Origin: Escherichia phage vB_Eco_BCPEco_001
Length of the DNA stretch: 64,000 nucleotides
Reading direction: 5' to 3' (one strand)
Sequence record: PV295200.1
The translations under genes were made by a program, and so were the position numbers. A model generated the notes under the pieces. It had not been told where the DNA came from, searched no databases, and saw nothing but the letters and a program-made list of their open reading frames with translations. Positions 1 through 64,000 of the stretch are shown piece after piece. Within the stretch, counting starts at the first letter, position 1. The number at the start of each line of letters is the position of its first letter.

Positions 1-94
1 GACCACTCCCAATTGAATTATAAAAATTCAACATTTTTTCTGTTCTAAATTTTGAAGTAACTATCGCACGATAGATAACACTTGAATCATTCAT
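1..94 (-). CDS. 8: baseplate wedge protein gp8, N-terminal fragment (gene runs off the window edge)
   Basis: Minus-strand ATG at 94..92; translation MNDSSVIYRAIVTSKFRTEKMLNFYNSIGSG continues past position 1; lies immediately downstream of gene 7 as in T4; overlaps the gene 7 stop by 8 nt. Not in the ORF track because truncated. Confidence 0.6.
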   Translation of the reverse strand, partial: MNDSSVIYRAIVTSKFRTEKMLNFYNSIGSG

Positions 95-3000
95 CTATTT
101 TAACCTGTGTTGGATTTTCAGGGTCTCTTGGATTTCCTATATTGTCTTTTAGACGTTTATTAACTAAATCTCTAAATTGTGCAAATGTTGTTCCAGAAGC
201 ATCAAATAGAGGACTCATTAATTTACGTCGTTCAGACGGCAATTGACCTTGAAACATTGAATTATTATTTTCAGCATTATAGTCATCAGGAAGAGGATAT
301 TCTACACCAGCCATTGGGCCAGGTTCATAAATTGCTTCTCCTGTTACTGAATCATGTTCAATTTCGCCAGTTGGAGTTAATTTAGCTACTCTATCAGCAT
401 ATTCAGTAGGCAATCCAGAATCCCATTTGTAGTTTTTGTATTTATTAATTATAGTCTCTGTGTGTTTAAGAGTTAAACCAACATTAATAAACATCGTTAA
501 AAGGGTAATTGCTATAAATCCAAATCCTACTGGATGAACAAAACGAATAACGTCAGATTTCCAGCGAGAAGAAGGTAAATTGGATTTAATTTTCATTACA
601 TAATATGATCGGCTTCTATTAATATAGTCTATATTATTTTGAAGCAAATCCTTTCCTTTAACCCCACGAATAATTTCGCCTTCAAAACTAGGAAGTCTTT
701 CTGCTTTAACTTCTTGACCAGCAATTAATCTTCCCAAAAGATTATGAATAGTTACGGTCCATTGCAATTTACCATTAGAATAACTTCTTTCTATATAAGT
801 AACATTACATCTTCCTGTGGATGTATAAATCGTTTGTCCTACTAAATCTTCAGTCAAAGAATCAGATTGAACGATTATGTCATATTCAGTACCAGCCCCA
901 GATTCAATTTCAATTTCAACTTCTTCATTATAAAGAACTTTAAAAAGAAACTTGTATGATGCTTCAATTCCTTTAGTAGAATAAAAATCATAGCTACGTG
1001 ATTCAAAAAATCTTGCAACAGCATCTCGCTTATCCGCGTTCAAATAAATGTTTCTTTTATATATCTCTGACCACAAATATTCCCATGCATGCTCTTCTCG
1101 TGGATACTGATTACGAATTAAATTTCGTAAATTGTTATACTGAGTTCCATATCCATCAGAAAGATACTGAATATATGCTTCGCAAAATGCCTCAAAATTC
1201 GAATCCTGCAACAAATAAGAATCAGGCATCATTGTGCCAATTAATGGTCTTAAATCAGGATCAGCTAATCCATGCTCTTCTTCTGGTGACCAAGGAGTCT
1301 CATGCTCTTGGTTTTGTAAAAATGCTTTTAAAAATACTCCAGTCGGCTTCCAAATAATTTCTACTGTATCTCTCACACGATAGTTAAAATCATAGTAAGA
1401 AATTATTTCACCAGAGGCTTTATAGAAAAGCATTCCTGATGCATATTTTTTAAATCCAGTGAATTTAACATTTGGCATTACTATAGTGCAATCACCATCA
1501 TCCCAGTATTCATGAACTAATCTATCTGGTGATGTTTCCGGAATATTTTCTATAACTTTAGTGTATTTTAAATCAGCATAAACTACTACAGCTCTATCAG
1601 AATTGTTTATCCAACAGCGTGTGTTAGATTTTTTAGACCAGTTAAAGAACGGTTCTGCGTAGTATTTCATTGGTTGAGGAGTAAAAGTCTCCCAATCAGA
1701 TTTTTCATCCGCTATAAATGCCATCATATGATAATGCTTATCAGCTAACCATTCACGAGGAAATTCATATTTAACAGCACCGATTAACTGATATTTTGCT
1801 GCAGTTTCAGGGTCATTAACAATGTTATCACTTAAAAATTTAAAATTACTCGAAGATAGAGAAACTAATTTACCGTCAGTTGACATATTCGCATATCCGG
1901 GTTGAATACGTCTTCTTTCTTCTTCGGTATTACCGAAAACTCTTTTCCATGTTTTTTCGTCATGATTTAAAACATATATTCCTTTATCAGCAGAATCAAT
2001 TATTTTTGAAGTTCTCGGATTGGCATTTAATGTTTCAACTTCACCAATAATAAGAGCAAAAACTTTATCACCGATAGAATCCATTTTATAGCATACTGCT
2101 TTAGGATTTCCAGTTATAGTCATTGTATCAGGTTCAAAAAGTCTTTCCGAATATGTTGGAGATAATGGATCAGAATCTATAGGTGCATTACTCGTTTTTA
2201 TGTATCTAACTTTATCTCTGGCGACAACGTAAATGTAATCATCGGTGCAAGTAATAGCTTCTGCAATGCGGTATACATTCGCTGGTAAAGTCGCGTAAGT
2301 GGCAAAAATTTCTACATCAAACCCTAGATGCAATTGGTCACCAAGTTTAGCAAATGTTATATCATGCGAACTAAATCTGACATCATCGGCTGACCATCTA
2401 ACATCAGTAGATTTACGGCCGTAGAAAATCTTGTCGTATCCTAGAACGTATGTCGTGTTTGCAGATTGGTAATATACTGTCTTAGATAAAGGATATCCTA
2501 CACGGTCATTGAAGAGCTTTACAGCTTTCCAGGTTTGTCCTTTATCATTAGATACTTTAACCACGGGTTGATAACGCTCAAAAAGATATAGAATCCCTTC
2601 TGATTCCATCAAATAAACTCGGTTAATATCCTTACATACTTGCTGAATGGAACCTTGTATTTCATGATACTCATTTTCACCAATAATAAAATTACTGATT
2701 GATGAAACATCAACATATGATGGGCTGAATTGGAACGATTCATTCATCAATGCAGCCATTATAGTGTCATTATTAAAATTGACATAATTAGAATTGTTAA
2801 GAGTAAATTTTTCCTGAATGAATTTATTGGCTAATTGCATTTCAATCATGTTTTGAAATGTGTAAGCATTCGTAGCAAAAGTTTCAAACTCTTCCGTATA
2901 AACCCAATCAGATTGCTCAAAATCTTGTGCAGCTGTAGCTACTCTAATGATGTATGATGTTAGTGGATCAGCATCATCAAAAAAGAAACTATTGTTTGCT

Positions 3001-3185
3001 GTATATCCTAAATTAATCCAACGATATTGATCACTCGGGAGATTTTCCCCCGAGTCTGTTTTTGTCTCAGCGATTTCTACAAAATAGTAGAAATTAGCAC
3101 CAACGTCATCCCAGCGTACTTGCACCTGATTTGCGGATAACTTGGAAATTCTGAGACTAGTGACTGAAGGTGCTTTTACTGTCAT
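87..3185 (-). CDS. 7: baseplate wedge protein gp7
   Basis: 1032 aa ORF, same length as T4 gp7; synteny 5-6-7-8; stop overlaps gp8 start. Confidence 0.85.
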   Translation of the reverse strand: MTVKAPSVTSLRISKLSANQVQVRWDDVGANFYYFVEIAETKTDSGENLPSDQYRWINLGYTANNSFFFDDADPLTSYIIRVATAAQDFEQSDWVYTEEFETFATNAYTFQNMIEMQLANKFIQEKFTLNNSNYVNFNNDTIMAALMNESFQFSPSYVDVSSISNFIIGENEYHEIQGSIQQVCKDINRVYLMESEGILYLFERYQPVVKVSNDKGQTWKAVKLFNDRVGYPLSKTVYYQSANTTYVLGYDKIFYGRKSTDVRWSADDVRFSSHDITFAKLGDQLHLGFDVEIFATYATLPANVYRIAEAITCTDDYIYVVARDKVRYIKTSNAPIDSDPLSPTYSERLFEPDTMTITGNPKAVCYKMDSIGDKVFALIIGEVETLNANPRTSKIIDSADKGIYVLNHDEKTWKRVFGNTEEERRRIQPGYANMSTDGKLVSLSSSNFKFLSDNIVNDPETAAKYQLIGAVKYEFPREWLADKHYHMMAFIADEKSDWETFTPQPMKYYAEPFFNWSKKSNTRCWINNSDRAVVVYADLKYTKVIENIPETSPDRLVHEYWDDGDCTIVMPNVKFTGFKKYASGMLFYKASGEIISYYDFNYRVRDTVEIIWKPTGVFLKAFLQNQEHETPWSPEEEHGLADPDLRPLIGTMMPDSYLLQDSNFEAFCEAYIQYLSDGYGTQYNNLRNLIRNQYPREEHAWEYLWSEIYKRNIYLNADKRDAVARFFESRSYDFYSTKGIEASYKFLFKVLYNEEVEIEIESGAGTEYDIIVQSDSLTEDLVGQTIYTSTGRCNVTYIERSYSNGKLQWTVTIHNLLGRLIAGQEVKAERLPSFEGEIIRGVKGKDLLQNNIDYINRSRSYYVMKIKSNLPSSRWKSDVIRFVHPVGFGFIAITLLTMFINVGLTLKHTETIINKYKNYKWDSGLPTEYADRVAKLTPTGEIEHDSVTGEAIYEPGPMAGVEYPLPDDYNAENNNSMFQGQLPSERRKLMSPLFDASGTTFAQFRDLVNKRLKDNIGNPRDPENPTQVKIDE

Positions 3186-5164
3186 TGTGATATAGGCTCC
3201 AAATCGATAGTTAAGTATTGCGGACGTAAATCATTTTCAAATACAATCAGTGAACCATCACGGGTAAAGATAACATCATCGGTTGGGTCAGAATATAATT
3301 CAATAGTCTGAACCTCAAATTTTTCAGATGTTAAATTAATTTTAGCGATATTCCAATAAATCATGTCAGTCGGATAATTTATTTCACCGATAACATAGTA
3401 TTTGTCGCGTCCATCAGAATTTGCTAATTTATTAAAATCATTGCCTGTATATGGCTGAATGTTTTCATTTTCTGTAACATCGCCAGAAGCAAATGGACCA
3501 ATAATAACTTTACCAATTCCTTTAGAATCTCGGTCTGTTGATACTATACGAACATCATATAATACATCTTCTTCTAAACCAGTATCAGGATTTACAACCT
3601 TTCGTCCAGAATTAAATGAAAACGTATTAGATTCCATAGAACGATCTTTTATTTGATTATTATATTTAATACCCGCTTCAGGCGTTTTATAGAAGTTTTG
3701 TACTTCACGAACCATTTGAATAGTCGCTGATGAACCAATGACAGAATGATCTGCATCATCTACATATGTCAACATCTTAGATTTAGCGAAAGACGAGTTA
3801 AAAATTTCTACATCTTCGGTATAATAGCGATCAATTTTATCAATTATTTGACCTTCAAGCCACTGTTCGGATTCTTGCAGCTTATTTAAAGCATATGTGA
3901 CTTTTAAATTAGTCTTAATAAAAAGGTAATTAGGAGAAATAATTGATGGTGTAATAGGAGCTAAATTATAGTCTTTGAGATAATTTTTAATATCTTCACG
4001 CTGTACGGTAGTTAAATACAGACCTGATTTAGGTTTAGCAGCAATAAATGCATACCCAGGTTTAGTAGAATCAGTGAAAGTTTGAACAGCTTGAATAATA
4101 GAACCAAATCTCTCTGAAACGAATGTATCATAGTCAGTCGCAGTTACGCATCGTTGCTGGGTTTCGCGTTTAATAGTACCCAATTCGCGAATACGCTCAA
4201 TATCTTCTGGATCACCGCCTCCATCTGCCCCAACAAAATCTGGGTCACCGTTTGGATTTTCATTAATATTGATGACAGTTATATTTGTTAATGTGTCTGC
4301 GTATGAAAATCCGACTGCTCCGTTCGCGTCAGCACCATTAGTACTAATGTACTCAATAACAATCGTAGAGTTCTGAGTAGGTTTAAGACCTCCAATATAA
4401 TTAGCAGTCAAAGCTCCTTCAGAAGCATTAACAGAAATTTCACCTTCACCAAAATAGAATTCAGTGTTTCCATCAATAGTTTCACGCATATAGTAAATCG
4501 TTGATGTTGAACCAGCATGAACCATTGACTTTCTCGTCCAGTTAATCCATTCCGCTCCATCAACATATAATTTAACCTGGTTTCTATCAATATTTTTATC
4601 ATAAATGATAATAGGTGTTAATTTATCATAAATGATTTCAGTTCTTACTATACGTCCCTGGGCCAATTTTAAACGTGGAAAATATTGGTTATTTTTATCA
4701 CGAATAGCAATAACGTCTTCGGTAGAAACGAAGTTATATGGATTAACAGAAGTATCTTTTGCATATGCTAAAAAGCGAGTTCCGCGAGGAATTGTAATGT
4801 AATTCCTATTCAATGCGTCGGTGCATGTTAACATAATTTCGGTTTGCGCAGCGGATTTTGAAGTAGGTAAATATCCGTTATCTTGTGCAGCTTGAACAAC
4901 TGAGCTTCGTAAGTTAGCAGTACGCATAAAGCTTTCATATACAGCAGCATTACCAAACTGCTGAATGTACAGCGTATTATAAGCCAAAAGGTCACACAGA
5001 ACGTTTAATCTTGAGCCTTCAAAATCATAATCCAAAAATTCATTTTGGCCATTAAGCCATTCAATGAGGTTTTGTTTTATTTCAGCAAACGTACCCCCGA
5101 CGAATATCTCGGGAATAGCATTTGCTGTTCTTGTTAATTGATAATTTACAGGGGTATTTGCCAT
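3182..5164 (-). CDS. 6: baseplate wedge protein gp6
   Basis: 660 aa ORF, same length as T4 gp6; ATGA overlap with gene 7. Confidence 0.85.
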   Translation of the reverse strand: MANTPVNYQLTRTANAIPEIFVGGTFAEIKQNLIEWLNGQNEFLDYDFEGSRLNVLCDLLAYNTLYIQQFGNAAVYESFMRTANLRSSVVQAAQDNGYLPTSKSAAQTEIMLTCTDALNRNYITIPRGTRFLAYAKDTSVNPYNFVSTEDVIAIRDKNNQYFPRLKLAQGRIVRTEIIYDKLTPIIIYDKNIDRNQVKLYVDGAEWINWTRKSMVHAGSTSTIYYMRETIDGNTEFYFGEGEISVNASEGALTANYIGGLKPTQNSTIVIEYISTNGADANGAVGFSYADTLTNITVININENPNGDPDFVGADGGGDPEDIERIRELGTIKRETQQRCVTATDYDTFVSERFGSIIQAVQTFTDSTKPGYAFIAAKPKSGLYLTTVQREDIKNYLKDYNLAPITPSIISPNYLFIKTNLKVTYALNKLQESEQWLEGQIIDKIDRYYTEDVEIFNSSFAKSKMLTYVDDADHSVIGSSATIQMVREVQNFYKTPEAGIKYNNQIKDRSMESNTFSFNSGRKVVNPDTGLEEDVLYDVRIVSTDRDSKGIGKVIIGPFASGDVTENENIQPYTGNDFNKLANSDGRDKYYVIGEINYPTDMIYWNIAKINLTSEKFEVQTIELYSDPTDDVIFTRDGSLIVFENDLRPQYLTIDLEPISQ

Positions 5165-5172
5165 TTTAAATC

Positions 5173-5466
5173 CTATTTAATGAATACTTTAGATGATGCC
5201 TGAGCCACAGTATCACCACATGATATTGGATCAGCCATTTGAACAGCTTTCTTTCCAGTGACATATACCTTAGAAGTTCTGGGTTGTGTCACTCCGCCAT
5301 GTGTTTCATATGGCTTTTTAATTTCTGTATGTTCTGTAATTGGATCGCCTTCTACTAGAACAGCAATTCCTCCAGTGAATACTTTACTTTGCGTAGCATT
5401 CACAACTGTTGGAGGCCACGCTTCATGGCCAGCAGTAACACACTTATCATAACTCAATCCTGACAT
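5173..5466 (-). CDS. 5.4: gp5.4 PAAR-repeat spike tip protein
   Basis: 97 aa, same size as T4 gp5.4; Gly/Val/Thr-rich PAAR-like composition; sits between gene 5 and gene 6. Confidence 0.7.
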
Positions 5467-6050
5467 TTATAATACCCCGCTTTAACTCGCCCCTTTAAGG
5501 TACTATAATTTATATTAAGAGCTTTAGCTGCGATTTTAATACTTTTATATAAAACGCCGTTGATAATAACAGATTTAGCATTAGGGGCTATTTTGCCATA
5601 CCTTGGGTTATTGGCGCCACACATCTTCAGAGTTTTACCTCTAGGCCCTCTAGGCCCTCTTTTTCTAGACGATTTAATGCTAATTTTCAATCTAGTTTCA
5701 CGCGAATGAGATTTACCGTAAAATCCATTTTTAGCACCCGCTGTGTTATGTTTTGGGAAGCCACCGATACCGCCTAGTTTCATATTATAAGTTTTCTTAG
5801 ATTTAACAAATTCCTCTGTGACTATTTCTGCCTCTGCGTCATACATAGCTTTTTCAGATTCAAAGAATTTTATAATATGCTTATAAAAATTATCTATGCC
5901 ATATTTTTTAATGGCATTTTTAATGGCAACGCCAGAACCCATATACCCATCATCCAAATTTGAAGTTTTGTGGACGCCTACATAAATTTTTCCTGTTGTT
6001 TTATTAGTTATTGAATACAAATAAAAATATTTATGGTCTTGCATAGGCAT
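5454..6050 (-). CDS. GIY-YIG homing endonuclease (Seg-like), free-standing
   Basis: 198 aa; N-terminal motif [20 protein letters not shown] (GIY-YIG core); basic C-terminal region; overlaps both flanking genes. Confidence 0.7.
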
Positions 6051-6588
6051 ATTCTCTCAATTTATTAGCCCAACGACTCCAATTTCCAACTATAGTTTTT
6101 GTGTAATTTTTAACAAGAGTTTTTCTTATTGGAGCTGGAGGATCAGTTGGTTCAGTGGTATCAGAAGATGACCTAGAATTACTACCAGAACCTCCAGATT
6201 CACTTTGTTCTTGGTAGTCATATATTAATGTTACTTCGTAAGTGAATGTCTTCTGGAGGTTCTGAGGAGCTTTCCATAAATACAATTGGGTATTAGAATC
6301 AGTTGGAAGGTCTTCCCATGAAGCAGCAGTTTTAAATTCATTATCTAAACGATATTTCAACGCATCATTTCCAAATCCAAATACAGATTCATACGTTCCA
6401 TATAAACGATTTTCTTCTACTAAAACTCCAGGAGTTTCTTCGTAACTAGTTATATTTATAGATACTAACGTTTCACCTGTTTCTAATTGAGCGGTAAAGG
6501 TGACGTCGATAGAAGAACCTTCCATGGATTCTCCTAAATCAGCGCTCATTGGAAGTATATTAGCCAATGTCAATCCTCGATCCATCAA
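6031..6588 (-). CDS. gp5.1-like hypothetical protein
   Basis: 185 aa ORF immediately downstream of gene 5 on the minus strand; Ser/Gly-rich linker; an alternative start 13 codons in would remove the overlap with gene 5. Confidence 0.5.
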   Translation of the reverse strand: MMDRGLTLANILPMSADLGESMEGSSIDVTFTAQLETGETLVSINITSYEETPGVLVEENRLYGTYESVFGFGNDALKYRLDNEFKTAASWEDLPTDSNTQLYLWKAPQNLQKTFTYEVTLIYDYQEQSESGGSGSNSRSSSDTTEPTDPPAPIRKTLVKNYTKTIVGNWSRWANKLREYAYARP

Positions 6589-8287
6589 TTGTGTATTGAC
6601 CAGATGAAATAGAACTCATAGATGCCATTTTTTCCGTCCAATCACCACCAACGTCCCAATCAACTGTCCCAGCAACTTTCCAAGAAAGATTTCCATTTAC
6701 TGTATTAGTCTGATTTCCTTCAACTAAAGTGGTAGCATCTCCTTTAACTGTAATGTCAGCATTACCTTCAACTACGATAGTAACATTACCTTTGACTAGG
6801 ATAGTTCCATTACCTTCAACCGTCTTAGTTTCATCGCCACGTACAAATATTGTATTGCTTCCATCTATTTGGTGAAGACGATTATCCATGTTGTAATAAA
6901 TTTCTGATCCACCGACGTTAGTCTTTTTATCACCGGCTACCAAAAAATTACCATCAGCGTTGGTTATATCATACAAATTATCAACAGTTTTTCTTGTTCT
7001 TCTTCCTGAGGGTGATACTTCCTCATATGTTCCAGTCGGATGAACTAATCTGTATCGTTCTTGCCCAGGGGTATCATCAAATTCCTGAATATGACCGCTT
7101 TCAGTTTCCATTGTGTGAACATACGGATATTCACCTTTATATGAAGAAACAGGTTCTTTAAATAAAATTCTCGAATCATTCGGAATAGGAGGATCAGCTG
7201 GATCAGAAGACTTTGCTACAGTAGCAGCCATTGCTGACAAAGACCTAGACGGTGTTTTCACTTCAATACCGTATGATTCCAAATTACCTGTAAGAATAAT
7301 CATGGTAACACGAGATGCACGGCCTTTTGTTTGTTGATACCACAATGAATCACGACCAGCTTTATATGCCTTTTCCCAATCTCCGGCTAACATAGCAGTT
7401 AACATTGTGTTAAATTTAGCTACACCACCAACACCCATCTGAAATGCCATATTTTCTAATGCCATTTGACGAGAACGGTTGACAGCTTGCCAGACTGGTC
7501 CTACTTTAGAATGTGATTTAATGTCACGTTGCATATCAGCCAAATCACGCTCAAATAAAGTTACCGCTTCTTCCATTGTAATAGAACCTGGATTTCCGGT
7601 AATTTCACGACCAACTTGTTTTGATAAAACTTTATTAATTTGGGTCATATCACGAACTGGCTGCTTCATGATAAGATGACCAATACCAATTGTCGGATAT
7701 CCTTCAGTATCCCAATAAACTTTTAGTCTTAATCCTTCATCGCGGCGAAGCATTTCAGCCATTGACATATTTGGATTATCATCAGTTGGAATCTCTGATA
7801 GTGGTCTATCATCAGGATTTATCGCAGTGTCTAGATTGCTATCTTGGATAATATTAGAAGACGAATCATATCCTACTTCTCCGCCTTGGTTTAATACGTT
7901 AGTATCATTTCCTAGACGTCTAGGATACTGTCCAGTCGGATCAGAAAATCCTTCGAGTCTATTAGGCTTTTCGCGAACTATTCCACCATACGTGCCAAGG
8001 ACAATTCCGTTAGTTTTCCATTTGTCTAAAAAATGACCATAGACTCTAGTTCCTTCTACCGGACCAGTAACGGAGCCTCCAATTCCAGACATTGCTGCGG
8101 AAGTTATGGGTTGAATAACTGACATCCACGGTAATTTATCAGTTGGAATACCCATTACATCGCCTTGTGCTCTTTGAGGTGGATGCAGACCAACTACACG
8201 AACACGAACACGACCTAATTTTAATGGGTCCATTCTATCTTCAACAACACCAACAAACCAATTAAGGTTATTACTTATCATTTCCAT
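6560..8287 (-). CDS. 5: baseplate hub subunit and tail lysozyme gp5
   Basis: 575 aa as in T4 gp5; internal lysozyme motif LRLKVYWDTEGYPTIGIGHL; C-terminal VxGxxxxx beta-helix repeats. Confidence 0.9.
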   Translation of the reverse strand: MEMISNNLNWFVGVVEDRMDPLKLGRVRVRVVGLHPPQRAQGDVMGIPTDKLPWMSVIQPITSAAMSGIGGSVTGPVEGTRVYGHFLDKWKTNGIVLGTYGGIVREKPNRLEGFSDPTGQYPRRLGNDTNVLNQGGEVGYDSSSNIIQDSNLDTAINPDDRPLSEIPTDDNPNMSMAEMLRRDEGLRLKVYWDTEGYPTIGIGHLIMKQPVRDMTQINKVLSKQVGREITGNPGSITMEEAVTLFERDLADMQRDIKSHSKVGPVWQAVNRSRQMALENMAFQMGVGGVAKFNTMLTAMLAGDWEKAYKAGRDSLWYQQTKGRASRVTMIILTGNLESYGIEVKTPSRSLSAMAATVAKSSDPADPPIPNDSRILFKEPVSSYKGEYPYVHTMETESGHIQEFDDTPGQERYRLVHPTGTYEEVSPSGRRTRKTVDNLYDITNADGNFLVAGDKKTNVGGSEIYYNMDNRLHQIDGSNTIFVRGDETKTVEGNGTILVKGNVTIVVEGNADITVKGDATTLVEGNQTNTVNGNLSWKVAGTVDWDVGGDWTEKMASMSSISSGQYTIDGSRIDIG

Positions 8288-8861
8288 AAGATTTCTCCAT
8301 TATACGTATAAGGTCGTTCATAAATGAATTGATGTCTGATTTTGCTATTATTTTTATTTGACGAAGTTTTTCATTTTCAAGAACAGCAGCTTCATACGTA
8401 TCGACCGCAGCAAGTGCTCCTTCATATTGAGGATATTTTCTAGCTTTATCGCCTTTGTCATACCAAACATATGGATTATCATCGTATGATATTAAATTAT
8501 AAAATTTTTCACCGTTCTCATTCACATGATATACTATTTGGTCTCCACCTACGTTTTTGTATTTTTGTATAGATGCTTGATAAGCAGCTTCTTGCGAAGT
8601 AATCCATCCATAATACGGATCATAATTATCATTACACATCAATAAAACCCAATACAACTGCGGATTTCCATATATAGCATTTGCTAATTCTTCCGGGCGC
8701 GGTGAACCTTTAATATAATAAGTACGTAAGCGGTATCCCGCAAGAGCACGTTTGAAATAGTCTTTATAGTTTCTAAAAATATCTGTCATAGGAATAGTCG
8801 GCGCGTTTTTATTCACCGTTTTGGCCGCATATTCAATCGGATCAAAAAATGTAAAGAGCAT
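8271..8861 (-). CDS. 53: baseplate wedge protein gp53
   Basis: 196 aa as in T4 gp53; directly upstream of gene 5; minus-strand late promoter upstream. Confidence 0.8.
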   Translation of the reverse strand: MLFTFFDPIEYAAKTVNKNAPTIPMTDIFRNYKDYFKRALAGYRLRTYYIKGSPRPEELANAIYGNPQLYWVLLMCNDNYDPYYGWITSQEAAYQASIQKYKNVGGDQIVYHVNENGEKFYNLISYDDNPYVWYDKGDKARKYPQYEGALAAVDTYEAAVLENEKLRQIKIIAKSDINSFMNDLIRIMEKSYGNDK

Positions 8862-8874
8862 GGGCCCTCCTGTT

Positions 8875-8882
8875 TATAAATA
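8875..8882 (+). promoter_or_regulatory. late promoter TATAAATA (gp55-dependent) for gene 4
   Basis: Exact TATAAATA 27 nt upstream of the gene 4 ATG. Confidence 0.6.
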
Positions 8883-8889
8883 TATTATC

Positions 8890-8897
8890 TATTTATA
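8890..8897 (-). promoter_or_regulatory. late promoter TATAAATA on minus strand for gene 53
   Basis: Plus strand reads TATTTATA, i.e. TATAAATA on the minus strand, about 29 nt upstream of the gene 53 start at 8861. Confidence 0.6.
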
Positions 8898-8908
8898 AGG
8901 AGAATCCA

Positions 8909-9361
8909 ATGGCATATTCTGGAAAATGGGTTCCTAAAAATATATCAAAATATAGAGGTGACCCTAAAAAAATTACGTATAGATCAAATTGGGAAAAATT
9001 CTTTTTTGAATGGTTAGATAAAAATCCAGAAATTATTGCATGGGGTAGTGAAACAGCAGTAATTCCTTATTTTTGTAATGCAGAAGGGAAAAAACGTAGA
9101 TACTTCATGGATATTTGGATGAAAGATTCTTCTGGACAAGAATTTTTTATTGAAATAAAACCTAAAAAAGAAACACAACCACCAGTTAAACCAGCACATC
9201 TAACAACTGCAGCGAAGAAAAGATTTATGAATGAAATTTATACATATTCCGTTAATACTGACAAATGGAAAGCAGCGCAATCTTTAGCTGAAAAGCGTGG
9301 AATAAAATTTAGAATTTTAACAGAAGATGGATTACGAGCTCTTGGCTTTAAGGGGGCATAA
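8909..9361 (+). CDS. 4: head completion protein gp4
   Basis: 150 aa as in T4 gp4; SD AAGGAG upstream; synteny 53 | 4-2-3-1. Confidence 0.8.
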
Positions 9362-10185
9362 TGGCTATTTTTCAAATAATTAATGAAAGCACTCCCCAAG
9401 TTCCAAAGGTTAAGCAATCATTAAACGAAAAGAAATGGATTCAGATAGGTCTTGAATACAGAAAGGCCAAAGCAAAAGGAATGACAGGAAAGCAATTTGC
9501 CGAAGAAAGAGGAATCAAATACTCTACGTTTACTTCAGCAATGTCAAAATATGCTTCAGGAATTAAAACAGCTGAAAAGATTCAAAAGCTTGAATCAAAA
9601 CCAATGAATAAACTCAATAAGCAAGAAAGACAACTGCTTATGATAAATTCATTCAGACAAACATTGCGCGATAAAATTCGTAATGAAGGCGCAGCAATTA
9701 ATAATAAAACCAGAAAGTGGTTTGCTGAAACTATTAAGCAAGTAAAAGGACATAAAGTTGTTCGCCCGCAGCCGGGACGAATATATGCTTTTGCTTATGA
9801 TGCTAAACACAAGGAAACTCTTCCTTACTGGGATAAATTTCCTTTGATAATTTACCTTGGTTTAGGTAAGCATAACTTAATGTACGGATTGAACTTGCAC
9901 TATATTCCACCTAAAGCTCGTCAGCAATTCCTAGAAGAGCTTTTAAAGCAATATGCAAATACACCTACTATTACTAATAAAACGAAATTAAAAATTGATT
10001 GGAGTCAAGTGAAAGGATTTAGGGGCGCAGACCAAATGATTAAGGCATATATACCTGGTAATATTATGGGTAGCCTTGTTGAAATCGCCCCGAAAGACTG
10101 GGCGAACGTTGTGTTAATGCCACTTCAGCAGTTCGTTTCAAAAGGAAAACGTTTCTCTGCAAACAAAGTCTGGTCAAATATCTAA
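9361..10185 (+). CDS. 2: DNA end protector protein gp2
   Basis: 274 aa as in T4 gp2; start overlaps the gene 4 stop. Confidence 0.8.
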
Positions 10186-10291
10186 TTCTATTATCTTCCA
10201 TTCTTTTCTGTTGTTTGTTCTAAATGGAATTGAATGGAAGGGACTTAGACCCATTATACCACCAACAGTTATAAAGCATTATGAGGAATAT

Positions 10292-10822
10292 ATGTCGCAA
10301 GCTCTGCAACAAATTTTTAACCAAGCAAATACAACTAACTTTGTAGTATCAATACCACATAGTAATACTACGTCTGCTTTTACTTTAAATGCTCAGTCAG
10401 TTCCTATTCCAGGAATTAGAATACCTGTTACTGATACCGTGACTGGGCCGTTTGGACTGGGCCGAGCACAACGTCCAGGTGTTACATTCGAGTATGATCC
10501 ACTCATTGTGAGATTTATAGTTGATGAAGAACTTAAGTCGTGGATAGGAATGTATGAATGGATGCTAGGAACTAGCAACTATCTTACAGGTGAAAATACT
10601 GCCCAAAAAACAGGTCCTGAGTACATTACGCTTTACATCTTAGATAATAGCAAAACTGAAATCGTGATGTCAATAAATTTTTATAAGCCTTGGGTTTCTG
10701 ACCTGTCTGAAGTAGAATTTAGCTACACGGAAGATTCAGACCCGGCTTTAGTATGTACAGCAACGATTCCTTACACCTATTTTCAAGTAGAAAAAGATGG
10801 AAAAATTATAGCAGAAGTTTAA
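10292..10822 (+). CDS. 3: tail completion and sheath stabiliser gp3
   Basis: 176 aa from the internal ATG (MSQALQQIFNQ...) with SD GAGGA; track ORF 10211 has an upstream extension without a good RBS. Confidence 0.8.
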   Translation: MSQALQQIFNQANTTNFVVSIPHSNTTSAFTLNAQSVPIPGIRIPVTDTVTGPFGLGRAQRPGVTFEYDPLIVRFIVDEELKSWIGMYEWMLGTSNYLTGENTAQKTGPEYITLYILDNSKTEIVMSINFYKPWVSDLSEVEFSYTEDSDPALVCTATIPYTYFQVEKDGKIIAEV

Positions 10823-10871
10823 TGCTTCAGTTTTGTGTGTTATAATCTTAATTAAATTTGAGGAGAAACAC

Positions 10872-11596
10872 ATGAAACTAATCTTTTTAAGCGGTGTAAA
10901 GCGTAGTGGAAAAGATACTACTGCTGATTTTATCATGAGCAATTATTCTGCAGTTAAATACCAACTTGCTGGTCCTATTAAGGATGCATTGGCTTATGCA
11001 TGGGGAGTATTTGCTGCAAATACCGACTATCCTTGCTTAACTCGTAAAGAGTTTGAAGGAATTGACTATGATCGTGAGACTAATTTAAATCTGACTAAAT
11101 TAGAAGTAATCACGATTATGGAACAAGCATTTTGCTATCTTAATGGTAAAAGCCCAATTAAAGGTGTGTTTGTTTTTGATGACGAAGGAAAAGAATCAGT
11201 TAATTTCGTAGCATTTAATAAGATTGCTGACGTTATAAATAATATTGAAGATCAATGGTCAGTCCGTCGTCTGATGCAAGCCCTAGGTACGGATTTGATT
11301 GTTAATAACTTCGACCGCATGTACTGGGTAAAATTATTTGCTTTAGATTATCTTGATAAATTTAACTCAGGTTATGATTATTATATCGTTCCTGATACCC
11401 GTCAAGATCATGAAATGGATGCGGCTAGGGCGATGGGTGCTACAGTAATTCATGTAGTTCGTCCTGGTCAAAAATCCAATGATACACATATTACAGAAGC
11501 TGGATTGCCAATTCGTGATGGCGATTTAGTAATTACAAACGATGGTTCTCTTGAAGAACTTTTTTCTAAAATTAAAAATACACTAAAGGTACTATA

Positions 11597-11597
<1 letters not shown>
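10872..11597 (+). CDS. 1: deoxynucleoside monophosphate kinase gp1
   Basis: 241 aa from MKLIFLSGVKRSGKDTTADFIM (P-loop); SD GAGGAG upstream; matches T4 gp1 from memory. Confidence 0.85.
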
Positions 11598-12281
<684 letters not shown>

Positions 12282-12282
<1 letters not shown>

Positions 12283-12324
12283 TTTCACAAAGTTGTTTAC
12301 ATACTGATGAGGTAGTGATACTAT
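12282..12324 (+). promoter_or_regulatory. early sigma70-type promoter (UP element TTTCACAAA, -35 GTTTACA, -10 TACTAT) with the -10 inside an inverted repeat
   Basis: aatttcacaaagttgtttacata...gaggtagtgatactattacctc; 17-nt spacer. Confidence 0.6.
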
Positions 12325-12355
12325 TACCTCATCAAAATTAATTAGGAAAATAAAA

Positions 12356-12613
12356 ATGAAAACTTTCAAAGAGTTTGCTACAAAAACTACTATCACTGAA
12401 TCTTCCCACGGTATGGAAGTAAAGCTTGGAATGGCTTTAGCTGAAGCTGAGCGTCTTTTCTCTCGTATTAAAGAACTTGCTGCTGCGGTCGATCCTTCAT
12501 CTTTTAAAGGAGACCAAACTAAAGTTAAAGCACTTTTAGCATTATGCTCCGATGCAGGAGAAATTGCTAAAAATGGTTCTAAGATGAAGAAACGATTAGA
12601 AGATTTAAAATAA
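12356..12613 (+). CDS. internal protein (ipI-like) with capsid targeting sequence
   Basis: 85 aa; N-terminal MKTFKEFATKTTITE resembles the T4 internal-protein capsid targeting sequence MKTYQEFIAE with an LxE-type cleavage site; own early promoter. Confidence 0.65.
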   Translation: MKTFKEFATKTTITESSHGMEVKLGMALAEAERLFSRIKELAAAVDPSSFKGDQTKVKALLALCSDAGEIAKNGSKMKKRLEDLK

Positions 12614-12655
12614 TTTCACAAAGTTGTTTACATAGGGTTTTAGTTGTGATACTAT
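12612..12655 (+). promoter_or_regulatory. early promoter, near-identical repeat of the 12282 promoter
   Basis: taatttcacaaagttgtttacatagggttttagttgtgatactattaccct; -35 and -10 spaced 17 nt. Confidence 0.6.
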
Positions 12656-12689
12656 TACCCTATCAAAACAAAACCAAATGGAAATCAAA

Positions 12690-12923
12690 ATGAAAACTTT
12701 CAAAGAGTTTATCGCTGAAACTGCTGATGTAAAAGTTGAGTTTATTTACACTGGCAAGAAAGATAAAATGGGTGAAATGCCTCATGGAGTTCTTCGTGAT
12801 GCATTAGATAATTTCGGTCAACTCGCCGCAGAAGATTACGGTGATAAAATTGTTGTTACTGGTCCTGCTGCAGTTATTGAAAAATGGGCAGCAGAAAATA
12901 AATCAATTTTTCGTAAAAAATAA
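12690..12923 (+). CDS. internal protein (ip-like) with capsid targeting sequence
   Basis: 77 aa from MKTFKEFIAE TADVKVE...; a possible 4-codon extension (MEIKM) would start at 12678. Confidence 0.65.
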   Translation: MKTFKEFIAETADVKVEFIYTGKKDKMGEMPHGVLRDALDNFGQLAAEDYGDKIVVTGPAAVIEKWAAENKSIFRKK

Positions 12924-12953
12924 GTTTACTTTTAGATGGGGTAGTGATACTAT
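12910..12953 (+). promoter_or_regulatory. early promoter, third copy of the hairpin-embedded -10 module
   Basis: gtttacttttagatggggtagtgatactattaccctatc. Confidence 0.5.
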
Positions 12954-12981
12954 TACCCTATCAACTATTGAGGAGAATAAA

Positions 12982-13167
12982 ATGAAACGTTGTGAATTAA
13001 TTCGAAATGTTGCTATTGCAATTTCTGCTTCTGCTTTCAGTTTTTCAATGTTTGTTGGATTTATATGCGGATTATTAACTACAGCAGAAAATGTGTTTTC
13101 ACTTGTAGTAGCATTTTTAATTGGTTTAATCGCTATTGTTACGGATAAAATTTCTAAAGGTGAATAA
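12982..13167 (+). CDS. small membrane protein
   Basis: 61 aa from MKRCELIRN with SD GAGGAG; one long hydrophobic stretch; no capsid targeting sequence. Confidence 0.4.
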   Translation: MKRCELIRNVAIAISASAFSFSMFVGFICGLLTTAENVFSLVVAFLIGLIAIVTDKISKGE

Positions 13168-13565
13168 TGAACGTTGAATATTATGTATATGCGGATTACG
13201 AAAATAATCCGTCTAAAGATGAAGATAATCGTTTAGGTGTAGATGCTTTCGATTGCCCTGCAGCGGCATGGCAATGGGTTGAAAGAACCGATATTCCTTA
13301 CCGTTATATTGAAGTGGTTGACCACGCAGGAAACAAGTATCCTAAGGAAGCATATGTTCCTTCCGTGAAGGTAAATTTCCTTTTGTTTGCAGGTGATAAT
13401 TATTATCCACGTGGTGGGTATACCGATTTAATCGCTAAAGCATTCTCTGAAGATGAACTCCGTGACATTATCAAAGAAAATGAAAACAAACCGATGGGTT
13501 CTAATCGCTTTGACTGGTGGCAAATCGTAAATGCTCATACTCATGCTATTGTTGATAGAGGTTGA
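13167..13565 (+). CDS. hypothetical protein
   Basis: 132 aa ORF, ATGA-coupled to the previous gene. Confidence 0.5.
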   Translation: MNVEYYVYADYENNPSKDEDNRLGVDAFDCPAAAWQWVERTDIPYRYIEVVDHAGNKYPKEAYVPSVKVNFLLFAGDNYYPRGGYTDLIAKAFSEDELRDIIKENENKPMGSNRFDWWQIVNAHTHAIVDRG

Positions 13566-13855
13566 TAATGATTCTTTATGCTAAAGTATCATCCATTGAA
13601 AATGGATATAAATATGATCAAGAAGCAGCTAAAGCCTTGATTGATGATTATGGCATTTTAACCTGTTTTGAAGTTGAAAAGGTTTACATTGACCGTTCAT
13701 CTTCTCAAGTTAAATTAGTGAAGGAAGACCGTAAATTTAATACAGTAAATTTTGATTTCTTTATTGAAACGGAAAAAGGTCCTCTTGAATATAATATTTT
13801 CAAGAATCCTTTGGGTCTTGAATGTATCGTAAATACGTATTATCATAAATGGTAA
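13562..13855 (+). CDS. hypothetical protein
   Basis: 97 aa ORF overlapping the previous stop. Confidence 0.45.
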   Translation: MIMILYAKVSSIENGYKYDQEAAKALIDDYGILTCFEVEKVYIDRSSSQVKLVKEDRKFNTVNFDFFIETEKGPLEYNIFKNPLGLECIVNTYYHKW

Positions 13856-13951
13856 ATATGCTTTAAGAATTATTTGTTATTATTAACTCATACCGCACTG
13901 ATTAATACCCTCTATCATCAAGGGTTCTTGTTAGAGAGCCTTTGTTAATAA

Positions 13952-14024
13952 TTGGGAATTAGCCAAGTTGGTAAGGCATAGCACTTTGACTGCTAGATGC
14001 AAAGGTTCGAGTCCTTTATTCCCA
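13952..14024 (+). tRNA. tRNA-Gln (anticodon UUG)
   Basis: Cloverleaf folded by hand: acceptor tgggaat/attccca, anticodon loop ctTTGac, T-loop ggttcgagtcc; CCA not encoded. Confidence 0.85.
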
Positions 14025-14025
14025 G

Positions 14026-14112
14026 CGCGAGAATGGTCAAATTGGTAAAGACACAGCACTTAAAATGCTGCGGAATGATTTCCTTGTGGGTTCGAGTCCC
14101 ACTTCTCGTACC
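14026..14112 (+). tRNA. tRNA-Leu (anticodon UAA), long variable arm, CCA encoded
   Basis: Acceptor gcgagaa/ttctcgt; anticodon loop ctTAAaa; T-loop ggttcgagtcc; 3' acca. Confidence 0.85.
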
Positions 14113-14118
14113 AAAGTT

Positions 14119-14191
<73 letters not shown>

Positions 14192-14202
14192 AAATTTAAT
14201 TT

Positions 14203-14276
14203 ACTTCGTGTAGCTCAGTTTGGTAGAGCGTCTGCTTTGGGAGCAGAATGTCGCAGGTTCAAATCCTGCCGCGGAG
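14203..14276 (+). tRNA. tRNA-Pro (anticodon UGG)
   Basis: Acceptor cttcgtg/cgcggag with G-U pairs; anticodon stem tctgc/gcaga, loop ttTGGga; T-loop ggttcaaatcc. Confidence 0.8.
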
Positions 14277-14278
14277 AC

Positions 14279-14366
14279 TGGAGGCGTGGCAGAGTGGTTT
14301 AATGCACCGGTCTTGAAAACCGGCAGTCGCTCCGGCGACTCATAGGTTCAAATCCTATCGCCTCCG
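14279..14366 (+). tRNA. tRNA-Ser (anticodon UGA), long variable arm
   Basis: Acceptor ggaggcg/cgcctcc; anticodon loop ctTGAaa; T-loop ggttcaaatcc. Confidence 0.85.
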
Positions 14367-14373
14367 TAATTTC

Positions 14374-14446
14374 GCTGATTTAGCTCAGTAGGTAGAGCAA
14401 CTCACTTGTAATGAGAAGGTCGGCGGTTCGATTCCGTCAATCAGCA
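14374..14446 (+). tRNA. tRNA-Thr (anticodon UGU)
   Basis: Acceptor gctgatt/aatcagc; anticodon loop ctTGTaa; T-loop ggttcgattcc. Confidence 0.85.
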
Positions 14447-14452
14447 TATCAA

Positions 14453-14524
14453 GGCCCTGTAGCTGGAAGGTTCAAGCAAGCGACTCATAATCGCCAGATG
14501 GTGGTTCAATTCCACCCAGGGCCA
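14453..14524 (+). tRNA. tRNA with CAU anticodon (Ile by homology to the T4 lysidine-modified tRNA-Ile; Met by anticodon alone)
   Basis: Acceptor ggccctg/cagggcc; anticodon loop ctCATaa; T-loop ggttcaattcc. Confidence 0.75.
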
Positions 14525-14565
14525 TATTTTGAGAACATAAATACTCTTAGAAATAGGAGATATTT

Positions 14566-15231
14566 ATGTTCTATTACATTTATAAAATAACAAATAAAAT
14601 TAATAATAAAATCTATATAGGCGCTCATTCTACCGAAAATTTAGATGATGGATATATGGGTTCTGGTAAATTATTAAAAAGAGCCCAAGATAAGTATGGT
14701 ATAGAAAATTTTTCTAAAGAAATATTAGAGTATTTTGACGATAAAACCTCTATGTTTGAGTCAGAAAAGAATATTGTGGCTGAAGAGTTTTTAAAGCGCC
14801 CTGATGTTTATAATTTGAAATTAGGTGGTGAAGGTGGTTGGGACCATTTAAACACTAAAGAATATTTGGATAAAAAGAAAGAAGCTTCCTTAAAAGGAGC
14901 TGCCGCTTTTAAAACCAGATTTGAGAACGACCCAGACCTTAAAGAAAAATATCGTAAAATGGGTTCAGAAAGGTTTAAACAGCTTTGGGATAATCCTAAG
15001 TATAGAGAGAAATTTTTAAATACTAAATCTTTCTTGGGTAAGACCCATACTCCTGAAACTATTAATAAAATGAAAGAATCTCACGCCAGAAATAAACACC
15101 AACAAGGTGAAAAGAATTCCCAATTTGGTATGATGTGGATTCATTCATTAGATGAAAAAGTTTCTAAACGTATTAAGAAAACTGACCCAATTCCAGAAGG
15201 ATGGTTTAAAGGTCGAAAAATGAAATTTTAA
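14566..15231 (+). CDS. segB: GIY-YIG homing endonuclease SegB, embedded in the tRNA cluster
   Basis: 221 aa, same size and position as T4 segB (between the tRNA subclusters); GIY-YIG motif [20 protein letters not shown]. Confidence 0.8.
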   Translation: MFYYIYKITNKINNKIYIGAHSTENLDDGYMGSGKLLKRAQDKYGIENFSKEILEYFDDKTSMFESEKNIVAEEFLKRPDVYNLKLGGEGGWDHLNTKEYLDKKKEASLKGAAAFKTRFENDPDLKEKYRKMGSERFKQLWDNPKYREKFLNTKSFLGKTHTPETINKMKESHARNKHQQGEKNSQFGMMWIHSLDEKVSKRIKKTDPIPEGWFKGRKMKF

Positions 15232-15233
15232 TT

Positions 15234-15310
<77 letters not shown>

Positions 15311-15629
15311 AAACAAGAAGCCGGGTCGCTACCGGCAAGTCGTCGGACTGATGTTCCCTGAGTAAGGACTGGCATTAATAAATCTTTATGTTTTGTTAAT
15401 GCCCCCTTATATCACAGCAGAAACGGCGCACCGAATTATCGATTCGAGGAAATATCTTTGCCGTAAGCCGAGTAGCGTTTTTGACGGAACGTTCGGATAT
15501 GGTCAAGATATGGCCTTTTAAAAATATTGAGTAGCGTCAACTGCTTAATAACCGGGTTCGAATCCCGGCGTTTCGTACAAACACTTGCCTTAGCAGGTGG
15601 AACCCCGACAAGGTTGCCGCAAGGCTCAG
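15311..15629 (+). ncRNA. stable small RNA region (T4 species 1/2, rnaC/rnaD-like) downstream of tRNA-Arg, with a tRNA-like T-arm
   Basis: No ORF; GC-rich structured sequence; tRNA-like arm ccgggttcgaatcccgg at about 15560-15576; position matches T4 stable RNAs C/D; boundaries approximate. Confidence 0.45.
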
Positions 15630-15656
15630 TCCCGACCGAAAGGTTGGGGCTTTTTA
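15630..15656 (+). terminator. rho-independent terminator (GNRA-loop hairpin plus T-run)
   Basis: tcccgacc gaaa ggttgggg followed by cttttt. Confidence 0.6.
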
Positions 15657-15769
15657 GTATCTAGGCCTTTCCGGGCCTCTCTAGGCATCATTTAGTTTAT
15701 ACCCTTTATAATATATTATCCTACCTTTTAATTGCCCCTCCTGACCCTAGAATTCCCTAAAACTTTTTA

Positions 15770-15818
15770 AAAATTTTTTCACAAAACTGTTTACAAGACT
15801 GTTCTTCTATGGTACTAT
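15770..15818 (+). promoter_or_regulatory. early promoter (UP element, -35 GTTTACA, -10 TACTAT) with conserved leader
   Basis: aaaattttttcacaaaactgtttacaagactgttcttctatggtactatacaactatcaact; same module as at 30772, 32925 and 59026. Confidence 0.6.
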
Positions 15819-15861
15819 ACAACTATCAACTACTGATACAGAAAACAACTTGGAGAACGAA

Positions 15862-16125
15862 ATGGATAATTACGGCGAACTGTTCAACTTCTTTATGAAA
15901 TGTGTTTCAGAAGATTTCGGTCGTACAGTGAATGATATTAAAGTTATCGGTCCTGACCATCCGATGTTTGAAACTTACGCAGTAATGGGGAATGAAGATG
16001 GTCAGTGGTATACTGTAAAGGTTGTGATTAACATGTTCACTGCTGAAAGTTATGTTAAACTGTCTTCTAAAGTTTACCATGATAACGACGAAATCGCAGA
16101 AGAATATTTCAATAATATGAAATAA
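15862..16125 (+). CDS. hypothetical protein (e.x region)
   Basis: 87 aa from the ATG with SD GGAGA; track ORF 15850 starts 4 codons earlier. Confidence 0.5.
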   Translation: MDNYGELFNFFMKCVSEDFGRTVNDIKVIGPDHPMFETYAVMGNEDGQWYTVKVVINMFTAESYVKLSSKVYHDNDEIAEEYFNNMK

Positions 16126-16180
16126 GTTTACATAGGCTCATGATTGAGATATTATGAGCCCATAATTTGAGGAGAACATT

Positions 16181-16516
16181 ATGAAACGTAACTTTAGTAA
16201 AGCTTTTTGTAATCGAAATTATTATCCTGAAGAGCTTTTTGAATCTAAGGAATTTAAAGAGTTTAACGAACGTTCTCAAAACATGCCTGTACAATGGGTA
16301 TTGGATTATGCTAACCGTATCTTTGAAGGCGTGCGGGATATTTGTCCTGATGATGAAGCTCCTTATTTTAAAAAGGCTTGGGAACTTGCTAACCAAGCAT
16401 ATATCAATGCTTTAGAATCTTCTAAAGGCACTGACGATGATTTTACTTTATTGGCTATCAATGATGCCGTTATCGAGGCCATCGACGTCTTTATCGATGA
16501 GCTAGATGAAGAATAA
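16181..16516 (+). CDS. hypothetical acidic protein
   Basis: 111 aa; SD GAGGAG; upstream promoter with -10 inside the inverted repeat ggctcat...atgagcc. Confidence 0.5.
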   Translation: MKRNFSKAFCNRNYYPEELFESKEFKEFNERSQNMPVQWVLDYANRIFEGVRDICPDDEAPYFKKAWELANQAYINALESSKGTDDDFTLLAINDAVIEAIDVFIDELDEE

Positions 16517-16562
16517 GTTTACAATCTATTAAAATCTAATTGTATCAACCTAAGGAAATACT

Positions 16563-17156
16563 ATGAACACACTGAAGAAAATTGTTGAGTTTATTCGCAC
16601 TAAACTTGGTTCTGCAATGGCTAAAAATCTATCTGTTGAAGAACAGTATACTGCTGCAGCAGCAAAACTGCTTGATAAAATTAAAGACCTAAAAACTGCT
16701 TCTGTTAAATCTATTAATGAAGAAAAACGTATTCGTGAACTTATTGTTGAAAAGAATAAGCAGGCCGAATCAAAAGAGCGTGAAATTCGCAAGCTTCTTT
16801 CTGAAGGTCAAGATGTAACAATGCATGCTAAACTCGGTTTACTATATCGTCGAACAGCTGAGCAGTTGACTACTAAAGCTGATGGTTATGCTGAAATGCG
16901 AATTGAAATCGCCAAGAAAGTAGTTGAGTTAGATGATGCTCGCCAAGAACTTGCAGTTAAATTGGAATATATCCGTGAAACTCGTGCTGCGAATGCCCTT
17001 GGAATTAGTACTGCTGATGATGTAGTTGAAATTGCAGCACTGACTAAAGTTGATATTGAAGATACTCTCGCCCGAGTTGAAACCTTTAATGGCAATATTT
17101 CTGGGGTTGAAACTACCTCTGCCGATGTTCAGGAATATATTAATTCTCTGAAATAA
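16563..17156 (+). CDS. hypothetical alpha-helical coiled-coil protein
   Basis: 197 aa, Ala/Glu/Lys-rich with heptad periodicity; followed by the hairpin aggggcttcggcccct. Confidence 0.5.
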
Positions 17157-17197
17157 TGATAAGGGGCTTCGGCCCCTATTACTTGGAGTAAGTAGGA

Positions 17198-17806
17198 ATG
17201 AAAATGCAAAGTGATTTCAATTCAATGTTTGAAGAGTTCCAAAGGCAGGTTGATGTTCCAGACCAATTGCTAAATGCTCTTAAACGTATGGCAGAAGGAC
17301 GTAATTATTATTGGGGTTCTTCATATGAAACTGATGAAAGTCTTTCTGGAAGATTTTCCAGAGGTAAAAAGTCTTTAATACGTCCTGGAATACTTATTAA
17401 CAGTATTGAATCAATTTATTCATTGACATGCGATTTTGATGTTGAATTTACTGATTTCATTTCTCCTGAATGGACAGTTTGTTATTTAAACGACGATTTT
17501 GATTATCTCGGTGTTTATAGTTTAAGTGACGCATGGTTTAAACGTAACTTACAAAAGTCAAATTTATTCTATATTGATACTACAGTAAAATTTCAGGGAA
17601 AGAAATATTTCTTTACTCTTATAGTTGATTCTGAAACGAAGCATGAAAATAAACGTATTCTTAGTAAAAAGAATATCTTAACTATTGTTGATGATCTTTT
17701 TGATAAATTCGTGGAAAATCCCAGTTTTGAAAGCGATTTATTACTAGAAAAATTTGTGAAGGAATGCAGAGAATATGTCAAAGCCATCAATGTATCTTCC
17801 AAGTAA
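17198..17806 (+). CDS. hypothetical protein, first member of a C-terminal FVKECR-motif family
   Basis: 202 aa; C-terminus KFVKECREYV shared with the next three genes. Confidence 0.5.
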   Translation: MKMQSDFNSMFEEFQRQVDVPDQLLNALKRMAEGRNYYWGSSYETDESLSGRFSRGKKSLIRPGILINSIESIYSLTCDFDVEFTDFISPEWTVCYLNDDFDYLGVYSLSDAWFKRNLQKSNLFYIDTTVKFQGKKYFFTLIVDSETKHENKRILSKKNILTIVDDLFDKFVENPSFESDLLLEKFVKECREYVKAINVSSK

Positions 17807-18167
17807 ACCGTTGAAGTATGAATTAAAGCGCCAGCTAATTTCTACTGATGTATTAATAGGTCCTGTGGTAGCTGTATCATTTGTAATTCTACTGGGGGTT
17901 GGAATAATTATAGATGTTATGACTAATATTGAATCTAATGTAATATTTGCGTCAACACTAATTCTTCCAATGATAGTTCCATTTTTATTAGTACCTGTAA
18001 ATTGGATAGGATACTGGTATCAAGGAAGGCATTATCGTAAACGCGTACGTGATTGGAAAGCACAGTGTAAAAAGATTAAAAAGGAACATCAGCTTAAACT
18101 TGCTGCGTATGAATTTGATGAAATTATGAAATTTGTTAAGGAATCACGATGCAAAAGCCAAAACTAA
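17775..18167 (+). CDS. small membrane protein (2 predicted TM helices), FVxExRCK family
   Basis: 130 aa; two hydrophobic helices then a basic tail ending KFVKESRCKSQN; start lies inside the upstream gene. Confidence 0.5.
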   Translation: MSKPSMYLPSKPLKYELKRQLISTDVLIGPVVAVSFVILLGVGIIIDVMTNIESNVIFASTLILPMIVPFLLVPVNWIGYWYQGRHYRKRVRDWKAQCKKIKKEHQLKLAAYEFDEIMKFVKESRCKSQN

Positions 18168-18511
18168 ATAAAGTCAAATATTCGCTTCCTGAGTCATTTT
18201 TAATTTTTGCTGTGGCGTTGGCTGCAGCTCTTGCGGGTAGTCTTTTTGGATTGTTAATTGACTGTCTTATTTTAAACATTGACGGCACAGTAAATATAAT
18301 AGAAGTTTGGAGTGAACTTTGTTATACTAAAATTATTTCATTATTTTCATTCTTTGGTACCATGTTATATTTTCATTATGATAATTTTAAAATAAATTGG
18401 CAAAGAAAAAAAGATTACAAAATACAATTAAAAGAATATAATAGCTACATGTCTTATATTGAAAATGAGTCAATGAAAGAGTTTGTGAGTGATTGTAGGA
18501 AAATTAAATGA
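18149..18511 (+). CDS. small membrane protein (2 predicted TM helices), same family
   Basis: 120 aa; ends EFVSDCRKIK; start overlaps the upstream gene. Confidence 0.5.
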   Translation: MQKPKLNKVKYSLPESFLIFAVALAAALAGSLFGLLIDCLILNIDGTVNIIEVWSELCYTKIISLFSFFGTMLYFHYDNFKINWQRKKDYKIQLKEYNSYMSYIENESMKEFVSDCRKIK

Positions 18512-18996
18512 TTTTAAAAACTCGCTGGTATGATTTAGATGATGGGGATGATGGCATTTCAGTTGATAGAGTTGACTGGAATGGTTGTTCCGAAGATATG
18601 AAAAATTTGTTGATTAGGGAGTTTAGAATGGGATATCAAGCAGCTAAGCCATTTACTGTAACAGATGATAAGTTCGTATGTATTCAAAACGGTCGCGCTA
18701 AGTTAACGAACGCTGATTGGTTCACAGATAAAATTATGATTCTGTGGTATATTATTAGTCTTCCTGTGACATCATTCGTATTTTACTTTTTTATAAAAAA
18801 TCCAATGGACAGAATAGGAGATTGGATTCTTTTAACCATACTTGTTAATATTTTTACAGCAGCAATATTATCTGGGATATGGTACACGTTCATTGAAATG
18901 CCATGGCGGCTACGCAGACAACAAAAGATTTTTGATGAAAAGAAATACGTTCAAAATTTAAATAACTTTATCACTGAATGCAGGAAATTAAAATGA
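18508..18996 (+). CDS. small membrane protein (2 predicted TM helices), same family
   Basis: 162 aa; ends NFITECRKLK; ATGA overlap upstream; its last codons contain the nudE ribosome-binding site. Confidence 0.5.
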   Translation: MILKTRWYDLDDGDDGISVDRVDWNGCSEDMKNLLIREFRMGYQAAKPFTVTDDKFVCIQNGRAKLTNADWFTDKIMILWYIISLPVTSFVFYFFIKNPMDRIGDWILLTILVNIFTAAILSGIWYTFIEMPWRLRRQQKIFDEKKYVQNLNNFITECRKLK

Positions 18997-19433
18997 AAAC
19001 ACTATCAGCTGGTATTATCTTTATGACAGAAGATAGAGATTTATTTATGGGTCGGGTTACTGGTTCTCGTAAGCCTGGAATGATGGCACATCGCTGGGAT
19101 ATTCCAAAGGGCCGCGTAGAAAATTCTGATTTGAATGCACTGGAAGCTGCAAAAAGAGAATGCTTAGAAGAGACTGGCTTTAGCAATTATAATCCAGACC
19201 TTCTAGAAGACCTAGGTGTATTTAAATATTCTAGTAATAAAGACTTACAGTTATTTTATTATACGATTCCAGTAGAGCATGAGATGTTTAGAAATTGTCG
19301 TTGCGAGTCTTATTTTGAAAATAAAGATGGTGTTATGATTCCAGAGATGGATGCTTTTGCTCTTATTCCTCGTATTCAGTGGCAATATGTGATGGGTCCT
19401 TCACTTTACCGAATAATGAACAACCTCTTTTAA
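18978..19433 (+). CDS. nudE: Nudix hydrolase NudE (e.1)
   Basis: 151 aa; Nudix box GRVENSDLNALEAAKRECLEETGF; directly upstream of e as in T4; alternative start at 18993 (MKTLSAG). Confidence 0.8.
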   Translation: MQEIKMKTLSAGIIFMTEDRDLFMGRVTGSRKPGMMAHRWDIPKGRVENSDLNALEAAKRECLEETGFSNYNPDLLEDLGVFKYSSNKDLQLFYYTIPVEHEMFRNCRCESYFENKDGVMIPEMDAFALIPRIQWQYVMGPSLYRIMNNLF

Positions 19434-19964
<531 letters not shown>

Positions 19965-20023
19965 AGTTGTTTACTTTCTCCTAGAATTGTGATAGTATAT
20001 TCACAGTTACTTGGAGGGATAAA

Positions 20024-20440
20024 ATGACTCGTATTAATTTGACTTTAGTATCTGAACTTGCTGATCAACATTTAATCGCAGAATACCGTGAATTGCCGCG
20101 TGTTTTTGGTATAGTTCGTAAGCATGTGGCAAACGGTAAGCGCGTTAAAGATTTTAAAATATCTTCTAAATTTATTTTAGGTTCTGGTCATGTTACTTTC
20201 TTTTACGATAAGTTAGAATTTTTGCGAAAGCGTCAATCGGACATTATAACGGAATGCTTAAAACGCGGGTTCAGTATAAAAGATACTGAAGTTCCTGACA
20301 TCAGCGATATTCCAGCAGAATGGAAAAATGATTATAACCCATGCAAATCGGCTATTAAATTGAGTCAACAACGACTCGATGAAAAAATTTTAATGAAGCC
20401 ACACTGGTATAAATACTACGGCAAAAATATTTACATTTAA
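20024..20440 (+). CDS. denV: endonuclease V (pyrimidine dimer DNA glycosylase)
   Basis: 138 aa; [17 protein letters not shown]...[11 protein letters not shown] matches T4 DenV from memory. Confidence 0.9.
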
Positions 20441-20586
20441 ATAACATGGGAATAACCTGGACCTCATGATTCTGTGAGGGATTCCCGCCAACCTGTAATA
20501 AGGTCGAGCCCAAGTGCGGTAATGGGTAAATACAGAAATGGACAATTCATGCGCCATGGAATGGCCCAAACCTAGAGAGAACAAAA

Positions 20587-21126
20587 ATGAGAACATTTTT
20601 AACTGGTCCTTATCTATCCCTGATGAATGCTTTTACACACCATTCTGATGCTAGAGTAGAAGAAATTTGTAAAAACGATTATATCCTATCATTTGAAGAC
20701 TTACTTAAACAGTATTGCACACTTCGACTAGATGGTGGACGTCAATCCGGTAAATCAATTGCTGTGACTAACTTTGCTGCTAATTGGTTGTATGATGGCG
20801 GAACAGTTATTGTTCTTTCTAATACTTCAGCTTACGCTAAAATTTCTGCAAATAACATCAAAAAGGAATTTTCGCGTTATTCTAATGATGATATACGTTT
20901 TCGTTTATTTACTGATTCTGTACGCAGTTTTATTGGTAATAAAGGAAGCAAGTTCAGAGGTTTATCGCTTTCGCGAATTTTGTATATAATTGATGAGCCT
21001 GTCAAATCTCCTGATATGGATAAGATTTATGATGCTCATATTGACACTGTACAGTACTGCTGCAATAGTAAATGCTGCATTGGCGGTATTACTCGTCCGC
21101 AGTTTTTCGTAATTGGAATGCAATGA
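20587..21126 (+). CDS. hypothetical protein with a P-loop-like motif
   Basis: 179 aa; GGRQSGKS Walker-A-like motif; C-terminal Cys cluster. Confidence 0.5.
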   Translation: MRTFLTGPYLSLMNAFTHHSDARVEEICKNDYILSFEDLLKQYCTLRLDGGRQSGKSIAVTNFAANWLYDGGTVIVLSNTSAYAKISANNIKKEFSRYSNDDIRFRLFTDSVRSFIGNKGSKFRGLSLSRILYIIDEPVKSPDMDKIYDAHIDTVQYCCNSKCCIGGITRPQFFVIGMQ

Positions 21127-21452
21127 TGACAGATACGCAACTTTTCGAATATCTTTATTTTTCGCCAAAAACTATTAAAAATAAATTGGTGAATCATTTT
21201 GAAATTTTGGCAAATAACAACGTCTTGAGCGAATTTTATCCCAAGCAATACAAATTACAAAAAGGTGTATTCAAAGGATGCAGAGTTTTGTGCACTGCTC
21301 CTAATGCAAGATTAATGAATAAAATTCCATATTTTACCATGGAATTTATTGATGGACCATTTAAAGGATTAATTACTCAAAGTTTAATGGCATATGATTC
21401 TGAGCCATTTTTAATTAAAGAACAATCTTGGATAAAATTATTTTCTAATTGA
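21123..21452 (+). CDS. hypothetical protein
   Basis: 109 aa from an ATG overlapping the upstream stop; track ORF 21072 starts earlier inside the upstream gene. Confidence 0.45.
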   Translation: MMTDTQLFEYLYFSPKTIKNKLVNHFEILANNNVLSEFYPKQYKLQKGVFKGCRVLCTAPNARLMNKIPYFTMEFIDGPFKGLITQSLMAYDSEPFLIKEQSWIKLFSN

Positions 21453-21458
21453 GGTTAT

Positions 21459-21821
21459 ATGAAAGCATATCAAATTCTTGAAGGCACACATAAAGGTACT
21501 ATTTATTTTGAAGATGGTATTCAAGCACGAATTATTGTCTCTAAAACCTTTAAAGAGGACTCTTTTGTAGACCCAGAAATTTTCTATGGTTTGCATGCCC
21601 GTGAAATTGAAATTGAGCAACAGCCTACAGTTAAAATTGAAGGTGGTCAACACCTGAACGTTAACGTTCTGCGTCGTGAAACTCTGGAAGATGCAGTTAA
21701 GCATCCGGAAAAATATCCGCAGCTGACCATCCGTGTATCCGGTTATGCAGTTCGCTTTAACTCTCTGACTCCGGAACAGCAGCGCGACGTTATCGCTCGT
21801 ACCTTTACCGAGAGTTTGTAA
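21459..21821 (+). CDS. autonomous glycyl radical cofactor (GrcA/YfiD-like)
   Basis: 120 aa; C-terminal half [63 protein letters not shown] recalled as identical to E. coli GrcA, including the glycyl-radical motif RVSGY. Confidence 0.85.
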
Positions 21822-22042
21822 TGGCAAAGATAATTATTGAAGGTTCTGAAGATGTGCTAAATGCTTTCGCCGAGTGGTTTAGTAATTCAGGCGAACAGCA
21901 ATTTAATGAAGCCTGGAATATGGGTGATATTGATGGAATTTATCCTACGACAGAAATTTCTGTTCAGGGATATGGCATTCATGAACCTATTCGTTTAGTT
22001 GAATACGATTTATGCACTGGTGAGGAAGTCAAATATGATTGA
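21821..22042 (+). CDS. hypothetical protein
   Basis: 73 aa acidic ORF, ATG overlapping the upstream stop. Confidence 0.45.
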   Translation: MAKIIIEGSEDVLNAFAEWFSNSGEQQFNEAWNMGDIDGIYPTTEISVQGYGIHEPIRLVEYDLCTGEEVKYD

Positions 22043-22301
22043 AGATATTAAGGGTTATAAGCCACATACTGAAGAGAAAATCGGTAAAGTGAATGCTATC
22101 AAAGATGCTGAAGTTCGTTTAGGACTTATCTTTGACGCTTTATATGACGAATTCTGGGAAGCACTAGATAATTGTGAAGACTATGAATTCGCGAAGAATT
22201 ATGCTGAAAGCCTCGATCAGTTAGCTATTGCTAAAACGAAACTCAAAGAAGCCAGTATGTGGGCTTGTCGTGCTGTGTTCCAACCAGAGGAAAAATACTA
22301 A
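22035..22301 (+). CDS. hypothetical protein
   Basis: 88 aa from an ATG overlapping the upstream stop (MIEDIKGY...); track start 21999 is less likely. Confidence 0.4.
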
Positions 22302-22579
22302 TGGCTCAATTAAGCGCAGGGTTTGGTTATGAGTATTATACTGCCCCTCGTCGTGTGTCTGCTGCTCCTAAGAAAATTCAAAGTCTTGATGATTTCCAGG
22401 AAGTAGTCCGTAAAGCTTTCCAGGACTATGCACGTTATCTTAAAGAAGATTCACAGGACTGTCTCGAAGAAGATGAAATTGCTTATTATGAGCAGCGTCT
22501 TGAACAGCTTAAAAACTTACATGAGGTCCGTGCAGAAGTTTCAAAGTCTATGAATAAATTGATTAGATTTAAAGAATAA
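22301..22579 (+). CDS. hypothetical protein
   Basis: 92 aa from [10 protein letters not shown]; ATG overlaps the upstream stop. Confidence 0.45.
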
Positions 22580-22582
22580 CTG

Positions 22583-22611
22583 TTTACTTTTCCTCTTGAC
22601 TGTGGTATAAT
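22583..22611 (+). promoter_or_regulatory. early promoter (-35 GTTTAC, extended -10 TGTGGTATAAT) upstream of regB
   Basis: tgtttacttttcctcttgactgtggtataat. Confidence 0.55.
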
Positions 22612-22638
22612 TTTTCTATCAGTTAAGAGGAGAATAAC

Positions 22639-23100
22639 ATGACTATCAATACAGAAGTTTTTATCCGTCGAAATAAGCTTCGTCGTCACTTTGAGTCGGA
22701 GTTTCGTCAAATTAACAATGAGATTCGTGAGGCATCAAAAGCAGCAGGGGTCTCATCGTTTCATCTAAAATATTCTCAGCATCTTCTTGATCGTGCAATT
22801 CAACGGGAGATTGATGAGACATATGTTTTTGAATTATTCCACAAAATAAAAGACCATGTTTTAGAAGTTAATGAATTCCTGAGTATGCCTCCGCGTCCTG
22901 ACATTGATGAGGATTTTATTGATGGGGTTGAATACCGTCCTGGACGTTTAGAAATCACAGATGGAAATCTTTGGCTTGGATTTACAGTTTGTAAACCTAA
23001 TGCGAAGTTCAAAGACCCGTCGCTTCAATGCAGGATGGCAATTATCAATAGTCGTCGTTTACCAGGAAAGGCTTCTAAAGCAGTAATTAAAACTCAATGA
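22639..23100 (+). CDS. regB: RegB site-specific endoribonuclease
   Basis: 153 aa as in T4 RegB; MTINTEVFIRRNKLRRHFESEFRQINNEIREA recognised from memory. Confidence 0.75.
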   Translation: MTINTEVFIRRNKLRRHFESEFRQINNEIREASKAAGVSSFHLKYSQHLLDRAIQREIDETYVFELFHKIKDHVLEVNEFLSMPPRPDIDEDFIDGVEYRPGRLEITDGNLWLGFTVCKPNAKFKDPSLQCRMAIINSRRLPGKASKAVIKTQ

Positions 23101-23107
23101 GGTAAGC

Positions 23108-23653
23108 ATGAGAAAAGCACTACTCGCTGGTCTATTGGCCATTTCAATGATGGCACATAGCTCCGAGCATACTTTCAGTAATGTCCAACTCGATAACATG
23201 CGTTACGCGTATCAATTCGGGGAACAATTTTCTAAGGATGGAAAATATAAAACACACAAAAACATCCACAAGAGTGGATTAGGTCATATAATGGCAGCCA
23301 TTTTATGGCAAGAAAGCTCTGGCGGAGTTAATTTAAAATCTAAACCAAAGCATCACGCCTACGGAATGTTCCAAAATTATTTGCCTACTATGCGAGCGAG
23401 AGTTAAGGAACTTGGTTATAATATGACCGATGCTGAAATAAAAAGAATGTTGAATAAACGATCCAATTCAGCTTCCTGGGCGTACATTGAACTTTCTTAT
23501 TGGTTAAATATACATAAGGGCGATATAAGAAAAGCAATATCCTCTTATAATTCGGGATGGAATGTTAAAGCAGGTTCTAAATATGCTTCTGAAGTCCTAG
23601 AAAAGGCTAATTACCTTAAAAATAATAAACTTTTGGAAATAGTAAATGACTAA
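23108..23653 (+). CDS. secreted protein, possibly lytic transglycosylase-like
   Basis: 181 aa; N-terminal signal peptide MRKALLAGLLAISMMAHS; motif ILWQESSGG is weakly suggestive of a transglycosylase catalytic Glu. Confidence 0.45.
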   Translation: MRKALLAGLLAISMMAHSSEHTFSNVQLDNMRYAYQFGEQFSKDGKYKTHKNIHKSGLGHIMAAILWQESSGGVNLKSKPKHHAYGMFQNYLPTMRARVKELGYNMTDAEIKRMLNKRSNSASWAYIELSYWLNIHKGDIRKAISSYNSGWNVKAGSKYASEVLEKANYLKNNKLLEIVND

Positions 23654-23987
23654 AATTTTGGTTTTATGTATAGGATTAATTTCATTTTCTGCGTTAGCAG
23701 ATACATCATATACTGAAATTAGAGAGTATGTAAACCGTACTGCAGCGGATTATTGCGGGAAAAATAAAGCATGCCAAGCTGAATTTGCGCAGAAATTAAT
23801 ATATGCATATAAAGACGGAGAAAGAGATAAATCAAGCAGATACAAAAATGATACATTGTTAAAACGATATGCTAAAAAGTGGAATACCTTAGAATGTTCA
23901 GTTGCGGAGGAGAAAGATAAAGCCGCTTGTCATTCAATGGTTGACCGTTTAGTAGATTCTTATAATCGAGGATTGAGTACTAGATGA
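23646..23987 (+). CDS. secreted hypothetical protein (position of T4 vs)
   Basis: 113 aa with signal peptide; 4 Cys. Confidence 0.45.
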   Translation: MTKILVLCIGLISFSALADTSYTEIREYVNRTAADYCGKNKACQAEFAQKLIYAYKDGERDKSSRYKNDTLLKRYAKKWNTLECSVAEEKDKAACHSMVDRLVDSYNRGLSTR

Positions 23988-24463
23988 TTGTAAAATATAT
24001 CAAGGGCGATATTGTCGCCCTATTTCTTCAAGGTAATATTATTGCGCACGGGTGCAATTGCTTCCACACAATGGGCTCTGGCGTAGCAGGTCAATTAGCA
24101 AGAGCCTATCCCAAAATTTTAGAAATAGATAAAACCACTACCGAGTACGGTTCTCGTGATAAATTAGGCGATATGTCTATTGTTTTTAAACATAGTCCTA
24201 CGGGATTTGGTATATGCTATAACCTGTATACACAATACGAACCGGGTCCTAATCTTGATTATGGTGCTTTAGTAAACTGCATGATAGAATTAAATCTACA
24301 GGCAGAAACCCTTTTGTTTAAACCAGTAATTTACATTCCACGCATAGGTTGCGGTATTGCTGGCGGCGATTGGGATAAGGTTTCTAAATTAATCGACATG
24401 TTTACTCCTGATATTGATTTAATAGTGGTGGATTATGAAAGTACATTACCCGCATCCGTTTGA
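23984..24463 (+). CDS. macro-domain protein (predicted ADP-ribose binding/hydrolysing)
   Basis: 159 aa; KGDIVALFLQGNIIAHGCNCFHTMGSGVAGQLARAYP fits the macro-domain pattern (GDI...h-h-N-x-N...G-x-GV-A). Confidence 0.55.
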   Translation: MIVKYIKGDIVALFLQGNIIAHGCNCFHTMGSGVAGQLARAYPKILEIDKTTTEYGSRDKLGDMSIVFKHSPTGFGICYNLYTQYEPGPNLDYGALVNCMIELNLQAETLLFKPVIYIPRIGCGIAGGDWDKVSKLIDMFTPDIDLIVVDYESTLPASV

Positions 24464-24647
24464 TCCTAAAAACAAAGTGGAAATTATTCGTCAATGGGAA
24501 CGCATTTGCCGTACTAAATGCCCAATTAATAGTCCACATGATGTAGATAAAGACTATATTGGAACATTCGTTGAATATACCTTTATTGATAGGAAAGGTC
24601 GTAAACAACATGTAGAAGAATATTGTTTAAAGGTTACATGGTTATGA
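24435..24647 (+). CDS. hypothetical protein
   Basis: 70 aa ORF overlapping the upstream gene end. Confidence 0.4.
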   Translation: MKVHYPHPFDPKNKVEIIRQWERICRTKCPINSPHDVDKDYIGTFVEYTFIDRKGRKQHVEEYCLKVTWL

Positions 24648-24850
24648 GCCAAACTAGTATTCTTAAAAATGCCCACTGCGAAAAGTGTGAATGGCCAGTT
24701 GTTTTTGCTTTATGTAATGATGAAATGGCTTGTGATTTCGATTATTGGTGCTATTGTTCTAATAAAGGATGCATCAATCATAAAGGTGAAGGATTTTATT
24801 CAGGATTTTATCCTTATCCTGATTTCGTTAAAGAAGGTAAACCGAAATGA
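24644..24850 (+). CDS. small Cys-rich protein (putative zinc-binding)
   Basis: 68 aa from MSQTSILK; 8 Cys incl. CEKCEW and CYCSNKGC; ATGA-coupled. Confidence 0.4.
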   Translation: MSQTSILKNAHCEKCEWPVVFALCNDEMACDFDYWCYCSNKGCINHKGEGFYSGFYPYPDFVKEGKPK

Positions 24851-25020
24851 ATAGTTTTGAGTTACAATATGAAGTGTTACGTGAGCTTGATAATTTAATT
24901 GAACTCGCTGTCAATAAAGGTTTTGCCATTGGAATCGGTCAAAAAGATACTGGTCATTTAACTATGGAAATATTTAAGCAAAAGCGAATTATTTTAAAAC
25001 TCCTGGAAATTAATATATGA
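24847..25020 (+). CDS. hypothetical small protein
   Basis: 57 aa ORF MNSFELQYEVLRELDNL..., ATGA-coupled on both sides; below the track length cutoff. Confidence 0.35.
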   Translation: MNSFELQYEVLRELDNLIELAVNKGFAIGIGQKDTGHLTMEIFKQKRIILKLLEINI

Positions 25021-25202
25021 GTCTGAGTAAAGAACAAAAAGATAAATTGTTTGAGCTTATCCATGAACTTCTAGATGAGCATACAGAAGCAAACACCTTT
25101 TATGATGAATACGGCCCGCTATCTCCCGAACAGCAAGAAGAATTTGCTGATCGGTTTGATAAGAAAGAAAACGAATTAATAGCTTATGTGAATATGCTTT
25201 AA
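25017..25202 (+). CDS. hypothetical acidic protein
   Basis: 61 aa. Confidence 0.4.
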   Translation: MSLSKEQKDKLFELIHELLDEHTEANTFYDEYGPLSPEQQEEFADRFDKKENELIAYVNML

Positions 25203-25211
25203 GAAGGTGAT

Positions 25212-25793
25212 ATGGCGAGTTTAATTTTTACTTACGCAGCAATGAATGCTGGAAAATCTGCTTCTCTTTTGACTGCTGCACATAATTATAAAGAACGCGG
25301 AATGGGTGTATTAGTTCTTAAGCCTGCTATTGATACTCGCGATTCTGTCTGTGAAGTCGTTTCTCGCATTGGAATTAAGCAGGAAGCGAATATTATTACG
25401 GATGATATGGATATTTTTGAGTTCTATAAATGGGCTGAAGCACAAAAAGATATTCATTGTGTATTTGTAGATGAAGCCCAGTTTTTAAAAACTAAACAGG
25501 TGCATCAATTAAGCCGAATTGTTGATACATATAATGTTCCTGTTATGGCTTATGGACTAAGGACTGATTTCGCTGGAAAATTATTTGAAGGTTCTAAAGA
25601 ACTTTTGGCGATTGCAGATAAACTTATTGAACTAAAGGCAGTTTGTCATTGTGGTAAAAAGGCTATTATGACAGCTCGATTAATGGAAGATGGAACACCG
25701 GTTAAAGAAGGTAATCAAATCTGTATTGGTGATGAAATTTATGTTTCTTTGTGTAGAAAACATTGGAATGAATTAACTAAAAAGCTCGGTTAG
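25212..25793 (+). CDS. tk: thymidine kinase
   Basis: 193 aa; P-loop AMNAGKS; C-terminal zinc ribbon CHCGKK...C; matches T4 Tk size. Confidence 0.9.
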   Translation: MASLIFTYAAMNAGKSASLLTAAHNYKERGMGVLVLKPAIDTRDSVCEVVSRIGIKQEANIITDDMDIFEFYKWAEAQKDIHCVFVDEAQFLKTKQVHQLSRIVDTYNVPVMAYGLRTDFAGKLFEGSKELLAIADKLIELKAVCHCGKKAIMTARLMEDGTPVKEGNQICIGDEIYVSLCRKHWNELTKKLG

Positions 25794-25802
25794 TGCAAAA
25801 GT

Positions 25803-25810
25803 TATAAATA
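25803..25810 (+). promoter_or_regulatory. late promoter TATAAATA
   Basis: Exact TATAAATA 26 nt upstream of the 25836 ATG. Confidence 0.5.
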
Positions 25811-25835
25811 GGTTTATCTAACTAAAGGGGTATAT

Positions 25836-26048
25836 ATGCTACAATTAACTGAAAAGCAACTTCGCAATCTTACTGTGCTTCAATTAGATGAAATTCGTAG
25901 GGAAGTTGGAAATATCATTTCAGCTTTGCGTCGAGAAGTATCACTCAACCAATCTCCGGCAGACTATACTAGATTGCGAAATTTTGAAAAATACCTTGAT
26001 AAAGTTAAGGCCGTGCATCGGCATAAAGTAAATACAGGACAAAAATGA
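25836..26048 (+). CDS. hypothetical protein (position of T4 rI.1)
   Basis: 70 aa; SD AAGGGG. Confidence 0.45.
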
Positions 26049-26060
26049 TAGGAGGCCTTT

Positions 26061-26354
26061 ATGGCCTTAAAAGCAACGGCACTATTTGCCATGCTAGGAT
26101 TAGCGTTTGCTTTATCTCCATCGATTGAAGCGAATGTCGATCCTCATTTTGATAAATTTATGGAATCTGGTATTAGACACGTTTATATGCTTTTTGAAAA
26201 TAAAAGCGTAGAATCATCTGAACAGTTCTATAGTTTTATGCGAACGACTTATAAAAATGACCCGTGCTCTTCCGATTTTGAATGTATAGAGCGAGGCGCG
26301 GAGATGGCACAATCATACGCTAGAATTATGAACATTAAATTGGAGACTGAATGA
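26061..26354 (+). CDS. rI: lysis inhibition regulator RI (periplasmic antiholin)
   Basis: 97 aa as in T4 RI; N-terminal signal-anchor MALKATALFAMLGLAFA; adjacent to tk. Confidence 0.7.
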   Translation: MALKATALFAMLGLAFALSPSIEANVDPHFDKFMESGIRHVYMLFENKSVESSEQFYSFMRTTYKNDPCSSDFECIERGAEMAQSYARIMNIKLETE

Positions 26355-26737
26355 AATTCAGCGACTTTTCACAAAGTGGAAAACCTTCAAAGGCAGATGA
26401 ATACTTAGGTTTATTAATGGCTGCACAAGCTTATTTTCATTCTGCACATTTTGAAACTAAAAGTTATGCTAGACACAAAGCATACGATTTTATTTTCTCT
26501 GAATTGCCAGATTTGATTGATAAATTTGGTGAGCAATATTTAGGGTATTCTGGTAGAAAATACACGCCTTCTATTCCAGACGCCAGTAAACTTCCTACCG
26601 ATACAATTAAAATGATTGATCACATACTAGATCAATCTAACAGCATTTATAAAGAAATGCCTCCAGCCATTCAAAGCACGATAGATGATATCACTGGGAT
26701 GTTTTACCAGAGTAAATATCTTCTTTCCCTCGAATAA
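26351..26737 (+). CDS. hypothetical protein
   Basis: 128 aa, ATGA-coupled to rI. Confidence 0.5.
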
Positions 26738-26741
26738 CATT

Positions 26742-26765
26742 AGTCTCCTTCGGGAGACTTTTTTC
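26742..26765 (+). terminator. rho-independent terminator
   Basis: agtctcc ttcg ggagact followed by tttttt. Confidence 0.65.
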
Positions 26766-26774
26766 ATTTTACCG

Positions 26775-26804
26775 GTTTACTTTCCATTTGAGCTGTGATA
26801 CTAT
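26775..26804 (+). promoter_or_regulatory. early promoter (-35 GTTTAC, -10 TACTAT)
   Basis: ggtttactttccatttgagctgtgatactatac. Confidence 0.5.
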
Positions 26805-26832
26805 ACAAATATCGGATAAAGAGGAGAACATC

Positions 26833-27021
26833 ATGAAAATTGAAGCACTTAATCAAGAAGGAAATATCTACGTCATCATTAATGGTGATTTTTTCGTCGA
26901 CATGGATGAAGTTACTAGTGAAGAACTTGTAGAACTTCTTAAGAAACGTTATGATATGTGTGATGAAGCTGCAACTCATATGGCGTGTGCAATATTCTCT
27001 CTTTCATATGTGGTGGAATAA
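26833..27021 (+). CDS. hypothetical protein
   Basis: 62 aa from MKIEALNQ with SD GAGGAG; the track extension 26788 starts inside the promoter. Confidence 0.45.
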
Positions 27022-27224
27022 TGACTAGAATTGAACAAGCAGATAAAATTAAAGAATTGGTAGCTTTAATTCGCAAAGCAGATGAGGAACTTAGTGACTT
27101 TGCTTGGTTTTCGGCAGGCATTGCAAATAAAGGTATTGAAAAATTTGAAGCTAAAGTTGATAATGCTGTAGAAGCTTTAGATATGTTTCTTGATGAAATT
27201 ATCGATCATAATACGAGAGTTTAA
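27021..27224 (+). CDS. hypothetical protein
   Basis: 67 aa from [11 protein letters not shown]; TAATG overlap with the upstream stop. Confidence 0.45.
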   Translation: MTRIEQADKIKELVALIRKADEELSDFAWFSAGIANKGIEKFEAKVDNAVEALDMFLDEIIDHNTRV

Positions 27225-27226
27225 GT

Positions 27227-27421
27227 ATGCTAACACGTAAACAGTTTGAAAAAATCATTAAATTAGCACGTGATATTGAAATAGATTCATACCAATTGGC
27301 AGTTGAGCATTGTGAAGGATACTCATACGATGGTATAGAAGCAGCTAAAAAGGATTTGGATAAATCCAAAGCTAAGTTAGTTCAATATCTTGAAATGATT
27401 AGGTGGAATAATGAAAACTGA
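27227..27421 (+). CDS. hypothetical protein
   Basis: 64 aa. Confidence 0.45.
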   Translation: MLTRKQFEKIIKLARDIEIDSYQLAVEHCEGYSYDGIEAAKKDLDKSKAKLVQYLEMIRWNNEN

Positions 27422-27584
27422 AAAGCAGATGTTTTTAATGAAGCTAATTGAAGAATATGCTAATGCAGTTTCTGACTATGAATGTTCTTCTCGTGAAAGA
27501 GGTACAGCTTTCGCTAAAGAAGAATTGAAAATCATGGTTGATGCTCATACAAAGCTTCAGAATTTTATTGAAAACGTCATTTAA
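27411..27584 (+). CDS. hypothetical small protein
   Basis: 57 aa ORF MKTEKQMFLMKLIEEY..., overlaps the upstream gene end; below the track cutoff. Confidence 0.35.
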   Translation: MKTEKQMFLMKLIEEYANAVSDYECSSRERGTAFAKEELKIMVDAHTKLQNFIENVI

Positions 27585-27748
27585 TGGTTTACAAGTTGGC
27601 AAGGTTATGGTATAGTAATCTTGTCAACTGTCAAGGAGAAGAGAATGAAAATTTTGTTTGTTGTGTATGTGATGATTCAATATAATTACCCAATGTTTAC
27701 TTATAATCTGGTGAACAACATTATTGATATTATTCAAAGGAGTATGTA

Positions 27749-27934
27749 ATGACAAGTGAGCAGGCTTTTAAATTAAGAGAATTAATTGAGACGTATAGTA
27801 AAGCTGTTCATACATCAACAATTATTGATGAATCAGCTTTCTCCGGACATGCCAACAAGATTAAATACAAAACTCTTATGGAAGAAGCTAAAGTAAATCT
27901 TGATTCTTATATTGAAACTTTAATTGGTGAATAA
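27749..27934 (+). CDS. hypothetical protein
   Basis: 61 aa; SD AAGGAG; upstream promoter-like ggtttacaagttggcaaggttatggtatagtaat. Confidence 0.45.
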   Translation: MTSEQAFKLRELIETYSKAVHTSTIIDESAFSGHANKIKYKTLMEEAKVNLDSYIETLIGE

Positions 27935-27935
27935 C

Positions 27936-28202
27936 ATGGGCTTTCCTAAATTAGAAGTAGGTGATTTGGTCTTAACAAAATTATGGAATGATGTTCAATC
28001 AGTAGAAATCTGTCAATATCGTGGAGCAACAGGTAATTTGATGTACACGATTTATAATCCAGAAATTTTATTAGAGTGTCATTTGGAACGCTTTATAAAA
28101 GACACCGATAGTATGCCGTATAGTGTATCGATTGTACGTAAATCTGATACAAAGGAATACTCTAAAATTTTAGAACAAATCAGCGCAAATAAAAAGGATT
28201 AA
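27936..28202 (+). CDS. hypothetical protein
   Basis: 88 aa from the ATG (MGFPKLEV) just after the upstream stop; the track start at 27924 is a TTG. Confidence 0.45.
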   Translation: MGFPKLEVGDLVLTKLWNDVQSVEICQYRGATGNLMYTIYNPEILLECHLERFIKDTDSMPYSVSIVRKSDTKEYSKILEQISANKKD

Positions 28203-28203
28203 T

Positions 28204-28737
28204 ATGAAACGATTAGTATTAGAAGTTAGTCCACTTTTTGGTGAATTGGCTATAGAAAAAGTAAATAATATGTATCGTTTGACGCAAGAAGACGATATGC
28301 TGTATTTTACACCTAGTGAAATTATTCATTTAACCCAAATTGAATATCCTTATACTGATAAAATAGTAAGCATCAATGATGAGCACAAAATTCATTTTTA
28401 TTCTTCATGCCCAGGATTTAATATTAAAAGTGAGTCAATGTGTTTATCAGTTATCCATTGGGATAGTTTTATAGATAAGATTAAATATTTTTATTATTCT
28501 AATGAAAGAAAACATAGTTTAAAATGGCTCAAAAATTGCAATGCTATTATTACTAACGCTTGCAATCAGAATGATGAAACTGTTTTAAACGTATCAAAAT
28601 GCTATGAAGATGGTGATGTCTTAACTATTCGTCAAATTGATGATTTTCGATCGCATATTGTCACATTTACCAAAGACGAAGCTATTGCGCTAAAGACTTA
28701 TCTCGATTCTGTCATTCCAACTATGATTTCAAAGTGA
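28204..28737 (+). CDS. hypothetical protein, paralog A of a tandem pair
   Basis: 177 aa; C-terminus TFTKDEAIALKTYLDSVIPTMISK is homologous to the C-terminus of the next gene. Confidence 0.5.
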   Translation: MKRLVLEVSPLFGELAIEKVNNMYRLTQEDDMLYFTPSEIIHLTQIEYPYTDKIVSINDEHKIHFYSSCPGFNIKSESMCLSVIHWDSFIDKIKYFYYSNERKHSLKWLKNCNAIITNACNQNDETVLNVSKCYEDGDVLTIRQIDDFRSHIVTFTKDEAIALKTYLDSVIPTMISK

Positions 28738-28743
28738 GGAAAT

Positions 28744-29265
28744 ATGTTTATTTCAAGTGGAAGTGGTTTAATTCGTGTTGAATTTAAAAATGACATCTTC
28801 CTTATTCAAGGAGATGATATTATTAAAATGAGTTATGATGAAATTAAGAAAATTTGTAATGCTCTTGAAAGTCATGGAAAAGTGAACGCTGTTATTGATA
28901 TTGGTGATTTATGGGTGACACTTTATGAAGTATCCGAAGGATTTAATATTGAAGATGAAAACAACATCTTAGCTATTGATAAAAGAAGCGATTTGTTTGA
29001 TGTGTTAAAAGTTTATGAACAGTCAAACGGTGGAAGAAAAGCTGTATTGATTTATCAAAAACCACATTCATGTGGAACTGCTTCAATCATTTCAGATATT
29101 GAAGATGAAACTGATACTTATATGTGTGTTTTAAAAGCTGGTGGTGACCGTCATCCGGATTTTATTTCTATTCGTCAAAACAATGGAGAAATTTCATTGT
29201 CAAAATCAGAAGCTGAAGCTATGATTAAGTATTTAACAACCGTTACGCCTTCAATGAAAGGATAA
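28744..29265 (+). CDS. hypothetical protein, paralog B of a tandem pair
   Basis: 173 aa; C-terminus SLSKSEAEAMIKYLTTVTPSMKG. Confidence 0.5.
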   Translation: MFISSGSGLIRVEFKNDIFLIQGDDIIKMSYDEIKKICNALESHGKVNAVIDIGDLWVTLYEVSEGFNIEDENNILAIDKRSDLFDVLKVYEQSNGGRKAVLIYQKPHSCGTASIISDIEDETDTYMCVLKAGGDRHPDFISIRQNNGEISLSKSEAEAMIKYLTTVTPSMKG

Positions 29266-29267
29266 TT

Positions 29268-29729
29268 ATGATTATTAATGAAAACTCTTGGCACTATAAA
29301 TTATTCAAATTGTTTAACGATGAATGGCAACGACCTAAGACACTATGCGCATATTTTTGGTCTATTGTTATCCCTACATTTTTCGTTTCTATTTTTGGGT
29401 GTGCTATACTCGTAGGGCTAACAATTATTTGTGCAGAAAGCTTACAACGATGGCTTATTTTCGGTAGTTTATGGACTTTGCTTCCATCAGCATTTATACT
29501 TGCCATTTTGCTTGTTTTACTTATTATTGGTTCATTTGTTATTCCTGTACATTTGCGTGAAAAATATAAAGATTATAAATGGAAAAAGGATTATGCTTTA
29601 CACGTAGAAAACATTGATAGGAAAAATAAAGGTTTACCTCCTATTCAACCCAAGAAATCGATTATCGTTGAATTTTTAAAAGCTCGTAAAGCTAAAGTAT
29701 GTCCTGTTATTGAATATAAGGCTGAATGA
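29268..29729 (+). CDS. membrane protein (2 predicted TM helices)
   Basis: 153 aa; two long hydrophobic segments followed by a basic cytoplasmic tail. Confidence 0.5.
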   Translation: MIINENSWHYKLFKLFNDEWQRPKTLCAYFWSIVIPTFFVSIFGCAILVGLTIICAESLQRWLIFGSLWTLLPSAFILAILLVLLIIGSFVIPVHLREKYKDYKWKKDYALHVENIDRKNKGLPPIQPKKSIIVEFLKARKAKVCPVIEYKAE

Positions 29730-30739
29730 TGAAAACAGTAATGAAAAGCTATTTTGGTAGCCATCTTTATGGAACTTCTACCCCAGAATCTGATGTAGAT
29801 TTTAAAGAAATCTTTGTTCCTCCTGCTCGCGATATTCTTATCGGAAATGTCAAAGAGCATATGAGTAAAAACACTAACAATACATCATCTAAAAACACTA
29901 AAGATGATATTGACCATGAACTATACAGTCTTAAATATTTCTTTAAATTAGCAGCAGATGGTGAAACTGTAGCATTAGATATGCTTCACACTCCACCTGA
30001 ACTAGTGGTTAAATCTGATTTGCCTGATGTGTGGAAGTTTATTCAAGACAACCGTTCTCGTTTTTATACGACTAACATGAAATCATATTTAGGATATGTC
30101 CGCAAGCAAGCTTCTAAATACGGTGTCAAGGGTTCTCGTTTGGCCGCATTACGTGATGTATTGAAAGTAGTTAATCAAATCCCTGAGCAATGGGTTGATT
30201 ACCAAGAAGACGGTTCCATTAAGCAGCGTCGAACTAAAGTTGAAGATATTAAGCATCGTCTTCCAGAGAACGAATTCTGTGAATGGGTATTCCATAATCA
30301 TGAGAAAACAGGCCCACAAACGTTCTACACTGTGTTGGGTCGTAAATATCAAACAACACTTTCTCTTATTGAGCTTAAGCAATCTTTGAATAAACTTGAT
30401 GCTGAATACGGCGAACGTGCTCGTAAGGCTGAAGCGAATGAGGGCATTGACTGGAAAGCTCTGAGTCATGCTTGCCGTGGTGGACTCCAACTATTGGAAA
30501 TTTACAAAACTGGCGACTTGGTTTACCCACTTCAAGACGCTCCATTTATTCTCGACGTGAAGTTGGGTAAACATCCATTTAAAACCGTTCAAGAGTTTTT
30601 GGAAGATGTGGTCGATCAAGTAGAAGCAGCATCTACTGAAGCTTCTAAGAACGGTATGCAGCAAAAAGTAGACATGGGTTTCTGGGATGACTTCCTTGAG
30701 AAGGTCTATCTTGAAAACCACCGAAGTTATTATAAATGA
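29726..30739 (+). CDS. predicted nucleotidyltransferase (pol-beta superfamily-like)
   Basis: 337 aa; N-terminal FGSHLYGTSTPESDVDF fits the hG[GS]x9-13 Dh[DE] nucleotidyltransferase signature; candidate third acidic residue in VALDMLH. Confidence 0.5.
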   Translation: MMKTVMKSYFGSHLYGTSTPESDVDFKEIFVPPARDILIGNVKEHMSKNTNNTSSKNTKDDIDHELYSLKYFFKLAADGETVALDMLHTPPELVVKSDLPDVWKFIQDNRSRFYTTNMKSYLGYVRKQASKYGVKGSRLAALRDVLKVVNQIPEQWVDYQEDGSIKQRRTKVEDIKHRLPENEFCEWVFHNHEKTGPQTFYTVLGRKYQTTLSLIELKQSLNKLDAEYGERARKAEANEGIDWKALSHACRGGLQLLEIYKTGDLVYPLQDAPFILDVKLGKHPFKTVQEFLEDVVDQVEAASTEASKNGMQQKVDMGFWDDFLEKVYLENHRSYYK

Positions 30740-30741
30740 TA

Positions 30742-30767
30742 GGGAGCCTTCGGGCTCCCTTTTTTTA
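30742..30767 (+). terminator. rho-independent terminator
   Basis: gggagcc ttcg ggctccc followed by ttttttt. Confidence 0.65.
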
Positions 30768-30771
30768 TTTC

Positions 30772-30819
30772 AAAAATTTTTCACAAAACGGTTTACAAGC
30801 ATAAAGCTTTATGGTACTA
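30772..30819 (+). promoter_or_regulatory. early promoter with conserved leader (promoter-plus-stem-loop type cassette)
   Basis: tttttcacaaaacggtttacaagcataaagctttatggtactatacaactatcaactgatacggatttggagaataaaATG; leader near-identical to 59026-59107. Confidence 0.6.
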
Positions 30820-30854
30820 TACAACTATCAACTGATACGGATTTGGAGAATAAA

Positions 30855-31823
30855 ATGAAAACTGTAACTATCAATAAGGGTATCTACTTTGGTAAAGAAA
30901 TCTCTGGAACTTTTGAGCTCTTAGGCGAATGGTTCCCAGATAATGCTCCGGTGGATGCACAAGGAGATGGTAAAGTTTTTGTTGAAATTGACGGTAAGCG
31001 TCGCGGTGTTTGGGTTTACAAATCAGACATTTCATATGATGGTGTAAAAGTTGAAGAAGTTAAAGAATCATATGAAGATATGAAAACCCGCATTAATAAA
31101 AGATTTAATGTTATGGGAATGATGACGAATGGTATTATTAACGGAAACATTCGTTCATTAATTATCTCTGGTGCGGCGGGTATTGGTAAAACGTATTCTT
31201 TAGATAAAGCTTTAAATAAAGCAAATGATATTGGATACATTGAGTATAAAAGCATTAATGGTAAAATCTCAGGTATCGGTCTTTATGAGCAGCTCTGGAA
31301 TAATCGTGAAGAGAATTCTGTCCTTTTGATTGATGATGTGGATGTTTTCTCTGATATGGACATTCTTAATCTTCTGAAAGCTGCTCTGGACACTGGAGAG
31401 ACCCGTAAAGTCTGCTGGAGCACTGCATCTTCTTACTTAGAAGAAAAAGGCATTGACCGTGAGTTTGAATTTAAAGGAACAATTGTTTTTATCACAAACG
31501 TTGATATTGACCGCGAATTAGACCGTGGTACTAAACTTGCTCCACATTTACAAGCATTAGTGTCCCGCTCAGTTTATTTAGATTTGGGTGTTCACACTAA
31601 TGAAGAAATTATGGTCAGGGTTGAAGATGTTATTCTTTCAACCGACATGATGCAAAAGCGCGGTCTTTCTGATGAAGAAACTTATAAAGCATTATCATGG
31701 ATGAAAGTCAATGTTAACCGTTTACGTAATGTTTCACTGCGTACTGCACTTTATCTTGCTGACTTTATTATGACCGACAAAAACGGTTGGGAAGAAATCG
31801 CTGAAACGGTATTGTTAAAATGA
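30855..31823 (+). CDS. P-loop ATPase (AAA-like)
   Basis: 322 aa from MKTVTINKG; Walker A GAAGIGKT, Walker B VLLIDDVD; track ORF 30687 is an upstream extension through the promoter. Confidence 0.6.
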   Translation: MKTVTINKGIYFGKEISGTFELLGEWFPDNAPVDAQGDGKVFVEIDGKRRGVWVYKSDISYDGVKVEEVKESYEDMKTRINKRFNVMGMMTNGIINGNIRSLIISGAAGIGKTYSLDKALNKANDIGYIEYKSINGKISGIGLYEQLWNNREENSVLLIDDVDVFSDMDILNLLKAALDTGETRKVCWSTASSYLEEKGIDREFEFKGTIVFITNVDIDRELDRGTKLAPHLQALVSRSVYLDLGVHTNEEIMVRVEDVILSTDMMQKRGLSDEETYKALSWMKVNVNRLRNVSLRTALYLADFIMTDKNGWEEIAETVLLK

Positions 31824-32539
31824 AAAAATATTTTACTATCTATAAAACTGAAATATTAAATTTAAAGACTGGCGTTAAGAAATATTATTATGGTCGACAT
31901 ATAACTAATAATATCAATGATTCGTATGTTGGTAGTGGAAATTATATAGAACGTGTAAAAGTGTCAAATGACCACATATTATCAAAAACGGTTTTAGAAG
32001 TTTTTGATAATTATGATAAAATGGTACAAGCTGAAATATTATATATCATGGCAGGTAAATTGAAATATGGAAAAAACTGTGTTAACCTGTCATACGGGGG
32101 TGAAGGAGGAAAGGTTGCAGATGAAACTAGAATAAAATGCAAAAAGCATTCTATAAATTTATGGAAAAATCCTAATCATATACAGCATATGAAGAAAAAG
32201 ATGAAAGAGGTCACATCCACGCCGGAAGCTAAATTAAACACTTCAATAAAAACTTCGCAACGATATAAGGACCCGGTTTTTGTTAGAAAAGTTAGTAATA
32301 TTATTAAAAAGAAACTAAGCAATCCTGCAGTAAAAGAAAAGCATATTAATGGAATTAAAGCTGCAAAGCGTTCTCATTTAACTATATGGCAGTATGAAGA
32401 TGAATTATTCGAGCTTTGGAAAGAAACTAAATGTGGATGGAGAAAATTTACAAAGGAAGCTATAAAACACGGATATCCAAATGAACCGTATCGTAGTATG
32501 GTATCAACTTTTCAGAAAAGACATTTAGAAGAATCCTAA
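31820..32539 (+). CDS. GIY-YIG homing endonuclease (Seg-like)
   Basis: 239 aa; KKYYYGRHITNNINDSYVGSG GIY-YIG-type N-terminus; basic C-terminal DNA-binding-like region; ATGA-coupled to the upstream ATPase. Confidence 0.6.
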   Translation: MKKYFTIYKTEILNLKTGVKKYYYGRHITNNINDSYVGSGNYIERVKVSNDHILSKTVLEVFDNYDKMVQAEILYIMAGKLKYGKNCVNLSYGGEGGKVADETRIKCKKHSINLWKNPNHIQHMKKKMKEVTSTPEAKLNTSIKTSQRYKDPVFVRKVSNIIKKKLSNPAVKEKHINGIKAAKRSHLTIWQYEDELFELWKETKCGWRKFTKEAIKHGYPNEPYRSMVSTFQKRHLEES

Positions 32540-32621
32540 GACAAAAAGGCAGTTCAGAAATAGATTATATGGACTGCCATCAAAAAGATGACTAGAATTA
32601 AACTGGTAAATGGAGGTAGTG

Positions 32622-32924
32622 ATGTTATACTCAAAGGCTCGTGAAATTTACGAAACTAAAATTAAAGAAGCTGTACTTCAATTCGCAACAACGATGCGAT
32701 GGACAAATGATTGGGAATATTCAAAAAATCATAAGAAGCCCCTGGTGACAAGAAAGGCTCATATGTTAGTGTTAATAGACCGTGAGCAGATTAAAGCCCG
32801 AGAAGCCCTCCAGAATCATAAAAAGGCTGCCTTTGAATGGTTTATGGATAACACTGCTCCTGAGACTAAGAAAGCAGTGAGCGCGTGGTTCAGTGGAAAA
32901 AATTGTGAAAGAAGTTTCTTTTAG
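32622..32924 (+). CDS. hypothetical protein
   Basis: 100 aa from the ATG with SD GGAGG. Confidence 0.45.
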   Translation: MLYSKAREIYETKIKEAVLQFATTMRWTNDWEYSKNHKKPLVTRKAHMLVLIDREQIKAREALQNHKKAAFEWFMDNTAPETKKAVSAWFSGKNCERSFF

Positions 32925-32955
32925 TGGTTTACAAGACTGTTCCTCTGTGGTACTA
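32925..32955 (+). promoter_or_regulatory. early promoter with conserved leader
   Basis: tggtttacaagactgttcctctgtggtactatacaactatcaactacggagga. Confidence 0.55.
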
Positions 32956-32984
32956 TACAACTATCAACTACGGAGGAATACAAA

Positions 32985-33512
32985 ATGAACGCTAAAGATA
33001 TTTTCAACCTGGTAAATTACAACGATGGTAAATTTAAATCAGAAGCACAAAGCAAGTTCTTTAATGACATCTCAATTGGAGGTGAAATCACGGTTGATGG
33101 AGGACAAATTTACAAATCCCGTTGGAATTGGATCGTTATTATTGATGAGATTGGTATTGTAGAAATTTACAAGAATACGAATAAAAATCGTACATTACAC
33201 TGGTCTCGTGATACTAACGAACAGTACAAAAAGGATAAAGCATCTAAATTATCTCGTGTAACTCAAGAAGATATTGAGTTCATCAAGAAAGATATTTTGA
33301 TGTATGATAACTTAATTGCTGAAGAGCAAGCTGTTATTGATAAATTTGATGAGATTAAAGCTTCTCGTGAAATTCCTGATTTTATGAAAGAATCAGTAAA
33401 TGAACGATACACTCTCATTTCAGAGCGTATTGAAACTTACAAAAAGCAAAGAGCTGAACGCCAGAATACTCTTCGGAAATTTGAAGAACGGTTAAAGACG
33501 GTACTCGCATAA
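32985..33512 (+). CDS. hypothetical protein
   Basis: 175 aa; charged helical C-terminal half. Confidence 0.5.
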   Translation: MNAKDIFNLVNYNDGKFKSEAQSKFFNDISIGGEITVDGGQIYKSRWNWIVIIDEIGIVEIYKNTNKNRTLHWSRDTNEQYKKDKASKLSRVTQEDIEFIKKDILMYDNLIAEEQAVIDKFDEIKASREIPDFMKESVNERYTLISERIETYKKQRAERQNTLRKFEERLKTVLA

Positions 33513-33567
33513 CCGCTTTATACCAAGGATGGTATAATGGTTCTAAGCCCTTTTAATTGAGATTATT

Positions 33568-33969
33568 ATGAAACAGTTGATAATTAAAAGATTGAATTTA
33601 TTGATATGTTGTTTATGTATAGTAATTGCATATGGTTATTACGCAATTAATGATTATATGCATTATAAAGATTATGATGTTACTGTAGTTAATACCCTTA
33701 CAGGAACTCAAGGAAAGGGGTCTAGTTTATCGTTTATTGCCGTATATGAACTCAAAGACGGTTATAGATTTAGCGAATATATTTCCCCAGAGATGTATTC
33801 ATCAATAGAAAAAGGCGATAATATTACTGTAAGTTTACGTCCTTTCGACGTAAAACAGACATGGTTTGATAATATTGTTTGGTTCTTTGGAATGGCATTA
33901 GTTCAATCTATATGTGGTACTTATATAGTTTGTTCAATCTTATTCCGCGTAATTGGTAAAATTGAGTGA
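33568..33969 (+). CDS. membrane protein
   Basis: 133 aa; hydrophobic segments at the N- and C-termini. Confidence 0.5.
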   Translation: MKQLIIKRLNLLICCLCIVIAYGYYAINDYMHYKDYDVTVVNTLTGTQGKGSSLSFIAVYELKDGYRFSEYISPEMYSSIEKGDNITVSLRPFDVKQTWFDNIVWFFGMALVQSICGTYIVCSILFRVIGKIE

Positions 33970-33976
33970 GGAAAAT

Positions 33977-34864
33977 ATGTCAGTAGTAATTAATAATATC
34001 AATGCAGTAATTAAATCTTTAGTTAATAAAAAATTAAATGAATGGACTGTACTTCGTCGTGGAGAGCCAGATAAATTTTTTCATAGATTTAACCCAACTT
34101 TGGATTTGAATGCTATTGACAGAGATGTTCATGCTGAAATTTTAGATAAATTTAAAGTTGATATTGGGTTTGGATTAGAAAAACATTTACAGCGAACAAA
34201 TGGGTCTGGAATGAGTTTATCTAATCGCATCATGAAAGCCCTTAATAAAATTGGAGCGTTGTCTCGTATTAACGCGAGTGAAATCCTTCGTAATTATAAT
34301 AAAGGATATGACCTTTATGGTCGACTAATGCCGAAATTGTCATTCGATCAAATGATTGCGGATTTGTGGGAAAATCAACGACGATTATTAGCATTAGGCG
34401 CTCGATTGGCTAAAGGTCTAGATAAACAAATGATTTTTAAAACTAATAATACAGAAGACCTTAAATGCTTTAAATTTAGTACTCGTGGAGATGATTATTA
34501 CGTCAGAGCTCACTCTACAGATTATGTCAATATGGGTCATCATCTCTGTTTAGCTTTTGAAATTTTAAAAGAAGCTGGAACATTAGAATATGTGTCTGGT
34601 GCTAAATGCCCGATTGGTTCAAGTTGTATTTTAATTTATCGCCCGGATGAATCCAGTTCAACTAAATTGTCTACAAAACCTGCGCCAGTTCGTAGTAACG
34701 AAAAACATTCTGAGCAAATTGATTATTTTAATAAGCAAATTGAAGAGCTGAATATTTCTATTCAACAGTATGACGATGAAATTTTCAGACTATCTGGACT
34801 GAGTAGTAAAGCTAAATCTGAGCGTGAAAAGTTAATTAAAATTGTTGATTTACTTAAATCTTAA
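33977..34864 (+). CDS. hypothetical protein with C-terminal coiled coil (tandem family member 1)
   Basis: 295 aa from MSVVINNINAV with SD GAGGAAAAT; C-terminal 45 aa heptad-repeat tail. Confidence 0.5.
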   Translation: MSVVINNINAVIKSLVNKKLNEWTVLRRGEPDKFFHRFNPTLDLNAIDRDVHAEILDKFKVDIGFGLEKHLQRTNGSGMSLSNRIMKALNKIGALSRINASEILRNYNKGYDLYGRLMPKLSFDQMIADLWENQRRLLALGARLAKGLDKQMIFKTNNTEDLKCFKFSTRGDDYYVRAHSTDYVNMGHHLCLAFEILKEAGTLEYVSGAKCPIGSSCILIYRPDESSSTKLSTKPAPVRSNEKHSEQIDYFNKQIEELNISIQQYDDEIFRLSGLSSKAKSEREKLIKIVDLLKS

Positions 34865-34872
34865 GGAACACC

Positions 34873-35895
34873 ATGAAAACTCGTTCTCAAATTGAAGATA
34901 TGGTTCGTAATGCCAGCTATAATCGTGATGTTATGACATTTTTGTGTGAAAATAATTTAGACCTTAATAAAGTTAATTGTTCCATTCACGCCTTTAAACA
35001 TCTAAACAGCAGTGAATGGGTGCGTAATTTTAATGAAGCGGGGTATATTACACAAATGACTGCTCGCGAGCAGCTCACCGATTTCTGTAAAACTATTGAT
35101 TATAAAAATCCTCTATTTGTTCAAGGCGTTGGTCAAAGTAAGGTCGATTTATCATCTGGATTTTTCAATCCAAATCATTATCGTCTTGAATGGAGATTTA
35201 TTGCTCTATTCCGTAAACAATTAAAGCAAATTTTGTCGACGGCTAGTCGATTAAAAGGTTCTGACATTAACTTAAAGAACCTGAAATTTGATGGTTATAC
35301 TCTTCAGATGGAAGTAAGACCATTAAAAGAAAATAATAGAACTGCACGAATTAGCTTTAAACCTAATACAAAAAATTCTCTTTCAATTTGCGAATGCCTT
35401 AAATCGCAGTTGACAGAAGCATTTAAGTATATGGATGTTGTTGCTGCAGTTCAGTCTAAGATTTTACCTCATTTTGAGCGAAATTGGGAACATACAACAA
35501 CGTATGAACTTGATATGATCGTTTCATTTAAATATGATTTTTTGAGAAAGGATGAAGTCCCGCAAGAGAAAAAGCAGGAAGTGCAAGATAACTTAAATTT
35601 ATCTAATTGCTCATCAAACGATCCTAAATTTTGGATGTATAGCTCAGGTAATAAAGATGCATGGAAATTCAATAAAGTGAATTTTCTTCCTATTGAAAAT
35701 CCGAGTCTTAAACCTGTTGAAAAATGGCACGCGGATGCGATTGAGAAGTCTATCAAGGCAGTAGATGATGAACTCGTTAAAGCGACCAATGAAGTGCTAG
35801 AAGCTGAAAAGATGCTAGAAAAAGCTCAAGAAAAAGTCAAAAATCTCACGAAGCAACGTTCTAAACTGAACAACGCACTAAATGCACTAAACTAG
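34873..35895 (+). CDS. hypothetical protein with C-terminal coiled coil (family member 2)
   Basis: 340 aa; C-terminal tail LEAEKMLEKAQEKVKNLTKQRSKLNNALNALN. Confidence 0.5.
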   Translation: MKTRSQIEDMVRNASYNRDVMTFLCENNLDLNKVNCSIHAFKHLNSSEWVRNFNEAGYITQMTAREQLTDFCKTIDYKNPLFVQGVGQSKVDLSSGFFNPNHYRLEWRFIALFRKQLKQILSTASRLKGSDINLKNLKFDGYTLQMEVRPLKENNRTARISFKPNTKNSLSICECLKSQLTEAFKYMDVVAAVQSKILPHFERNWEHTTTYELDMIVSFKYDFLRKDEVPQEKKQEVQDNLNLSNCSSNDPKFWMYSSGNKDAWKFNKVNFLPIENPSLKPVEKWHADAIEKSIKAVDDELVKATNEVLEAEKMLEKAQEKVKNLTKQRSKLNNALNALN

Positions 35896-35952
35896 TTTAC
35901 TTCGCCACAAGGATGTGGTATAATGTTCTTACTTTCTACTGAGGAGATTAAT

Positions 35953-36954
35953 ATGACTCGTAACGAATATATCAAATCATTCAATAGCGTTATTGATGAT
36001 AAAGTTAAACCTATGTCTAGTCAGAATAGTGTTCTTTCTATTATCAATCAGTGGCTCAACAATACTGATGCAAGTATTGTTTCTTCCAGCAAATTTATTC
36101 ATGAAGTTCATAAAATTTCTAGTCGTGTAGATAAAGATGATATTAAGGAAACCTTTAAAGGGTCTCGTCTTCTTTCATATTTAGTTAATCAAGATATTCT
36201 TAGTAAATTTGGGAAAGAAATTAAACGAACTAAAGATGTAGTAGGATACAATTGGTTCGGAGATGTTAATTCTTATCATCTTAATAATAAAGAAGACCCT
36301 GAGAATATTTTTACTCGTCGTTGGGTTAGTAATTTCAGGCTTTTCAAGAAGCAACTTCTAAAATCAGCTTCTAAATTATGTTATGGCGATTATCGTCAAA
36401 TTCATCCTTTGGCTTCTGATATGATTATCATAAAAGAATATGAACTTGATAAAAATAAAGCAGCTATTTTTGTGAATTATGAATTTTTTACACCAGAAGC
36501 TAATCAAAAGAACATTAATAAATTTTTCTCAATTGCTAGTGATATAACTCGTCAGTTAGAGACTGCATTACTTTGTATGGAAACAGTAGAAAATATTCAT
36601 ACTTATCCTTTTAAGAATATATGCGGTTGGGAAGGATATAAAATTGTAGTTAGTCTTCGTGAAGTAAAGTGTGCGTACTCACCGACTGATAAAGAAATTT
36701 ACCAACAAAAATGTGATGAAATTGTGAATACTCCTAAAGAAGAAACTACCCTTGAGGAACTAATGGAATGTCTTGACGATTCACCTGAACCGATAGAAAT
36801 TCGTCCAGAAGTTATTGCATTAGAAAAAGCTTATAAAGAAGTTCTAGAAATTTCTAATAAAGCACAGAAAGAATATGAGCAGGCTAAAAGGATTTGGGAA
36901 GAATCTGTTAATCGCCTGGATCGTCTTGAACAAGCTTTACAGTTAATTAAGTAA
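35953..36954 (+). CDS. hypothetical protein with C-terminal coiled coil (family member 3)
   Basis: 333 aa from MTRNEY with SD GAGGAG; own early promoter (gtttac...tggtataat) at 35894-35922; the track start 35923 lies in the promoter. Confidence 0.5.
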   Translation: MTRNEYIKSFNSVIDDKVKPMSSQNSVLSIINQWLNNTDASIVSSSKFIHEVHKISSRVDKDDIKETFKGSRLLSYLVNQDILSKFGKEIKRTKDVVGYNWFGDVNSYHLNNKEDPENIFTRRWVSNFRLFKKQLLKSASKLCYGDYRQIHPLASDMIIIKEYELDKNKAAIFVNYEFFTPEANQKNINKFFSIASDITRQLETALLCMETVENIHTYPFKNICGWEGYKIVVSLREVKCAYSPTDKEIYQQKCDEIVNTPKEETTLEELMECLDDSPEPIEIRPEVIALEKAYKEVLEISNKAQKEYEQAKRIWEESVNRLDRLEQALQLIK

Positions 36955-37008
36955 AATTTAAAGCCAAGGATGGCTCGGAGTATAAACCATTAACCAAGTG
37001 AGAAGAAC

Positions 37009-37938
37009 ATGAAAACTCGTAAACATTATATTGATTATTTTGACAGTCTTATTACTAAACATCGTGATTATCAGATAGGACACAGAGCAGTAATCAATAA
37101 TATTCTTCGTGATTTCCTTCAGTATGTTGGCCAGGAAAATCATATCTGTAAAGATACTCAGAACGCTTATTCTCATTCGTTAGGCAATTTACTTGAATGG
37201 TTTAAACGTTCTCGTATGTTATCTTCTACTGTAGCTCGTGATAACATTGAAAACTTTATGAAGCCGAGCTTCATTAAATCTGCGACATCTATAACCGATT
37301 TGGTTGAATTTACTATTGTTAACGATGTTAAAAAGACCCATTTGGCTGATTGGTTATCTACCATTCCCGAAACTAAATTTGCTGATAAATTCGCTTGTCA
37401 ATTCAATGACCAAGTGAATATGCTTTTTAAGCATGCTCGTAAACTATTTACCGCGGGCGATGACCGTACAAATACAGTTCATGTTAAGGATTGGGTTATT
37501 GCTGATGAAGTAACACACAAGCCAGGTGGTTCATCAGTATTAATTAATATCCAGGTTCCTTATTATTACTCACGTAATCTCGGCACCATGACAGCTAGAG
37601 AAATTAATAAGCACAACAAAATTATTCGTTCGTTGTCTTATAAACTCTGCACGATGGTGGAGATGATGGACGTAGTGGAAATGTATGACGAAACCGAAGA
37701 TAATGGTTCAATGCTGTACAGTTCACGCATTCTAATTAAACTGAAGAACCCTAATACATATAAGCAAGTTGTAAAAGAACCTAAAGCAGAAAAGGCTGAT
37801 AATCTGAGTGAAGAACGCGAATATCTCAATGCTCGTTTGATTGAAGTTGAAGCCCAAATTGCAGAACACACCAAATTGTTAAAAGCTCTTAATGCAAAAG
37901 CAAATGGTTTACGCAATGCTATTGAGGTATTGAAATGA
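37009..37938 (+). CDS. hypothetical protein with C-terminal coiled coil (family member 4)
   Basis: 309 aa; C-terminal tail [42 protein letters not shown]. Confidence 0.5.
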   Translation: MKTRKHYIDYFDSLITKHRDYQIGHRAVINNILRDFLQYVGQENHICKDTQNAYSHSLGNLLEWFKRSRMLSSTVARDNIENFMKPSFIKSATSITDLVEFTIVNDVKKTHLADWLSTIPETKFADKFACQFNDQVNMLFKHARKLFTAGDDRTNTVHVKDWVIADEVTHKPGGSSVLINIQVPYYYSRNLGTMTAREINKHNKIIRSLSYKLCTMVEMMDVVEMYDETEDNGSMLYSSRILIKLKNPNTYKQVVKEPKAEKADNLSEEREYLNARLIEVEAQIAEHTKLLKALNAKANGLRNAIEVLK

Positions 37939-38249
37939 AAAAGCGTCTATTAGAAGACATTGCAGCTTCAAGTAATTCTAGTCTAATTAAAATTATTATG
38001 GCTGGTGAAGAAGACAATCTGGAAATGCGTGGAAAGATTTATGGTTGTGATGATTATAGCCCTCCTGTTAATTGGGATTCTGTAATGGTCATGGTTGAAC
38101 GTCGTGAAAGGGCTTCTAAAAACGTTCTTAATTGCCCTGAATGTGGAACTGAACAGGTTCAATTGATTCATTGGCAGACTAGTATTCTTCGTTATAAATG
38201 TCGCCATTGTAAACACCGATTTGACCGAGAAGAAAATGACAAAGCGTAA
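37935..38249 (+). CDS. small zinc-ribbon protein
   Basis: 104 aa; CPECG...CRHCKH pattern. Confidence 0.5.
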
Positions 38250-38478
38250 AGAATATATGGAGACTGCTGAAAAGGCAGTCCGTGAATTAGCAATAGCTTA
38301 TTATAATGAACATGGTAAATTTCCTGATAGATACAGCGTGCTTAAATCTGCTTTAACTCGTTCATATAAAAATATGCTATCAGAAGTAAGTGATATTATA
38401 TACAAACATAAAGAACAAACGGGCCAAAGTCTTGATTACGACGAGACTTTTAAACAAGTACTAGGAATTAAGGAATAA
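38236..38478 (+). CDS. hypothetical protein
   Basis: 80 aa from an ATG ([15 protein letters not shown]); the track start at 38221 is a TTG. Confidence 0.45.
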
Positions 38479-38479
38479 T

Positions 38480-38743
38480 ATGTTTAAAGTATATGGTTAT
38501 GATAGCAACATCCATAAATGTGTGTATTGCGATAATGCAAAACGTCTTTTGACCGTGAAGAAACAGCCGTTTGAATTTATCAATATTATGCCGGAAAAAG
38601 GTGTTTTTGATGATGAGAAAATCGCTGAGCTTCTGACTAAACTAGGTCGTGATACTCAAATCGGCTTAACAATGCCTCAGGTATTTGCTCCTGATGGAAG
38701 TCATATTGGTGGATTTGACCAATTGCGGGAATACTTTAAATGA
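38480..38743 (+). CDS. nrdC: thioredoxin/glutaredoxin NrdC
   Basis: 87 aa; MFKVYGYDSNIHKCVYCDNAKRLL with CVYC redox motif, matches T4 NrdC from memory. Confidence 0.85.
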   Translation: MFKVYGYDSNIHKCVYCDNAKRLLTVKKQPFEFINIMPEKGVFDDEKIAELLTKLGRDTQIGLTMPQVFAPDGSHIGGFDQLREYFK

Positions 38744-38955
38744 TTCTCGAAGGAACTGATTATATTCATGATTACCGCGGAAGCGCGGTATATGTAGGTG
38801 ATGAAGTTGCAGTTTATTATGGGTATGGAACTTTGATGACAGCCAAGGTTATTCAAATTAAAAATAATCGTGCTAAACTCGAAGTTTATTATTCTAATGG
38901 TGAAAAGTCTATTTCTAAGTGGAAATACGGTGATTGCATGGTCAAACTGGGGTAA
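38740..38955 (+). CDS. hypothetical protein
   Basis: 71 aa, ATGA-coupled to nrdC. Confidence 0.45.
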   Translation: MILEGTDYIHDYRGSAVYVGDEVAVYYGYGTLMTAKVIQIKNNRAKLEVYYSNGEKSISKWKYGDCMVKLG

Positions 38956-38957
38956 AT

Positions 38958-39128
38958 ATGATTTACGATATTAGTGTATCAAGAACTCCATCAATGGTTA
39001 CTATTCCAGCTGAAGAATTAGATCGTCTTCATAAAATTGAAGAACTTCTTTGGGAAATTGAATGTGACCTGCCATCAGGATTAGAATCCTGGGTTGATTA
39101 TGAAGAACTTAATAAGCTTCGGGGTTAA
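38958..39128 (+). CDS. hypothetical small protein
   Basis: 56 aa from the ATG (MIYDISVSRTP...); the track start at 38934 is a TTG. Confidence 0.4.
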   Translation: MIYDISVSRTPSMVTIPAEELDRLHKIEELLWEIECDLPSGLESWVDYEELNKLRG

Positions 39129-39250
39129 ACCTTGGTGGGCGGCTAGATGGGAAACTGTAGAGCCAGAGCCGGAAGAACCGGTTTACACTGATGAAGAAAC
39201 AGTATATAATGAACCAACGATAAATGACTTAATTGATATGGAGATGGGAC

Positions 39251-39736
39251 ATGATTACAGTAGATAAGTGGTTTAGAATTAATCGTGCTGATACAGGGCT
39301 GTGTAATTACTGGCCGGAACTTAGTGCAGGTACTGTCTTTAAAGTTCGTGAACTTGCAAAAGAATGCGAAGATGATATAGAACCTGATACTGGAATTATT
39401 GAAATTGAACTTTCCGACGGAAAGATTATTAACATCTATGATAAGCCAATTACATACTGGTGTTTGTGGAATACTGAATCCGTTGAAAATGGCGAAATCG
39501 AGGAAGTTGTAGAGCGAACTAATCAAGTTGTTCAGAAGCCTAAAGCCGCTTTTCAAGGTGAACGTATTTCATACGCATTAGCTAAATTAGCTGCGCAAGA
39601 AAATAACGATGGCTATGAAGGTAACCTGATGCAAGCTGCCGCAGAGTACATTGAATGGCTTGAAACTCAAATTTCTTTTTCTGACCAAATGATTCGGCAA
39701 TATAAGCGATTGCATCAAATGTTTTACAATACTTGA
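39251..39736 (+). CDS. pin: Pin-like protein (position and size of T4 pin, Lon protease inhibitor)
   Basis: 161 aa from the first in-frame ATG; sits between nrdC and 49 as pin does in T4; no motif-level confirmation. Confidence 0.45.
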   Translation: MITVDKWFRINRADTGLCNYWPELSAGTVFKVRELAKECEDDIEPDTGIIEIELSDGKIINIYDKPITYWCLWNTESVENGEIEEVVERTNQVVQKPKAAFQGERISYALAKLAAQENNDGYEGNLMQAAAEYIEWLETQISFSDQMIRQYKRLHQMFYNT

Positions 39737-39771
39737 AAAAACTCAAAATTCTTTTTCTGACAGGACATTTT

Positions 39772-39948
39772 AATGAAAACCGAATTGGTTTATACTGAAA
39801 AGTTAAATGGCGGTAAGGTTTGGAAACTTTTTATTAAAGGACATTCTACGGACCCTCATATGACCACTTGCGTAGGAACCTATTCTCGTCCTACTAAAAA
39901 GATGATTCGACAGTATAAACGATTGAATCAAATGTTTTACAATACTTA
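39772..39948 (+). CDS. hypothetical small protein sharing its C-terminal 15 aa with the upstream Pin-like protein
   Basis: 58 aa; C-terminus MIRQYKRLNQMFYNT versus Pin-like MIRQYKRLHQMFYNT; lies between an about 43-bp direct repeat. Confidence 0.35.
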
Positions 39949-39988
39949 AATAATAAATACCCTTATCTATTTAAGGTAAGGGTTTATT

Positions 39989-40462
39989 ATGTTATTGACT
40001 GGCAAATTATATAAAGAAGAAAAACAGAAATTTTATGATGCACAAAACGGTAAATGCTTAATTTGCCAACGTGAATTAAATCCTGATGTTCAAGCTAATC
40101 ACCTCGATCATGACCATGAATTAAATGGACCAAAAGCAGGAAAGGTACGTGGATTGCTTTGTAATCTCTGCAATGCTGCAGAAGGTCAAATGAAGCACAA
40201 ATTTAATCGTTCTGGCTTAAAGGGACAAGGTGTTGATTATCTTGAATGGTTAGAAAATTTACTTACTTACTTAAAATCCGATTACACCCAAAATAATATT
40301 CACCCTAACTTTGTTGGAGATAAATCAAAGGAATTTTCTCGTTTAGGAAAAGAGGAAATGATGGCTGAGATGCTTCAAAGAGGATTTGAATATAATGAAT
40401 CTGACACTAAAACACAATTAATAGCTTCATTTAAGAAGCAGCTTAGAAAGAGTTTAAAATGA
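39989..40462 (+). CDS. 49: recombination endonuclease VII (Holliday junction resolvase)
   Basis: 157 aa; MLLTGKLYKEEKQKFYDAQNGKCLICQRELNPDVQANHLDHDHE matches T4 gp49 from memory; zinc-binding Cys. Confidence 0.9.
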   Translation: MLLTGKLYKEEKQKFYDAQNGKCLICQRELNPDVQANHLDHDHELNGPKAGKVRGLLCNLCNAAEGQMKHKFNRSGLKGQGVDYLEWLENLLTYLKSDYTQNNIHPNFVGDKSKEFSRLGKEEMMAEMLQRGFEYNESDTKTQLIASFKKQLRKSLK

Positions 40463-42276
40463 CAATTGAAAAAGAAATTGAAGGATTGATTCATAAAACT
40501 AATAAAGACCTTTTGAACGAGAATGCTAATAAAGATTCTCGTGTTTTTCCAACTCAACGGGACCTTATGGCTGGTATTGTGTCTAAGCACATTGCCAAAA
40601 ATATGGTCCCGTCTTTTATTATGAAAGCGCATGAAAGCGGAATTATTCATTTCCATGATATTGATTATTCCCCTGCTCTTCCATTTACTAATTGCTGTTT
40701 AGTAGATTTAAAAGGAATGCTTGAGAACGGATTTAAGCTCGGTAATGCACAGATTGAAACTCCTAAATCAATCGGTGTTGCTACTGCAATTATGGCACAA
40801 ATTACTGCGCAAGTTGCTTCCCATCAATATGGCGGAACGACTTTTGCGAATGTAGATAAAGTACTTTCTCCTTATGTTAAACGCACCTATGCAAAACATA
40901 TCGAGGACGCAGAAAAATGGCAAATCGCTGATGCACTGAATTATGCTCAATCTAAAACAGAAAAAGATGTATACGATGCATTCCAAGCTTATGAATATGA
41001 AGTAAATACTCTCTTTAGTTCAAACGGACAAACGCCTTTTGTAACAATTACATTTGGTACGGGAACTGACTGGACTGAACGAATGATTCAGAAAGCAATT
41101 CTGAAAAATCGTATTAAAGGTCTTGGTCGTGATGGGATAACTCCTATTTTCCCTAAGCTTGTTATGTTTGTTGAAGAAGGTGTTAATCTTTATAAAGACG
41201 ATCCGAACTATGATATTAAGCAGCTTGCTCTAGAGTGTGCAAGCAAAAGAATGTATCCTGATATTATTTCAGCTAAGAACAATAAAGCTATCACTGGTTC
41301 ATCTATTCCTGTTTCTCCAATGGGTTGCCGTAGTTTCTTGAGCGTATGGAAAGATTCGACCGGTAATGAAATTCTTGATGGACGTAATAATCTTGGTGTT
41401 GTAACACTGAATCTTCCTCGCATCGCGTTAGATTCTTATATTGGAACACAGTTCAATGAACAGAAATTTGTTGAATTATTCAATGAACGAATGGATTTAT
41501 GTTTTGAAGCTTTGATGTGTAGAATTAGTTCCTTAAAAGGAGTTAAAGCGACTGTTGCTCCTATTCTTTACCAAGAAGGTGCATTCGGGGTTCGTCTTAA
41601 ACCTGATGACGATATAATTGAGTTATTTAAAAATGGTAGAAGTTCAGTGTCCCTAGGATACATTGGTATTCACGAATTGAATATTCTTGTCGGTCGTGAT
41701 ATTGGACGAGAAATTTTAACTAAAATGAATGCTCATCTTAAACAGTGGACTGAAAGAACCGGATTTGCTTTTAGTTTATATTCGACTCCTGCTGAAAACC
41801 TTTGTTATCGCTTCTGTAAACTCGATACAGAAAAATATGGAAGTGTAAAAGATGTTACCGATAAAGGTTGGTACACTAACAGTTTCCATGTTTCAGTAGA
41901 AGAAAATATTACTCCGTTTGAAAAGATTTCCCGCGAAGCACCATATCATTTCATTGCGACAGGTGGTCACATTTCTTATGTTGAACTTCCTGATATGAAA
42001 AATAACTTAAAAGGTCTTGAGGCCGTGTGGGATTATGCTGCACAACATTTAGATTATTTTGGTGTTAATATGCCAGTAGATAAATGTTTTACATGCGGAA
42101 GTACCCATGAAATGACTCCTACTGAAAACGGATTTGTTTGTTCTATTTGTGGAGAAACTGATCCTAAAAAGATGAATACCATAAGAAGAACATGCGGCTA
42201 TCTTGGAACTCCTAGCGTTGTTCCATGGAATTTAGGTAAAATGAAAGAAATGGTAAAACGAGTAAAACATGCATAG
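40459..42276 (+). CDS. nrdD: anaerobic ribonucleoside-triphosphate reductase NrdD (intronless)
   Basis: 605 aa continuous ORF; C-terminal glycyl-radical region RRTCGYLG and zinc ribbon CFTCGS...CSICG. Confidence 0.9.
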   Translation: MTIEKEIEGLIHKTNKDLLNENANKDSRVFPTQRDLMAGIVSKHIAKNMVPSFIMKAHESGIIHFHDIDYSPALPFTNCCLVDLKGMLENGFKLGNAQIETPKSIGVATAIMAQITAQVASHQYGGTTFANVDKVLSPYVKRTYAKHIEDAEKWQIADALNYAQSKTEKDVYDAFQAYEYEVNTLFSSNGQTPFVTITFGTGTDWTERMIQKAILKNRIKGLGRDGITPIFPKLVMFVEEGVNLYKDDPNYDIKQLALECASKRMYPDIISAKNNKAITGSSIPVSPMGCRSFLSVWKDSTGNEILDGRNNLGVVTLNLPRIALDSYIGTQFNEQKFVELFNERMDLCFEALMCRISSLKGVKATVAPILYQEGAFGVRLKPDDDIIELFKNGRSSVSLGYIGIHELNILVGRDIGREILTKMNAHLKQWTERTGFAFSLYSTPAENLCYRFCKLDTEKYGSVKDVTDKGWYTNSFHVSVEENITPFEKISREAPYHFIATGGHISYVELPDMKNNLKGLEAVWDYAAQHLDYFGVNMPVDKCFTCGSTHEMTPTENGFVCSICGETDPKKMNTIRRTCGYLGTPSVVPWNLGKMKEMVKRVKHA

Positions 42277-42288
42277 GGTTAAACACCA

Positions 42289-42921
42289 ATGAATTATGAC
42301 AGAATCTATTCAAATCTAGTTAATTCTGCTGAACACCCATCTAAGCCCCGTCAAACTAAAGCCGGGTATGAACTTCATCATATAATTCCAAGAAGCATGG
42401 GTGGTCCAGATGATTTAGACAACTTAGTATTTTTAACTTATAAGGCCCACTATACTGCTCATCATTTATTGGCTAAAATATATGGTGGAAAGATGTATGA
42501 TGCATATTGGATAATGAGTAATAGTAAGCATAGAAAAGTTACTTCTTCACAATACGCGTATGCAAAAGCTAAGAAATTTGAAAATCAGCGTGGCGCAAAA
42601 AGAAGCGATAAAACTAAGAAGCTAATGAGCATAGCTAGGTCTAAAGTAACTCTTCCTGATGATTTTGGAAAAAGGATATCTGATGGGCTAACAGGAAGAA
42701 CTTTGTCTACTAGTCATAAAGAGCATATCAAAAATAGTTCTAGAAATCGCTTTAACACCAAAACGGTTATTGGCTATTCACCAGACGGAAATACAATAGA
42801 ACTAACTGGAGCAACTGAAATAAGAAATGCAGGATTTTTTCATTCTGCTGTTTATAAATGTTGCAAAGGAATTCAATCTATTCATAAGGGATATACTTGG
42901 AAATATAAAGATGAATTATGA
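42289..42921 (+). CDS. HNH homing endonuclease, free-standing between nrdD and nrdG
   Basis: 210 aa; HNH core GYELHHIIPRSMGGPDDLDNLVFLTYKAHYTAHH; first 7 residues MNYDRIY identical to the NrdG N-terminus; 3' end overlaps the nrdG start by 11 nt. Confidence 0.65.
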   Translation: MNYDRIYSNLVNSAEHPSKPRQTKAGYELHHIIPRSMGGPDDLDNLVFLTYKAHYTAHHLLAKIYGGKMYDAYWIMSNSKHRKVTSSQYAYAKAKKFENQRGAKRSDKTKKLMSIARSKVTLPDDFGKRISDGLTGRTLSTSHKEHIKNSSRNRFNTKTVIGYSPDGNTIELTGATEIRNAGFFHSAVYKCCKGIQSIHKGYTWKYKDEL

Positions 42922-43381
42922 TAGAATATACCCGTGCTGCTTTGTTAATGGTCCTGGATGCAGGGTCGTTCTCTTCGTCACTGGATGTTTGCATAAATGC
43001 GAAGGTTGTTATAATCGTAGTACTTGGAATGCTCGTAACGGACAGTTATTCACTATGAATACCGTTAAAGAACTTGCGTCCCATTTAAGCAAATCGTATA
43101 TCCAAGGCCTTACCTTAACCGGTGGTGACCCACTTTATCCACAGAACCGAGAAGAGATTTCAAATTTAGTTTCTTGGGTTAAAGCAAGATTTCCGGAGAA
43201 AGATATCTGGTTGTGGACAGGATATAAGTTTGAAGATATTAAACAGCTAGAAATGCTTAAATATGTTGATGTTATTATTGATGGGAAGTATGAGAAAAAT
43301 CTTCCGACTAAAAAGCTGTGGCGAGGATCAGATAATCAGCGACTTTGGTCAAATACCGATGGGGTGTGGAAACATGATTAA
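42911..43381 (+). CDS. nrdG: anaerobic ribonucleotide reductase activating protein NrdG (radical SAM)
   Basis: 156 aa from MNYDRIYPCCFVNGPGCRVVLFVTGCLHKCEGCYN (radical-SAM Cys cluster); the track ORF 42827 starts earlier inside the HNH gene. Confidence 0.85.
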   Translation: MNYDRIYPCCFVNGPGCRVVLFVTGCLHKCEGCYNRSTWNARNGQLFTMNTVKELASHLSKSYIQGLTLTGGDPLYPQNREEISNLVSWVKARFPEKDIWLWTGYKFEDIKQLEMLKYVDVIIDGKYEKNLPTKKLWRGSDNQRLWSNTDGVWKHD

Positions 43382-43496
43382 ATTGAATTACATTATGGAT
43401 ACTATAAATGATATGATTTTTCATTTTGGTCCAGAATTTTATTCGCAGTATAGTTTAGTGCTTATCAATGCTTGGTTAATTAATTAAGGGTAAAAT

Positions 43497-43709
43497 ATGT
43501 ATAAATTTCGTAAAGGTTTAGCTGATTTTCTTACAACTGTAACATTCTTTCTGTTTATGGCAGTTGGAGCTATTTTCCTTATTCCTTTTATTGCTATATT
43601 TTTCGTGATTAGTTTAATTTCTCCAGAAAAGGGCTTATCTTCCAGTGAGTTCAATGAGCGCCTGGATAAAATTACTAACAAGCTGAATGCTGCTCTTAGT
43701 AAGGAATAG
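43497..43709 (+). CDS. small membrane protein
   Basis: 70 aa; one long TM segment. Confidence 0.45.
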   Translation: MYKFRKGLADFLTTVTFFLFMAVGAIFLIPFIAIFFVISLISPEKGLSSSEFNERLDKITNKLNAALSKE

Positions 43710-43711
43710 TT

Positions 43712-44020
43712 GTGAAACAAAATAAGATTGAAGTCTATGGAATTCCAGATGAAGTAGGTCGTTGTCCTGGATGTCAATCAGTTACAAAACTTCTAAAGGA
43801 GCTCAATGCTCCTTTTACTTTCTATAAAGTTCTTACAAATAATGGTAAGATTGAGTATGATCGTCCACTGATTGTATCTCTTGCTAAACGTGCTGGATTC
43901 ACATCTCTTAACATTCGTTACCCAGTCATTTTCATTAATGATTCTAGACAAAAGAACATTAAACACTTCAAAGAAACTCTCATTTCACTTGGATATGATA
44001 GAGATATCATAGAAGACTAA
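43712..44020 (+). CDS. nrdH: glutaredoxin-like protein (NrdH-like)
   Basis: 102 aa; CPGC redox motif near the N-terminus; apparent GTG start at 43712; adjacent to nrdG. Confidence 0.6.
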   Translation: MKQNKIEVYGIPDEVGRCPGCQSVTKLLKELNAPFTFYKVLTNNGKIEYDRPLIVSLAKRAGFTSLNIRYPVIFINDSRQKNIKHFKETLISLGYDRDIIED

Positions 44021-44101
44021 GACGGGCCCTCTGGGCCTTTCTTTCTTACATTCTGTATATTACCATTCTAAGCTATCGTTCCTTTCTTATCATTCCCTAA
44101 A

Positions 44102-44148
44102 ATATTTTTCACAAAGTTGTTTACAACAAGTTCAAACCATGGTATTAT
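44102..44148 (+). promoter_or_regulatory. early promoter (UP element, -35 GTTTACA, -10 TATTAT)
   Basis: aatatttttcacaaagttgtttacaacaagttcaaaccatggtattat. Confidence 0.6.
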
Positions 44149-44178
44149 TAACATATGAATTACCTTTGAGGAATTGAT

Positions 44179-44361
44179 ATGGTTGTGGTTGATAAAGAAA
44201 TTAAAAAGGGACAGTATTATCTCGTGAATGGTAATGTTGTTCGTGTTACTTATGTAAATGGTTTTGATGTTTACTATCTTATACTCAAGTTACATAAACG
44301 CATGATTTGTGATCGTGCTGTATTTAGTTCAGTTGCTAAGGAAATTAAACTCCATGGGTAA
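44179..44361 (+). CDS. hypothetical protein
   Basis: 60 aa; SD GAGGAA. Confidence 0.45.
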   Translation: MVVVDKEIKKGQYYLVNGNVVRVTYVNGFDVYYLILKLHKRMICDRAVFSSVAKEIKLHG

Positions 44362-44647
44362 AACGTATCGTCGTAAAGACTTAAAAGTGCGTGATTATGA
44401 CTATTTCGGAAAGCGTAAAGCTCCTGCTGGGGTAAGTCATAAAGATATGGTTGAAAACATTTTTCGCTCAGATAAATGGCGTAGAATGAAAGGTATTGAT
44501 TCAGAAGTTAAAGATGAGCTAAATCGCCAATTACGTGGTGAAGTAAGAAAGTTGAAAAAATCAGTTTACATTGACGATGATTTTGATTATAATACTTCTC
44601 AACGAGTTGCTAAACGTAAATCAAACGAGTGTTATCGTTACAGCTGA
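44354..44647 (+). CDS. hypothetical basic protein
   Basis: 97 aa from MGKTYRRKDLK; the track start 44309 is upstream inside the previous gene. Confidence 0.45.
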   Translation: MGKTYRRKDLKVRDYDYFGKRKAPAGVSHKDMVENIFRSDKWRRMKGIDSEVKDELNRQLRGEVRKLKKSVYIDDDFDYNTSQRVAKRKSNECYRYS

Positions 44648-44654
44648 GGAAAAT

Positions 44655-44789
44655 ATGAATATCAAACGAATGCTTTTTAAACAAGGGTTATACACTTTAA
44701 ATGTTACTCCAAAAGGCGATACAACTAAGTGGTCAGTAAATGACTGGATTAAATTTATTGATGAAAATGGTAATTGGTGGGAAATTTAA
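44655..44789 (+). CDS. hypothetical small protein
   Basis: 44 aa from an ATG with SD GAGGAAAAT; Trp-rich. Confidence 0.35.
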   Translation: MNIKRMLFKQGLYTLNVTPKGDTTKWSVNDWIKFIDENGNWWEI

Positions 44790-44990
44790 ATGAATCCTGA
44801 ATCTAAATTATCGCAGCGAATTGCCGAAGCTCGTCGTCAGTTCTTTGAAAATATGATAGCCCAAGGTATTGATGACGAAGTTTTTCTGAACTGGTTTTGG
44901 AATCACAAATATTCAAGTTGCTCAGGAGCAATATTAATATCAGCCGCAATGATGTATGAAGGCTGGAAGGGTGCCAAAAAGTTTAGCTAA
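44790..44990 (+). CDS. hypothetical protein
   Basis: 66 aa; followed by a terminator. Confidence 0.45.
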   Translation: MNPESKLSQRIAEARRQFFENMIAQGIDDEVFLNWFWNHKYSSCSGAILISAAMMYEGWKGAKKFS

Positions 44991-45007
44991 GGGCTTCGGC
45001 CCTTTTT
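44990..45007 (+). terminator. rho-independent terminator
   Basis: agggc ttcg gccct followed by ttttt. Confidence 0.6.
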
Positions 45008-45042
45008 GGATAATAAAATTTTAACGTAATTGAGGATAATAT

Positions 45043-45369
45043 ATGACTATTCAAATTAAAAACGCCATCAATTCTTACGCATATGATAAAGTAGTTTCTT
45101 TGTTAGAAAAAGGCGATATTGTAACTCCTCAAATTTTGGATAAATGGGAAAAAGAGCTTCATCAGACGATGAAACAGAATGATCAGAAGATTGGACGCAA
45201 TACTGTCCGTGAATTGCTGGTTCAATATATCTTGTCAGAATTTGATGTTAAAGCTTTTGGTGTAGAATCTAAAGCTTATCAAAAGCATGAAATTTCCGAT
45301 AAAACTATTCGTCGCATGAAAAATCAACGCAAGAAAAAATTTGCAGACCTGAAAATTACTAAGGTATAA
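45043..45369 (+). CDS. hypothetical protein
   Basis: 108 aa; SD GAGGA. Confidence 0.5.
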   Translation: MTIQIKNAINSYAYDKVVSLLEKGDIVTPQILDKWEKELHQTMKQNDQKIGRNTVRELLVQYILSEFDVKAFGVESKAYQKHEISDKTIRRMKNQRKKKFADLKITKV

Positions 45370-45371
45370 TT

Positions 45372-45587
45372 ATGAACGAAGCTCTTATTAACGATTTACG
45401 TCTTGCTGGATATGAAGTAAATACAAATGGCATTGGTTTAACTCAAATTGAAGGAAACGGATTCATCCTTGAGTATGAATTTAGCCAATGGTGGTTATAC
45501 GCTAATTACGGCGAATTAATTGAATATGTTGACCAATTCGATTCACTAGATGCAGCTCTTGAAGCGGCTAAGTTGATGAATGTATGA
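45372..45587 (+). CDS. hypothetical protein
   Basis: 71 aa acidic. Confidence 0.45.
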   Translation: MNEALINDLRLAGYEVNTNGIGLTQIEGNGFILEYEFSQWWLYANYGELIEYVDQFDSLDAALEAAKLMNV

Positions 45588-45853
45588 AATTTATTAATAT
45601 TTCTATTACTATTGAAAATTATGGCATTTTCTATGTTGATCAATGCATGAAAATTTCATTTTTCCCAAATAAGACTGGTGTTGGATATTGGGAAAGCCAT
45701 GTTTCTGAATTAAATGAAAGTGAATATGTTAGTACACATGAAAAGTTTTTAGACTTTTTATATCATGCTGATCTAACTAGTCATTATATAGATATTCATG
45801 AATTTAAAAAGATGATGGAGAAAGTGTTCCAAGCATACTGTTTACTTAGATAA
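45584..45853 (+). CDS. hypothetical protein
   Basis: 89 aa, ATGA-coupled. Confidence 0.45.
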   Translation: MKFINISITIENYGIFYVDQCMKISFFPNKTGVGYWESHVSELNESEYVSTHEKFLDFLYHADLTSHYIDIHEFKKMMEKVFQAYCLLR

Positions 45854-45931
45854 CTGATATCCTCTATGCTTTAAGATAGATCTTCAAATATTATGATATA
45901 ATAGATCTATGAATTGAGCTAAGAGGTGAAA

Positions 45932-46489
45932 ATGTCAGAAACTAAGCCTAAATATAATTACGTAAACAATAAAGAGCTTTTACAAGCTATTATTGATTGG
46001 AAAACAGAATTAGCAAATAATAAAGACCCAAATAAAGTAGTTCGTCAGAATGATACTATCGGATTAGCCATTATGCTTATTGCAGAAGGCTTATCTAAAC
46101 GTTTCAACTTTTCAGGATACACCCAGTCTTGGAAACAAGAAATGATTGCAGATGGTATAGAAGCTTCTATTAAAGGGCTTCATAATTTTGATGAAACGAA
46201 ATATAAAAACCCACATGCGTATATAACTCAAGCTTGTTTTAATGCATTCGTCCAACGTATTAAAAAAGAACGTAAGGAAGTTGCAAAGAAATATAGTTAC
46301 TTCGTTCACAATGTCTATGACAGTCGTGACGACGATATGGTTGCGTTAGTAGATGAAACTTTTATTCAAGACATCTACGATAAAATGACGCATTACGAAG
46401 AATCAACCTATAGAACACCGGGGGCTGAAAAGAAAAGTGTTGTAGACGATTCTCCTAGTTTGGATTTTTTATATGAGGCTAACGATTAA
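45932..46489 (+). CDS. 55: late-transcription sigma factor gp55
   Basis: 185 aa from [24 protein letters not shown], matches T4 gp55 from memory; SD AGAGGTG. Confidence 0.85.
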
Positions 46490-46691
46490 CCTCTCCGGAT
46501 TCTTGGAAGAAATACCTGAAGTTGAAGCTATTCCCTATTTACTTAAAATGTATCTCAGGGAAGTTTTAGCTTTTGACATTGATATTGATCCAGAAAATCC
46601 GTATGATACCGCTTTTAAATCTAATGGTGTAGAATTAAACTATCGGTATCATTTAACAGATGATGATTTTTATTTTATATTAGAGAAATAA
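46473..46691 (+). CDS. hypothetical protein
   Basis: 72 aa overlapping the gene 55 end. Confidence 0.4.
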
Positions 46692-46692
46692 T

Positions 46693-47010
46693 ATGACTGA
46701 TAAACCCGAAATTAACGATGAAGTGGAAAAGCTTATTTTTTCTATTGAAGAAAAGAACCGTCTTGAAGCAGAAAGAAAAGCAAATAAGTTATTGTCTAAA
46801 AACAAACGCGAACTGAATCGTCTTTATAAGCACGCTCAGATCGCAGCTGAAAATAATAATTTTGCTCAATACGAATATGCTATCAAGAAAAGTCGGGATA
46901 TTCTAAAACAGCCATATAACGATGAACTCATCAGTATTCTTTGGAAGACTACTAGATCGCAAATTGAGGATATGATTGATGCTTACACACATAAAATTCA
47001 AGCGTCTTAA
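46693..47010 (+). CDS. hypothetical helical protein
   Basis: 105 aa. Confidence 0.5.
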   Translation: MTDKPEINDEVEKLIFSIEEKNRLEAERKANKLLSKNKRELNRLYKHAQIAAENNNFAQYEYAIKKSRDILKQPYNDELISILWKTTRSQIEDMIDAYTHKIQAS

Positions 47011-47376
47011 AATTAATGCAGGATTTACTGAATCTTTGAATGGTCATCTTTGTGTGAAAATTTCTGAAAAAGAATACCATGATAGTTCAATTAAAGAAGT
47101 TAATCCTCCTATTGTAAGAGCAGACCCTAATATGAAAGTGTGGGTTGATTCTTATCAAGTCAAAAAATGGTGGCAGTTATGAAAGATGAACACCCAGACT
47201 TCTGAAATGGATTATAATAAAAGTCGTTCCTCTAAAGTAGAAATGATGAGACGCTCTAAAGAGTCTTATGATAAAGCTAAAGCAGAAGGAACTATAACAT
47301 ATAAGCGCAGAAAATTTAGAAGCTCTAATGAGCCTCTATACGGTGTATTATGCGGATAGGAGCTTCGGCTCCTATA

Positions 47377-47401
47377 TTGCTTTACAAAATTTTGGTAAAA
47401 T
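47377..47401 (+). promoter_or_regulatory. candidate MotA-dependent middle promoter (MotA box TTGCTTTA plus -10) upstream of a-gt
   Basis: attgctttacaaaattttggtaaaataaac; the box sits about 11 nt upstream of a TAAAAT -10-like hexamer. Confidence 0.4.
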
Positions 47402-47425
47402 AAACCAAAACAAAGAGGATATTAA

Positions 47426-48628
47426 ATGAAAGTATGTATTTTTATGGCTCGAGGTCTTGAAGGTTGCGGTGTAACTAAATTTTCTCTTGAGCAACGTGAT
47501 TGGTTCATTAAAAATGGCCATGAAGTAACTCTAGTTTATGCTAAAGATAAATCATTTACTCGTACAAGTTCTCATGACCACAAATCATTTTCAATTCCAG
47601 TTATTTTAGCTAAAGAATACGATAAAGCACTTAAACTGATTAATGATTGTGATATTTTAATTATTAATTCTGTTCCTGCTACTTCCGTTCAAGAAGCCAC
47701 GATTAATAACTATAAAAAAATTATTGATAACATTAAACCTTCAGTTCGTGTTGTAGTTTATCAACATGACCATTCTTCTCTTTCTTTGCGCCGAAATTTG
47801 GGATTAGAAGAAACTGTTCGTCGAGCTGATGTTATTTTTAGTCATTCTGATAATGGTGATTTTAATAAAGTTCTGATGAAAGAATGGTATCCAGAAACTG
47901 TTTCTTTGTTTGATGATATTGAAGAAGCACCGACTGTATACAACTTTCAGCCTCCTATGGATATTGCGAAGGTTCGATCAACCTACTGGAAAGATGTTTC
48001 TGAAATTAACATGAATGTCAACCGCTGGATTGGTCGTACGACTACATGGAAAGGTTTTTATCAGATGTTTGATTTTCACGAAAAACATCTTAAACCTGCT
48101 GGGCTAAGTACTATTATGGAAGGTCTGGAACGTTCTCCAGCGTTCATTCCTATTAAAGAAAAAGGAATTCCATATGAGTATTATCGTCTTCATCAAGTAG
48201 ACCAAATTAAAATTGCTCCTAATTTGCCAACGCAAATTCTTGACCGTTATGTAAATAGCGAAATGCTTGAACGCATGAGTAAATCTGGATTTGGTTATCA
48301 GCTGAGTAAGTTGGACAAAAAATATCTACAACGTTCTTTAGAATATACTCATCTCGAGCTTGGTGCATGTGGAACAATTCCAGTATTTTGGAAATCTACT
48401 GGCGAAAATTTAAAATTCCGTGTTGATAATACTCCGTTAATTTCTCATGATAGTGGTATCGTTTGGTTTGATGAAAATGACATGGAATCAGCATTTGAGC
48501 GTATTAAAGAACTGTCATCTGACCGAACTCTTTATGACCGTGAACGCGAAAAAGCTTATGAATTTTTGTATCAGCATCAAGATTCAAGCTTCTGCTTTAA
48601 AGAACAGTTTGACATTATTACAAAATAA
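47426..48628 (+). CDS. a-gt: DNA alpha-glucosyltransferase
   Basis: 400 aa; MKVCIFMARGLEGCGVTKFSLEQRDWFIKNGHEVTLVYAKDKSFTR is near-identical to T4 a-gt from memory; followed by the hairpin agggcttcggccct. Confidence 0.9.
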   Translation: MKVCIFMARGLEGCGVTKFSLEQRDWFIKNGHEVTLVYAKDKSFTRTSSHDHKSFSIPVILAKEYDKALKLINDCDILIINSVPATSVQEATINNYKKIIDNIKPSVRVVVYQHDHSSLSLRRNLGLEETVRRADVIFSHSDNGDFNKVLMKEWYPETVSLFDDIEEAPTVYNFQPPMDIAKVRSTYWKDVSEINMNVNRWIGRTTTWKGFYQMFDFHEKHLKPAGLSTIMEGLERSPAFIPIKEKGIPYEYYRLHQVDQIKIAPNLPTQILDRYVNSEMLERMSKSGFGYQLSKLDKKYLQRSLEYTHLELGACGTIPVFWKSTGENLKFRVDNTPLISHDSGIVWFDENDMESAFERIKELSSDRTLYDREREKAYEFLYQHQDSSFCFKEQFDIITK

Positions 48629-48804
48629 AGGGCTTCGGCCCTTTAGCTTTATACGGAGTTTGATATAATGATATTTCTTGGATATGTGATACTTTTTCTC
48701 GCATTTTATCTATTCACTAGAGCATGTTGGATTGGGTTCTTTAGCACTCCAGATGGATTTATTTCAATAATTTTATTTTGCATTTCAATGACGGTTCTTG
48801 ATAT

Positions 48805-49824
48805 ATGAAAATACTAAACTTGGGTGATTGGCATTTAGGCGTTAAAGCTGATGATGAGTGGATTCGCGGTATTCAAATTGATGGAATTAAGCAAGCGATA
48901 GAATATTCTAAGAAAAATGGAATTACGGTATGGATTCAATACGGTGATATTTTTGATGTACGAAAAGCGATCACGCATAAAACTATGGAGTTTGCCCGTG
49001 AAATAGTTCAAATGCTTGATGGTGCTGGAATCACATTACATACTATTGTAGGAAATCACGATCTCCACTACAAAAATGTAATGCATCCAAATGCTTCTAC
49101 TGAGCTTTTGGCTAAATATCCTAATGTTAAAGTATATGATAAGCCTACTACAGTAGATTTTGACGGGTGTTTGATTGATTTAATTCCTTGGATGTGTGAA
49201 GAAAATACTGGTGAAATTCTTGAGCATATCAAAACTTCATCTGCTTCTTTTTGTGTTGGTCACTGGGAACTGAATGGATTTTATTTTTATAAAGGAATGA
49301 AATCTCACGGTCTTGAACCTGATTTCCTTAAGACTTATAAAGAAGTGTGGTCTGGTCACTTCCATACTATCTCTGAGGCTGCTAACGTTAGATATATTGG
49401 GACACCATGGACACTAACTGCAGGTGACGAGAATGACCCTCGTGGGTTCTGGATGTTTGATACAGAAACAGAACGAATGGAATTTATTCCAAACAATACT
49501 ACCTGGCATCGTAGAATTCATTATCCATTTAAAGGAAAAATTGACTATAAAGATTTTACAAATCTATCAGTACGTGTTATAGTAACTGAAGTAGACAAAA
49601 ATCTGACGAAGTTCGAATCTGAACTAGAAAAAGTTGTGCATTCATTACGAGTTGTGTCAAAGATTGATAACTCTGTCGAGTCAGATGACAGTGAAGAAGT
49701 TGAAGTTCAATCGCTTCAGACATTAATGGAAGAGTATATTAATGCAATTCCAGACATCACCGATTCTGACCGTGAAGCACTTATTCAATATGCAAATCAG
49801 CTATATGTAGAGGCAACACAATGA
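48805..49824 (+). CDS. 47: recombination endonuclease subunit gp47 (Mre11-like)
   Basis: 339 aa as in T4 gp47; phosphoesterase motifs LGDWHLG and GNHD. Confidence 0.9.
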   Translation: MKILNLGDWHLGVKADDEWIRGIQIDGIKQAIEYSKKNGITVWIQYGDIFDVRKAITHKTMEFAREIVQMLDGAGITLHTIVGNHDLHYKNVMHPNASTELLAKYPNVKVYDKPTTVDFDGCLIDLIPWMCEENTGEILEHIKTSSASFCVGHWELNGFYFYKGMKSHGLEPDFLKTYKEVWSGHFHTISEAANVRYIGTPWTLTAGDENDPRGFWMFDTETERMEFIPNNTTWHRRIHYPFKGKIDYKDFTNLSVRVIVTEVDKNLTKFESELEKVVHSLRVVSKIDNSVESDDSEEVEVQSLQTLMEEYINAIPDITDSDREALIQYANQLYVEATQ

Positions 49825-50084
49825 CTTTTGATGAATTTAAAAATGTTATGATGAGTCAGCATTTTGAATGCGAAGTAAAAGATGATATTGGGCATAAAGA
49901 AATTATTGAATATTGGTTTGAACCACTAGAGGTTGAAGATAATTGTATTAAAAAGGTTACGGTCTGCACTGACTGGGCTGTATCTTTTAACTTCAACATT
50001 TTAGATAATGACACACCTAAATCATTACAAGATATGGCTGTATCTTGTATTAAGGATGCATACTGTGAAGTTTTCGACATTTGA
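49821..50084 (+). CDS. hypothetical protein
   Basis: 87 aa, ATGA-coupled to gene 47. Confidence 0.5.
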   Translation: MTFDEFKNVMMSQHFECEVKDDIGHKEIIEYWFEPLEVEDNCIKKVTVCTDWAVSFNFNILDNDTPKSLQDMAVSCIKDAYCEVFDI

Positions 50085-50271
50085 CATTAATGATGAATTC
50101 ATAGCAAACATTGATTATACCGAAGAAGATTCTAGATATGTTGGAATAATTTATATTACATCAAAAACAGCACAAGGTGTTGTTTGCATGGCTGAATTTG
50201 ATGAATACTTTTTAGATTATGATGATATGATAGAATGGTCTAAAAGATACATTAAAAGGAATCTTTTGTGA
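50056..50271 (+). CDS. hypothetical protein whose 5' end is repeated at the start of the downstream HNH gene
   Basis: 71 aa from an ATG (MHTVKFSTFDINDEF...); the track start 50008 is further upstream; 19-nt sequence ttgacattaatgatgaatt is repeated at 50284. Confidence 0.4.
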   Translation: MHTVKFSTFDINDEFIANIDYTEEDSRYVGIIYITSKTAQGVVCMAEFDEYFLDYDDMIEWSKRYIKRNLL

Positions 50272-51122
50272 AGAATTTTAAACTTGACATTAATGATGAA
50301 TTTTTAATAAAGGAATTAGTTGAAAAATTAGCGTTGAGTGAAGAAGACGCCAAGTCTTACATTAATTTTATTTCTATGAATTCAACTGTTAAAACTCCAG
50401 GTAAAACGGAAGCACACCACGTGCTTCCTAAATCAATATTTCCTGAATATTTAAAATCTACATGGAATTTAGTTAATTTAAGTCATTTTAATCATTTTAA
50501 AGCACACTTCTTATTAGCAAAAGGTAAAAATGGAAAAATGCTAAATGCTTTAAATAGAATGATGTCAGGGAAAACATATAAAAATTTATCTTTAGCCGAA
50601 GTTGATTTAATAGCTGCTGAATATAGTTTTATAAAACAAGATGTAAGTGACACAATATCAAAAAGGCTTCAACAGTATTATTCAAATCCGCAAAATAGAA
50701 ATGCTGCTAGAGAAAGGGCATTAAAATATTTTTCAGTAGCAAAAAATAGGAAAGATAACAAAGAAAGATTAAATAATTTTAAAACAAAACAAAAAATTTC
50801 AATGGCTTCAAGGGAATGGTTTAATAACGAAGAAAACAAAATTAAACACCAAAAGGCTGTTCGTGCTGCTTTATCAAAACCTGAATATAAAATAGCTATA
50901 TCAAATTCAGTAGCTGCTAGTTGGAAAAATCCGGAGATTAGAAAAGCTCATATAGCATCTAGACGAAAAGGCTATCATTGGGATAATAAAGATAAATTGT
51001 ATGAATTGTGGATATCATATAATCGTCCTAAACATGTGATGTTTAGGAAAATGTTAGTTAAGAATGGATATCCAATAGAGGCTTCATTACAGGCTTTAGT
51101 TAAAGAATTTTCTTCATTGTGA
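50268..51122 (+). CDS. HNH homing endonuclease, free-standing between genes 47 and 46
   Basis: 284 aa; HNH-like core KTEAHHVLPKS...NLVNLSHFNHFKAHF; basic C-terminal half; apparent GTG start; N-terminus KNFKLDINDEF repeats the upstream gene N-terminus. Confidence 0.6.
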   Translation: MKNFKLDINDEFLIKELVEKLALSEEDAKSYINFISMNSTVKTPGKTEAHHVLPKSIFPEYLKSTWNLVNLSHFNHFKAHFLLAKGKNGKMLNALNRMMSGKTYKNLSLAEVDLIAAEYSFIKQDVSDTISKRLQQYYSNPQNRNAARERALKYFSVAKNRKDNKERLNNFKTKQKISMASREWFNNEENKIKHQKAVRAALSKPEYKIAISNSVAASWKNPEIRKAHIASRRKGYHWDNKDKLYELWISYNRPKHVMFRKMLVKNGYPIEASLQALVKEFSSL

Positions 51123-51137
51123 ACAATTGGATACAAA

Positions 51138-52820
51138 ATGAAATCATTTAAACTTAATAGAGTAAAATATAAAAATATAATGTCAGTTGGTCAAAATGGA
51201 GTTGACATTCAATTAGATAAGGTTCAAAAAACTCTTATTACTGGACGAAATGGCGGTGGTAAGTCTACTATGCTAGAAGCCATCACATTTGGGCTTTTTG
51301 GCAAGCCATTTCGTGATGTAAAGAAAGGCCAATTAATAAACAGCACAAATAAGAAAGAACTTTTAGTTGAACTGTGGATGGAATATGATGAGAAAAAGTA
51401 CTATATCAAAAGAGGACAAAAACCAAACGTTTTCGAAATCACCGTTAACGGTACACGTCTTAATGAATCTGCCAGCAGTAAAGATTTCCAAGCAGAATTT
51501 GAACAGCTTATCGGAATGTCATATTCCAGTTTCAAGCAGATTGTTGTCCTTGGTACAGCAGGGTATACCCCTTTCATGGGTTTGTCGACCCCTGCGCGAA
51601 GAAAGCTTGTGGAAGACCTGCTTGAGGTAGGAACATTAGCTGAAATGGATAAGCTTAATAAAGCACTAATACGTGAATTAAATTCGCAGAACCAAGTGCT
51701 TGATGTTAAAAAAGATAGTATTATCCAACAAATTAAAATATATAATGATAATGTTGAACGCCAGAAAAAATTAACTGGCGACAACCTTACTCGTCTACAA
51801 AATATGTATGATGATTTGGCAAAAGAAGCTAGAACGCTAAAATCGGAAATAGAAGAAGCTAATGAAAGATTAGTTAATATTGTTTTAGATGAAGACCCAA
51901 CTGATGCATTTAATAAAATCGGTCAAGAAGCAGTTTTAATTAAATCAAAAATTGACTCGTATAATAAAGTCATTAATATGTATCACGAAGGTGGATTATG
52001 TCCAACCTGCTTGTCACAATTAAGTTCCGGTGATAAAGTTGTTTCTAAAATTAAAGATAAAGTTTCTGAATGTACGCATTCGTTTGAACAGCTTTCAACA
52101 CACCGTGATAATTTAAAAGTTCTTGTTGATGAATACCGAGATAATATTAAAACCCAACAGTCGTTGGCAAATGATATTCGCAATAAAAAGCAATCTCTAA
52201 TCACGACAGTAGATAAAGCTAAAAAAGTTAAAGCGGCTATAGAAAAAGCATCTTCTGAGTTTATTGACCATGCTGATGAAATAGCACTGCTTCAAGAAGA
52301 ACTTGATAAAATTGTTAAGACAAAAACTAATTTAGTAATGGAAAAATACCACCGAGGAATTTTGACTGATATGCTCAAAGATTCTGGTATTAAAGGTGCT
52401 ATTATTAAAAAGTACATTCCATTATTTAATAAGCAGATTAACCATTATCTTAAAATAATGGAAGCGGATTATGTGTTTACATTAGATGAAGAATTTAATG
52501 AGACAATTAAATCCCGCGGTCGTGAAGATTTTAGTTATGCTTCATTTAGTGAAGGTGAAAAAGCACGAATTGATATTGCTCTTTTATTTACTTGGCGTGA
52601 TATTGCTTCTATTGTATCTGGTGTTAGTATTAGTACATTAATACTCGATGAAGTGTTTGATGGGTCATTTGATGCCGAAGGTATTAAAGGTGTAGCTAAT
52701 ATTATAAATTCAATGAAAAACACTAATGTTTTTATAATTTCACATAAAGACCATGACCCGCAAGAATATGGTCAGCATCTTCAAATGAAGAAAGTTGGTC
52801 GATTTACTGTAATGGTTTAA
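51138..52820 (+). CDS. 46: recombination endonuclease subunit gp46 (Rad50/SbcC-like ATPase)
   Basis: 560 aa as in T4 gp46; Walker A GRNGGGKST; central coiled coil with CPTC zinc hook; C-terminal D-loop LILDEVFD. Confidence 0.9.
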   Translation: MKSFKLNRVKYKNIMSVGQNGVDIQLDKVQKTLITGRNGGGKSTMLEAITFGLFGKPFRDVKKGQLINSTNKKELLVELWMEYDEKKYYIKRGQKPNVFEITVNGTRLNESASSKDFQAEFEQLIGMSYSSFKQIVVLGTAGYTPFMGLSTPARRKLVEDLLEVGTLAEMDKLNKALIRELNSQNQVLDVKKDSIIQQIKIYNDNVERQKKLTGDNLTRLQNMYDDLAKEARTLKSEIEEANERLVNIVLDEDPTDAFNKIGQEAVLIKSKIDSYNKVINMYHEGGLCPTCLSQLSSGDKVVSKIKDKVSECTHSFEQLSTHRDNLKVLVDEYRDNIKTQQSLANDIRNKKQSLITTVDKAKKVKAAIEKASSEFIDHADEIALLQEELDKIVKTKTNLVMEKYHRGILTDMLKDSGIKGAIIKKYIPLFNKQINHYLKIMEADYVFTLDEEFNETIKSRGREDFSYASFSEGEKARIDIALLFTWRDIASIVSGVSISTLILDEVFDGSFDAEGIKGVANIINSMKNTNVFIISHKDHDPQEYGQHLQMKKVGRFTVMV

Positions 52821-52875
52821 TTTATAAGAGATTATGCTTTAATTTATTAGAGTATAATCTCTATGGAGGAAAAAC

Positions 52876-53064
52876 ATGGAATATTCAACTGGACAACATC
52901 TATTAACTATTCCTGAAATAAAACGATATATTCTGAGAAATAATTTTTCTAATGAAGAGCATATAGTTACTGAATCTATGCTTAGGAATGCATTTAAAGC
53001 AGAATATACAAAAATAATGTCCAATAGAAATGAAGCTTGGACTGTTACTGATTATTATGACTAA
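52876..53064 (+). CDS. hypothetical protein
   Basis: 62 aa; SD GGAGGA. Confidence 0.45.
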   Translation: MEYSTGQHLLTIPEIKRYILRNNFSNEEHIVTESMLRNAFKAEYTKIMSNRNEAWTVTDYYD

Positions 53065-53073
53065 AGGTGTATT

Positions 53074-53463
53074 ATGACTAAAATTACTGTGAATTATAAC
53101 GTTGATGTAAAAGATATTCAGCCAAAACACGTGCGTTCTGAATCAAATCCACAAAACCAAAATAAAATTCGTCGAGCTTGGGTTTTGTCTCTTTCTGATA
53201 ACGCAATGGAAGTTATTCAGAATAAAATTAAATCTGCACCTGCTCGTCATGCGTATTATGAAGCTATCGATCGTGAAGTAAGTAATAAATGGATTGAACT
53301 AATGCGCAAACATACTACAGAATCCCTAAACGCCGGTGCTAAATTTATTATGACTTCATGTGGTGAACGCCTTGAAGATGATTATTGCGGTAATGCAGAT
53401 GAACGTCTAATTGTTGCTGCTCAAATTGTTGCGGAAACAATTGCGGCTGATTTTAATCGTTAA
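53074..53463 (+). CDS. rpbA: RNA polymerase-binding protein RpbA
   Basis: 129 aa as in T4 RpbA; immediately upstream of gene 45. Confidence 0.65.
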
Positions 53464-53487
53464 TTGCTTTATTAAATTAGTTATAAA
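53464..53487 (+). promoter_or_regulatory. candidate MotA-dependent middle promoter (MotA box TTGCTTTA plus -10 TATAAA) upstream of gene 45
   Basis: ttgctttattaaattagttataaaatt; T4 gene 45 is known to have a middle promoter. Confidence 0.45.
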
Positions 53488-53518
53488 ATTAAATCTCATT
53501 TGAATTGAAGGAAATTAC

Positions 53519-54205
53519 ATGAAACTGTCTAAAGATACTACTGCTCTGCTTAAAAATTTCGCTACTATTAACTCTGGTATTATGCTTAAATCCGGTCAAT
53601 TTATTATGACTCGCGCAGTTAATGGTACAACTTATGCGGAAGCAAATATTTCTGACGTTATTGACTTTGATGTAGCAATTTACGATTTGAACGGTTTTCT
53701 CGGTATTCTGTCTCTAGTTAATGATGATGCAGAAATTTCCCAGTCAGAAGATGGAAATATTAAAATTGCTGATGCCCGCTCAACAATTTTTTGGCCAGCA
53801 GCCGATCCGAGTACAGTAGTTGCTCCTAATAAACCAATTCCATTCCCGGTAGCATCTGTTGTTACTGAAATTAAAGCTGAAGACCTTCAACAACTGTTGC
53901 GTGTATCTCGTGGTCTGCAAATTGATACAATTGCTATCACGGTAAAAGAAGGTAAAATCGTAATTAACGGTTTTAATAAAGTAGAAGATTCTGCTCTGAC
54001 CCGTGTTAAATATTCTTTGACTCTTGGTGATTATGATGGTGAAAATACATTTAATTTCATTATCAATATGGCAAATATGAAAATGCAACCAGGAAATTAT
54101 AAACTTCTGCTTTGGGCAAAAGGTAAACAAGGCGCTGCTAAATTTGAAGGTGAACATGCGAATTATGTAGTAGCTCTTGAAGCTGATTCTACCCACGATT
54201 TTTAA
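53519..54205 (+). CDS. 45: sliding clamp gp45
   Basis: 228 aa; MKLSKDTTALLKNFATINSGIMLKSGQFIMTRAVNGTTYAEANISDVIDFDVAIYDLNGFLGILSLV matches T4 gp45 from memory; followed by the hairpin agggcttcggccct. Confidence 0.9.
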   Translation: MKLSKDTTALLKNFATINSGIMLKSGQFIMTRAVNGTTYAEANISDVIDFDVAIYDLNGFLGILSLVNDDAEISQSEDGNIKIADARSTIFWPAADPSTVVAPNKPIPFPVASVVTEIKAEDLQQLLRVSRGLQIDTIAITVKEGKIVINGFNKVEDSALTRVKYSLTLGDYDGENTFNFIINMANMKMQPGNYKLLLWAKGKQGAAKFEGEHANYVVALEADSTHDF

Positions 54206-54256
54206 TAAAGGGCTTCGGCCCTTTATAATTTACACTAAAACTTGAATGAGGAAATT

Positions 54257-55216
54257 ATGATTACCGTAAATGAAAAAGAACACATTCTTGAACAGAAATA
54301 TCGTCCATCTACTATCGATGAATGTATTCTTCCCGCCTTTGATAAAGAAACCTTTAAATCTATTACAAGTAAAGGTAAGATTCCACATATTATTCTTCAT
54401 TCTCCTTCTCCAGGAACAGGTAAAACAACTGTAGCAAAAGCATTGTGTCATGATGTAAATGCTGATATGATGTTTGTGAATGGATCAGACTGTAAAATTG
54501 ATTTCGTTCGTGGTCCTTTGACTAATTTTGCCAGCGCCGCTTCATTTGATGGTCGTCAAAAAGTAATCGTTATTGATGAATTTGACCGCTCAGGGTTAGC
54601 AGAGTCTCAGCGACATCTTCGTTCCTTTATGGAAGCTTATAGTTCAAACTGTAGTATTATTATTACTGCTAACAATATTGATGGTATTATTAAACCGCTT
54701 CAGTCACGCTGCCGAGTTATTACATTCGGTCAACCAACTGATGAAGATAAAATTGAAATGATGAAGCAGATGATTCGTCGATTGACTGAAATCTGCAAGC
54801 ATGAAGGAATTGCTATAGCTGATATGAAAGTTGTAGCAGCTTTGGTTAAAAAGAATTTTCCTGATTTTCGTAAAACTATTGGCGAGCTCGATAGTTATTC
54901 ATCTAAAGGTGTTTTGGATGCTGGTATTTTATCACTGGTTACTAACGATCGTGGTGCTATTGATGATGTTCTTGAGTCTCTCAAAAATAAAGATGTTAAA
55001 CAACTCAGAGCTTTAGCACCAAAATATGCAGCTGATTATTCGTGGTTCGTTGGTAAACTTGCCGAAGAAATCTATTCACGTGTAACTCCACAAAGTATTA
55101 TTCGTATGTACGAAATTGTCGGCGAAAATAATCAGTATCATGGTATTGCAGCTAACACTGAATTACATTTAGCTTATCTTTTCATTCAATTAGCATGCGA
55201 AATGCAGTGGAAGTAA
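54257..55216 (+). CDS. 44: clamp loader large subunit gp44
   Basis: 319 aa from [17 protein letters not shown]; Walker [11 protein letters not shown]; the track start at 54242 is a TTG. Confidence 0.9.
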
Positions 55217-55217
55217 T

Positions 55218-55781
55218 ATGAGCTTATTTGAAGATGATATTCAATTAAACGAGCATCAAATTGCTTGGTATTCAAAAGATTGGACAGCTGTCCAATCCGC
55301 TGCTGATTCTTTTAAAGAAAAAGCTGAAAATGAGTTTTTTGAAATAATTGGAGCTATTAATAATAAAACTAAATGCTCTATTGCTCAAAAAGATTATTCA
55401 AAATTCATGGTTGAGAATGCATTATCACAATTTCCTGAATGCATGCCAGCTGTATATGCTATGAATTTAATTGGATCAGGCTTAAGCGATGAAGCTCATT
55501 TTAATTATCTAATGGCTGCAGTTCCTCGTGGTAAAAGATATGGTAAATGGGCAAAACTGGTTGAAGATTCCACCGAAGTATTGATTATTAAGTTACTTGC
55601 TAAGCGGTATCAAGTTAATACAAATGATGCAATTAACTATAAATCAATTCTTACTAAAAATGGAAAACTTCCTTTAGTATTAAAAGAACTAAAAGGTTTA
55701 GTCACGGATGATTTTTTGAAAGAAGTGACTAAGAACGTAAAAGAACAGAAACAACTCAAAAAACTAGCATTGGAATGGTAA
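55218..55781 (+). CDS. 62: clamp loader small subunit gp62
   Basis: 187 aa as in T4 gp62; tightly coupled to gene 44. Confidence 0.85.
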
Positions 55782-55782
55782 A

Positions 55783-56151
55783 ATGATTGAAATTACTCTT
55801 AAAAAACCTGAAGATTTTCTGAAAGTAAAAGAAACTTTGACTCGTATGGGAATTGCTAATAATAAAGATAAAGTTCTGTATCAGTCCTGTCATATTCTTC
55901 AGAAAAAAGGACTATACTATATCGTTCATTTTAAAGAAATGCTTCGTATGGATGGTCGCCAAGTTGAAATGACAGAAGAAGATGAAGTTCGTCGTGATTC
56001 GATTGCATGGTTGTTAGAAGATTGGGGACTGATTGAAATCGTCCCTGGTCAAAGAACTTTTATGAAAGATTTAACTAATAACTTCCGAGTTATTTCTTTT
56101 AAACAAAAACATGAATGGAAACTCGTTCCTAAATATACGATTGGTAATTAA
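55783..56151 (+). CDS. regA: translational repressor RegA
   Basis: 122 aa; MIEITLKKPEDFLKVKETLTRMGIANNKDKVLYQSCHILQKKGLYYIVHFKEM matches T4 RegA from memory. Confidence 0.9.
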   Translation: MIEITLKKPEDFLKVKETLTRMGIANNKDKVLYQSCHILQKKGLYYIVHFKEMLRMDGRQVEMTEEDEVRRDSIAWLLEDWGLIEIVPGQRTFMKDLTNNFRVISFKQKHEWKLVPKYTIGN

Positions 56152-56229
56152 GCAAGGGGCTTCGGCCCCTTATTTGGAGTATAATATATCAAGAGCCTAA
56201 TAATTCGGGCTATAAACTAAGGAATATCT

Positions 56230-58926
56230 ATGAAAGAATTTTATATCTCTATTGAAACAGTCGGAAATAACATTGTTGAACGTTATATTGATGAAAACGG
56301 AAAGGAACGTACTCGTGAAGTAGAATATCTTCCGACTATGTTTAGGCATTGTAAGGAAGAGTCAAAATACAAAGACATCTATGGTAAAAACTGCGCTCCT
56401 CAAAAATTTCCATCAATGAAAGATGCTCGAGATTGGATGAAGCGAATGGAAGACATCGGTCTCGAAGCTCTCGGTATGAACGATTTTAAACTCGCTTATA
56501 TCAGTGATACGTATGGTTCAGAAATTGTTTATGACCGAAAATTTGTTCGTGTAGCTAACTGCGACATTGAGGTTACTGGTGATAAATTTCCTGACCCAAT
56601 GAAAGCTGAATATGAAATTGATGCTATCACTCATTACGATTCAATTGACGATCGTTTTTATGTTTTCGACCTTTTGAATTCAATGTACGGTTCAGTATCA
56701 AAATGGGATGCAAAGTTAGCTGCTAAGCTTGACTGTGAAGGCGGTGATGAAGTTCCTCAAGAAATTCTTGACAGAGTAATTTATATGCCATTCGATAATG
56801 AGCGTGATATGCTCATGGAATATATCAATCTCTGGGAACAGAAACGACCTGCTATTTTTACCGGTTGGAATATTGAGGGGTTTGACGTTCCGTATATCAT
56901 GAATCGCGTTAAAATGATTCTGGGCGAACGTAGTATGAAACGCTTCTCTCCAATCGGTCGAGTAAAATCTAAACTAATTCAAAATATGTACGGTAGCAAA
57001 GAAATTTATTCTATTGATGGCGTATCTATTCTTGATTATTTAGATTTGTACAAGAAATTCGCATTTACTAATTTGCCGTCATTCTCTTTGGAATCAGTTG
57101 CTCAACATGAAACCAAAAAAGGTAAATTACCATACGACGGTCCTATTAATAAACTTCGTGAGACTAATCATCAACGATACATTAGTTATAACATCATTGA
57201 CGTAGAATCAGTTCAAGCAATTGATAAAATTCGTGGGTTTATCGATCTAGTTTTAAGTATGTCTTATTACGCTAAAATGCCTTTTTCTGGTGTAATGAGT
57301 CCTATTAAAACTTGGGATGCTATTATTTTTAACTCATTGAAAGGTGAACACAAGGTTATTCCTCAGCAAGGTTCGCACGTTAAACAAAGTTTTCCGGGTG
57401 CATTTGTATTTGAACCTAAACCAATTGCTCGTCGATATATTATGAGTTTTGACTTGACGTCTCTGTATCCTAGCATTATTCGTCAGGTTAACATTAGTCC
57501 TGAAACTATTCGTGGTCAGTTCAAAGTTCATCCAATTCATGAATATATCGCAGGAACAGCTCCTAAACCGAGTGATGAATATTCTTGTTCTCCGAATGGA
57601 TGGATGTATGATAAGCATCAAGAAGGTATCATTCCAAAGGAAATCGCTAAAGTATTTTTCCAGCGTAAAGACTGGAAAAAGAAAATGTTCGCTGAAGAAA
57701 TGAATGCCGAAGCTATTAAAAAGATTATTATGAAAGGCGCAGGGTCTTGTTCAACTAAACCAGAAGTTGAACGATATGTTAAGTTCAGTGATGATTTCTT
57801 AAATGAACTATCGAATTATACTGAATCTGTTCTCAATAGTCTGATTGAAGAATGTGAAAAAGCGGCTACACTTGCTAATACAAATCAGCTAAACCGTAAA
57901 ATTCTTATTAACAGTCTTTATGGTGCTCTTGGTAATATTCATTTCCGTTACTATGATTTGCGAAATGCTACTGCTATCACAATTTTTGGCCAAGTCGGTA
58001 TTCAGTGGATTGCTCGTAAAATTAATGAATATCTGAATAAAGTATGCGGAACTAATGGTGAAGATTTCATCGCAGCAGGTGATACTGATTCGGTATATGT
58101 TTGTGTAGATAAAGTTATTGAAAAAGTTGGTCTTGACCGATTCAAAGAGCAGAACGATTTGGTTGAATTTATGAATCAGTTCGGTAAGAAAAAGATGGAA
58201 CCTATGATTGATGTTGCATATCGTGAGTTATGTGATTATATGAATAACCGCGAGCATCTGATGCATATGGACCGTGAAGCTATTTCTTGCCCTCCACTTG
58301 GTTCAAAGGGCGTTGGTGGATTTTGGAAAGCGAAAAAGCGTTATGCTCTGAACGTTTATGATATGGAAGATAAGCGATTTGCTGAACCACATCTAAAAAT
58401 CATGGGTATGGAAACTCAGCAGAGTTCAACACCAAAAGCAGTGCAAGAAGCTCTCGAAGAAAGTATTCGTCGTATTCTTCAGGAAGGTGAAGAGTCTGTC
58501 CAAGAATATTACAAGAGCTTCGAGAAAGAATATCGTCAACTTGACTATAAAGTTATTGCTGAAGTAAAAACTGCGAACGATATAGCGAAATATGATGATA
58601 AAGGTTGGCCAGGATTTAAATGCCCGTTCCATATTCGTGGTGTGCTAACTTATCGTCGAGCTGTTAGTGGTCTGGGTGTAGCTCCAATTTTGGATGGAAA
58701 TAAGGTAATGGTTCTTCCATTGCGTGAAGGAAATCCGTTTGGTGACAAGTGCATTGCTTGGCCGTCAGGCACAGAACTTCCAAAAGAAATTCGTTCTGAC
58801 GTACTGTCGTGGATTGACTACTCAACTTTGTTCCAAAAATCGTTTGTTAAACCGCTTGCGGGTATGTGTGAATCGGCTGGTATGGACTATGAGGAAAAAG
58901 CTTCGTTAGACTTCCTGTTTGGCTGA
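56230..58926 (+). CDS. 43: DNA polymerase gp43 (family B)
   Basis: 898 aa; MKEFYISIETVGNNIVERYIDENGKERTREVEYLP matches T4 gp43 from memory; polymerase motifs DLTSLYPSII and AAGDTDS. Confidence 0.95.
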   Translation: MKEFYISIETVGNNIVERYIDENGKERTREVEYLPTMFRHCKEESKYKDIYGKNCAPQKFPSMKDARDWMKRMEDIGLEALGMNDFKLAYISDTYGSEIVYDRKFVRVANCDIEVTGDKFPDPMKAEYEIDAITHYDSIDDRFYVFDLLNSMYGSVSKWDAKLAAKLDCEGGDEVPQEILDRVIYMPFDNERDMLMEYINLWEQKRPAIFTGWNIEGFDVPYIMNRVKMILGERSMKRFSPIGRVKSKLIQNMYGSKEIYSIDGVSILDYLDLYKKFAFTNLPSFSLESVAQHETKKGKLPYDGPINKLRETNHQRYISYNIIDVESVQAIDKIRGFIDLVLSMSYYAKMPFSGVMSPIKTWDAIIFNSLKGEHKVIPQQGSHVKQSFPGAFVFEPKPIARRYIMSFDLTSLYPSIIRQVNISPETIRGQFKVHPIHEYIAGTAPKPSDEYSCSPNGWMYDKHQEGIIPKEIAKVFFQRKDWKKKMFAEEMNAEAIKKIIMKGAGSCSTKPEVERYVKFSDDFLNELSNYTESVLNSLIEECEKAATLANTNQLNRKILINSLYGALGNIHFRYYDLRNATAITIFGQVGIQWIARKINEYLNKVCGTNGEDFIAAGDTDSVYVCVDKVIEKVGLDRFKEQNDLVEFMNQFGKKKMEPMIDVAYRELCDYMNNREHLMHMDREAISCPPLGSKGVGGFWKAKKRYALNVYDMEDKRFAEPHLKIMGMETQQSSTPKAVQEALEESIRRILQEGEESVQEYYKSFEKEYRQLDYKVIAEVKTANDIAKYDDKGWPGFKCPFHIRGVLTYRRAVSGLGVAPILDGNKVMVLPLREGNPFGDKCIAWPSGTELPKEIRSDVLSWIDYSTLFQKSFVKPLAGMCESAGMDYEEKASLDFLFG

Positions 58927-58939
58927 TAGAATAAATCTA

Positions 58940-58960
58940 GGGACCTCCGGGTCCCTTTTT
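58940..58960 (+). terminator. rho-independent terminator after gene 43
   Basis: gggacc tccg ggtccc followed by ttttt. Confidence 0.65.
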
Positions 58961-59025
58961 CATACAAGTAATATAAATCTATACTTATGAAAAACAGATG
59001 ATTCTGGACCTTTAGAATTCCCTAA

Positions 59026-59073
59026 AAATTTTTTCACAAAGTTGTTTACATCCCTGTTCTTCCATGGTACTAT
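59026..59073 (+). promoter_or_regulatory. early promoter with conserved leader (near-identical to 30772-30854)
   Basis: aaaaattttttcacaaagttgtttacatccctgttcttccatggtactatacaactatcaactgatacggatttggagaatgaaATG. Confidence 0.6.
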
Positions 59074-59107
59074 ACAACTATCAACTGATACGGATTTGGA
59101 GAATGAA

Positions 59108-59488
59108 ATGAAAATCGCTATTTTGGTTATTGCATTAGGTCTTACTGGTTGTGTAGCTCAAGGACCGGTAGTAAATCAGTCTGATGCAGGAAAAATTGTA
59201 AACTGTTCAAGCAAATTTTATAATCCTAATGTCAAGTGTTATAAAGAAGCTCCAAAGCAAACAGTAGAACAAATGCAGGCGAATTTTGACGAAGCTATTC
59301 GTCCAGATGAATCTGCTCAAGCATATCGTAATTCAGATGTAATTACACGCGAAGAAAAAATTGAAAACTACTGCGCTGAACTTTGGGCAAATTGGGCTAA
59401 TAATTACCAGTGGCGTACAGGTAAAAATGCTCCGATGGAGTATGTAGTGAATTCTTATAATTCATGTGTAAAAAATTTGACTAAGTGA
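59108..59488 (+). CDS. putative lipoprotein
   Basis: 126 aa from MKIAILVIALGLTGC (lipobox LTGC); the track ORF 59042 is an extension through the promoter. Confidence 0.5.
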   Translation: MKIAILVIALGLTGCVAQGPVVNQSDAGKIVNCSSKFYNPNVKCYKEAPKQTVEQMQANFDEAIRPDESAQAYRNSDVITREEKIENYCAELWANWANNYQWRTGKNAPMEYVVNSYNSCVKNLTK

Positions 59489-59495
59489 GGAAAAC

Positions 59496-59747
59496 ATGGA
59501 AACTTTAGTAGCAGGTTCAATTTTTATGGTTTTAGTTTCAGGTGTGTTGGCTATTATTATATACATGCTTCCATGGTTTATCGCCTTGATGCGTGGGTCA
59601 AAATCGACAGTAGGAATCTTTTTCACATCTTTACTGTTTAACTGGTCAATTATTGGTTGGTTTATTACATTTATTTGGTCAATTGCGGGTGAAACTAAAA
59701 AGTCTGTACAGCCAAATCAAGTAATTATCATCAGAGAGAAGGAATGA
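59496..59747 (+). CDS. imm: immunity to superinfection membrane protein Imm
   Basis: 83 aa, two TM helices; METLVAGSIFMVLVSGVLAIIIYMLPWFIALMRG matches T4 Imm from memory. Confidence 0.85.
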   Translation: METLVAGSIFMVLVSGVLAIIIYMLPWFIALMRGSKSTVGIFFTSLLFNWSIIGWFITFIWSIAGETKKSVQPNQVIIIREKE

Positions 59748-59893
59748 AAAGCAAAATTATAGCAGCATTGCTTTTAATCTTGATGGTTATAATAAGTATA
59801 TACTATAGCGTAACAGTTCCTGCTATGATTCCAACTCTTATCATAGGGTGGGGTTTATTACTGTTACAATTTAAATATGAATGCATCAATTGA
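59744..59893 (+). CDS. small hydrophobic membrane peptide
   Basis: 49 aa ORF MKSKIIAALLLILMVIISIYYSV..., ATGA-coupled to imm; below the track cutoff. Confidence 0.4.
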   Translation: MKSKIIAALLLILMVIISIYYSVTVPAMIPTLIIGWGLLLLQFKYECIN

Positions 59894-59900
59894 GGTTTAA

Positions 59901-60641
59901 ATGATTAATGACTCTATGACAGTTGAAGAAATCCGTCTTCATTTGGGGCTTGCATTAAAAGAAAAAGATTTCGTAGTTGATAAAACTGGCGTTAAAACTA
60001 TTGAAATTATTGGCGCATCATTTGTAGCAGATGAACCGTTTATTTTTGGCGCTCTTAATGATGAATACATTCAGCGTGAACTTGAATGGTATAAATCTAA
60101 GAGCTTGTTCGTTAAAGATATTCCGGGTGAAACACCGAAGATTTGGCAACAAGTAGCATCTTCTAAAGGTGAAATTAACTCGAATTATGGCTGGGCTATC
60201 TGGTCAGAAGATAACTATGCCCAGTATGATATGTGTTTAGCTGAACTTGGTCAAAATCCTGATTCTCGACGTGGTATCATGATTTATACTCGTCCATCTA
60301 TGCAGTTTGACTACAATAAAGATGGTATGTCAGATTTCATGTGTACTAATACAGTACAGTACCTGATTCGTGATAAGAAAGTCAATGCAGTTGTTAATAT
60401 GAGAAGCAATGACTGCTGGGCAGGCTATCGTAATGATTATGCATGGCAAAAATACGTACTAGATAAATTAGTATCTGATTTGAATGCAGGCGACCCATCG
60501 CGGCAATATAAAGCAGGTTCTATTATATGGAACGTTGGAAGTCTTCATGTGTACGAAAATCAGTTTTATTTAGTTGACCATTGGTGGAACACTGGTGAAA
60601 CTCATATTGCTAAAAAGGATTATACTGGAAAATGGAAGTAA
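59901..60641 (+). CDS. 42: dCMP hydroxymethylase gp42
   Basis: 246 aa as in T4 gp42; thymidylate-synthase-like fold motifs; SD GAGG. Confidence 0.9.
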   Translation: MINDSMTVEEIRLHLGLALKEKDFVVDKTGVKTIEIIGASFVADEPFIFGALNDEYIQRELEWYKSKSLFVKDIPGETPKIWQQVASSKGEINSNYGWAIWSEDNYAQYDMCLAELGQNPDSRRGIMIYTRPSMQFDYNKDGMSDFMCTNTVQYLIRDKKVNAVVNMRSNDCWAGYRNDYAWQKYVLDKLVSDLNAGDPSRQYKAGSIIWNVGSLHVYENQFYLVDHWWNTGETHIAKKDYTGKWK

Positions 60642-61273
60642 ATGTGCCACATGTTTATAAGTATAAACATCCTAAAACTAAAAAGTGGTATATAGGAAGT
60701 CATGATGGTCACAACCCAAATTATGATGGTTCGGGTGTAGTTTGGCAACATGCTAAAAAGAAATATGGAATAAAATCCTTTAATAAAGAAATATTATATG
60801 AAGGACCAATGTTTAGACAGGTTGAAGAAATTATTTTAACTTGTTTAGATGCTGCTAATTGTCCGGATTCATATAATTTAAAGAATGAAGCATGGGGAGG
60901 AAGTTTTCCAGGCAAATTAAATGGAATGTACGGTAAAAAACTATCTCCAGAAGAAAGATATAAGTGCGGAAATGCCTTTCGTGGAATCAAGCGTCCTGAT
61001 CATTCTAAAAGAATGAAAGGCGAAGGTAATCCAATGTATGGTAAAAATGAGCAGGCATATGGAATTATAAATCGAGCAAAGGAAAATTCTGGTAAAACTT
61101 ATGAAGAAATTTTTGGCGCAGAAAAAGCTAAAATAATTAAAGAAACGATGTCTAAAAATCGTAAAGGAAAACCTCATAATTTGATAGAAAAAATATGTCC
61201 GCATTGCGGACTAAAAGGACGTGGGCCAAATATGACAAGATACCATTTTGACAAATGTAAGGCACTTAAATGA
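60632..61273 (+). CDS. GIY-YIG homing endonuclease (Seg-like)
   Basis: 213 aa; KKWYIGSHDGHNPNYDGSG GIY-YIG-type N-terminus; basic C-terminus with CPHCG zinc-finger-like motif; overlaps the gene 42 end by 10 nt. Confidence 0.6.
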   Translation: MEVNVPHVYKYKHPKTKKWYIGSHDGHNPNYDGSGVVWQHAKKKYGIKSFNKEILYEGPMFRQVEEIILTCLDAANCPDSYNLKNEAWGGSFPGKLNGMYGKKLSPEERYKCGNAFRGIKRPDHSKRMKGEGNPMYGKNEQAYGIINRAKENSGKTYEEIFGAEKAKIIKETMSKNRKGKPHNLIEKICPHCGLKGRGPNMTRYHFDKCKALK

Positions 61274-62112
61274 TTCAATTCGTAATTCCAAGTTATCAGC
61301 GTGTCGGGGCAGTTTCTGCCCTTGATATGTTTCCGACTGATTATGAACCCCATATTGTAGTGCGTGAACATGAAGAAAAAGCTTATTATGATGCCTATGG
61401 GTCTAGAGCTAAAATTATAACTATTCCTGATGATGTAAACGGAATTGCCGGTACTCGTAAAGCAATTACTGATATGTATGCAGGTCAACGAATCTGGATG
61501 ATTGACGACGATACTACTATTCGTATGAGTTCAATGCGAAAAAGAGATGACCGTCGTTGCGTGGATAAAGTCAATCAATTGACTCATGAACAGTTCTATG
61601 AATTGATTCAATACGTCGAAGATGCCATGGATTGCGGGTATTATCACGGTCATGCTCGCCTACCAATTTTTAAAATTACTTCATCTTGGGGTAATTATCG
61701 TGAAAATTCATATGGATTCACGAATACATGGTATGACCTTGGAAAACTTACGACAGAACAAATTGGGTATGGAAAAATTGATTTATGCGAAGATATGTAT
61801 GCATTTCTCAATTTAATTAATCAAGGTTATCCGCATTTGGCCTTGTTCAAATATCTAGTTGTATCTGGAAAATCACACGCTCCCGGTGGATGTAGTTCAA
61901 TTCGTAGTAATTCTAAACATAATAGAGCGCTTGAGCAAATCAATAGAGAGTTTCCAGAGCAAGCTCGTTGGAAAACATCGAATATTGAAAAACGAAAATC
62001 GTTGGGTGAAGAAGACGAGCCATTAAAGGTTCTTCGCATGTGTGTTTCGCGTAAAGAAAAATCAGAAGCATTTCATAAGTTTAATGCTATTCATCCAATA
62101 GCAGTTGATTAA
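61270..62112 (+). CDS. putative DNA glycosyltransferase (GT-A fold, DxD) at the beta-gt locus
   Basis: 280 aa; IWMIDDDTTIR DxD motif; does not resemble T4 beta-gt as recalled (351 aa); sits between 42 and uvsX where T-even phages carry a DNA glucosyltransferase. Confidence 0.55.
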   Translation: MIQFVIPSYQRVGAVSALDMFPTDYEPHIVVREHEEKAYYDAYGSRAKIITIPDDVNGIAGTRKAITDMYAGQRIWMIDDDTTIRMSSMRKRDDRRCVDKVNQLTHEQFYELIQYVEDAMDCGYYHGHARLPIFKITSSWGNYRENSYGFTNTWYDLGKLTTEQIGYGKIDLCEDMYAFLNLINQGYPHLALFKYLVVSGKSHAPGGCSSIRSNSKHNRALEQINREFPEQARWKTSNIEKRKSLGEEDEPLKVLRMCVSRKEKSEAFHKFNAIHPIAVD

Positions 62113-62189
62113 TGCCTAAATTTATTGTGTTATAATTACTCTATCTTTAACCAGTGAGGAAAATATAATGATGCCTATGGAAAAAATGA

Positions 62190-63371
62190 ATGTCTATTGC
62201 AGATTTAAAATCCCGTTTGATTAAAGCTTCCACTTCTAAAATGACTGCTGAACTGACTACATCTAAATTCTTTAATGAAAAGGATGTAATCCGTACAAAA
62301 ATCCCAATGCTTAATATTGCTATTTCTGGTGCGATTGATGGCGGTATGCAGTCTGGTTTAACTATTTTCGCAGGTCCTTCTAAACACTTTAAATCAAATA
62401 TGTCTTTGACTATGGTTGCGGCATATTTGAACAAATATCCTGATGCAGTTTGTCTATTCTATGATAGCGAATTTGGTATTACTCCAGCTTATTTGCGATC
62501 CATGGGAGTTGACCCGGAACGAGTAATTCATACGCCAATTCAGTCAGTTGAACAGCTGAAAATTGATATGGTGAATCAGCTTGAAGCTATTGAGCGTGGT
62601 GAAAAGGTTATTGTATTCATCGACTCAATTGGTAATATGGCTTCTAAGAAAGAAACGGAAGATGCCTTGAATGAAAAATCTGTGGCAGATATGACTCGTG
62701 CTAAATCACTGAAGTCATTATTCCGTATTGTTACTCCTTATTTTAGCATTAAAAATATTCCATGTGTTGCGGTTAACCATACAATTGAAACCATTGAAAT
62801 GTTTAGTAAAACCGTGATGACAGGTGGTACAGGCGTAATGTATTCAGCTGATACTGTATTCATTATCGGTAAGCGTCAGATTAAAGATGGTTCTGATCTT
62901 CAGGGGTATCAATTTGTTCTAAATGTAGAAAAATCTCGTACCGTTAAAGAAAAAAGTAAATTCTTTATTGATGTTAAATTTGACGGTGGTATCGATCCTT
63001 ATTCTGGATTGTTAGATATGGCTCTAGAATTAGGATTTGTAGTAAAACCTAAAAATGGCTGGTATGCTCGTGAATTTCTTGACGAAGAAACTGGCGAGAT
63101 GATTCGCGAAGAAAAATCTTGGCGTGCAAAAGATACTAACTGCACTACATTCTGGGGTCCTTTATTTAAGCATCAACCATTCCGAGATGCTATTAAACGT
63201 GCTTATCAGTTAGGTGCTATTGATAGTAATGAAATTGTTGAAGCTGAAGTTGATGAATTGATTAACTCAAAGGTTGAAAAATTTAAATCTCCAGAAAGTA
63301 AAAGTAAATCAGCAGCTGATTTAGAAACTGACCTCGAGCAGTTAAGTGATATGGAAGAATTTAATGAATAA
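62190..63371 (+). CDS. uvsX: recombinase UvsX (RecA-like)
   Basis: 393 aa; MSIADLKSRLIKASTSKMTAELTTSKFFNEKDVIRTKIPMLNIAISG matches T4 UvsX from memory; Walker A GPSKHFKS. Confidence 0.9.
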   Translation: MSIADLKSRLIKASTSKMTAELTTSKFFNEKDVIRTKIPMLNIAISGAIDGGMQSGLTIFAGPSKHFKSNMSLTMVAAYLNKYPDAVCLFYDSEFGITPAYLRSMGVDPERVIHTPIQSVEQLKIDMVNQLEAIERGEKVIVFIDSIGNMASKKETEDALNEKSVADMTRAKSLKSLFRIVTPYFSIKNIPCVAVNHTIETIEMFSKTVMTGGTGVMYSADTVFIIGKRQIKDGSDLQGYQFVLNVEKSRTVKEKSKFFIDVKFDGGIDPYSGLLDMALELGFVVKPKNGWYAREFLDEETGEMIREEKSWRAKDTNCTTFWGPLFKHQPFRDAIKRAYQLGAIDSNEIVEAEVDELINSKVEKFKSPESKSKSAADLETDLEQLSDMEEFNE

Positions 63372-63708
63372 AGATGATTTAGATTTAGATCTAGAAATTA
63401 TCGATGAATCCCCCTCTTCGGAGGGGGAAGAAGAAAGAAAAGAACGTCTTTTTAACGAGTCTCTTAAGATAATTAAATCTGCCATGGAAAATGTTATCCA
63501 GGAGATTGTCATTAAACTAGAAGACGGTTCTACACACATTGTGTATGTGACAAAATTAGATTGGGTTGATGGAAAAGTCGTAATGGACTTTGCTGTTCTT
63601 GACCAAGAAAGAAAAGCTGAGTTAGCTCCTCATGTAGAAAAATGTATTACAATGCAACTACAAGATGCATTTAATAAAAGGTCAAAGAAAAAATTTAAAT
63701 TCTTTTAA
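63364..63708 (+). CDS. 40: gp40-like protein (head vertex assembly chaperone position)
   Basis: 114 aa from an ATG overlapping the uvsX stop (MNKDDLD...); the track ORF 63346 starts 6 codons earlier inside uvsX. Confidence 0.5.
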   Translation: MNKDDLDLDLEIIDESPSSEGEEERKERLFNESLKIIKSAMENVIQEIVIKLEDGSTHIVYVTKLDWVDGKVVMDFAVLDQERKAELAPHVEKCITMQLQDAFNKRSKKKFKFF

Positions 63709-63718
63709 GGAGTAAGTG

Positions 63719-64000
63719 TGGTAGAAATTATTCTTTCTCATCTCATATTTGATCAAGCTTATTTTTCAAAAGTTTGGCCATATATGGATTCAGAATATTT
63801 TGAAAGTGGTCCAGCTAAAAATACATTCAAATTAATTAAATCTCATGTTAATGAGTATCATAGCGTTCCATCTATTAATGCGTTAAATGTTGCATTAGAA
63901 AATAGTTCATTTACTGAAACAGAATATTCTGGTGTAAAAACACTTATTTCAAAACTGACTGATTCTCCGGAAGATCACAGTTGGTTAATAAAAGAAACAG
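63719..64000 (+). CDS. 41: replicative DNA helicase gp41, N-terminal fragment (runs off window)
   Basis: Apparent GTG start at 63719 after SD AAGGAG; translation VEIILSHLIFDQAYFSKVWPYMDSEYFESGPAKNTFKLIKSHV matches the T4 gp41 N-terminus from memory. Confidence 0.7.

Follow-up and report, generated by a model that had tools for sequence, protein, structure and literature searches.

The imm locus of a T-even Escherichia phage, a lipoprotein that accompanies the superinfection immunity protein, and a possible role for it in the periplasm

The 64,000-nucleotide stretch of Escherichia phage vB_Eco_BCPEco_001 analyzed here (PV295200.1, hereafter the window) carries, close together on the + strand at 59108–59893 and 3' of gene 43, three genes that the RB32 annotation names imm.1, imm, and 42.1. 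A sequence-only reading of this DNA had proposed the arrangement lipoprotein, Imm, and 49-amino acid peptide, and it was correct to the base, with the imm.1 ATG at 59108 and the final stop base of the 49-amino acid ORF at 59893. The locus is 100% identical in DNA sequence to that of Salmonella phage BCPSen_003 and shares 97 to 99% identity with T6, RB32, and some 500 further genomes, and it is the canonical T-even stretch between genes 43 and 42 of a T6/RB32-like Tequatrovirus, an anatomy about which we have almost no doubt. All three are known and annotated Tequatrovirus genes, and as ordinary T-even genes they therefore do not amount to a novel feature. The packed run continues with gene 42, encoding dCMP hydroxymethylase (59901–60641, + strand), which provides the context for 42.1. 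Genes, order, spacing, promoter, and terminator are shared with the imm.1-imm-42.1 loci of T4, T6, and RB32 (UniProt Y02D_BPT4, IMM_BPT4, and Y02C_BPT4), from which the imm.1 and imm proteins differ here by 0 to 3 residues, and 42.1 differs from the T4 copy at 6 of 49 residues. In T4, imm.1 carries an additional base at its end, which costs it the last lysine and opens an alternative 94-amino acid imm frame, a form that is ruled out in our phage because of an in-frame TGA at 59478–59480. In addition, gene 42 is followed here by an ORF for a Seg-like endonuclease, which RB32 lacks.

Directly after the gene 43 stop codon (58926) there is a terminator-like G+C hairpin followed by a T-run (58939–58956, + strand), with a 7-bp stem containing five G-C pairs and the tail TTTTTCATACA; it is kept in T4 and RB32, and it separates the imm.1 transcription unit from gene 43. 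The sequence-only reading had placed a strong early promoter in front of the lipoprotein gene, and a T4-type early promoter, GTTTACA-N17-TACTAT, is present at 59044–59073 (+ strand); its extended -10 position is occupied by TG, and an A5T6 tract lies upstream. The pattern GTTTAC-N16-18-TAnnnT occurs 19 times in the window, where 2.6 copies are expected, and none of 100 shuffles attained 19; 17 of the 19 copies are on the + strand, and several have the identical sequence GTTTACA...ATGGTACTAT. Nearly all of the T4-like loci that we fetched have a copy of the motif in the corresponding position, and in other genera it is kept right after gene 43 whichever gene leads. Transcription from this promoter, 3' of the gene 43 terminator, proceeds through imm.1, imm, and 42.1 and then into gene 42. 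A middle-promoter-like site with a MotA box (TGCTTTT, 12 nt, TATAAT; 59769–59793, + strand), recognized purely as a pattern match, lies inside 42.1 and upstream of gene 42, and in the published expression classes of T4 the gene 42 and imm RNAs are of the middle class.

The imm.1 gene (59108–59488, + strand), the homologue of UniProt Y02D_BPT4, encodes a 126-amino acid prolipoprotein. The mechanical ORF begins at TTG 59042, and ATG 59108 is the true start, being preceded by GGAG 6 nt upstream and being the annotated start in T4 and RB32. The N-terminus MKIAILVIALGLTGC has a lysine at position 2, an uncharged hydrophobic core, and the lipobox L-T-G-C ending at Cys15. Substrates of signal peptidase II have a positive N-region, an uncharged hydrophobic core, and [LVI][ASTVI][GAS]C with the cysteine at position 15 to 35, all of which Imm.1 shows; a lipobox check by a rule of the PROSITE PS51257 type bears out the putative lipoprotein of the sequence-only reading, and imm.1 is the sole + strand ATG ORF in the window to pass. 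Residue +2 of the lipoprotein is valine (Val16) and not aspartate, and sorting to the outer membrane is therefore predicted. The mature protein contains a C-terminal helical hairpin and four cysteines (residues 33, 44, 89, and 120), which are predicted to pair as C33-C44 and C89-C120. Early expression, which had also been proposed, agrees with published T4 data, in which both the imm.1 RNA and the protein are classed as early and the protein is detected from 1 to 3 min, with label-free intensities that appear at 1 min and reach a plateau by 3 to 5 min after infection. In a published CRISPRi-ART screen, knock-down of imm.1 gave a score of -0.77 (p 0.98, 'Not Fit'), and imm scored 1.40 (p 0.022, 'Fit') in the same screen, a call that may be a polar effect on gene 42.

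Imm.1 matches PF17578 (DUF5481) over positions 1 to 103 of 103 with 236.7 bits (cut-off 27, E 3e-71) and phrog_1754 with an E-value of 1.5e-43. Identity is approximately 97 to 100% across Tequatrovirus and 97 to 98% among T2, T4, and T6, and codon differences are 231 synonymous versus 41 nonsynonymous, indicating purifying selection. In eight genera, eight proteins encoded beside imm or in the slot of imm all match phrog_1754 (E 6e-17 to 1.5e-52), and all eight carry lipoboxes. A single-sequence homologue search returned only three near-identical clusters, and an alignment query was needed to recover the family, which comprises 27 cluster representatives among 1.84 billion proteins. Among the 19 representatives read, 18 have a lipobox and the other a plain signal peptide; aspartate at +2 occurs in none of them. 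The product of imm.1 is a small prolipoprotein, and its family is a narrow one that occurs in T4-like phages. The AlphaFold2 model of Imm.1 is poor overall (pLDDT 59) and poor in the N-terminal half, with residues 81 to 125 at pLDDT 85 to 90; the model of a Dhakavirus family member is a confident long helical hairpin. Foldseek searches against the PDB and BFVD gave no relative outside the family at E < 0.1, returning generic helical hairpins and the family itself, and nothing meaningful was found in a PDB sequence profile search, NCBIfam, or PADLOC. Our literature searches found no publication on DUF5481 and only an incidental mention of imm.1. The RefSeq product name for T4 imm.1, "iduronate sulfatase," is rejected because no search supports such a product, and the database names "immunity protein" and "iduronate sulfatase" are both without support.

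Seven nucleotides past the imm.1 stop, with GAGGA 4 nt 5' of its ATG, begins imm (59496–59747, + strand; PF14373, phrog_1039), which encodes the 83-amino acid inner-membrane superinfection immunity protein. It matches PF14373 with 58.1 bits (cut-off 27.9), differs from T4 Imm at a single residue, and has a hydropathy profile of hydrophobic membrane helices. A 2026 preprint reports that the 83-amino acid Imm alone on a plasmid lowers T4 plating, that Imm copurifies with and directly binds the tape-measure protein gp29, and that W50A and R33A weaken exclusion, and it describes Imm as a small protein of the inner membrane that, by binding the tape-measure protein as it arrives, prevents a channel from forming; both R33 and W50 are unvaried throughout our Imm alignment. 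T4 Imm alone is enough to keep the genome of a second phage out, acting on the tape-measure protein of that phage, and the Imm encoded here, one residue apart, would do the same.

The third gene, 42.1 (59744–59893, + strand; Phage_T4_Y02C), overlaps the imm stop codon with its ATG (ATGA, 59744–59747), and its own stop codon overlaps the Shine-Dalgarno sequence of gene 42. The overlap and two hydrophobic stretches (residues 1–29 and 25–43) agree with the downstream hydrophobic 49-amino acid peptide of the sequence-only reading, and 42.1 may be translationally coupled to imm. The product is a conserved, predicted 49-amino acid membrane hairpin, with two hydrophobic helices linked by a conserved P-x-M-I-P-T and a C-terminal end K-Y-E-C-I-N. 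It matches phrog_3610 at 47 of 47 positions (E 3.4e-26), PF26865 is found on homologues of 82 to 94% identity, and in an alignment of seven phage sequences Y20, P26, M28, I29, P30, T31, I33, W36, Q42, and C47 are invariant. The ORF is intact at 49 amino acids in all Tequatrovirus copies examined, including T4, although it is not annotated in the T4 reference record, which is thus missing a conserved gene. In five lineages (ST0, PM2, Q7622, LC53, and fHe-Yen9-01) the end of a gene for a SIS-domain isomerase is overlapped by 42.1, which precedes a nucleotidyltransferase/kinase gene, and there is no imm in that locus. The imm loci of Gelderland-, Jiaoda-, Moon-, and Muldoonvirus and of L025 lack the gene, and it adjoins imm only in Tequatrovirus and Dhakavirus-type loci, so that co-inheritance of the two was not found. 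We consider that 42.1 is probably not a partner of Imm; it would belong to the DNA-modification gene block that follows gene 43, and its overlap with imm in T-even phages would be local gene packing.

The relationship between imm and the lipoprotein is of another kind. We surveyed loci through Imm, using the Imm loci of IMG/VR together with GenBank genomes from seven genera. A lipoprotein of the Imm.1 family lies beside imm in 26 of 26 T4-like IMG/VR loci, and it is on the same strand at a distance of -25 to 146 nt both in all loci flanked by gp43 and gp42 (24 of 24) and in the Mosigvirus loci (2 of 2). The lipoprotein likewise adjoins imm in the seven GenBank genera. Both gene orders occur, the order in Dhakavirus-type loci being imm, 42.1, lipoprotein, and the family was found in none of 54 Imm loci outside the T4-like phages. 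Between dmd and the primase gene, Mosigvirus ST0 has the lipoprotein gene first, then imm, and then spackle, the last identified by PF25676 (E 1e-42), and each of the three genes has an early-promoter motif; because each gene has its own promoter, this adjacency is not explained by a shared one. The link runs one way, as the lipoprotein can occur without imm: Mosugukvirus PM2, Kanagawavirus Q7622, and Serratia phage LC53 have the lipoprotein but lack an imm in its vicinity. No Imm homologue was found in the 145 of 170 kb of PM2 that were scanned, on either side of the late structural genes at 100–125 kb, nor in the 8–32 kb region of Q7622, and the lipoprotein therefore has a role that is independent of Imm. 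T4-like genomes are largely collinear, and some of the adjacency may therefore come from inheritance of gene order at a promoter slot held in common. We are confident that the imm.1-imm linkage is conserved, and our literature search found no report that imm is always accompanied by one lipoprotein family in T4-like phages.

Our favored explanation, to which we assign a probability of roughly 0.45, is that in this T-even locus Imm.1 is a companion of imm that adds protection in the periplasm, while 42.1 belongs with DNA modification. Imm.1 would be cleaved by signal peptidase II and lipidated at Cys15, and Lol would sort it to the inner leaflet of the outer membrane, where it would expose a disulfide-stabilized helical hairpin to the periplasm. 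Direct contact with the inner-membrane Imm is unlikely because of the outer-membrane anchor and the short mature domain, and Imm.1 would be an evolutionary companion of imm and not an Imm subunit. It would most likely form a separate, periplasm-side layer of a very early envelope protection against further phages, working beside Spackle, which acts in the periplasm against the gp5 lysozyme, and Imm, which acts in the inner membrane against gp29. Taken by itself, the attribution of an exclusion-type role to Imm.1 is tentative, and we would call it rather unlikely as a single claim.

The most serious competitor is that what Imm.1 does in the envelope has nothing to do with superinfection, but lies for example in a host periplasmic or outer-membrane process or in counter-defense, and that its gene adjoins imm only via the early-promoter slot that they share after gene 43. 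We consider this quite possible. The lipoprotein occupies the post-gene 43 slot without imm in PM2, Q7622, and LC53, the promoter motif there is conserved regardless of the first gene, and imm.1 was 'Not Fit' in the very screen in which imm scored. Against it, what is found in Mosigvirus at the other site beside spackle, with promoters of its own, is the lipoprotein-imm pair and not the lipoprotein alone, and the adjacency of the two outlasts both gene-order inversion and extensive replacement of the remaining small ORFs there.

The sequence-only reading went further, suggesting that the lipoprotein, Imm, and the 49-amino acid peptide could form a single three-part machine for exclusion or envelope remodeling, and this we regard as improbable. 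Its idea of a module larger than imm holds in that three co-oriented genes follow one early promoter, packed with a 7-nt gap and then a 4-nt overlap, that all three products are predicted to be envelope proteins, that the three genes are adjacent in Tequatrovirus and Dhakavirus-type loci, and that imm.1 and imm are linked; it does not hold for 42.1, which is apart from imm in the five lineages named above and missing from the imm loci of four genera and L025. The implication that Imm needs its flanking genes is not borne out either, since plasmid-borne Imm alone lowers T4 plating and has a defined target in gp29. Knock-down of imm.1 without an effect on fitness and the occurrence of the lipoprotein without imm also speak against such a machine.

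It is very unlikely that the 49-amino acid ORF is no protein gene at all and owes its conservation solely to the promoter and ribosome site of gene 42. The MotA-box-like site within it, the overlap of its stop codon with the gene 42 Shine-Dalgarno sequence, its missing annotation in the T4 reference, and the 155 nonsynonymous versus 104 synonymous differences within Tequatrovirus would all fit that explanation, and we found no expression data for the ORF. However, the frame, a length of 45 to 49 amino acids, and the motif (Y, P-x-MIPT, W, Q, K-Y/F-E/N-C) are kept at 41 to 62% identity in genera where a gene other than 42 follows and the nucleotide sequence has drifted apart, hydrophobic residues are replaced by hydrophobic ones, and both Pfam and PHROGs hold the ORF as a protein family.

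T2, T4, and T6 use different receptors, namely FadL/OmpF, OmpC plus LPS, and Tsx, respectively. That Imm.1 masks a receptor in the manner of the exclusion lipoproteins T5 Llp and Cor, binding the phage's own outer-membrane receptor from the periplasm, is very unlikely, and we reject it because Imm.1 is almost invariant among these three phages, and also because it resembles no solved or predicted structure outside its family and its gene is linked to the imm and DNA polymerase genes and not to a receptor-binding-protein gene. Llp and Cor, which block FhuA, do offer a likeness, since Imm.1, too, is a small lipoprotein made early that probably sits in the outer membrane and faces the periplasm, and Llp, like Imm.1, comes from a lytic phage, but the sequence similarity is limited to the signal peptide (the PS2 homologue matches the Cor family phrog_1119 weakly, at E 8e-4, over residues 1 to 40), and an exclusion activity of Imm.1 is hypothetical only.

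Another comparator is T4 Spackle (gp61.3), which inhibits the gp5 lysozyme in the periplasm; like Imm.1, it is early, exported, small, cysteine-containing, and helical, and it belongs to the same T4 expression class, and in Mosigvirus its gene directly adjoins the lipoprotein-imm pair. The two differ in that Spackle is soluble in the periplasm and Imm.1 carries a lipobox, and in a profile comparison only their signal peptides align. The superinfection exclusion of T4 has long been ascribed to two proteins, Imm and Spackle, and to our knowledge classical screens for exclusion-defective T4 yielded imm and sp only.

How Imm works is only beginning to be understood, and the regularity described here, in which a single lipoprotein family stays with imm in either order and lies beside spackle in Mosigvirus, points to a possible link with exclusion. 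We raise, as an unlikely but specific proposal, that the Imm.1 family may be a third, hitherto overlooked component of T-even exclusion, anchored in the outer membrane and acting in the periplasm beside Spackle and Imm, where it might intercept the tail-tip/tape-measure complex or stabilize the envelope without masking a receptor. Such a role would explain why the gene for Imm.1 stays with imm across T4-like genera.

The region at 58900-59950 has a 100% match in Salmonella phage vB_Sen_BCPSen_003, its identity to phage T6, to RB32 and to about 500 further Tequatrovirus genomes is 97-99%, and the annotated order in RB32 is 43, imm.1, imm, 42.1, 42 and the beta-glucosyl-HMC-alpha-glucosyltransferase gene. 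It is therefore a known T-even locus, and imm.1, imm and 42.1 are features already known and of modest interest. The span that the sequence-only reading gave to a membrane cluster around imm, 59108-59893, matches the gene boundaries exactly. Gene 43 ends at 58926 and is followed by a G+C hairpin with a T-run (58939-58956) and then by the promoter GTTTACA-N17-TACTAT (59044-59073). Matches to the T4-style early motif GTTTAC-N16-18-TAnnnT number 19 in the window, where 2.6 are expected, a count reached in 0 of 100 shuffles; 17 copies are on the + strand and several share an identical GTTTACA...ATGGTACTAT sequence. The imm.1 gene (59108-59488 (+), ATG at 59108 with GGAG 6 nt upstream) encodes MKIAILVIALGLTGC..., which has a textbook lipobox and is the sole + strand ORF of the window to pass a PROSITE-type rule, confirming the proposed lipoprotein gene with an early promoter upstream of imm. 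The imm gene (59496-59747 (+)) has GAGGA before its start and begins 7 nt from the imm.1 stop, and the 49-aa ORF described downstream of it, 42.1 (59744-59893 (+)), does have an ATG that overlaps the imm stop (ATGA); gene 42 begins with the ATG at 59901, and its Shine-Dalgarno sequence shares bases with the 42.1 stop. A putative MotA-box, middle-promoter-like site (TGCTTTTAATCTTGATGGTTATAAT, 59769-59793 (+)) lies inside the 42.1 coding sequence, with the gene 42 start 108 nt downstream. Between gene 42 and the glucosyltransferase gene, overlapping both, is a 213-aa Seg-like homing-endonuclease ORF (60632-61273 (+)) that has a weak NUMOD3 motif and, close to its N-terminus, a KWYIGS sequence; RB32 lacks this ORF. 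Many Tequatroviruses contain about 250 bp of additional DNA between gene 43 and imm.1, which in phage U115 (1614-1948 of locus L002) includes two short ORFs (33 and 78 aa), both missing from the window.

Our main new analysis was a comparative test of the idea that these genes form a module. The ORF adjacent to imm encodes a lipobox protein in seven genera, Tequatrovirus, Mosigvirus (ST0), Gelderlandvirus (S16), Jiaodavirus (KpV477), Muldoonvirus (PS2), Moonvirus (KM16) and Dhakavirus (JS10), and all of these proteins match phrog_1754 (E 6e-17 to 1.5e-52). Eighty Imm loci from IMG/VR, gathered with the Imm alignment, were scanned with local profiles: a same-strand phrog_1754-family lipoprotein lies -25 to 146 nt from imm in 24/24 loci with gp43/gp42 neighbours and likewise in 2/2 Mosigvirus loci, and none was found in the remaining 54, which come from other kinds of phage. 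Two gene orders occur, lipoprotein followed by imm, or imm (with or without 42.1) followed by lipoprotein. In Mosigvirus the site of the pair is outside the 43-42 interval, in the stretch from dmd to the primase gene, with spackle (PF25676, E 1e-42) immediately downstream; in ST0 the lipoprotein gene, imm and spackle stand in succession (2437-3530 of locus L005), each preceded by its own copy of the early motif (2437, 2867, 3178). The IMG/VR counts, the two gene orders and the Mosigvirus site beside spackle argue that the lipoprotein gene and imm are truly linked, beyond inherited gene order. This link runs one way only, as the lipoprotein can occur without imm: it directly follows gene 43 in Mosugukvirus PM2, where no Imm homologue was found in 145 of 170 kb scanned, and it is present in Serratia phage LC53 at a locus without imm. 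In Kanagawavirus Q7622, another phage with the lipoprotein, imm is absent from 8-32 kb, a range that includes the spackle region.

Imm.1 matches Pfam DUF5481 (E 3e-71) as well as phrog_1754. Codon differences within Tequatrovirus are 231 synonymous and 41 non-synonymous for imm.1 and 157 and 36 for imm, and both genes are under clear purifying selection. The Imm.1 family is tiny, with 27 cluster representatives in 1.84 billion proteins; of the 19 whose sequence was read, 18 have a lipobox and one a plain signal peptide, and none has Asp at +2, so that outer-membrane sorting is predicted. In the AlphaFold2 model of the window protein, confidence is restricted to a hairpin of two C-terminal helices (residues 81-104 and 110-125, pLDDT 85-90), with Cys89 in one helix and Cys120 in the other, and a Dhakavirus family member is modelled as a long hairpin (helices 64-130 and 134-162, pLDDT above 90). 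Nothing informative on remote similarity came from Foldseek (PDB, BFVD), a PDB sequence profile search, NCBIfam, PADLOC or a profile comparison with Spackle, and a literature search found no paper on imm.1 function. The product is named iduronate sulfatase in RefSeq T4 (NC_000866.4, T4p046) and immunity protein in many GenBank records, names that none of the searches run supports. In E. coli infected with T4, the RNA and the protein of imm.1 both fall in the early class, and label-free intensities of Y02D_BPT4, its product, are zero before infection, present at 1 min and at a plateau by 3-5 min (PMC9697503 supplements), which for imm.1 bears out the early expression proposed for the cluster. 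Imm.1 is a real, very early and probably outer-membrane lipoprotein.

The imm product matches PF14373 and phrog_1039. According to a 2026 preprint (bioRxiv 10.64898/2026.03.06.709160), which makes no mention of the lipoprotein, imm.1 or 42.1, the 83-aa Imm alone lowers T4 plating when supplied from a plasmid, the tape-measure protein gp29 co-purifies with it, and it is weakened by W50A and R33A; both positions are invariant in our Imm alignment. On its own, Imm suffices at the inner membrane to block the tape-measure protein of an incoming phage. In T4 (locus L003, 5626-5658 (-)), one additional base at the imm.1 end gives an alternative imm frame of 94 aa, which is the version that the preprint's cryo-EM used (bioRxiv 10.64898/2026.03.06.709160), and in the window an in-frame TGA (59478-59480) closes this frame, so that solely the 83-aa form is conserved. 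In a CRISPRi-ART screen of T4 (PMC11879866), imm.1 was "Not Fit" (-0.77, p 0.98) and imm was "Fit" (1.40, p 0.022); the screen's authors explain the imm score as a population-level effect of exclusion. The non-essential imm is chained to 42.1 and the essential gene 42 (ATGA overlap, then a stop over the next Shine-Dalgarno; 59496-59901), so its score could instead reflect a polar effect on gene 42.

The 42.1 product belongs to phrog_3610, and close homologues carry Pfam PF26865 "Phage_T4_Y02C". Its codon differences within Tequatrovirus are 104 synonymous and 155 non-synonymous, with hydrophobic residues replacing hydrophobic ones and the ORF intact at 49 aa in every copy. Seven aligned phage copies have in common the motif Y-x5-P-x-M-I-P-T-x-I-x2-W-x5-Q-x-[KR]-[YF]-[EN]-C, and homologues found with this alignment are 41-94% identical to the window 42.1, which together indicate a protein gene, more than a leader sequence for gene 42. 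The ORF is conserved across genera and is intact in T4 (NC_000866.4 / AF158101.6, 26227-26376 (complement), equivalent to 59744-59893 here), where the reference records leave the 153-bp imm-42 gap empty and 42.1 unannotated. A search for expression data on 42.1 came back empty. In ST0, PM2, Q7622, LC53 and Yersinia phage fHe-Yen9-01, the gene ahead of 42.1, whose end it overlaps, encodes a SIS-domain sugar isomerase, with no imm there, and a 560-aa nucleotidyltransferase/kinase gene comes after it; 42.1 is absent from the imm locus of S16, KpV477, KM16 and PS2 and from IMG/VR locus L025. Since 42.1 accompanies the SIS-domain gene without imm and is missing from other imm loci, it is a member of the DNA-modification block that follows gene 43 and does not belong with imm; it is a predicted small membrane hairpin whose overlap with imm in the window is gene packing. 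The post-gene 43 slot of the five phages (L004, L007, L100-L102), which holds the isomerase, the 42.1 homologue and the nucleotidyltransferase/kinase, probably encodes a sugar-nucleotide route to DNA modification, within which the gene for a small membrane peptide is embedded.

The sequence-only observation is thus confirmed, and the exclusion module larger than imm that it envisaged is supported in part: the lipoprotein-imm pairing is conserved, 42.1 follows other genes, and Imm suffices alone. For Imm.1 the most likely reading, tentative at a probability of roughly 0.3, is that it would protect against further phage attack as an additional, independent layer in the periplasm; a function with no connection to superinfection has about the same likelihood. 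A receptor mask is rejected, because Imm.1 is 97-98% identical in T2, T4 and T6, which use different receptors. Spackle inhibits the gp5 lysozyme (PMC7677548), and Llp of T5, an outer-membrane lipoprotein, reshapes FhuA (PMC9586334). The conserved lipoprotein-imm pair is the one concrete, testable lead from this locus.

Follow-up and report, generated by a model that had tools for sequence, protein, structure and literature searches.

A predicted T2/T6-type beta-glucosyl-HMC-alpha-glucosyltransferase at the beta-gt position of Escherichia phage vB_Eco_BCPEco_001

In phages T2 and T6, about 75% of the hmC in the DNA is glucosylated by an alpha-glucosyltransferase (alpha-gt), after which a second glucose is attached through a beta-1,6 linkage, yielding gentiobiosyl-hmC (PMC6024577; PMC13216743). 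Deletion of the gene for the second enzyme in T6 converts gentiobiosyl-hmC to alpha-glucosyl-hmC; the resulting DNA, with about 75% alpha-glucosyl-hmC, is a substrate of BapA, and the phage becomes more sensitive to Brig1 (PMC11078745; bioRxiv 10.64898/2026.02.25.707755). The T2/T6-type enzyme therefore extends a glycan, its acceptor being a glucose that is already attached. The TET-associated glycosyltransferases (TAGT; Pfam PF20691) and the trypanosome JGT share with it a GT-A fold, an R...DDD...ED.Y motif and a beta-glycosidic product on a DNA adduct derived from a hydroxymethyl pyrimidine, but they act on the bare hydroxymethyl base, and they are associated with a TET/5mYOX oxygenase, whereas the T2/T6-type enzyme is paired with a thymidylate-synthase-type hydroxymethylase. 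The T4 beta-glucosyltransferase (beta-gt; PF09198) resembles the T2/T6-type enzyme, here called ggt, in genomic position, UDP-glucose donor, beta-linked product and a role in the protection of hmC-DNA; unlike ggt, it acts on bare hmC, and the two differ in length (351 versus 280 aa) and fold (GT-B versus GT-A) and share no sequence similarity. Genes for beta-gt and alpha-gt co-occur in only 6 of 753 genomes (PMC13216743).

Our analysis concerns a gene at 61270..62112 (+) in a 64-kb window, the stretch of 64,000 nucleotides of phage vB_Eco_BCPEco_001 that was examined here (PV295200.1). A sequence-only reading had described it as a 280-aa DxD-motif protein at a locus where T2/T6-type phages carry a beta-1,6-glucosyl-HMC-alpha-glucosyltransferase, and both statements are borne out: the frame opens with ATG, is intact and encodes 280 aa with an invariant triple aspartate, and across its full length the protein shares 98% identity with the T6 (275/280 residues; YP_010067197.1) and T2 enzymes, with five substitutions relative to each. 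It matches PHROG 842, "beta-glucosyl-HMC-alpha-glucosyltransferase", over residues 1-275 (E 3e-88), the family of the T6 and T2 proteins, and Pfam PF20691 over profile positions 2-205 of 205, with 38.3 bits against a curated gathering cut-off of 27.5; NCBIfam holds no model for it. Differences from T2 comprise 28 synonymous and 5 non-synonymous changes (dN/dS 0.042), and those from T6 comprise 31 and 4 (dN/dS 0.030). Given the intact frame, the retention of the invariant residues and these low ratios, the gene is, as judged by its sequence, functional and under strong purifying selection. We conclude that it very probably encodes a T2/T6-type beta-glucosyl-HMC-alpha-glucosyltransferase (ggt or ba-gt; TAGT family, GT-A fold), adding a second glucose and producing gentiobiosyl-hmC.

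A search of PDB chains with the ggt protein returned chance matches only (E > 1), and since no solved structure was detectable by sequence, the fold was tested with a model. An alignment of 10 homologs, reaching down to 32% identity, formed the basis both for the conservation analysis and for an AlphaFold2 model, which attained moderate confidence overall (pTM 0.75, mean pLDDT 71.5), with values above 80 for the first 80 residues and low-confidence loops (pLDDT <50) at residues 131-140 and 194-211. Foldseek comparison of this model with the PDB placed GT-A glycosyltransferases at the top (AvpGT, WrtF, K4CP and TarS; E about 5e-5). A GT-B fold with two Rossmann domains was also considered and rejected, the matches being of the GT-A type instead. 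Bacterial GT-A enzymes of the GT2 family, including S. aureus TarP/TarS, WrtF and the catalytic domains of cellulose and chondroitin synthases, are only 7-15% identical to ggt, and they glycosylate polysaccharide, teichoic-acid or lipid-linked acceptors, not DNA.

The 10 homologs all retain R63, D79-D80-D81, D175 and Y177, and E174 is conserved in almost all of them. R63 (codon at 61456..61458, +) is the arginine of a G-T-R motif, the three aspartates (61504..61512, +) form a DxD-type motif at the end of a predicted strand spanning residues 74-79, and E174-D175-M176-Y177 (61789..61800, +) constitute an ED.Y motif in a candidate catalytic base region. Together they match R...DDD...EDY/F, the published active-site motif of phage GT-A DNA glycosyltransferases and trypanosome JGT (bioRxiv 10.1101/2023.12.21.572611), the last element of which is E-D-M-Y in ggt, a single residue separating D from Y. 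Motif conservation, the predicted structure and its Foldseek matches jointly support the label of a GT-A (DxD) glycosyltransferase that the gene had been given on first inspection. In GT-A enzymes the DxD motif holds the metal and the diphosphate, and formation of a beta product from UDP-alpha-glucose implies inverting transfer. By analogy, D79-D80-D81 most likely bind a divalent cation and the UDP diphosphate. The catalytic base is presumably an acidic residue, plausibly E174 or D175, and the published motif indicates that this pair most likely serves as the base of an inverting transfer from an alpha-linked donor to a beta-linked product.

The genes around ggt follow the T-even 43-42-uvsX-40-41 order found in the annotations of T4, T6 and T2. 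Upstream lie the DNA polymerase gene (56230..58926), a DUF5481 ORF, imm and gene 42 (59901..60641, +), which encodes the dCMP hydroxymethylase responsible for hmC supply (Pfam Thymidylat_synt; syntenic with the annotated gene 42 of T4 and T6); uvsX (62190..63371) and gene 40 follow downstream. The location by genes 42 and uvsX, the alpha-gt partner and the invariant motifs are all common to the window and to T6 and T2. The partner gene is intact at 47426..48628 (+), matches Pfam AGT (PF11440, E 3.6e-240) and encodes a protein 92% identical to the alpha-gt of T4 and 93% identical to that of T6, so that the T4-like alpha-gt noted earlier at this position is indeed present. The placement of ggt between 42 and uvsX likewise holds, but ggt is not the sole gene there, because a second ORF, of 213 aa (60632..61273, +), sits between gene 42 and ggt.

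This additional ORF encodes a free-standing GIY-YIG (Seg-like) homing endonuclease, going by its match to PHROG 314 (homing endonuclease, E 1.8e-31), 32% identity to T4 SegA and a weak match to group I intron endonucleases. Relative to T2 and T6 it interrupts the 42/ggt junction as a clean insert of about 630 bp, and apart from this ORF, which in the window separates ggt from gene 42, the order 43, DUF5481 ORF, imm, 42, ggt, uvsX, 40 is that of T6 and T2. It begins within the last nucleotides of gene 42, and its stop codon shares the sequence ATGA with the start codon of ggt; alignment with T2 and T6 shows that this stop-start overlap is preserved despite the insertion. Consequently, ggt is now coupled to the endonuclease ORF and not to gene 42, an exchange that could alter ggt expression. 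At a minimum of 95% identity the endonuclease ORF occurs in 77 phage records, compared with 474 carrying ggt at 90% identity or more. Within the last 74 or so nucleotides of gene 42 (about 60560..60641), we counted by eye some 16 differences from T6 (about 22%), as against about 4% in ggt. A homing-associated co-conversion tract, or a target site that has been altered, would be expected to produce such a pattern.

With these components, the pathway in this phage may be pictured as follows. The gene 42 product would make hydroxymethyl-dCMP, and the phage polymerase would place hmC into DNA. The alpha-gt would then add an alpha-linked glucose to roughly three quarters of the hmC, and ggt, using UDP-glucose, would extend this glucose with another in beta-1,6 linkage, as in T2 and T6, to give gentiobiosyl-hmC. 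This interpretation, in line with the gentiobiosyl-hmC that the sequence-only reading had suggested, is supported by the 98% identity to the T6 and T2 enzymes, the shared locus, the presence of alpha-gt, the T6 deletion result and the lack of similarity to beta-gt. Our sequence and model data show the identity and integrity of the gene, the purifying selection on it, its fold class and conserved motifs, the partner genes beside it and the lack of a T4-type beta-gt. The chemistry of the enzyme and the effect of its deletion are taken from the T6/T2 literature; what individual residues do, and how much of the hmC is di-glucosylated in this phage, are what we infer here. Gene content thus predicts DNA that contains hmC, alpha-glucosyl-hmC and gentiobiosyl-hmC and is free of beta-mono-glucosyl-hmC, a composition that bears on which defences can act on the phage. 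Brig1 excises alpha-glucosyl-hmC and leaves T6 DNA, which is mostly gentiobiosylated, undegraded; BapA cannot strip glucose from gentiobiosyl-hmC; and GmrSD reportedly targets both alpha-glucosyl- and gentiobiosyl-hmC (PMC11078745; bioRxiv 10.64898/2026.02.25.707755; PMC13216743).

Could the enzyme instead replace T4 beta-gt in function as well as in position, adding a single beta-glucose to the hmC that alpha-gt leaves free? The locus is that of T4 beta-gt, and both enzymes form beta linkages. The gene had already been judged not to be of the T4 type, and alignment agrees: the best BLASTP match between ggt and T4 beta-gt has an E value of 0.29 over 10 residues, PF09198 finds no Pfam match in the ggt protein, and tblastn with T4 beta-gt retrieves nothing from the 64-kb window even at E <= 10. 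In the absence of such similarity, the beta-gt position is evidently held by a different enzyme, one with a GT-A fold where beta-gt has GT-B (PMC13216743), and HPLC/MS of wild phages with the same gene set found no beta-mono-glucosyl-hmC (PMC13390438); functional replacement of beta-gt has next to no chance of being correct. A location of beta-gt elsewhere in the genome was also considered and rejected, as tblastn gave only a chance match (E 3.7) in the complete 170-kb PV368562.1, the closest complete genome, from which the gene appears to be absent. A specificity different from that of T6 ggt, either for another sugar donor or for direct glycosylation of bare hmC, is suggested by the TAGT family, some members of which act directly on 5hmC/5hmU, as JGT does on the bare base, and by the occurrence of a TAGT homolog with neither alpha-GT nor beta-GT in 288 of 753 phage genomes; the window protein also carries S202/H203, unlike T2 and T6, near a conserved loop. 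Against this stand the 98% identity to characterised enzymes with each invariant position kept, the presence of the same alpha-gt partner and the roughly 25% bare hmC that T2 and T6 retain although they carry the enzyme, which argues that it does not act on bare hmC in those phages. We consider a divergent specificity very unlikely. Nor does ggt look like a remnant that is decaying or has lost its function. A lesion in the gene is present in both public T6 genome records, evidence that laboratory stocks can lose or damage it, but the window copy has neither stop nor frameshift, retains all invariant residues and evolves at a dN/dS of 0.03-0.04, which makes decay a negligible prospect.

The T2/T6-type assignment leaves a quantitative question, namely how much of the hmC is di-glucosylated. 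Levels of gentiobiosyl-hmC differ widely among phages with nearly identical enzymes: T2 has about 5% and T6 about 72%, and the wild Durham Tequatrovirus isolates EL, BGP and Geo have about 40%, HPLC/MS having given hmC, alpha-glucosyl-hmC and gentiobiosyl-hmC at about 1:2:2 (PMC13390438). Since the same gene accompanies such different levels, the gentiobiosylated fraction cannot be read from it, and the presence of ggt is no guarantee of T6-like DNA. An outcome as in T2, with the same enzyme modifying only a few percent of sites, is possible but somewhat doubtful for this phage; in that case the DNA would consist essentially of alpha-mono-glucosyl-hmC, with bare hmC at about 25%, and sensitivity to defences would follow T2 and not T6. 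The T2 gene is intact and 98% identical, yet is accompanied by only about 5% gentiobiosyl-hmC; Y40, D55 and the full DDD are common to the window allele and T2, and translational coupling of 42 to ggt has been replaced through the endonuclease insertion. On the other side, R11, H106 and P251 are common to the window and T6, which makes the allele a mosaic, and no residue is known to determine the level; about 40% gentiobiosyl-hmC was measured by HPLC/MS in wild Tequatrovirus isolates with the same gene set (PMC13390438); and strong purifying selection argues for a function that matters. Designation of the allele as T2-like or T6-like by its substitutions was attempted and abandoned, because it combines features of both with two private residues, S202/H203, where T2 and T6 have A202/Q203. 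These residues lie in a low-confidence loop of the model, beside the invariant P205-G206-G207. There is a small chance that they, together with coupling to the endonuclease ORF, confer a di-glucosylation level, or a glycan, unlike that of either T2 or T6; were this so, it could help explain the long-known gap between 5% and 72% in phages with near-identical enzymes.

How common is the T2/T6-type arrangement? By tblastn, ggt was detected in 688 of 50,697 phage records; alpha-gt is present in 652 records. At 90% identity or above, nearly all of the ggt-bearing records are Tequatrovirus phages of Escherichia, Shigella, Yersinia and Salmonella; about 200 further records, at 60-80% identity, belong to T4-like phages of Klebsiella, Enterobacter and Citrobacter. 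The combination of ggt and alpha-gt is the norm in T4-like phages, with T4 as the outlier, in agreement with PMC13216743. The contrast with T4 implied by the sequence-only reading therefore does not set this phage apart. Gene and pathway were already known, and the finding is correct but ordinary, adding nothing new to biology since the arrangement is standard in Tequatrovirus phages. The practical gain is that an ORF annotated only as "hypothetical protein" in the closest deposited genome, that of Salmonella phage vB_Sen_BCPSen_003 (PV368562.1), can now be named; the protein it encodes is 100% identical to ggt.

A consensus scan of 59700-62400 found 9 promoter-like sites, against 11.6 expected from shuffled sequence, and 3 terminator-like sites, against 1.3; as we do not regard this as above shuffled sequence, no dedicated promoter or terminator is claimed. 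One terminator-like element, a G+C-rich hairpin with a T-rich tail, lies inside ggt codons 13-18 (61306..61322, +): GGGGCAGTTTCTGCCCT TGATATGTTT. The window, T2 and the two T6 records agree at every position between the hairpin and about codon 27, with synonymous changes in the flanking codons (n = 4 sequences).

The public T6 records deserve comment, their lesions contrasting with the intact ggt of T2 and of the window. In MH550421.1, a CAG-to-TAG change creates an amber stop at codon 10, and the CDS is annotated from Met20; in AP018814/NC_054907, one Asp codon of the invariant DDD has been lost in frame. These lesions could be stock-specific mutations or sequencing errors, and they matter wherever T6 serves as the gentiobiosyl-hmC reference.

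The window aligns with PV368562.1, in which nearly all genes are annotated "hypothetical protein", in four blocks of 97.5%, 98.9%, 99.5% and 99.2% identity, with two indel regions; it is thus closely related to that record but distinct from it. Its first 6.2 kb align to the end of that linear record, an offset attributable to a different permutation of the genome, and a segment of about 310 bp at 24125-24431 is replaced relative to it. About 720 bp absent from PV368562.1 are filled by a 239-aa ORF (31820..32539, +), which has no Pfam match at E <= 0.01. With its GIY-YIG-like N-terminus (YYYGRH...YVGSG), this ORF probably encodes another mobile endonuclease.
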